This document shows, piece by piece, positions 1 to 5,125 of a DNA stretch of 5,125 nt. Location of the stretch: IMG/VR virus record IMGVR_UViG_2698536640_000005, positions 1-5,125 of that record. One strand, written 5' to 3'. The position numbers and the translations under genes are program-made. Positions within the stretch are counted from its first letter, which is position 1; each line of letters opens with the position of its first letter. This DNA comes from a virus (lineage: Duplodnaviria; Heunggongvirae; Uroviricota; Caudoviricetes). The notes under the pieces were generated by a model. That model worked only from the letters and a program-made list of their open reading frames with translations, was not told where the DNA came from and ran no database searches.

Positions 1-46
1 CCTGACAACCCGGTGTCCTCAACGGGGGAAGGAATAACCCCGCCAT
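1..46 (-). CDS. Partial CDS (first 15 codons only; continues past window start); possibly a DicB-like cell-division inhibitor
   Basis: ATG at 46-44 on the minus strand opens a frame with no stop before position 1 (MAGLFLPPLRTPGCQ...). Only a weak SD-like GGCGGTAAG lies upstream. Its position downstream of the YdfA/B/C-like genes is where dicB sits in Qin, and the N-terminus loosely resembles my recollection of DicB (MKTLLPNVNTSEGC...). Too short to be sure. Confidence 0.3.
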   Translation of the reverse strand, partial: MAGLFLPPLRTPGCQ

Positions 47-290
47 ACTTACCGCCGCGCCATTTCGCGGATTGCCACAACCGGAATCGCACGGTCGACG
101 AAAATTTAACGACAGGCTATCTATGAACCAGCTACCTCGCCGTGCGCTTTCGCGTTATGGTCTGACTTTTCAGGGAAATATCCTTTCAGTAAACTGTCAG
201 TGCCGTATGCTCACCCGCGTCCTGCGCACGCACTCCACCTCACCCATGGAGAACTACTTAATTACCAACCTTAGCTTCGTTGGTTAGCTA

Positions 291-509
291 TTAACGCGGG
301 TATGTAATCATTCTGGCAATGCTTAATGCCGCTGCTTTTTCCAGCCTGGTGATATCCTGCTCCAGAGCGGACAGATTTTCAGCCTGCTTAGCCCTGGCTT
401 CATTGGCCCATTTCAGATCCTGCGCTGCATTAATTTTCTGGCGCATCCACTCATAAAGTTCATCATCGGTATAGTCTGGTGCGATGATGACGGGTTCTCG
501 TTTCTGCAT
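291..509 (-). CDS. ydfC: Small prophage protein, YdfC-like (72 aa), function unknown
   Basis: ORF-track ORF; ATG at 509-507 preceded by SD GAGGAA. Predicted coiled-coil-like middle (AQDLKWANEARAKQAENLSALEQDITRLEKAA). Size and position (third gene after the 51-aa and 42-aa genes) match Qin ydfC as I remember it; the sequence identity itself was not verified. Confidence 0.6.
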   Translation of the reverse strand: MQKREPVIIAPDYTDDELYEWMRQKINAAQDLKWANEARAKQAENLSALEQDITRLEKAAALSIARMITYPR

Positions 510-538
510 ACTGATTCCTCGCGGTGCTGTTTCGCTTA

Positions 539-667
539 TCAGCCGTTAGATTTTGCCGAGCTGGAAAGCGCCTGTTTAAATTCGTTGAAGCTGAGAGCTT
601 CTTCGCCGTCGGCAAGACCTTCGAAGTATTCTTCATAAGCCTTTTCCATGATTGTGTCGAAATCCAT
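539..667 (-). CDS. ydfB: Small acidic prophage protein, YdfB-like (42 aa)
   Basis: Not in the supplied ORF track (too short); found by translating the minus strand. ATG 667-665, stop TGA 541-539, product MDFDTIMEKAYEEYFEGLADGEEALSFNEFKQALSSSAKSNG. SD AGGTGA (673-678) sits 5 nt upstream. The start is 1 nt after the TGA of the upstream gene (TGAtATG), suggesting translational coupling. Size matches Qin YdfB (42 aa) by recollection. Confidence 0.45.
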   Translation of the reverse strand: MDFDTIMEKAYEEYFEGLADGEEALSFNEFKQALSSSAKSNG

Positions 668-668
668 A

Positions 669-824
669 TCACTCACCTGAGTTTCTTTCCAGCCAGCGAC
701 GGGCACCATTTTCGGTTTTAAACGTTTTGCTTTTGGTATACGTCATCGCGGTGAACGTGCCGTCCTGGTTGGGGAACACGCCACATACCAGAGATTCGCT
801 GTTGCCAAGATCGATAGTATCCAT
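669..824 (-). CDS. ydfA: DUF1391-family small protein, YdfA/YdaF-like (51 aa)
   Basis: Part of ORF 669..911; the internal ATG at 824-822 has SD GAGGT 4 nt upstream and gives MDTIDLGNSESLVCGVFPNQDGTFTAMTYTKSKTFKTENGARRWLERNSGE (51 aa), the size of Qin YdfA / Rac YdaF. The in-frame ATG at 911 (SD GAGG, 3-nt spacer) would give 80 aa, so the start is ambiguous. Confidence 0.6.
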   Translation of the reverse strand: MDTIDLGNSESLVCGVFPNQDGTFTAMTYTKSKTFKTENGARRWLERNSGE

Positions 825-1002
825 GCTGACCTCATTTCCCCTTAACGCCGGGGTAGCGGAACTAAAAACCTGCTGCGCTGTTATATAAAGTGTTCCCGCC
901 GTCATGTTCATACGCCTCGGGCTGGCTACTTAACCCCTGACCACTGCCGGGTAACTCGAAGTATTGCCTGGCGTTCTGTGGGCGGGGTGGGTTGATGAAT
1001 GA

Positions 1003-1046
1003 ACAATACCACTACTATTTAATTATGTAAATAGCAGTGCTATTAT
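1003..1046 (-). promoter_or_regulatory. Candidate leftward (PL-like) promoter with overlapping operator palindrome AATAG-N5-CTATT
   Basis: On the minus strand: -35 TTTACA (plus 1026-1031), 17-bp spacer, -10 TATTGT (plus 1003-1008). The palindrome AATAGcagtgCTATT (1030-1044) overlaps the -35; an extra half-site CTATTT is at 1015-1020. The palindrome is nearly identical to the one at 2128-2142 beside the repressor gene. Confidence 0.35.
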
Positions 1047-1055
1047 CGTGGCAAG

Positions 1056-1078
1056 AAAAAAACCACCCGAAGGTGGTT
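1056..1078 (-). terminator. Rho-independent terminator ending the repressor-antitoxin-toxin transcript
   Basis: Minus-strand RNA: 7-bp stem AACCACC / GGUGGUU with UUCG tetraloop (1061-1078), followed by UUUUUCUU (1053-1060). It lies 14 nt after the parE stop. On the plus strand the same hairpin is not followed by a U-tract, so it is unidirectional. Confidence 0.75.
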
Positions 1079-1092
1079 GTTGACAGGAAGGA

Positions 1093-1383
1093 TTAACAGG
1101 TTTTGTTTGGATACTGTCTTCGTGAGTGAACTACATTTACGATCTCGATGTTAGATGCTGTTACTCGGTAAAGTATTATGTAGTTAGGATGAGTCACTAT
1201 CTCACGAAGACTTGGAACTCTTTCGCTCGGTGGGTACAGATAAGGGTGTTCAGTAAGTGACAAAACTGATGTTTCAATGCGTATTTTTAGTCTACGTGCA
1301 GCGGGAGGGTTTTCCTTAGCAATATAGGCTACGATCTGACGTAAATCATCACGTGCAGAAGGTAGCCATAAAATGGGCAGCAT
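1093..1383 (-). CDS. parE: Type II toxin-antitoxin system toxin, RelE/ParE family
   Basis: 96-aa product with a ParE-like pattern (LPSARDDLRQIVAYIAKENPPAARRL ... YIILYRV ... IEIVNVVHSRRQYP). The start ATG overlaps the antitoxin stop (TAATG at 1381-1385), typical of TA coupling. Confidence 0.9.
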   Translation of the reverse strand: MLPILWLPSARDDLRQIVAYIAKENPPAARRLKIRIETSVLSLTEHPYLYPPSERVPSLREIVTHPNYIILYRVTASNIEIVNVVHSRRQYPNKTC

Positions 1384-1574
1384 TACTCACTCCTGTTCGT
1401 TGCAGCTAATTGAGCAATAAGGTTTTCCATTTCAGCCATTACTTCGTCATGTGGAATTGCAGGACGGGGATCTGAGAGGCTTGCTGCCACTTTGGCTCGC
1501 AACCATTCGTTATAGCTGTTTTCTTGTTCGACTGTTTCAAATTCAGAAATTATCGGGGAAAGGGCTGTACTCAT
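1383..1574 (-). CDS. paaA: Small acidic antitoxin, PaaA2-like (63 aa), partner of ParE
   Basis: 63-aa acidic protein immediately upstream of and overlapping parE. Strong SD GAGGAGG 7 nt before the ATG at 1574. Size and context match the PaaA2 antitoxin of the paaR2-paaA2-parE2 locus as I remember it; sequence identity not verified. Confidence 0.75.
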   Translation of the reverse strand: MSTALSPIISEFETVEQENSYNEWLRAKVAASLSDPRPAIPHDEVMAEMENLIAQLAATNRSE

Positions 1575-1591
1575 GTTTTGACCTCCTCAGA

Positions 1592-2092
1592 TTAGGCGCG
1601 ACGACCCTTTTGCGCAGCTAGCCATCGCGCAACGATTTCTTCAATTGATTCTTTTTTCTCCTTCATTTCCTTAAGCATTTTCTCTTTATCTTCTTTGGGG
1701 AAAGCCCTGAACGTCTGGAGCAAATCCCGCTCCATGGGGTCTATATTAAACGGAAGTTCGTTTTCCGATTGTTCCATATCTGCAGATATAGTGACAACAT
1801 TGTCCTCCCCAGACTCTTGGGGATACATCCTTACAATTTGTAACAACTCGGCCATATCTGGTCTGATTGACTCGGGAGGAACTTGCAGCAACCCTGCGAA
1901 CTTGATAACAGCCTCAAGATTTAAAGGTGTCTGACCATTTAGATAATGGCTTACAGCTCCCTGTGTCGAAAATCCCAGAATTTCTGCCGCACGCTCTTGG
2001 GTTAACCCTAGTTGATTTTTTTTCGCCGTCCAGATTTCTTTCAGTCTCTGGGCGGCTTGCAGGTCGATCTCTGACAGGGATTTTCTTTTCAT
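1592..2092 (-). CDS. paaR: CI-like prophage repressor, HTH XRE family (PaaR-like), without an S24 peptidase domain
   Basis: 166-aa product with an N-terminal XRE-type helix-turn-helix (LGLTQERAAEILGFSTQGAVSHYLNG). The C-terminal half is Lys/Glu-rich and lacks the Ser/Lys peptidase motifs of LexA/CI. It is divergent from the Cro-like gene and sits 17 nt upstream of the antitoxin start. There is no canonical SD; a candidate -10 ends 7 nt from the ATG (possible leaderless mRNA). Confidence 0.85.
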   Translation of the reverse strand: MKRKSLSEIDLQAAQRLKEIWTAKKNQLGLTQERAAEILGFSTQGAVSHYLNGQTPLNLEAVIKFAGLLQVPPESIRPDMAELLQIVRMYPQESGEDNVVTISADMEQSENELPFNIDPMERDLLQTFRAFPKEDKEKMLKEMKEKKESIEEIVARWLAAQKGRRA

Positions 2093-2099
2093 ACCTTCA

Positions 2100-2187
2100 A
2101 TTCTAATAAGATTATTAATCTCTTTGAAATAGTGATGCTATTTACTTTTAAAAATAACAATGCTATTAATGATCGTGATGACATCAC
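2100..2187. promoter_or_regulatory. Divergent switch region between repressor and Cro-like genes: operator palindromes and candidate PRM-like / PR-like promoters
   Basis: Palindrome AAATAGtgatgCTATTT (2127-2143); repeated half-site ATGCTATT (2135-2142 and 2160-2167); second palindrome GTGATGaCATCAC (2175-2187). Candidate rightward promoter: -35 TTTACT 2141-2146, 17 bp, -10 TATTAA 2164-2169. Candidate leftward promoter: -35 TTCAAA (plus 2123-2128), 17 bp, -10 TAGAAT (plus 2100-2105). Promoter hexamers are read by eye and unverified. Confidence 0.5.
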
Positions 2188-2199
2188 ATGAGGTGAACA

Positions 2200-2475
2200 A
2201 TGAATCTTGGAGAATATTTGCATCATTCCGGTATAACTCAGAAGCATTTTGCTGAAATTGTTGGGGTAACCCAAGGGATGGTAAGCCATGTCATTACCGG
2301 ACGGGCGAAACTTACGGGGGAAAAAATTTTACGCTGGTGCGAAGCAACAGGCTGGATAGTAACTCCGCACGAGATTGATAGCAGTACTTATCCCAACCCA
2401 ACCGACGGCTTACCTGTCGAGTATCAGGCTAACACACAACCAGAGGCGGGGGTGATTCATGAAAATCAAGCATGA
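2200..2475 (+). CDS. ydaS: Cro-like HTH DNA-binding protein (YdaS family)
   Basis: 91-aa product with an N-terminal HTH (GITQKHFAEIVGVTQGMVSHVITG). SD GAGGTGA 4 nt upstream. Divergent from the repressor gene; overlaps the next gene by 17 nt. Confidence 0.85.
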   Translation: MNLGEYLHHSGITQKHFAEIVGVTQGMVSHVITGRAKLTGEKILRWCEATGWIVTPHEIDSSTYPNPTDGLPVEYQANTQPEAGVIHENQA

Positions 2476-2884
2476 ACACATCCGTATGGCAATGAATGCC
2501 TGGGCGTATCCAGACGGTGAGAAAGTTCCAGCAGCTGAAATAGCCCGGACTTATTTCGAACTGGGGATGACGTTCCCGGAACTGTACGACGACAGCCATC
2601 CGGAAGCCCTGGCCCGTAATACCCAGAAAATTTTCCGTTGGCTGGATAAAGACACCCCTGATGCTGTTGAAAAAATTCAGGCTCTGTTACCGGCGATCGA
2701 AAAGGCAATGCCGCCTCTGCTGGTGGCCCGTATGCGCAGTCACAGCTCTGAATATTACCGTGAGATCGTCGAACGGAGGGATCGGCTGGTGAAAGATGTG
2801 GATGATTTTGTCGCAGCGGCGATCGCCTGGGGCACCCTGACTAACAGTGGTGGTCAGCCTGGTAATGCTGTTGTCGTGCATTGA
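2459..2884 (+). CDS. ydaT: YdaT-family protein (CII-like regulator of lambdoid cryptic prophages)
   Basis: 141-aa product, the size of Rac YdaT, immediately after the YdaS-like gene. SD GGGGGTGA 4 nt upstream. Family assignment rests on size, synteny and recollection. Confidence 0.8.
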   Translation: MKIKHEHIRMAMNAWAYPDGEKVPAAEIARTYFELGMTFPELYDDSHPEALARNTQKIFRWLDKDTPDAVEKIQALLPAIEKAMPPLLVARMRSHSSEYYREIVERRDRLVKDVDDFVAAAIAWGTLTNSGGQPGNAVVVH

Positions 2885-2952
2885 CCAACAATATTCATGC
2901 CGGATTTCTTCCGGATGTTCGAGGGTAAAGTTCGGTATCAGATGAGGTGAGT

Positions 2953-3993
2953 ATGGCTAATGCCTGGCTCAGATTGTGGCATGACATGCCAAATGATCCC
3001 AAATGGCGAACCATTGCCAGGGTCTCAGGACAGCCAATCGCAACAGTGATGGCGGTGTATATCCACCTTCTGGTGAGTGCGTCACGAAATGTCACGACAT
3101 GTCACGGCGTGTCACTACGTGGTCACATTGATGTCACGACGGAAGATTTAGCAAGTGCGCTTGATGTGACGGAAGACGTAATTGATTCAATTTTGCATGC
3201 AATGCAGGGGCGGGTTCTGGATGGTGACCTTATTTCCGGATGGGAAAAACGTCAGGTGCTGAAAGAGGACAATGGTAACGTTTCGCAAACGGCAAAATCC
3301 CCGGCAGAGCGCAAGAGAGCGCAGCGGGAGCGCGAAAAGCTGCGGAAATATGATGCTGATTGTCACGATGAGTCACGACGTGTCACGCATCCGTCACGAC
3401 AAGTCACGACAGATAAAGATACAGATACAGAATTAAACCCCACACATAACGCGCGCATGCGCGAGAGTGCTCCAACCGGTGAGTCGCATGGTGCGCCGTT
3501 GCAGACAGCCGAACCTGAATACCTGGACGGCCTGAGCGAACCGATCGGGAAATTTTCGATGACTACTGTCTGGCAGCCGTCGTCGGATTTTCGACAACGG
3601 GCAGCAGTGTGGGGTATGGCTCTGCCTGAGCCGGAATTTACACCTGCAGAGCTTGCCGCATTCCGGGATTACTGGATGGCGGAGGGGAAGGTTTTCACGC
3701 AGGTTCAGTGGGAGCAGAAATTTGCCCGCCACGTGCAGCACGTCAGGGCACAGGTAAAACCAGTCAGCAAGGGGGTAAACCATGCAGCAGCACCAGGTGG
3801 CACCGCATCACGGGCAGTTCAGGAAATTCGGGCAGCACGTGAGCAGTGGGAACGTGAAAACGGATTTATCAGCGACGGAAACGGCCTGGAAGCTGTGGGA
3901 GCTTATGGGGGAGGTGTATTCGAACCGCTGGACCCAGAAGAACGGGGCCGCACCTTCGAAGCTCTGGATTGCCCAGATTGGCGCGATGACTGA
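2953..3993 (+). CDS. Phage replication initiator / replisome organizer (lambda O-like) with a DnaT-like C-terminal region; origin iterons lie inside the gene
   Basis: Long ORF (the track starts it at GTG 2947; ATG 2953 has SD GAGG at a 5-nt spacer). The C-terminal region FTPAELAAFRDYWMAEGKVFTQVQWEQKFARHVQ resembles the DnaT-like domain of phage replication proteins. Two iteron clusters are embedded in the reading frame, as oriLambda is in gene O. The 3' 212 nt overlap the P-like ORF. Confidence 0.75.
   Translation: MANAWLRLWHDMPNDPKWRTIARVSGQPIATVMAVYIHLLVSASRNVTTCHGVSLRGHIDVTTEDLASALDVTEDVIDSILHAMQGRVLDGDLISGWEKRQVLKEDNGNVSQTAKSPAERKRAQREREKLRKYDADCHDESRRVTHPSRQVTTDKDTDTELNPTHNARMRESAPTGESHGAPLQTAEPEYLDGLSEPIGKFSMTTVWQPSSDFRQRAAVWGMALPEPEFTPAELAAFRDYWMAEGKVFTQVQWEQKFARHVQHVRAQVKPVSKGVNHAAAPGGTASRAVQEIRAAREQWERENGFISDGNGLEAVGAYGGGVFEPLDPEERGRTFEALDCPDWRDD
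3081..3140. repeat. Iteron cluster 1: six GTCAC(G) direct repeats at 10-11 bp spacing
   Basis: GTCAC starts at 3081, 3091, 3101, 3111, 3122 and 3133 (units such as tGTCACGAc), i.e. one per helical turn. Confidence 0.7.
3362..3440. repeat. Iteron cluster 2 (five GTCACG repeats at 10-11 bp spacing) plus adjacent AT-rich tract; candidate replication origin core
   Basis: GTCACG starts at 3362, 3372, 3382, 3393 and 3403, followed directly by the A-rich stretch AGATAaAGATAcAGATAcAGAATTAAA (3411-3437). Iterons followed by an AT-rich unwinding region are the classic lambdoid ori layout. Confidence 0.65.
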
Positions 3994-4447
3994 ACAGCAA
4001 ATCCGGCTGGTCTGCCGTCAGTGCATGGACCGCTGCCGGGCGGGTGAAACGTGGCCCCCGGACCTGGCTGAGTTTGTTGCACTGATTTCGGAGAGTGGGG
4101 CAAATCCATTTGGTCTTACGGTGGATGCAGTGATGGAAGAGTACCGGCGCTGGCGCAATGAATCCTGGCGATACGACGGGAGTGATAAATACCCGTGGCC
4201 ACAGCCTGTGCTGTACCACATCTGCCTCGAAATGCGTACCAGAGGGATTGAGCGCCAGATGACGCAGGGTGAGTTAAAACGACTTGCGGAACGGCAACTG
4301 ACGAAATGGGCAAAGCATGTTGGTAACGGGATGAGTGTTCCGCCAGTGCGACGACAACTGGAAGGGGCGAAACACCCGCAAGGGCCAACGCCAATTGAAC
4401 GGCTGAAACAGGAATACGAACGCCGGAAGGCAGCTGGTTTTATTTGA
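3782..4447 (+). CDS. Replication protein P-like (DnaB helicase loader)
   Basis: The C-terminal two-thirds align by eye with lambda P as I remember it (PPDLAEFVAL vs SPGQFVAWC; DKYPWPQPVLYHI vs ESYPWKSNAHYWL; QGELKRLAERQL vs DAELRRKAADEL). The start is uncertain: ATG 3782 has a good SD (AGGGGG) but overlaps the O-like ORF by 212 nt; ATG 3905 and ATG 3986 (8-nt overlap with the O stop, ATGACTGA) are alternatives. Confidence 0.7.
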   Translation: MQQHQVAPHHGQFRKFGQHVSSGNVKTDLSATETAWKLWELMGEVYSNRWTQKNGAAPSKLWIAQIGAMTEQQIRLVCRQCMDRCRAGETWPPDLAEFVALISESGANPFGLTVDAVMEEYRRWRNESWRYDGSDKYPWPQPVLYHICLEMRTRGIERQMTQGELKRLAERQLTKWAKHVGNGMSVPPVRRQLEGAKHPQGPTPIERLKQEYERRKAAGFI

Positions 4448-4480
4448 ATCTGAGAAACGATTTTGTCGGAGGAAATTTTA

Positions 4481-5125
4481 ATGGAAACCGTATTTGACGC
4501 ACTGAAAGCACTGAAAAGAGCCTCTTCACAGGTAGTGGCGGCCCGCCTTGGAATCAGCCGTGAAGATGCGGTCAACGAACTGTGGAAACTGAAGCGCCGC
4601 GGTGAAGCGGATAACAAGGGTTCGATGTGGCGGCTGATTCAGGCTGGTGAAAGTGAACCGGTGTCACCGGTACCGAAAGTGACAGCGCAAATGCTGACTG
4701 AGGCGATTGAACAACATGGCCCACAAACGGCGGATGAGCTGGCACTGATGTTCGGGATTACCTCCCGCCGGGCGAATTCATCGCTGGCCATGGCAATCAG
4801 CAAAGGGCGTCTGATTCGCGTGAATCAGGGCGGTAAATTTCGTTACTGCATACCGGGCGCTGATTTACCGGCAGAGCCGGAAGCTGCATCCGTAGCGGAA
4901 ACCGATGGTAAAGCCTTTCCTCAGCCAGCAGGTGTTGCGTTACCTGTCCGGGAAGCAGAAACACAGGAAGAAATAAAAACGGAAAGTGTGGCGGTCACAG
5001 TGCAGTCACAGCCGTCGTTCACCAGAAAACATCCGGATGGTCTGATTTTACCATCGCTGCATGTGGCTAACCGCGAGCTGCGCCGGGCAAAAGGTCAGGT
5101 TCAGAAGTGGGAGCGAGTCTGCGCC
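4481..5125 (+). CDS. Hypothetical phage protein with two winged-helix-like repeats (3'-truncated by window end)
   Basis: Not in the ORF track because no stop occurs in the window. ATG 4481 is preceded by SD GGAGG (4468-4472, 8-nt spacer), and the frame stays open for 215 codons to position 5125. Two similar segments ([15 protein letters not shown]...GSMWRL and [15 protein letters not shown]...GKFRYCI) suggest an internal duplication of a winged-helix-type module. Confidence 0.65.

Follow-up and report, generated by a model that had tools for sequence, protein, structure and literature searches.

Read on the minus strand, positions 1-290 of the window (the whole 5,125-nt stretch of prophage DNA analysed here) are, by sequence comparison, the known ydfC 3′UTR, or DicF precursor spacer, of the early-left ("dicBF") operon of a Qin-like lambdoid prophage. 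We consider it very likely that this stretch is a ydfC-dicF spacer lacking both DicF and dicB, and that positions 1-88 form the start of a conserved four-helix leader RNA. The locus itself is well known, and the diverged DicF and the DicB start that had been proposed here by a sequence-only reading are absent. The annotation for 1-290 is thus ydfC 3′UTR / DicF precursor leader, with DicF and dicB expected just past the window.

The spacer follows ydfC (291-509, minus strand; 72 aa in the ORF list), the final protein-coding gene ahead of the untranslated region. The annotation "protein YdfC" was found in 20 of the 20 matches listed, of 4334 E. coli genomes matching, and also in the closest genome (L001). 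From this gene, 244 nt lead to an ATG at 46 on the minus strand, just as the sequence-only reading described. A scan of genome contigs for YdfC relatives yielded just five loci, of which one was not Escherichia-like, and therefore contributed little diversity. Upstream in the same operon are ydfB (539-667, minus strand) and a ydfA-like DUF1391 gene (669-824, minus strand), both assigned from their ORFs and from the annotation of L001 (98-99.8% identical). A promoter-like sequence (TTTACA-17-TATTGT) lying within a 12-bp inverted repeat was located by a consensus scan at 1003-1039 (minus strand), just downstream of the relBE terminator (1078-1061, minus strand). Transcription of ydfA-ydfB-ydfC, the spacer, DicF, and dicB probably starts from this site, which would be the early-left promoter/operator under repressor control. 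The synteny argument of the sequence-only reading was right: the locus is the ydfC-DicF-dicB part of a Qin-like early-left operon controlled by a repressor.

Positions 1-520 were 99.8% identical to L001, and 1-300 (minus strand) were approximately 95% identical to the ydfC-dicF spacer of K-12 Qin. At least 80% of 1-290 was present in 3296 E. coli genomes, compared with 3491 genomes for the full 581-nt ydfC-dicB spacer at the same cut-off. The gap between ydfC and DicF is 340 nt in K-12 and 342 nt here. Using the Rfam covariance model RF00039 (gathering threshold of 48 bits), DicF was located in L001 at 53-104 nt past the left edge of the window (70.1 bits, E = 4e-15), and the dicB start codon of L001 lies 292 nt beyond this edge. 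The gathering score was reached in 14 of 18 further loci, and dicB, intact or degraded, was found leftward in every related prophage examined; the anticipated order of ydfC, DicF, and dicB holds in both L001 and K-12. Real DicF and dicB genes most likely sit just past the left edge. The window is a mosaic, with 1-991 resembling L001 and 681-5125 resembling another genome (L147), and all of the whole-window matches were mosaic with identities of at most 97%. Because of this mosaicism, and because three small-RNA types occur at the DicF position among prophages sharing the immunity region of the window, the presence of a canonical DicF just beyond the edge is probable from the sequence comparison, not certain.

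The spacer consists of two parts. The part proximal to ydfC (89-290, minus strand) is non-coding and moderately conserved (approximately 95% identity to its K-12 Qin counterpart). It is wholly or partly replaced in prophages that have other genes instead of ydfC, and recombination breakpoints occur at several positions within it. Its predicted fold was no stabler than that of shuffled sequence (z = +0.54), and no Rfam family matched 89-290. On neither strand of the spacer was an ORF conserved across relatives, as frames and lengths shifted with 1-nt indels. An antisense ORF at 123-287 (plus strand, 54 aa) is annotated as "hypothetical protein" in some O157 genomes; among relatives it is 54, 97, or 140 aa long or broken, and it is probably spurious. 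Small protein genes on either strand of the spacer were rejected because their frames and extents are unconserved.

The distal part (1-88, minus strand) comprises the first two-thirds of the RNA element, which is approximately 125 nt long and is cut by the window edge; in model R1, which spans 131 positions with short flanks included, the part in the window covers positions 1-87. The model matched window 88-1 (minus strand) with 93.9 bits (E = 3.5e-26, 3′ end truncated) and the complete L001 copy with 156.9 bits. On the minus strand, the window holds the 5′ strand of helix P1 (81-74), the P2 hairpin (70-66 with 59-55), the outer pairs of P3 (53-51 with 14-12), the variable hairpin of P3 (42-38 with 27-23, loop UUAUUCCUUC), and the 5′ strand of P4 (11-3). 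The 3′ strands of P4 (...UGACAACCC) and P1 (GCYRCAAC) lie beyond the edge.

In the pair counts over 70 distinct sequences, 95.8% of the cells were paired. Eight pairs had changes on both sides, compared with 2.3 ± 1.1 in shuffles and 0-3 in slid controls; these controls are not probabilities, and the sequences in the model are closely related (effective sequence number of 1.23). On one strand, the compensatory changes maintain the base pairs of P1, P3, and P4. A P3 hairpin of at least 4 bp was formed in 39 of 39 distinct segments, and a U/C-rich motif in its loop was kept in 35 of the 39 variants despite the freely varying stem. These compensatory base changes support the modelled four-helix fold. 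The minimum-energy fold of a single sequence, comprising the element and DicF, preferred a partly different pairing with a z of only -1.9. The element is better conserved than DicF.

None of the families in Rfam 15 corresponded to the element, and the isolated element returned only a chance match to gut-2 (9.9 bits, E = 6.5). A tRNA-like gene was also considered and rejected, as ARAGORN found none in L001 5500-6600. We found no description of the element in the literature on DicF, P1 ban, and antitermination, where an earlier description may have escaped us; it is apparently undescribed so far.

The element was found in three types of operons: the Qin-like dicBF operons, the cdtI-type phages (after pL), and P1 (after Pban). 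In phage cdtI, the order is cI, a terminator, a strong promoter, the element, a terminator, and yfdP-like genes, with no N gene, and in P1 it is the C1-controlled Pban promoter, the element, a terminator, tRNAs, and ban. There is one copy per locus, with no second copy in the rightward operon of the window or elsewhere in the 72 loci searched with several kb of flanking sequence each; the CPS-53 prophage of K-12 has lost its copy. The orientation of the element is constant relative to the promoter and terminator, and an intrinsic terminator follows within approximately 90 nt in nearly every locus examined (a hairpin and U-run in all but a few of 129 sampled loci).

The small RNA that ends at this terminator varies between loci. 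Of the 129 sampled loci, 85 carried a canonical DicF core and 44 carried something else, in most cases a different small RNA, of which there are at least six. The alternatives include a shortened DicF that has lost the middle part and retains the 5′ seed, a form in which the DicF 3′ part is kept with a new 5′ end, and, in one prophage, a tRNA-like gene. Variant small RNAs occupied the DicF position in three of the four loci below the gathering score mentioned above, and a different small RNA (type E) occupied it in the fourth (L018). Altered-seed small RNAs do exist in other prophages, at the DicF position and not at 188-215, where one had been flagged. These observations suggest that DicF is one member of a swappable family of prophage small RNAs. 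From the target mapping of DicF (PMC5069750), the family would include forms that keep only the xylR/pykA-pairing part or only the ftsZ-pairing part.

The spacer is transcribed within a polycistronic DicF precursor, in which RNase E creates the 5′ end of DicF (PMC5069750, PMC9438474) approximately 20 nt after the element. The linker AUCAAU/UUUCUGG is visible at the DicF 5′ end, is AU-rich, and lies just after the element. According to the literature, the DicF 3′ end arises from termination or from RNase III cleavage. When the whole operon was expressed from Plac, DicB-dependent toxicity was observed and DicF was undetectable on Northern blots, whereas a plasmid with dicF only gave abundant DicF (PMC5069750). 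Efficient read-through in the native operon would fit the Plac result, in a comparison that is confounded by copy number. We favour, by inference, the view that the element controls either read-through or processing at the small-RNA terminator, and that it would act as a cis-acting leader RNA deciding the outcome there. More specifically, we tentatively propose, by analogy, that it promotes read-through into dicB and other early genes, which we hold to be a real possibility short of an even chance. A broader and more speculative version, which we would rate as rather doubtful, is that the element represents a new class of phage leader RNA: a "launch pad" that depends on host factors only, lies after repressor-controlled early promoters (those of lambdoid pL operons and P1 Pban), and governs, through read-through and/or processing, the terminator of an exchangeable small-RNA cassette (DicF, short DicF, swapped-seed forms, unrelated hairpins, or a tRNA-like gene).

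The strongest alternative, possible though somewhat unlikely, is that the element is chiefly a processing or stability scaffold for the release of the small RNA, with no influence on transcription. It would position or license the RNase E cut approximately 20 nt downstream and shield the ydfABC mRNA that precedes it from attack at the 3′ end, and tRNA-processing enzymes may act on the element. The position of the RNase E-made DicF 5′ end in the AU-rich linker right after the element (PMC5069750, PMC9438474) speaks for this explanation, as do the constancy of the element while the downstream small RNA is swapped, its cloverleaf-like topology with a four-way junction, and the tRNA-like gene and tRNA genes that follow it in one prophage and in P1, respectively. 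However, small RNAs derived from 3′UTRs generally need just an AU-rich RNase E site, P1 and the cdtI-type phages lack an upstream coding message that would need protection, and the element itself contains no tRNA-like gene visible to ARAGORN.

We regard as improbable the explanation that the element is the body of a longer RNA of approximately 190-200 nt (element and terminator) that works in trans or as a sensor of some signal. In the first case, the conserved pyrimidine-rich P3 loop (UCCU) would pair with Shine-Dalgarno sequences; in the second, the element would be an aptamer-like attenuator whose invariant GGCGGUA pairs alternatively with the CCGCC arm of the terminator and so sets termination. 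The retention of the U/C-rich P3 loop motif on a stem that is free to vary would fit a function in trans, and the stretch from promoter to terminator in P1 would yield an RNA of approximately 190 nt. For sensing, the element core shares GGCGGUA with several downstream terminators, which have it in their 5′ arm, and it is with the DicF 3′ part that the minimum-energy fold pairs the element core. Nevertheless, variants with GGUGG/CCACC terminators retain GGCGG in the element, so that no covariation backs the alternative pairing, and the P1 terminator has no CCGCC arm. In the Qin-like operons, moreover, the element is internal to a transcript of approximately 1.3 kb, and no target or ligand is known.

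A DNA-level role, as a recombination "boundary" between phage modules or a protein-binding site, could be suspected from the mosaic breakpoints clustering around the region and from the direct repeats CCGGTTGTGGCA and CCGGGTTGTCAGG, but it is very improbable given that the compensatory changes preserve the P1, P3, and P4 pairing of one strand and that the orientation of the element is fixed relative to promoter and terminator.

Least of all do we credit the sequence-only reading, in which a variant-seed DicF at about 188-215 (minus strand) was followed by the start of a DicB-like gene at 46 (minus strand); the probability that we leave to it is negligible. Its expectation of ydfC, then DicF, then dicB was correct, as was the DicF sequence that it gave; GGTGAGCATACGGCACTGACAGTTTACT does lie at exactly 188-215 (minus strand), and the short words GGTGA and CAGTTTACT are common to this segment and DicF. 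However, the Rfam covariance search that it proposed gave no DicF match in the whole window at E ≤ 10, nor in 1-400 with laxer filters, whereas the identical search scored DicF at 61-77 bits in relatives. The sole Rfam match in the window searches was a chance one to a snoRNA on the other strand (E = 7.7). Without gaps, the 28-mer was identical to DicF at 13 of 28 positions. The best local alignment of DicF with 1-290 scored 14, which was reached by 90% of 2000 dinucleotide-preserving shuffles, and a gapped alignment with softer scoring scored 9, which was reached by 72%. The similarity is thus at chance level. K-12 Qin carries this segment too, ahead of a canonical DicF, and in cdtI-unrelated Qin-like variants the GGTGA of the segment is changed to GGATA. 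In agreement with the remark that no DicF-like terminator was evident, no intrinsic terminator was detected on the minus strand of 1-290 by a simple promoter/terminator scan, which is weak evidence alone because the same scan missed the terminator of DicF itself (loop of more than 8 nt). The DicF-type 3′ terminator (GGCGG...CCGCC and a U-run) was likewise not found on the minus strand of 1-290 and, in L001, lies beyond the edge, where the true DicF and dicB are also found.

The ORF at 46 fared no better. The ATG does open MAGLFLPPLRTPGCQ on the minus strand (1-46), and the three N-terminal residues given for DicB (MKT) match the start codons of K-12 dicB. When the frame was extended leftward using L001, it continued with VDHTLK and a stop six codons beyond the window, giving 21 aa and not a DicB homologue (PF05358) of approximately 62 aa. 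The proposed resemblance to the DicB N-terminus found no support, as BLASTP gave no alignment between the ORF and DicB. In K-12, a 1-nt indel shifts the frame and leaves 7 aa, and the 21-aa sense ORF is kept in about half of the variants and absent from the rest. The ATG (46-44) falls within GGUAAGUAUGGC, the core of the RNA element that does not vary. Length, frameshifts in relatives, and BLASTP together rule out the ORF as the start of DicB, and it is probably not a gene.

DicF is among the oldest known bacterial small RNAs. To our knowledge, the co-expression of DicF and dicB across the terminator of DicF itself has so far gone unexplained. The element offers a concrete and testable candidate for this control because it is better conserved than DicF, lies directly upstream of it, is common to P1 and the cdtI-type phages, and precedes interchangeable small RNAs. 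If the launch-pad reading were true, prophages could retarget a host-directed small RNA by swapping the cassette while leaving the expression platform unchanged.

Among the closest known systems, the dicBF operon of K-12 Qin shares the gene order, the ydfC-to-DicF spacing, and approximately 95% of the spacer sequence. The differences are that the window ends 53 nt before DicF and that the immunity region of this prophage is distinct, with a RelBE toxin-antitoxin pair inserted. The Qin spacer was described as a long untranslated region, or ydfC 3′UTR, that yields DicF by cleavage (PMC5069750, PMC9438474), and the folded element inside it is undescribed in these two reports. In relatives, DicF (RF00039) is the next neighbour past the window edge, as expected, and no sequence in the window matches it. 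Beyond the window, the DicF-dicB spacer resembles STnc100 (RF02076; 31-38 bits, below the gathering threshold of 47); the outer stem of this stretch, UGAAUUUUGUGAUGCGG with CCGCAUCACAAAAUUCA, is plausible as the RNase III site for the 72-nt DicF. The STnc100-like stretch is unrelated to the element.

The put sites of phage HK022 suppress termination in cis via the zinc-binding domain of the RNA polymerase β′ subunit. The likeness to the element is that of a folded RNA located after a repressor-controlled early promoter, in a phage without an N gene, and before intrinsic terminators that RNA polymerase has to pass (PMC9378689). In contrast to put, which consists of two stem-loops of approximately 70 nt and is present in two copies (putL/putR), one after each early promoter, the element has four helices in approximately 125 nt, is present once per locus, and always lies near one particular terminator. 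Homology to put was rejected, as model R1 found no match in the HK022 genome at E ≤ 10, in a one-directional comparison. The read-through proposal would be put-like in logic, not in sequence. A lambda-type nut site would comprise boxA and a boxB hairpin, with an N gene in the operon; none of the early-left operons examined has an annotated N-like gene, and only a weak boxA-like GTGCTCTC, judged by eye, stands beside the element in the cdtI-type phages. In these phages, the element fills the nutL/putL slot, and the relBE terminator of the window followed by the promoter-like site corresponds to the cI-terminator-pL layout of phage cdtI. The "dicF-like region" of P1, in the leader of the ban operon, holds a recognizable copy of the element (84.1 bits) in which the outer helix P1 is not evident. 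The P1 terminator hairpin is unrelated to DicF, and phage P1 and Qin have the element in common, above all helix P4, and not DicF.

The region at window positions 1-290 belongs to the known dicBF operon. Window 1-520 matched 4334 of 5426 complete E. coli genomes, most closely E. coli S19-651 (99.8%; locus L001, where position 6001 corresponds to window position 1), in which the gene order is ydfC, a 581-nt gap, dicB, a DUF1482 gene (ydfD-like), exonuclease, excisionase, and integrase. Canonical DicF was located at L001 5897-5948 (Rfam, 70.1 bits, E 4e-15), 53-104 nt outside the left edge of the window, and dicB starts at L001 5709, 292 nt outside it. The minus strand of window 1-300, including the segment at 188-215, was approximately 95% identical to the ydfC-dicF spacer of the K-12 cryptic prophage Qin, and the distance from ydfC to dicF was 340 nt in K-12 versus 342 nt here. 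This region has been described as the "long untranslated region containing dicF" or the ydfC 3'UTR; RNase E makes the DicF 5' end from a polycistronic transcript, and at the 3' end intrinsic termination gives the 53-nt form and cleavage by RNase III the 72-nt form (PMC5069750, PMC9438474). Positions 1-290 (minus strand) were shown to belong to this DicF/dicB precursor.

DicF reached the gathering threshold downstream of the spacer in 14 of 18 further loci; 3491 genomes contained 80% or more of the complete ydfC-dicB spacer, and 3296 contained 80% or more of window 1-290. The window is a mosaic, with 1-991 resembling L001 (98%) and 681-5125 resembling another prophage group (97.9%). Six prophages shared the immunity region of the window; all six carried dicB, and between them they had three kinds of small RNA where DicF would lie. 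In this particular window, canonical DicF probably lies beyond the left edge. A 2.5-kb contig (L004; JAIIUG010000151.1) attributed to a Collinsella MAG carried an E. coli-type ydfC, the element described below, and DicF at 97-99% identity, and is probably a binning contaminant.

The sequence-only reading had tentatively placed a diverged DicF at 188-215 and the start of a DicB-like gene at 46, both on the minus strand. Its landmarks were correct: the ydfC-like gene lies at 291-509 (minus strand), followed after 244 nt by the ATG at 46 opening MAGLFLPPLRTPGCQ; the 28-mer GGTGAGCATACGGCACTGACAGTTTACT is present exactly at 188-215; the DicF sequence used for comparison was accurate; and 1-290 contains no minus-strand terminator. 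The first three residues of the DicB N-terminus used for comparison matched the K-12 codons, the comparison covering those three only. The 28-mer was identical to DicF at 13 of 28 positions without gaps. Aligned locally with either strand of window 1-290, the 53-nt DicF scored 14 at best, a value reached by 90% of 2000 dinucleotide-preserving shuffles, and the gapped alignment originally meant scored 9 under soft scoring, reached by 72% of shuffles. The proposed Rfam covariance search detected no DicF in the whole window (E<=10) or in 1-400 alone with laxer filters. When read leftward in L001, the ORF at 46 encodes MAGLFLPPLRTPGCQVDHTLK up to an early stop codon; it is cut to 7 codons by a 1-nt indel in K-12, was present in only about half of 15 relatives, and showed no BLASTP similarity to DicB. 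The DicF and DicB resemblances in the window are no more than chance. Both outcomes named beforehand as contrary to the proposal, no DicF covariance match and a short, unrelated ORF at 46, were thus obtained; the finding as first written was mislocated, and neither proposed feature is real. On the opposite strand, a 54-aa ORF at 123-287 (plus strand) is annotated in some O157 genomes as hypothetical protein WP_001302137.1, and is probably an annotation artefact, as relatives conserve neither its frame nor its length.

What 1-290 does hold is the first part, cut off by the window edge, of a conserved RNA motif of approximately 125 nt. Among 15 aligned spacers from different prophage contexts, window 89-290 was only moderately conserved and was replaced at several breakpoints, and the block adjoining DicF was nearly invariant, exceeding DicF itself in conservation. 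Folded alone, window 89-290 was no more structured than shuffled sequence (z +0.54). The ATG at 46 falls within the invariant GGUAAGUAUGGC core of this block. Further copies were gathered from viral contigs by an exact-core pattern, giving 70 distinct sequences in total. These are consistent with a fold of four helices: the outer helix P1 (GUUGUGGC with GCYRCAAC), P2 (CCGCG with CGCGG), P3 (GGU with ACC, around a variable-sequence hairpin), and P4 (GGGUUGUCA with UGACAACCC, plus UUGA with UUAA). On a structure-blind MAFFT alignment, 95.8% of the cells were paired, versus 95.0% in shuffles and 37-51% in slid controls. Eight pairs were changed on both sides (2.3±1.1 in shuffles, none of 500 reaching 8; 0-3 in slid controls), and 18 cells had a change on both sides (2.7 and 0-16, respectively). 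Examples of the compensatory changes are GGC...GCC to GGU...ACC in helix P1 and UUGUCA...UGACAA to UCGUCA...UGACAG in P4, where GGAUUG...CAAUCC also occurs. All 39 distinct P3 segments formed a hairpin of at least 4 bp, with stems that can differ wholly (CAGGUG/CACCUG, CUGGGG/CUCCAG, and CGAGG/CCUCG), and 35 of them had a U/C-rich loop. A covariance model of the element (131 positions), built from closely related sequences with an effective number of 1.23, matched window 88-1 (minus strand; 93.9 bits, E 3.5e-26; model positions 1-87, cut by the window edge), the full copy in L001 (5957-6088, minus strand; 156.9 bits), and, along the entire model, phage P1 (L021 2487-2608; 84.1 bits), in which the outer helix was not evident. 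Single-sequence folding of the element with DicF favoured a partly different pairing, with a z of only -1.9.

Each locus contained one copy of the element (72 matches in 72 loci), its orientation was constant, and three settings were distinguished. In Qin-like operons, it follows ydfABC or replacement genes, approximately 0.9 kb from the likely early-left promoter/operator. As judged from sequence, this is probably the promoter-like site TTTACA-17-TATTGT at window 1003-1039 (minus strand), inside a 12-bp inverted repeat (CACTGCTATTTA...TAAATAGTAGTG). Between the repressor gene (1592-2092) and this promoter region lies a RelE/ParE-RelB toxin-antitoxin pair (1093-1574, minus strand) with its own intrinsic terminator (1078-1061, minus strand). 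Elsewhere in the window, two clusters of GTCACG-type direct repeats with 10-nt spacing (3081-3140 and 3352-3418, plus strand), inside a DnaT/DUF1376-like replication gene, look like lambdoid-type origin iterons. In cdtI/Stx2c/CPS-53-type phages, cI is followed by a terminator and a strong promoter (TTGACA-16-CATAAT), and then, after approximately 280 nt, by the element, another terminator, and yfdP-like genes; the element fills the nutL/putL slot, and the N gene is absent. By eye, a boxA-like GTGCTCTC(A/T) adjoins the 5' side of the element in cdtI-type phages (L145 2985-3000; L052 and L068 at the corresponding position). In P1, P7, and about 500 related phage-plasmids, the element lies approximately 35 nt after the C1-controlled Pban promoter, with a terminator, tRNAs, and ban beyond it.

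An intrinsic terminator was found within approximately 90 nt after the element in nearly every locus examined, and the element was shown to be a conserved folded block linked to a downstream terminator in early operons. The canonical DicF core was present in 85 of 129 loci; the other 44 included a short form keeping the DicF 5' seed (UUUUCUGGUGAUUCGGCGGAAAYGGAUAUCCGCC), a form in which the DicF 3' part follows a new 5' end, and several unrelated hairpins. At least six alternative small RNAs, each ending in a terminator, occupied the DicF position (L005 3390-3460, L015 774-822, L016 786-837, L019 about 1396-1460, and others in L147/L150, L093, L052, and L068), several of them below or outside the Rfam DicF model. 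The variant-seed DicF suggested by the sequence-only reading thus does exist at the DicF position of other prophages, but not where it was flagged. In E. coli A34 (NZ_CP028741.1), a "tRNA-OTHER" gene (L022 814-891) replaces most of DicF, between the element and a remnant of the DicF terminator. The DicF-dicB spacer (L001 5677-5899, minus strand; also L005, L015, and L019) resembled Rfam STnc100, scoring 31-38 bits against a gathering score of 47. The outer stem (UGAAUUUUGUGAUGCGG with CCGCAUCACAAAAUUCA) begins directly after the DicF U-run, and RNase III cleavage there could plausibly yield the 72-nt DicF that has been reported. In one prophage (L016 1072-1260), an immI-like RNA module is fused to the dicB region: after a truncated dicB come isrK (69 bits), C4 antisense RNA (78 bits), and then a Rha-family gene.

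The element would act in cis on events at the downstream small-RNA terminator. We tentatively favour promotion of read-through past this terminator, because the element always lies between a repressor-controlled promoter and the terminator before dicB, exonuclease, xis, and int, or ban, and its operons lack N. When the whole operon was expressed from Plac, DicB-dependent effects were observed and DicF was undetectable, while a dicF-only plasmid gave abundant DicF (PMC5069750); this also points to read-through, in a comparison confounded by copy number. The short and constrained distance between element and terminator counts against it, and a scaffold for processing or stability is nearly as likely. 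A trans-acting or sensing RNA is possible at rather low probability, and a role at the DNA level is unlikely given the compensatory changes in the helices. No family matching the element was found in Rfam 15 and no description in the accessible literature, and two older primary papers might mention the motif; its function is directly testable. Compared with known systems, the element has no detectable similarity to HK022 put and occurs as a single copy per locus, both of which count against read-through. The "dicF-like region" of phage P1 (L021 2553-2654; NC_005856.1 68791-68892), as annotated, overlaps helix P4 and an unrelated terminator, without a DicF homologue; thus, it is the element, not DicF, that phage P1 and Qin have in common.

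Follow-up and report, generated by a model that had tools for sequence, protein, structure and literature searches.

Five 15-bp sites very probably form the left and right operators of a lambda-like prophage switch related to those of CP-933P and Qin

The immunity region of prophage CP-933P of E. coli O157:H7 combines a PaaR2-PaaA2-ParE2 operon with the genes ydaS and ydaT (Jurenas et al. 2021, PMC8630535). PaaR2 and YdaS each protect the intergenic region in footprints, lower expression from PR and PL reporters and activate PRM weakly; the paaR2 mRNA is leaderless, and the protein forms octamers (PMC8630535). In Qin, dicBp, which precedes ydfA, is repressed by DicA, and both intergenic regions contain operators (PMC10448788).

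The locus described here lies in a window of 5,125 nucleotides (the whole stretch of viral DNA analysed) and is a relative, predicted to be heteroimmune, of these two experimentally characterised switches. A 166-aa repressor (1592..2092, minus strand), a PaaA2-family antitoxin (1383..1574, minus strand; 63 aa; Pfam PF21217, E 1.1e-22) and a ParE-family toxin (1093..1383, minus strand; 96 aa; PF05016, E 6.6e-18) face a ydaS-ydaT pair (Pfam PaaA2, ParE_toxin, YdaT_toxin and HTH_3), the same gene order as in CP-933P. The PaaA2/ParE region is about 80% identical in DNA to that of CP-933P, and YdaT is 79% identical. The first-pass annotation had spoken of a repressor operon flanked by candidate operators; the flanking arrangement stands, while the operon is in fact a PaaR2-type three-gene toxin–antitoxin operon. 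Further left, past a predicted promoter (PL), lies a DUF1391 (ydfA-like) gene identified by Pfam. The PL leader and this gene are homologous to Qin of E. coli K-12 (95.7% identity over 900-992 of the window), and homology to Qin/Rac-type prophages in 3438 genomes stops at about 992-1034. In a 99.7%-identical E. coli prophage, the operon starting from the ydfA-like gene runs on to dicB, an exonuclease and an integrase, which bears out the earlier suggestion that the distal leftward operon may include a division inhibitor.

The repressor is composite. Its lambda-CI-type N-terminal domain, with an N-terminal arm (MKRK) and the recognition helix TQGAVSHYLN, leads through a disordered linker into a helical, PaaR2-like tail. 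This N-terminal domain matches its lambda CI counterpart in sequence (phmmer E 1e-9 against the lambda repressor structures 1lmb and 7jvt) and in predicted fold (Foldseek TM 0.81-0.93, rmsd 1.1-1.5 Å, with the top 10 matches all lambda cI), and residues 43-50 (TQGAVSHY) are invariant in an alignment of 18 homologs. In contrast, the tail is homologous to PaaR2 (47% identity over 87 aa), and only residues 91-166 align; the DNA-binding domain is unrelated to that of PaaR2, and the two HTH domains do not align. We therefore rejected the identification of this protein as PaaR2 or PaaR1 itself, the homology being confined to the tail. Similarity to DicA is likewise weak and limited to the tail (27% over 51 aa), and the two proteins are not orthologous. 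Pfam returned no Peptidase_S24 match. The combination of this N-terminal domain and the OR region occurs in no O157:H7-type genome, and when deposited phage genomes were searched for the N-terminal domain, nothing reached 60% identity, the best matches being a Stx2-phage CI (52%) and a Rac-type ‘dicA’ (54.5%). The immunity type is present in 72 of 5426 complete E. coli genomes (~1.3%). The divergent Cro-like (YdaS-type) HTH protein (2200..2475, plus strand; 91 aa; recognition helix TQGMVSHVITG) can be aligned with the repressor through the HTH (33% identity, E 5e-8); it is 41% identical overall to CP-933P YdaS but differs from it in the recognition helix.

Two palindromes of the form AATAG-N5-CTATT had been proposed as OL- and OR-type operators. 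Reading of the sequence and a pattern search recovered both, AATAGCAGTGCTATT at 1030-1044 and AATAGTGATGCTATT at 2128-2142. The window contains no other exact match, and 200 dinucleotide shuffles produced none at all. The second lies, as proposed, between the divergent repressor (2092..1592, minus strand) and Cro-like (2200..2475, plus strand) genes. With one mismatch allowed, the window holds four matches against 0.06 expected, the additional ones being AATACCACTACTATT at 1005-1019 and AATAACAATGCTATT at 2153-2167. The “extra half-sites” previously reported at 1015-1020 and 2160-2167 are thus real repeats, but they are the right halves of full one-mismatch sites, and each locus therefore carries two sites whose centres are 25 bp apart. 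The dyad also reaches further inward than the 5-bp half-site AATAG, which was drawn too short: the half-site is 7 bp, giving a 7-N-7 consensus of AATAGCA-N-TGCTATT.

To score these sites we derived a weight matrix exclusively from relatives that belong to other genera, with columns chosen by alignment position; the alignments were anchored on the window, which leaves some dependence. Exactly five window sites stand out, at 11.9-23.3 bits; no other sequence in the window scores above 4.1. None of the five is assigned a strand. On the left, OL1 (1005..1019, AATACCACTACTATT) has one mismatch per half to the consensus and scores 13.8 bits, and OL2 (1030..1044, AATAGCAGTGCTATT) is a perfect 7-N-7 palindrome of 18.2 bits. 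No third OL site was found, the sequence upstream of OL2 holding only an A-rich tract and the terminator. On the right, three sites lie inside the 107-bp gap between the repressor and Cro-like genes: OR1 (2153..2167, AATAACAATGCTATT), the top site in the window at 23.3 bits; OR2 (2128..2142, AATAGTGATGCTATT) at 20.2 bits; and a degenerate OR3 (2105..2119, AATAAGATTATTAAT; ATTAATAATCTTATT on the repressor strand) at 11.9-14.0 bits. OR3 has 5 mismatches in 14 positions and is not significant alone, a site of this quality arising in ~2.4% of shuffles of the AT-rich intergenic region; we count it because relatives carry a site at the same position, with clearer examples such as ATTAGCAATACTATT. 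Two other candidates were rejected. The palindrome GTGATG-A-CATCAC (2175-2187) has no conserved counterpart in relatives, and a “terminator-like” hairpin returned by the scan at 1039..1010 consists of the facing halves of OL2 and OL1, without a proper T tract.

The five sites are interleaved with predicted promoter elements, all of which are assigned as consensus matches. PL, the equivalent of dicBp, was found by promoter scan (1003..1031, minus strand), with a -35 TTTACA (1031..1026), a 17-bp spacer and an extended -10 TGgTATTGT (1011..1003); its predicted start near 996 leads leftward into the ydfA-like operon. OL2 overlaps the -35 with its left end, while OL1 overlaps the spacer and the extended -10. 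PR (2141..2169, plus strand) was read from the sequence by comparison with PL: its -35 TTTACT (2141-2146), 17-bp spacer and extended -10 TGcTATTAA (2161-2169) match the consensus at 8 of 12 positions plus a TG, and it fell below the threshold of the scan. The predicted PR and PL share one register relative to their operator pairs, with OR2 overlapping the -35 of PR and OR1 its spacer and extended -10, so that both promoters follow the order site-TTKACA-site-TGnTATT. The scan also called PRM (2100..2128, minus strand; -35 TTCAAA at 2128..2123, 17-bp spacer, -10 TAGAAT at 2105..2100); OR2 abuts its -35, and OR3 sits within its spacer. The -10 of the predicted PRM ends 7 nt before the repressor ATG at 2092, which would imply a leaderless or near-leaderless repressor mRNA. 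In CP-933P, too, the repressor promoter has its -10 a short way ahead of the start codon, an arrangement that in both loci is consistent with a leaderless mRNA. An intrinsic terminator (1051..1078, minus strand; AACCACC-TTCG-GGTGGTT followed by a T run) closes the repressor-PaaA2-ParE operon. The first palindrome was indeed correctly placed just past this terminator and across a candidate leftward promoter for the ydfA-like operon. CP-933P shares the order of terminator and then PL/OL past parE.

A search for the motif in related prophages, proposed in the first-pass annotation, found that it accompanies this DNA-binding domain, at homologous positions, in at least seven further genera (Shigella, Citrobacter, Rouxiella, Yersinia, Providencia, Proteus and Salmonella). 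It occurs ahead of the repressor gene and a second time directly after the repressor operon, regardless of the cargo between. In the loci with the same N-terminal domain (Citrobacter L003, Rouxiella L004, Yersinia L005, Providencia L006 and L007, Proteus L008, Shigella L020, metagenome L023 and E. coli L025), two or three sites lie 13-75 bp upstream of the repressor ATG, and each locus has a further pair, 24-27 bp apart, at 0.06-2.2 kb past the repressor stop codon, a distance that varies with the cargo. A Salmonella locus (L021) has weaker sites and a single OL-like site. The position of OL1 is filled in eight relatives and that of OL2 is kept, and relatives also retain the order site-TTGACA-site-TGnTATTGT at PL, the TTKACW -35 of PR, the -10 of PRM (TAGAAT/TAAAAT) with its distance to the ATG and, in most cases, the terminator ahead of OL. 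In more distant relatives from Chromatiaceae, Pseudomonas and Pseudohongiella (L009-L011; 45-51% identity) we find one site or none, and the range of the motif is therefore limited; these loci count neither for nor against the operator reading. AATAGCA-type sites are absent at the operator positions of CP-933P (L002), lambda (L027) and Qin (L028). We note separately that, in a Providencia relative with the same N-terminal domain, the C-terminal part contains a GDSM motif and looks, by eye, like an S24 domain.

Could the sites be bound only by the Cro-like YdaS-type protein, with the 166-aa protein recognising something else? The Cro-like HTH co-varies with the motif too: the helix (S/T)QG(M/Y/F)VS(H/Q) is common to all motif-bearing loci, compared with AQQTVWQ in CP-933P YdaS. 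Every motif-bearing locus has this Cro type, and co-occurrence alone therefore cannot separate the repressor from the Cro-like protein. However, the recognition helix of the repressor is equally conserved and near-identical to that of the Cro-like protein, as expected for common targets, the two intergenic regions have no further repeated motif in common, and in lambda, CP-933P and Qin the proteins of both kinds use the same operators. We consider exclusive binding by the Cro-like protein improbable.

We judge it quite improbable that the sites resemble one another only because they belong to related AT-rich promoters (duplicated PL/PR core elements) or by coincidence, and bind no protein in their own right. 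The shared register of PL and PR does make part of each site promoter sequence, and the right intergenic region is 73% AT. Yet the dyad symmetry reaches non-promoter positions, and OR3 and the outer half-sites fall outside any -35 or -10. Under a conservative null in which only the intergenic regions were shuffled, at least two left sites appeared in 1 of 5000 shuffles and at least three right sites in 0 of 5000. Moreover, conservation across genera falls mainly on the symmetric positions, and the spacers and flanking sequences vary.

That the palindromes are autoregulatory sites of a PaaA2-ParE complex, as in classical type II toxin–antitoxin operons, would fit the presence of one set of sites upstream of an operon containing these genes. 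The same sites nonetheless occupy the same positions in loci without toxin–antitoxin genes (L003-L008) or with unrelated cargo (HigBA in L021, HipA-like in L023), PaaA2 has no DNA-binding domain, and CP-933P is regulated by PaaR2 (PMC8630535), which makes this reading very improbable. Hardly credible, finally, is a role for a host factor, or in recombination or packaging, rather than immunity: AT-rich palindromes can bind nucleoid proteins and nothing specific points further in this direction, while the motif follows the phage-encoded HTH domain and not the host genus, and is absent from the heteroimmune CP-933P and Qin prophages of the same host.

In sum, the sites flank the repressor operon, overlap predicted PR, PRM and PL elements and travel with the DNA-binding domain, all of which supports the OL/OR reading originally put forward. 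We hold it highly probable, from sequence comparison, that all five sites (consensus AATAGCA-N-TGCTATT) serve as the left and right operators of a lambda-type immunity switch, and that the E. coli prophage carrying it is CP-933P/Qin-like.

Such a switch would operate through dimers of the 166-aa repressor that bind the sites via their lambda-CI-type N-terminal domains. Repressor at OR1 and OR2 would occlude the extended -10 and -35 of PR and silence the Cro-like YdaS gene, YdaT and the replication genes, while repressor at OL1 and OL2 would likewise occlude PL and silence the leftward ydfA-like operon. Control of the predicted PL by the repressor would parallel that of dicBp in Qin. A weak PRM would drive the leaderless or near-leaderless repressor-PaaA2-ParE transcript; since OR2 abuts the PRM -35, repressor bound there could activate its own synthesis, and the weak OR3 within PRM could cap this synthesis once repressor is abundant. 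The Cro-like protein most likely recognises these sites as well, with a different order of preference, which would give bistability. The PaaR2-like tail probably confers higher-order oligomerisation, and a DNA loop could then bridge the site pairs 1.1 kb apart; looping is a conjecture, the tail being only 47% identical to PaaR2 over 87 residues. As the repressor has no S24 domain, induction would presumably proceed by a route other than RecA-stimulated self-cleavage.

In nature the N-terminal domain is joined to a PaaR2-like tail, a short DicA-like tail, an apparent S24 self-cleaving domain and, in another form, a second PaaR2-type HTH. A proposal that we consider unlikely is that the operator set and the lambda-CI-type DNA-binding domain form a portable specificity module with at least four C-terminal architectures, and that the two-HTH repressors might recognise two operator families. 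If so, these repressors of ~244 aa might give immunity against two otherwise heteroimmune CP-933P-like phage groups.

The switch reveals no new regulatory principle, its design being already established for lambda, Qin and CP-933P; the operator sequence alone appears undescribed, and a literature search for six exact site strings found no paper. Operator sequence and layout are now defined for this immunity type, which also occurs in prophages of several other Enterobacterales, and provide precise sites for testing.

Similar to lambda, divergent repressor and cro-like HTH genes enclose a short gap with multiple similar dyad-symmetric sites, and a second set (OL1 and OL2, 1005-1044) lies at the predicted leftward promoter past the repressor operon. 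OR is tripartite in both. The centres of OR3, OR2 and OR1 lie 20, 43 and 68 bp from the repressor ATG, neighbours being ~25 bp apart, close to the 19, 42 and 66 bp from the cI ATG in the lambda record, where OL1 and OL2 are 24 bp apart. Non-essential cargo separates the repressor gene from OL in each case, rexAB in lambda and the toxin–antitoxin pair in the window. Unlike lambda, the window has operators of 15 bp rather than 17 bp and of different sequence, two detected OL sites only and a repressor without an S24 self-cleavage domain, and the role of CII is filled by YdaT. With Qin, the locus shares a short repressor without a peptidase domain, a divergent cro-like gene and a promoter upstream of ydfA directed toward dicB, whereas Qin has TGTTAGTCATAACTAACA-type repeats as operators and no toxin–antitoxin cargo between dicA and dicBp.

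The closest parallel is CP-933P, whose 15-bp repeats likewise recur at intervals of 24-25 bp, in OR as well as in OL. Their sequence is unrelated, ACAATAAAAAACTGT compared with AATAGCA-N-TGCTATT, and neither of the window-type loci searched (L003 and L023) contains the CP-933P repeats; with the window motif absent from the CP-933P operator regions, we rejected the idea that the two share operators. Since the DNA-binding domain, the Cro HTH and the operators all differ, the window and CP-933P are predicted to be heteroimmune. The CP-933P-type, toxin–antitoxin-carrying switch would accordingly exist in at least two heteroimmune versions, in which only the DNA-binding parts of repressor and Cro, together with their operators, have been swapped.

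The two AATAG-N5-CTATT palindromes that the first-pass annotation placed at 1030-1044 and 2128-2142 lie exactly there, are the sole exact matches in the window and are never produced in shuffled sequence. A search allowing one mismatch reveals two additional sites, 1005-1019 and 2153-2167 (0.06 expected), and the "extra half-sites" reported beside the palindromes, though present, are really the right halves of these full sites. Each locus therefore comprises two full sites with centers 25 bp apart. Comparison with relatives puts the half-site at 7 bp (AATAGCA-N-TGCTATT), and in this 7-N-7 form the palindrome at 1030-1044 is perfect. A weight matrix built from relatives in other genera only, with columns picked for their place in the alignment and not for their sequence, scored exactly five sites in the window: OR1 (2153-2167, 23.3 bits), OR2 (2128-2142, 20.2 bits), OL2 (1030-1044, 18.2 bits), OL1 (1005-1019, 13.8 bits) and OR3 (2105-2119, 11.9 bits), the next best reaching 4.1 bits. 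Under a conservative null in which the intergenic regions alone were shuffled, at least two left sites arose in 1 of 5000 shuffles and at least three right sites in 0 of 5000. OR3 is weak taken alone and was accepted mainly because the equivalent position in relatives holds a clearer site. The palindromes are real and well supported, and sequence analysis supports reading them as operators. A different perfect palindrome, GTGATG-A-CATCAC (2175-2187), lies at the predicted PR transcript start, directly before the ribosome-binding site of the Cro-like gene; it is not conserved in relatives.

The promoter scan puts the -35 of a predicted leftward promoter, PL (TTTACA 1031..1026, 17 bp, TATTGT 1008..1003, TG upstream), under OL2 and its extended -10 under OL1, in agreement with the earlier suggestion that the first palindrome overlaps a candidate leftward promoter. 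Relatives keep the order terminator, site, TTGACA, site, TGnTATTGT. The predicted PR (TTTACT 2141-2146, TGcTATTAA 2161-2169), below the scan threshold and derived from sequence reading and alignment of relatives, has the same register, OR2 overlapping its -35 and OR1 its -10. For the repressor operon, a predicted PRM (TTCAAA 2128..2123, 17 bp, TAGAAT 2105..2100) is abutted at its -35 by OR2 and holds OR3 within its spacer. Its -10 stops 7 nt short of the ATG, at a distance kept in relatives, and this predicts a leaderless or near-leaderless mRNA. The lambda cI mRNA is known to be leaderless, and the lambda record places the centers of OR3, OR2 and OR1 at 19, 42 and 66 bp from the start codon of cI, compared with 20, 43 and 68 bp in the window. 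The paaR2 mRNA is leaderless by experiment (PMC8630535).

Using the repressor as query, we collected homologs and fetched their loci from other genomes (none for E. albertii). The repressor's N-terminal domain is shared by proteins from Shigella, E. albertii, Citrobacter, Rouxiella, Yersinia, Providencia, Proteus, Salmonella diarizonae and metagenomes, and TQGAVSHY (residues 43-50) is invariant in 18 aligned homologs. In the fetched loci, two or three sites precede the repressor ATG by 13-75 bp, in the register of the window, and an additional pair spaced 24-27 bp lies directly past the repressor operon. AATAGCA-type sites thus recur at OR and OL positions in related prophages, the Salmonella locus (L021) being a partial exception with weaker sites and a single OL-like site; they are absent at the operator positions of CP-933P (L002), lambda (L027) and Qin (L028). 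The OL pair tracks the end of the repressor operon regardless of cargo. The slot between repressor gene and OL/PL, occupied in lambda by rexAB, holds variable cargo: PaaA2/ParE (window 1093-1574, L020, L025), HigB/HigA (L021 3612-4339), HipA-like plus DUF3037 with further genes (metagenomic L023 3787-5360, OL pair 2.2 kb away) or none (L003-L008).

Sequence (E about 1e-9) and predicted fold (pLDDT about 90, TM 0.81-0.93, rmsd 1.1-1.5 A) both match repressor residues 1-90 to the N-terminal domain of the lambda repressor. A basic N-terminal arm (MKRK) is preserved, and the acidic residues E33 and E37 align with E34 and D38 of the lambda CI positive-control patch, a lead suggesting that positive-control residues are retained. 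Beyond this domain, residues 93-113 are a predicted disordered linker and 119-165 a predicted helix-turn-long-helix tail with 47% identity to the PaaR2 tail and weak similarity to that of DicA; the Pfam scan detected no S24 peptidase domain in the repressor. The HTH is also where the Cro-like protein and the repressor can be aligned (TQGMVSHVITG vs TQGAVSHYLNG, E 5e-8). Every motif-bearing locus encodes a Cro-like protein with this helix type, which CP-933P YdaS lacks. Both DNA-binding domains therefore co-vary with operator sequence.

Several relatives (proteins P0013-P0022; L003 2971-3723; L023 3001-3735) are ~244-aa repressors with tandem HTH domains, in the order window-type lambda-CI-like domain, PaaR2-type HTH, shared tail; at OR and OL, L003 and L023 carry solely AATAGCA-type sites, and CP-933P-type repeats were not found there. 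The window-type DNA-binding domain, together with its operator set, also occurs with differing C-termini: a PaaR2-like tail (window 1592-2092), a short DicA-like tail or an S24-like one. The L004/L005 repressors have 153-156 aa, and that of Providencia L006 (2995-3753, 252 aa) ends in what, from a GDSM motif spotted by eye, looks like a canonical self-cleavage domain of the S24 type. Such varied C-termini on a fixed operator set are natural domain swapping.

The ORF list and Pfam scan place on the minus strand the repressor gene (2092..1592, a 166-aa HTH_3 protein), PaaA2 antitoxin (1574..1383), ParE toxin (1383..1093) and a DUF1391/ydfA-like gene, and on the plus strand genes for a 91-aa Cro-like HTH protein (2200-2475), a YdaT-family protein (2459-2884), a DnaT-domain protein resembling lambda O and a lambda-P-like protein. 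The mechanically listed ydfA-like ORF (911..669, 80 aa) is probably overlong; 825..673 is likelier, following the annotation of a near-identical genome, whose 50-aa product starts at window 825 with a GAGG ribosome-binding site ahead. Within the O-like gene, two clusters of (A/T)GTCACG(A/G)C repeats with 10-bp phasing (3081-3140 and 3352-3418) are likely to be the iterons of an origin, comparable to the lambda ori within gene O. At the ydaS/ydaT junction, GTGATTCATGAAAATCAA (2452-2469) is 1 base off the YdaT operator TTGATT-N6-AATCAA and is probably a PRE-like YdaT site, its position matching the footprinted OM site of CP-933P (PMC9986795).

The window represents a lambdoid immunity region from a CP-933P/Qin-like prophage, and 72 out of 5426 complete E. 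coli genomes have this immunity type. In the E. coli FHI_NMBU_10 prophage, integrated next to a tRNA-Ser gene and 99.7% identical over the stretch compared (window 900-2300), the leftward operon runs on to dicB, exonuclease and integrase, lending some substance to the idea that the distal operon may include a division inhibitor. The sites, their conservation in relatives and their promoter overlap likewise favor the proposal that one repressor controls switch and distal operon through OL- and OR-type operators. In such a scheme, the repressor would shut off PR from OR1/OR2 and PL from OL1/OL2, and could use OR2 to activate PRM and OR3 to restrain it; the Cro-like protein would compete for the same sites, the repressor tail may oligomerize and loop DNA, and induction would proceed without self-cleavage. 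Precedents are phage lambda, CP-933P (footprints of PaaR2 and YdaS, reporter assays, octameric PaaR2; PMC8630535) and Qin, where DicA controls dicBp upstream of ydfA and an antirepressor also takes part in the control (PMC10448788).

Homology to Qin/Rac-type prophages (3438 of 5426 E. coli genomes; window 900-1034) stops at about 992-1034, coinciding exactly with the PL -10/OL1 edge, which marks where the immunity module is bounded on the left. The toxin-antitoxin genes, YdaT, the tail of the repressor and Cro's C-terminal half are common to CP-933P and the window, but the two HTH regions and the operators differ; this pattern of shared and swapped parts is the classic one of heteroimmune lambdoid mosaics. 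A literature search found no paper containing the site strings, and no N-terminal domain at ≥60% identity was found in deposited phages. The CP-933P repeats, ACAATAAAAAACTGT, are 15 bp long and 24-25 bp apart at both OR and OL; this layout matches that of the window, and thus sequence alone is different. The architecture is already known, and the operator sequence alone appears undescribed.

Follow-up and report, generated by a model that had tools for sequence, protein, structure and literature searches.

Does a toxin-antitoxin (TA) pair that directly follows the repressor gene of a lambdoid prophage belong to the lysogeny operon, and does it serve to addict the host, to fend off other phages, or no present function at all? 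The question is raised by the 5,125-nt stretch of DNA analysed here (the window), for which the original prediction had described a repressor gene, a gene for a small acidic protein and a ParE/RelE-fold toxin gene in one orientation. The three co-oriented minus-strand genes were found exactly where it had placed them, and are followed by an intrinsic terminator:

1093..1383, minus strand: ParE-family toxin gene (96 aa, pI 9.7, basic; ParE1/CP-933M specificity class)
1383..1574, minus strand: PaaA-family antitoxin gene (63 aa, pI 4.4, no DNA-binding domain)
1592..2092, minus strand: immunity repressor gene in the PaaR position (166 aa; HTH_3 1e-9, Pfam)
1054..1078, minus strand: intrinsic terminator closing the operon (stem at 1078-1061, AACCACC-TTCG-GGTGGTT, 7 bp with a TTCG loop, plus T7)

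The operon is an unremarkable representative of the three-gene paaR-paaA-parE TA operons known from the immunity regions of lambda-like E. coli prophages, and its main departure from known members is a repressor DNA-binding domain of true lambda-CI type. Repressor, PaaA, ParE and terminator probably make up the lysogeny operon, directed leftward, of a lambdoid (Qin/Rac-like) prophage and act as an addiction module.

Anatomy of the operon

Seventeen nucleotides (1575-1591) separate the repressor stop codon from the antitoxin ATG, and base 1383 is common to the antitoxin stop and the toxin start (minus strand GAGTAATGC, that is, TAATG); both the gap and the overlap had been predicted and are present in the sequence. 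All three reading frames are intact, and the 63-aa product is indeed acidic, with 11 D+E versus 4 K+R. An SD stands 6 nt 5' of the toxin ATG (AGGAG) and another 6 nt 5' of the antitoxin ATG (GGAGG); the sequence upstream of the repressor ATG holds none. The terminator lies 14 nt past the toxin stop (folding energy -10.4 kcal/mol) and, in agreement with the claim that none precedes it, is the sole strong one there: a second candidate inside the repressor gene (1767-1751) has a 5-bp stem and was rejected as being at chance level, with three terminator-like sites found against 1.7 expected. As had also been described, the repressor gene is divergent from a Cro-like HTH gene, across 107 bp of intergenic DNA. 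A single transcript is compatible with the gene spacing, with the lack of an internal terminator and with the position of a predicted -10 element (see below).

Toxin, antitoxin and their closest relatives

Protein searches bore out the predicted identities of the two smaller products. The 96-aa product matched the Pfam family ParE_toxin (PF05016; 6.6e-18, 65.5 bits, cutoff 23) and, in the PDB, 5cw7_B, the solved ParE2 of E. coli O157:H7 (E=5.2e-36); pairwise alignment gave 88% identity with the CP-933M copy versus 65% with ParE2. The 63-aa product matched Pfam PaaA2 (PF21217; 1.1e-22, 80.2 bits, cutoff 27), NCBIfam NF050103 (3.8e-27) and PDB 3zbe (PaaA2; 5.4e-23), with pairwise identities of 83% to the CP-933M copy and 71% to PaaA2; PaaA2 and NF050103 were its only matches in Pfam and NCBIfam, and no DNA-binding domain was detected in it. 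Given the Pfam matches to ParE_toxin and PaaA2, and that of the repressor to HTH_3, the gene triad is not a chance arrangement. Purifying selection, computed against a copy with saturated synonymous sites, is apparent from pN 0.09 versus pS 0.79 for the toxin and dN/dS 0.12 for the antitoxin, and would lend indirect support to toxicity, neutralisation and stabilisation by the module. Canonical ParD-ParE systems (RK2, Vibrio cholerae ParDE2) likewise place a small acidic antitoxin gene just upstream of that for a ParE-fold toxin, but their antitoxin has its own RHH DNA-binding domain, whereas here an antitoxin of the PaaA2 family, without RHH, is accompanied by a separate protein for transcriptional control.

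The locus had been equated with paaR2-paaA2-parE2 of the cryptic prophage CP-933P. This stands for the toxin, the antitoxin and the locus, and needs qualification on two points: the CP-933M paralogue is closer (88%/83% versus 65%/71%), and the repressor is like PaaR2 only in its last ~44 residues. Among characterised relatives, the paralogue in the E. coli O157:H7 cryptic prophage CP-933M (PaaA1/ParE1; Hallez et al. 2010, as cited in PMC8630535 and PMC4803016), rather than the paaR2 locus of CP-933P, comes nearest in sequence. CP-933M likewise has three co-oriented genes with equal spacing and a ydfA/ydfB/dicB left arm, and has the antitoxin C-terminal class (…VMAEMENLIAQ…) and the repressor C-terminus in common with the window. 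DNA homology amounts to 79.8% over window positions 541-1722 and 82% over 2385-2825. The interval ~1723-2384, which comprises the repressor DNA-binding domain, OR and the N-terminal half of Cro, is without DNA homology, and the immunity specificity therefore differs from that of CP-933M, whose repressor has 133 aa versus the 166 aa, with a CI-type N-terminal domain, found here.

The paaR2-paaA2-parE2 loci of CP-933P/Sp12 and phage Evi agree with the window in architecture and in their position in the immunity region; the YdaT of Evi is 82% identical, its operator box has the same position and PaaR2, too, lacks a peptidase domain. In CP-933P, however, the C-terminus of the antitoxin and the N-terminal helices of the toxin are of the other specificity class, and neither the N-terminal domain of PaaR2 nor its GTTTAGTAA-type operators are related to their counterparts in the window. 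According to the passage in which PMC4803016 cites Hallez 2010, the two O157 paralogues do not cross-neutralise.

The repressor as a domain mosaic

The repressor gene is composed of two parts with different affinities:

1823..2092, minus strand: repressor residues 1-90, lambda-CI-type HTH DNA-binding domain
1595..1741, minus strand: repressor residues 118-166, PaaR/DicA-type C-terminal domain

Lambda CI N-terminal domain chains in the PDB match residues 2-90 (E 9e-10 to 5e-9), and this domain is 52% identical to the CI of Stx2 phages; in alignments, it showed no similarity to the N-termini of PaaR2 or the CP-933M repressor. Real CI similarity sets the repressor here apart from PaaR2, a CI analogue reported as 'lacking sequence similarity'. 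The C-terminal domain, probably an oligomerisation domain, is encoded by the 3' end of the gene and is under purifying selection. The C-terminus is 55% identical to that of PaaR2 over 44 aa, and residues 91-166 are 47% identical to the CP-933M repressor; homology to neither protein extends over the full length, and no full-length repressor match was found in the phage collection.

The C-terminus also matched the NCBIfam DicA model (positions 75-130 of 135, 1.5e-7) and phrog_5736; only these positions of the model were matched, so the N-terminal domain differs from that of DicA. The DicA/DicC region of E. coli K-12 Qin further recalls the window by its left arm, ydfA-ydfB-ydfC-dicB, and dicA and dicC are annotated at the equivalent position in related phages. 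To our knowledge, dicA and the ydfABC promoter of Qin have no TA pair between them. The repressor has no S24 peptidase domain (no PF00717 match) and ends, at 166 aa, with the PaaR/DicA-type C-terminus; since lambda CI has the S24 autocleavage domain and the repressor here does not, SOS induction via RecA cleavage is not expected, nor is it for PaaR2 (PMC8630535).

Operators, promoters and the rightward genes

The regulatory sites predicted around the operon, and the genes on its divergent side, are as follows:

2100..2128, minus strand: predicted PRM-like promoter (TTCAAA-17-TAGAAT, 9/12 match)
2128..2167, no strand assigned: predicted OR-like operator pair, AATAGTGATGCTATT (2128-2142) and AATAACAATGCTATT (2153-2167), 25 bp apart (repeat families D1, D2, I1)
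1005..1044, no strand assigned: predicted OL-like operator pair, AATACCACTACTATT (1005-1019) and AATAGCAGTGCTATT (1030-1044), 25 bp apart
2200..2475, plus strand: Cro-like HTH gene in the YdaS position (HTH_3 3.7e-6; phrog_35 transcriptional repressor, 6e-21)
2459..2884, plus strand: YdaT gene, CII functional analogue (Pfam YdaT_toxin 7.5e-11; phrog_163 CII-like activator, 3e-47)
2452..2469, no strand assigned: predicted YdaT operator box, GTGATTCATGAAAATCAA, at the cro/ydaT junction (1 mismatch to TTGATTN6AATCAA)

The 15-bp palindrome motif AATAGCAnTGCTATT occurs at four sites in the window versus 0.17 expected, a number reached in none of 200 shuffles. These four operator-like palindromes bracket the operon as the OR and OL pairs, the latter overlapping a leftward PL-like promoter (TTTACA-17-TATTGT, 1031-1003, minus strand). 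A third OR site at ~2105-2119 matched the motif at only 9/15 and is not claimed. As the promoter scan was overall at chance level (4 sites versus 3.4 expected), the PRM and PL assignments were made only by position and operator overlap. The -10 of the PRM-like promoter ends 8 nt before the SD-less repressor ATG, which suggests that the repressor mRNA is leaderless, by analogy with the leaderless paaR2 and cI mRNAs (PMC8630535).

The Cro-like product is 41% identical to its CP-933M counterpart, and YdaT is 82% identical to that of phage Evi, whose immunity genes are of the CP-933P type; the predicted YdaT box lies where Evi has a perfect box, a site that has been footprinted in CP-933P (PMC9986795). 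The Cro-like and YdaT genes, divergent from the module, confirm the lambdoid immunity-region setting, with ydfABC-dicB-exonuclease-xis-int on the left side of the prophage and O/P-type replication genes on the right. No match was obtained with Rfam over the whole window (E≤0.1), which thus contains neither DicF nor another known RNA. The GC content of the module (42-46%) is slightly lower than that of its flanks (about 50%), as is typical of immunity regions.

Linkage and distribution of the module

In 41 complete E. coli genomes, O104:H4 among them, the module is present at an identity of at least 99%. Its SDs, terminator and operators are all conserved. Repressor, PaaA and ParE are linked in all eight distinct contexts read around an identical repressor protein (P0001); the replication and left-arm genes vary among these contexts and the three-gene linkage is kept, as it is beside a 77%-identical Shigella variant of the repressor. 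By megablast, the whole window had no identical match in an E. coli complete genome: the best matches were 92.5% identical along its entire length or 97-98% identical across about 87-91% of it, and the window is therefore a mosaic of known prophage segments. The slot behind the repressor carries various cargo: ParE/PaaA here, HigBA (PD-Lambda-2-like) in Salmonella, and HipA_2/DUF3037 (PDC-M66) elsewhere.

We find it highly improbable that the genes are in decay, left over from a cryptic prophage and now without function. Points in favour are that an IS66 element truncates the prophage integrase in the full-length E. coli locus of highest similarity, that both CP-933P and CP-933M are cryptic, and that among 50,697 phage genomes searched only one record, phage Evi, which carries authentic PaaR2/PaaA2/ParE2, has a close ParE2-type toxin (65%); the second toxin match in that collection, on an unannotated 5.3-kb fecal contig, is 34% identical. 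Such decay would nonetheless have to accommodate three intact reading frames, near-identity across the 41 genomes, strong purifying selection against a copy with saturated synonymous sites, and the conserved SDs, terminator and operators.

PaaA-ParE pairs of 58-79% identity occur without any PaaR-like gene in distant Proteobacteria, and the TA pair stands alone on small plasmid-like contigs of Acetobacteraceae; the pair can thus work alone. This raises the alternative that it is an autonomous two-gene cassette here as well, transcribed from a promoter of its own within the 3' end of the repressor gene and with a spacing that marks an insertion site rather than coupling. The CP-933M DNA homology, which runs into the last ~43 repressor codons, would fit such a cassette, as would the expression of the CP-933P TA genes in both immunity states and a PaaA-ParE complex reported to repress partially by itself. 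However, the 17-nt gap is taken up by the SD and leaves no room for a promoter, the only promoter-like site in the repressor gene (1797-1768), rejected as an internal promoter, matches the consensus at 9/12, which is at chance frequency, and no terminator lies between the genes. For the homologue, an operon under repression by PaaR2 has been demonstrated, and the conservation of the repressor 3' end is explained by purifying selection on the protein domain that it encodes. An autonomous cassette is hence quite unlikely at this locus, and we retain the three-gene lysogeny operon.

Discussion

For the CP-933P homologue, the operon structure, the repression by PaaR2 and the leaderless translation are established, as are the OL/OR operators, the YdaT-activated PRE and bistability (PMC8630535). 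PaaR2, YdaS and YdaT are described as analogues of CI, Cro and CII (PMC8630535), and the TA pair reportedly stands in for rexA and rexB (PMC9986795), in agreement with the background given in the original prediction. Its further proposal, a link of toxin expression to the lysogenic state, is on weaker ground than it had claimed, since the CP-933P TA genes were transcribed in both bistable states, with toxin activation seen in neither (PMC8630535); for the same reason, control by the repressor may have little bearing on what the toxin does. Details of PaaR2 regulation, such as activation at a low repressor level and octamer looping, may not transfer to the window, because the DNA-binding domain and operators differ.

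Like cI-rexA-rexB of lambda, the operon is a leftward PRM operon between OR and OL, with the repressor first, accessory lysogen-expressed genes next and then a terminator; the N-terminal domain of CI is homologous to that of the repressor here, and the geometry here suggests a leaderless repressor mRNA. The cargo is RexAB in lambda versus a type II TA pair here, and YdaT takes the place of CII. This position (PMC9986795) could mean that the pair is mainly a lysogen-expressed anti-phage system, acting by Rex-like exclusion or abortive infection, with a superinfecting phage as the trigger of the toxin. Related prophages that share the repressor N-terminal domain carry other cargo in the slot, of which HigB/HigA matches PD-Lambda-2 A and B of PADLOC (B partially) and HipA_2 plus DUF3037 matches A and B of the candidate system PDC-M66; on the same side we counted that no addiction-independent phenotype was found for the homologue. 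Yet association with a slot is weak evidence, the toxin, antitoxin and repressor matched none of the families of PADLOC-DB v2 (E≤0.01), and a defence phenotype for PaaA/ParE was not found in the literature searched. The homologue demonstrably stabilises plasmids through post-segregational killing, and the lone TA pair on Acetobacteraceae plasmid-like contigs fits plasmid addiction. We therefore judge a mainly anti-phage system to be unlikely. It is equally doubtful that the slot behind the CI-type repressors of YdaT-type lambdoid prophages is dedicated to toxin-module cargo and that PaaA-ParE acts in it like RexAB against superinfecting phages, beyond addiction; the abortive-defence role that the original prediction had proposed for PaaA-ParE is pure conjecture.

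Addiction or stabilisation is the best-supported function. In the scheme that we favour, which builds on the gene identities, domain architecture, spacing, terminator, operator repeats, conservation and purifying selection observed here, the repressor would probably bind the 15-bp palindromes at OR and OL, thereby shutting off the rightward Cro-like/YdaT operon and the leftward ydfABC-dicB operon, and would regulate its own PRM-like promoter, probably yielding a leaderless mRNA. PaaA and ParE would be co-transcribed behind the repressor and translationally coupled, and PaaA, without a DNA-binding domain, would wrap round and neutralise ParE, a toxin whose homologue is an inducer of the SOS response. 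On loss of the region, the labile antitoxin would decay and the toxin would kill the cell, which would leave the host addicted to this part of the prophage. The single transcript, leaderless translation, repressor-operator binding, toxicity, antitoxin lability and addiction are in this scheme those expected from the CP-933P and CP-933M homologues; toxicity, cognate neutralisation and a protease-labile antitoxin have been shown for the CP-933P homologue only, which also stabilises mini-F and causes post-segregational killing (PMC8630535).

Overall, these results mostly confirm known biology, as the three-component design, the CI/Cro/CII-like wiring, the addiction phenotype and the rexAB replacement have been published for CP-933P; addiction ranks as the best-supported role, and one in phage defence has a low probability. 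Capture of a mobile cassette is supported by the TA pairs that exist without the regulator in distant Proteobacteria. The module is present in pathogenic lineages such as O104:H4, where its genes bear only generic RefSeq names. The variant described here ties the PaaR family to lambda CI through real sequence homology of the DNA-binding domain, and its breakpoints (~1723-2384) show that immunity specificity is swappable while the TA pair and the repressor C-terminal domain are retained, which qualifies the published idea that the TA genes guard the immunity region against recombination.

Organization of the proposed operon

The three co-oriented minus-strand ORFs of the immunity region were found exactly where the original prediction had placed them, and the repressor gene is indeed divergent from an HTH Cro-like gene (2200-2475), from which 107 bp separate it. 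The module comprises:

1592-2092, minus strand: repressor gene, 166 aa
1383-1574, minus strand: antitoxin gene, 63 aa
1093-1383, minus strand: toxin gene, 96 aa
1078-1061, minus strand: terminator hairpin AACCACC-TTCG-GGTGGTT followed by a T7 tract, -10.4 kcal/mol, 14 nt past the toxin stop

Both the 17-nt gap that separates repressor stop from antitoxin start (1575-1591) and the TAATG overlap, in which antitoxin stop and toxin start have base 1383 in common, are present in the sequence. As had been claimed, a terminator comes only after the toxin gene, the 1078-1061 hairpin being the sole convincing one; a 5-bp terminator-like site within the repressor gene was discarded, its frequency being at chance level. 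The antitoxin is acidic (pI 4.4) and the toxin basic (pI 9.7), and each is preceded, 6 nt upstream of its ATG, by a Shine-Dalgarno sequence (GGAGG and AGGAG, respectively).

Identity of the toxin and antitoxin

The toxin matches Pfam ParE_toxin (6.6e-18) and, among solved structures, comes closest to ParE2 of E. coli O157:H7 (5cw7_B, E=5.2e-36); the antitoxin matches Pfam PaaA2 (1.1e-22), NCBIfam NF050103 (3.8e-27) and the PaaA2 structure 3zbe (E=5.4e-23). In PHROGs v4 both products of window 1093-1574 are labeled "unknown function" (toxin, phrog_2455, 2e-31; antitoxin, phrog_3936, 5e-41), which is an annotation gap, as solved structures and published functions exist for both.

For direct comparison we used both O157-type copies. 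Phage Evi (LR597642) encodes authentic PaaR2, PaaA2 and ParE2, its PaaR2 starting with MQKKE as sequenced in PMC8630535. An O157:H7 chromosome carries a different module, whose repressor starts with MMSALE, not MQKKE, and which we take to be the CP-933M homologue mentioned in that paper. The proposed match to paaR2-paaA2-parE2 of the cryptic prophage CP-933P holds for the toxin (65% identity to the phage Evi copy) and the antitoxin (71%), while the repressor is alike only in its C-terminal part; identities to the CP-933M copy are 88% and 83% for toxin and antitoxin, respectively. In its C-terminus (…VMAEMENLIAQLAATN…) the antitoxin follows the CP-933M class. As summarized in a review (PMC4803016, citing Hallez et al. 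2010), PaaA1 fails to neutralise ParE2 and the reverse pairing fails as well, which makes PaaA1/ParE1 the probable specificity class of the window pair.

A mosaic repressor

Residues 2-90 of the repressor align with the N-terminal domain of lambda CI (PDB 1lmb, 7jvt and others; E about 1e-9) and share 52% identity with CI proteins of Stx2-converting phages. Further along, there is 55% identity between residues ~118-166 and the PaaR2 C-terminus and 47% between residues 91-166 and the CP-933M repressor, and this region also fits the C-terminal part of the NCBIfam DicA model. The window protein gave no alignment to the N-terminal half of either PaaR2 or the CP-933M repressor. The repressor is a mosaic of a CI-type N-terminal and a PaaR/DicA-type C-terminal domain. 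PaaR2 was called a CI analogue "despite lacking sequence similarity" (PMC8630535), whereas the window repressor has real similarity to CI. A domain search detected no S24 peptidase domain, and RecA-dependent autocleavage would, as reported for PaaR2, not be expected.

Evolution of the module

DNA homology to the CP-933M module extends over window 541-1722 (79.8%) and 2385-2825 (82%) and is absent from ~1723-2384. [quoted passage not shown] Purifying selection acts on each of the three genes: compared with its CP-933M counterpart, the toxin has pN 0.09 and pS 0.79, so that synonymous sites are saturated; the antitoxin has dN/dS 0.12; and the last 50 repressor codons show pN 0.15 versus pS 0.98.

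PaaA-ParE pairs also occur in Komagataeibacter, Acetobacter, Paracoccus, Sphingomonas and proteobacterial MAGs (toxin 58-72%, antitoxin 60-79% identity), in settings which, from raw ORF translations only, resemble small plasmid-like contigs or unrelated chromosomal neighbourhoods. No PaaR C-terminal domain was found by tblastn in these distant loci, and both antitoxin C-terminal classes are represented among them, which supports the published suggestion (PMC8630535) of an insertion of a mobile two-gene TA into the immunity operon. In the stand-alone pairs of Acetobacteraceae, Paracoccus, Sphingomonas and proteobacterial MAGs (L016-L020 and L022), the antitoxins measure 62-66 aa and have no DNA-binding domain.

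Candidate operators and promoters

A 15-bp palindrome-like motif, AATAGCAnTGCTATT, occurs at four sites versus 0.17 expected, a number reached in 0 of 200 shuffles. The candidate control elements are:

2128-2142 and 2153-2167: AATAGCAnTGCTATT pair in the repressor/cro intergenic region, 25-bp spacing
1005-1019 and 1030-1044: AATAGCAnTGCTATT pair just past the terminator, 25-bp spacing
2128-2100, minus strand: PRM-like promoter TTCAAA-17-TAGAAT, adjoining the first OR site
1031-1003, minus strand: PL-like promoter TTTACA-17-TATTGT, overlapping the OL pair and directed at ydfA/ydfB/ydfC
2452-2469: putative YdaT operator at the cro/ydaT junction, one mismatch to TTGATTN6AATCAA

The 40-bp blocks holding the two pairs are mutually inverted copies (repeat I1), consistent with an OR/OL arrangement of candidate operators. 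Promoter-like sites as a class were not above chance, so the PRM and PL assignments are drawn from position. Inspection of the sequence upstream of the repressor ATG revealed no usable Shine-Dalgarno, and the PRM-like -10 ends 8 nt ahead of this ATG, a geometry that would give a leaderless mRNA, as demonstrated experimentally for cI and paaR2 (PMC8630535). YdaT, the CII analogue, is 82% identical to that of phage Evi, which has CP-933P-type immunity genes and a perfect site for the footprinted operator (PMC9986795) at the same cro/ydaT junction.

Prophage context and distribution

The left flank carries ydfA (DUF1391), ydfB and ydfC, followed further left, in the best E. coli match, by dicB, exonuclease, xis and int; the right flank encodes a DnaT-domain O-like initiator, a P-like helicase loader and DUF1627. 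These flanks are of the lambdoid prophage type. Between the OL/PL region and the left end of the window, the small minus-strand genes at 539-709 and 291-509 correspond to two Qin-type prophage genes of unknown function, ydfB (phrog_2061) and ydfC (phrog_1744); at 56 and 80 aa, the mechanical ORFs of ydfB and ydfA exceed their RefSeq annotations of 42 and 51 aa. Within the initiator gene (2947-3993), eight iteron-like copies of TGTCACGAC (at most one mismatch; 0.98 expected, 0 of 200 shuffles reaching eight) form two clusters, at 3090-3140 and 3361-3410, probably the prophage replication origin, as in the lambda O gene. The helicase loader was called mechanically as 3782-4447; RefSeq starts the homologous gene at the ATG equivalent to 3990, in an ATGA overlap with the O-like stop, and 3990-4447 is probably the true extent of the gene.

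The window, too, is a mosaic: E. coli CP046539 is 97.9% identical over 681-5125 and only 79% over 1-230, with 231-680 unaligned, phage Evi is 95-96% identical to 1-509, and none of the complete E. coli genomes exceeds 92.5% identity across the full window. Among 5,426 complete E. coli genomes, window 1040-2200 occurs at no less than 99% identity in 41, the O104:H4 outbreak lineage being represented, and with at least 80% coverage in about 70; some homologue of 1093-2092, mostly O157-type, is present in 842. In an assembly collection, about 5,000 blocks index the identical repressor protein. Eight distinct contexts were read, and in all of them PaaA2-family and ParE-family genes come after the repressor; what differs between them is the left arm and the type of replication genes (DnaT/P-type or HTH_36/IstB-type). 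The trio recurs in Shigella sonnei with a repressor variant of 77% identity.

Probable function of the module

In CP-933P, PaaR2 represses the operon and competes with YdaS, the Cro analogue, at shared operators, producing bistability, and YdaT activates the PRE promoter; the antitoxin is ClpAP/ClpXP-labile, the toxin induces SOS, and the homologue stabilises an unstable mini-F plasmid (PMC8630535). The proposal that toxin expression is tied to the lysogenic state has to be tempered, since in CP-933P both states showed transcription of the TA genes and neither showed toxin activation (PMC8630535).

A defence role, also proposed, gained no direct support, PADLOC being negative for the module proteins, and some circumstantial weight from the downstream slot. 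Behind related repressors this slot holds HigB/HigA in Salmonella diarizonae (matching PADLOC PD-Lambda-2 A and, partially, B), a HipA_2 kinase with DUF3037 (behind a 244-aa double-HTH repressor; candidate system PDC-M66 A/B) a 178-aa gene of unknown kind, or no toxin at all. The HipA_2/DUF3037 and HigB/HigA cases (loci L023, 3001-5360, and L004, 4001-5339) belong to repressors that share the CI-type N-terminal domain of the window repressor. On balance, we regard a Rex-like defence role for the repressor-coupled TA slot as improbable.

Overall, the observation is real and the identification correct, and the underlying biology is already published. The trio is a new, uncharacterised paaR-paaA-parE member that stands out by a DNA-binding domain of CI type and an operator set of its own, and it most likely acts by the same mechanism as the CP-933P homologue with a different immunity specificity.

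Follow-up and report, generated by a model that had tools for sequence, protein, structure and literature searches.

A candidate replication origin formed by GTCAC iteron arrays inside the initiator gene of a CP-933P/Sp12-like lambdoid prophage

Two clusters of short GTCAC repeats and the easily melted tract that adjoins the second of them probably constitute the replication origin of a CP-933P/Sp12-like lambdoid prophage, situated inside the gene of the prophage's own initiator. An origin embedded in this 'O-like' gene had been claimed by the first-pass annotation. As far as sequence analysis can indicate, the claim appears strongly supported by selection at the DNA level, by co-inheritance and covariation of the arrays with the initiator, by the uniqueness of the arrays and by a stability minimum beside them. 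A search of the available literature found no binding or replication experiment on this initiator family.

The prophage region and its initiator

The window, the whole stretch of 5,125 nucleotides that was analysed, is the immunity and replication region of a CP-933P/Sp12-type lambdoid prophage. The minus strand encodes a ParE toxin of 96 aa (1093-1383), a PaaA2 antitoxin of 63 aa, also named 'stability determinant' (1383-1574), and an HTH repressor of 166 aa (1592-2092). These genes make up a three-gene paaR2-paaA2-parE2 module (1093-2092, minus strand), with its toxin-antitoxin pair inside a prophage immunity region, and the same placement has been described for CP-933P (PMC8630535). The plus strand carries a Cro/YdaS-like gene (2200-2475), a YdaT/CII-like gene (2459-2884), the initiator gene, which is the O analogue and encodes 346 aa (2953-3993), a P-like helicase loader gene (3986-4447) and a DUF1627 gene that begins at 4481. 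The paaR2-paaA2-parE2 / ydaS-ydaT arrangement has been described as a lambda-like switch, with the downstream 'o' gene mentioned in passing (PMC8630535).

The loader gene was assigned through Pfam, PHROG and BLASTP. It matches the Pfam model Phage_lambda_P (PF06992) with 58.3 bits against a cut-off of 26 (E 1e-15), as well as PHROG 109, 'P-like helicase loader', and its product is 25% identical to lambda P (BLASTP, E 1e-6). The start used is ATG 3986, equivalent to that of the RefSeq relatives, and the gene overlaps the initiator stop codon by 8 nt (ATGACTGA). The ORF listing extends the same ORF upstream to an ATG at 3782, 212 nt inside the initiator gene. RefSeq names the relatives of the two proteins 'DnaT-like ssDNA-binding domain-containing protein' (initiator) and 'replication protein P' (loader). 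Promoter and terminator counts in a scan of 2000-4100 were no higher than chance, and one promoter-like match on the minus strand, inside cluster 2 (3386-3359), reached 9/12 only.

Three parts can be distinguished in the initiator: a predicted winged-helix domain at the N-terminus (about aa 1-105), a linker predicted to be disordered, and a DnaT-like domain at the C-terminus (aa 201-267, nt 3553-3753). The C-terminal domain matches the DnaT DNA-binding domain of Pfam (PF17948) with 62.1 bits against a cut-off of 25 (E 4e-17). The NCBIfam model for DnaT is matched in part, its 95.8 bits being under the equivalog cut-off of 201. No model of Pfam (E <= 10) or NCBIfam matches aa 1-166. This includes PF09681, the N-terminal domain of phage replisome organisers, which gave no match to the N-domain even at E <= 10, so that the database name 'phage replisome organizer' is not backed by a model match. 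Comparison of lambda O with a profile of 46 N-domain sequences by hhalign returned a probability of 0.08%, that is, no detectable homology. The earlier label 'O-like' is therefore apt by analogy but not by descent of the N-domain, which has neither homology to lambda O (hhalign 0.08%) nor a Pfam match.

The winged-helix fold of the N-domain is predicted from an AF2 model. The nearest structures are DnaD-NTD and an iteron initiator of RepA_N type from an MDR plasmid (4pta), at 9-12% identity, a level at which homology is not established. DnaD-NTD is mainly an oligomerisation module and not a sequence-specific DNA binder. Helix 74-84 of the predicted N-domain is not basic. In the same model, cluster 1 encodes a low-confidence loop of the N-domain and cluster 2 encodes part of the disordered linker, with pLDDT < 50 for aa 142-163. 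Alignment of 24 N-domains by iteron class gave no convincing set of specificity-determining residues, as iteron class is confounded with phylogeny.

At least 80% of the segment 2900-4000 is present in 658 of 5426 complete E. coli genomes, or about 12% (megablast). The carriers include O157:H7 and other STEC, with up to six matching places per genome. Relatives of this initiator type also occur in Pseudomonas, Aeromonas and Ralstonia phages and in environmental phages. Database proteins of the family are mostly annotated 'partial'; several resident prophages share the initiator gene, and short-read assemblies evidently break there as a result. The origin may be inactive in many of the E. coli copies, which sit in cryptic prophages.

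The GTCAC arrays and the constraint upon them

Cluster 1 (3081-3138, plus strand) consists of six head-to-tail copies of (T)GTCAC(G), whose GTCAC cores start at 3081, 3091, 3101, 3111, 3122 and 3133, all on the plus strand, at a spacing of 10, 10, 10, 11 and 11 nt; it encodes aa 43-63. Cluster 2 (3362-3408, plus strand) consists of five head-to-tail copies of GTCACG, starting at 3362, 3372, 3382, 3393 and 3403 on the same strand, at a spacing of 10, 10, 11 and 10 nt, and encodes aa 137-152. The last copy of cluster 1 is separated from the first copy of cluster 2 by 229 nt. Nine of the 11 copies read GTCACG, the exceptions being GTCACT at 3111 and GTCACA at 3122.

The first-pass annotation had listed eleven GTCAC(G) copies in two clusters at a spacing of 10-11; its positions are exact and the arrangement is far beyond shuffle expectation. 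Nine GTCACG copies were reached by none of 200 dinucleotide shuffles (mean 2.4). GTCAC with a same-strand neighbour at 10 or 11 nt occurs 13 times in the window, namely the 11 array copies and a pair at 4994/5005, whereas 5000 dinucleotide shuffles averaged 0.03 such copies and never exceeded 4. Tandem Repeats Finder returned two arrays of period 10, one at 3081-3126 and one at 3362-3410, together with an ACAGAT array of period 6 at 3409-3431.

Two further candidates were rejected. The sequence GTCACAGTGCAGTCACAG (4994-5011), with two GTCAC 11 nt apart inside the DUF1627 gene, was considered as a third array; the same 18-mer is also found in locus L006, whose initiator gene is without GTCAC iterons, and it is thus unrelated to the origin. 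A DnaA box had been read at 3058-3067, in error, since the true sequence at 3056-3067 is TGTATATCCACC and not TGTATCCACC. The true sequence has at least two mismatches to TTWTNCACA. Sites with at most one mismatch to the DnaA box number 8 across the window against 9.0 expected, which is no enrichment.

Immediately after cluster 2 lies an A/purine-rich tract, (ACAGAT)n...AATTAAA (3409-3437, plus strand), the candidate DNA-unwinding element and also the joint between modules. No 30-mer of the gene is less stable than 3408-3437, which has -32.1 kcal/mol where the mean is -42.9 (sd 2.9), a GC fraction of 0.35 and an AT skew of +0.54. The A-rich, AGATA-type tract noted earlier beside cluster 2 is hence confirmed as the stability minimum of the gene, its AT content being modest at 65-68% over about 30 nt. 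Twelve relatives were inspected, and in these the stretch that follows cluster 2 has a coding-strand purine fraction of 0.51-0.89 and an AT content of 51-76%. The peptide that the tract encodes is a plausible flexible linker, and selection on the protein may account for part of the conservation of the tract. A repeat search located a GC-rich palindrome, CGCGCATGCGCG, at 3452-3463, and a near-identical sequence occurs in Rac-type initiator genes (L007). In gene coordinates, cluster 2 occupies nt 410-456, the purine-rich tract nt 457-485 and the palindrome nt 500-511.

The repeats had also been described as translated in frame into VT-rich peptide segments. This is wrong, as the core falls in all three frames. 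As neither 10 nor 11 nt, the two lengths of the repeat unit, is divisible by three, the core is read as gcG TCA CGa (S-R), GTC ACG (V-T) and tGT CAC Ggc (C-H-G), and no peptide repeat results. Constraint was tested on an alignment of 55 unique relatives from IMG/VR and phage records. Third-codon positions within the six-base cores have a mean variability of 0.0125, with 18% of columns varying, compared with 0.165 and 83% for the remaining third positions of gene nt 1-462. The cores are thus about 13-fold less variable (Mann-Whitney p = 3e-8, a value that is only indicative as the aligned sequences are related). Conservation of synonymous positions in the core places the constraint on the DNA and not on the peptide.

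Copy number among the relatives changes by 10, 11 or 21 nt and ranges from 4-6 in cluster 1 and from 3-6 in cluster 2. Indels of 7 aa in the array regions preserve the reading frame. A comparison of iteron sequence and count across relatives, as proposed with the first-pass annotation, shows a count that varies and a core that differs by N-domain clade. A separate observation concerns Escherichia phage 204576 (L008 1501-2000), in which the initiator frame is apparently shifted after about aa 122 and the GTCACG arrays are intact. Cluster 2 is thus read in another frame ('KMAIVTARHEMSRTCHDESRQIKIQ...'), through either a frameshifted gene or a sequencing error.

A model of the origin and competing explanations

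In the proposed model, the N-domains of the initiator would line up head to tail along one face of cluster 2, with one of them bound at each helical turn. The resulting nucleoprotein array, analogous to the lambda O-some, would strain the tract at 3409-3437 open. The DnaT-like C-domain may then hold the single strand, recruit the P-like loader or do both, and the loader would deliver the host DnaB. As in lambda, transcription from the rightward early promoter would traverse the site. Cluster 1 lies about 22 helical turns upstream and would, together with its inverted copy, form a second binding array, which might either enlarge or loop the initiation complex or tune initiator expression and origin firing.

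The inverted copy is a single core, CGTCACA (3165-3171, minus strand), 33 nt after cluster 1. Each of the 11 GTCAC-clade loci examined has it at the corresponding site, with an invariant third-codon position. In the GCAAC and GTGAC clades, the inverted copy abuts the fourth direct copy to give a perfect palindrome (GCAACGTTGC and GTGACGTCAC). A second inverted GTCAC, at 3224-3228, was set aside as probably due to chance, since its third positions vary and it is not conserved.

Cluster 1 is under selection. It is absent from lineages L012, L108 and L115-L117, and is thus not essential for the initiator family. The earlier remark that two clusters are less usual than the single block of lambda was fair as such, but two arrays are frequent in this family, and some members have the downstream array only. 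The upstream array occurs at three codon positions, aa 43-63 in most members, about aa 74-86 in L118 and about aa 23-33 in L120, which suggests repeated independent acquisition. In the latter two, both environmental phage contigs (L118 1398-1433 and L120 1266-1303), it has four copies of GAACG or GTCACG.

Helical phasing between the clusters was considered and was not demonstrated. The gaps are 229, 228, 219, 198, 188, 241, 286, 127 and 265 nt, for which the Rayleigh test gives p of about 0.05-0.13 at periods of 10.0-11.0. Gaps that differ by one unit follow trivially from gain or loss of a copy. It is a tentative suggestion, and rather doubtful, that the origin is a two-part structure with cooperating arrays, the second array being selected in its own right within the sequence for the initiator's own DNA-binding domain. 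If so, the arrays could cooperate through an initiator-bridged loop of about 130-290 bp, for example, or through a phage form of iteron handcuffing or titration control. Residues of the initiator loop would then be dictated by the protein's own binding site.

An alternative is that the arrays are initiator sites mainly for control, through autorepression, a roadblock to transcription in the initiator's own gene, titration or copy control of the handcuffing type, and that unwinding takes place elsewhere; a milder version limits this role to cluster 1 and its inverted copy. The presence of two separate arrays fits such a role, as does the inverted copy or perfect palindrome (GCAACGTTGC, GTGACGTCAC) beside cluster 1, which resembles an operator. 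Cluster 1 is moreover dispensable in some lineages, and a protein bound there, near the start of the gene, could block transcription. Against this stand the low-stability purine-rich tract after cluster 2 in 12/12 loci inspected, the location of cluster 2 exactly where lambda has its iterons, and two complete genomes without any other phased array to act as the real origin. A role mainly in control is accordingly judged unlikely.

The origin reading is further informed by the inheritance of the gene. The segment 2927-3431, which holds the N-domain and both arrays, matches phages vB_EcoM-606R7 and Tritos, whose C-terminal halves differ. The segment 3411-4000 matches Rac-type initiators with a DUF1376 N-domain and without GTCAC (megablast in both cases). 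Matches to the two parent types overlap at 3411-3431, in the ACAGAT tract that is common to both, and the tract is thus the joint between the N- and C-terminal modules.

More distant relatives keep the arrays in place. A tblastn search with aa 1-166 recovered the N-domain, 59-67% identical, from Pseudomonas phages and from Aeromonas phage pAEv1818; the genes there have GTCACG arrays in matching positions (gene nt 129-165 and 388-455), with a gap of 228-229 nt between them. The initiators of these phages are partnered by a primase-helicase or a helicase, and the immunity genes are different. The clade of Ralstonia phage Hennie, at 38% identity, has the core GCAACG at the same gene positions (nt 130, 140, 151, 161 and 182, and nt 401, 411, 421 and 431 in Hennie). 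Further lineages from IMG/VR have the cores GTGACG, AACGC, GTAAC or GAACG and keep the layout.

In the complete genomes of phage Tritos (46 kb) and of Hennie (39 kb), the cognate motif forms phased runs exceeding two copies in the initiator gene and nowhere else; outside it, Hennie has one isolated two-copy pair of the 5-mer. An automatic scan found the downstream array in 29 of 30 related loci. Locus L119 has only a weak two-copy signal, elsewhere, and a Microcystis phage homologue has no obvious iterons within the gene. The repeats thus appear specific to the cognate initiator, as the arrays travel with the N-domain whatever the C-domain, helicase partner or immunity region. An initiator paired with its iterons would be expected to show just this combination of co-inheritance, covariation and uniqueness, which argues against a host factor or an upstream regulator as the binder.

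This bears on the possibility that the arrays are sites of a protein other than the initiator, either a host factor or a phage regulator of the YdaT/CII-like or Cro-like kind. A YdaT-family gene does precede the initiator gene in the E. coli, Pseudomonas and Aeromonas members. However, YdaT-family genes also precede DUF1376-type initiators that are without GTCAC, and Hennie has the full two-array layout yet no annotated YdaT-family gene upstream. The repressor and Cro types also differ among loci with identical iterons. A host factor would have to contend with a core that differs between phage lineages and tracks the N-domain. Binding by such another protein is thus considered very improbable.

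The last explanation, that the repeats are a repetitive peptide or a neutral, slippage-prone tandem repeat without a function as DNA, could draw on their place in an ORF, in loop and linker regions tolerant of length change, and on their variable copy number, but it is effectively refuted at the level of sequence by the 10/11-nt unit read in three frames with no peptide repeat, by core synonymous sites about 13 times less variable than elsewhere, and by a different core at the same place in proteins 38% identical.

Comparison with known replication systems

The closest parallel to the candidate origin is oriLambda, which has the same architecture and for which the role of the AT-rich tract has been described (PMC7466680). 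Both lie inside the initiator gene, at the junction of an N-terminal DNA-binding and a C-terminal loader-binding domain. In both, the linker-coding part of the gene carries first the iterons, then an easily melted, A/purine-rich tract and finally a palindrome. The lambda record has its iterons at nt 349-433 of the O gene, followed by ACACAAAAGACACTATTACAAAAGAAAAAAGAAAAGATTATT and then the palindrome, and CGCGCATGCGCG is the positional analogue of this palindrome to the right of the lambda AT-rich region. As in lambda, a P-family loader gene comes next and the region is downstream of cro- and cII-type genes. Features of a lambda-type intragenic origin are present in the form of at least three direct repeats in the initiator gene (6 + 5) and an easily melted tract adjoining them. 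Iteron number also varies in lambda-type origins, including those of the Stx phages P27 and 933W with six iterons, and is matched by peptide insertions (PMC7466680).

The two systems differ in their parts. Lambda has a single block of palindromic iterons, which are about 18-19 bp long, lie about 20-24 bp apart and are each occupied by an O dimer. The present arrays have a directional unit of 10-11 bp with a core of about 7 bp, usually in two arrays about 230 bp apart. The N-domain is without homology to lambda O and the C-domain is DnaT-like.

A second comparison is with the replisome organisers of Gram-positive phages. Work by Missich et al. in 1997 reportedly placed the binding repeats of SPP1 G38P (oriL) within its own gene 38, and the replication proteins of lactococcal phages TP901-1 and Tuc2009 are likewise said, after Ostergaard et al. 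in 2001, to have repeats in their own genes. Proteins of the SPP1 G38P type are non-AAA+ origin binders that act with a separate loader or helicase (PMC3561973). The name of replisome organiser has been applied to the present protein by NCBI and some phage annotators. The hosts, repeat sequences and C-terminal domains are different, however, and PF09681 is unmatched.

The Rac prophage YdaU/YdaV module, with oriJ, shares the same DnaT-like C-domain, a P-like loader and a DUF1627 neighbour. The tract GATACAGATACAG...AATTAAACCCCACACATA is common to the window and the Rac module, and from 3411 onward the DNA is 87-95% identical. Passages of PMC3945230, and of Potrykus et al. 2000 as relayed in PMC11014345, present oriJ as an active origin that supports plasmids. 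Unlike the present gene, the Rac module has a DUF1376 N-domain and is without GTCAC; before the shared tract it carries TGTTCAA(A/G) repeats, one of them inverted. In the Rac-type loci L007 (1016-1520) and L006 (1071-1520), these comprise three direct copies and one inverted copy, located within the roughly 130 nt that precede the GATACAGATACAG tract. The TGTTCAA(A/G) repeats are probably the cognate iterons of the Rac-type module, and possibly of the oriJ type. The iterons of plasmids, for their part, are usually 17-22 bp long, lie outside the rep gene and mediate handcuffing.

The candidate origin, with its iterons, unwinding tract and module joint, offers a concrete target through which prophage replication could be studied or blocked. 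The module joint would explain where lambdoid phages swap their replication modules. The family would also supply natural cognate pairs of an initiator domain and a core of 6-7 bp for the study of how specificity evolves.

A literature search on these iterons, the YdaU/oriJ repeats, the Eru types of Stx phages and DnaT-like replisome organisers found no description of this origin, an earlier in-silico mention being possible. It is textbook knowledge, from lambda and the Gram-positive replisome organisers, that an intragenic origin of iterons and an AT-rich region can be paired with a modular specificity domain. What appears to be new is a family with an uncurated N-domain and with monomer-sized, directional repeats of 10/11 nt, usually in two arrays. 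The design is the lambda paradigm built from unrelated parts, and it varies that paradigm without introducing a new principle.
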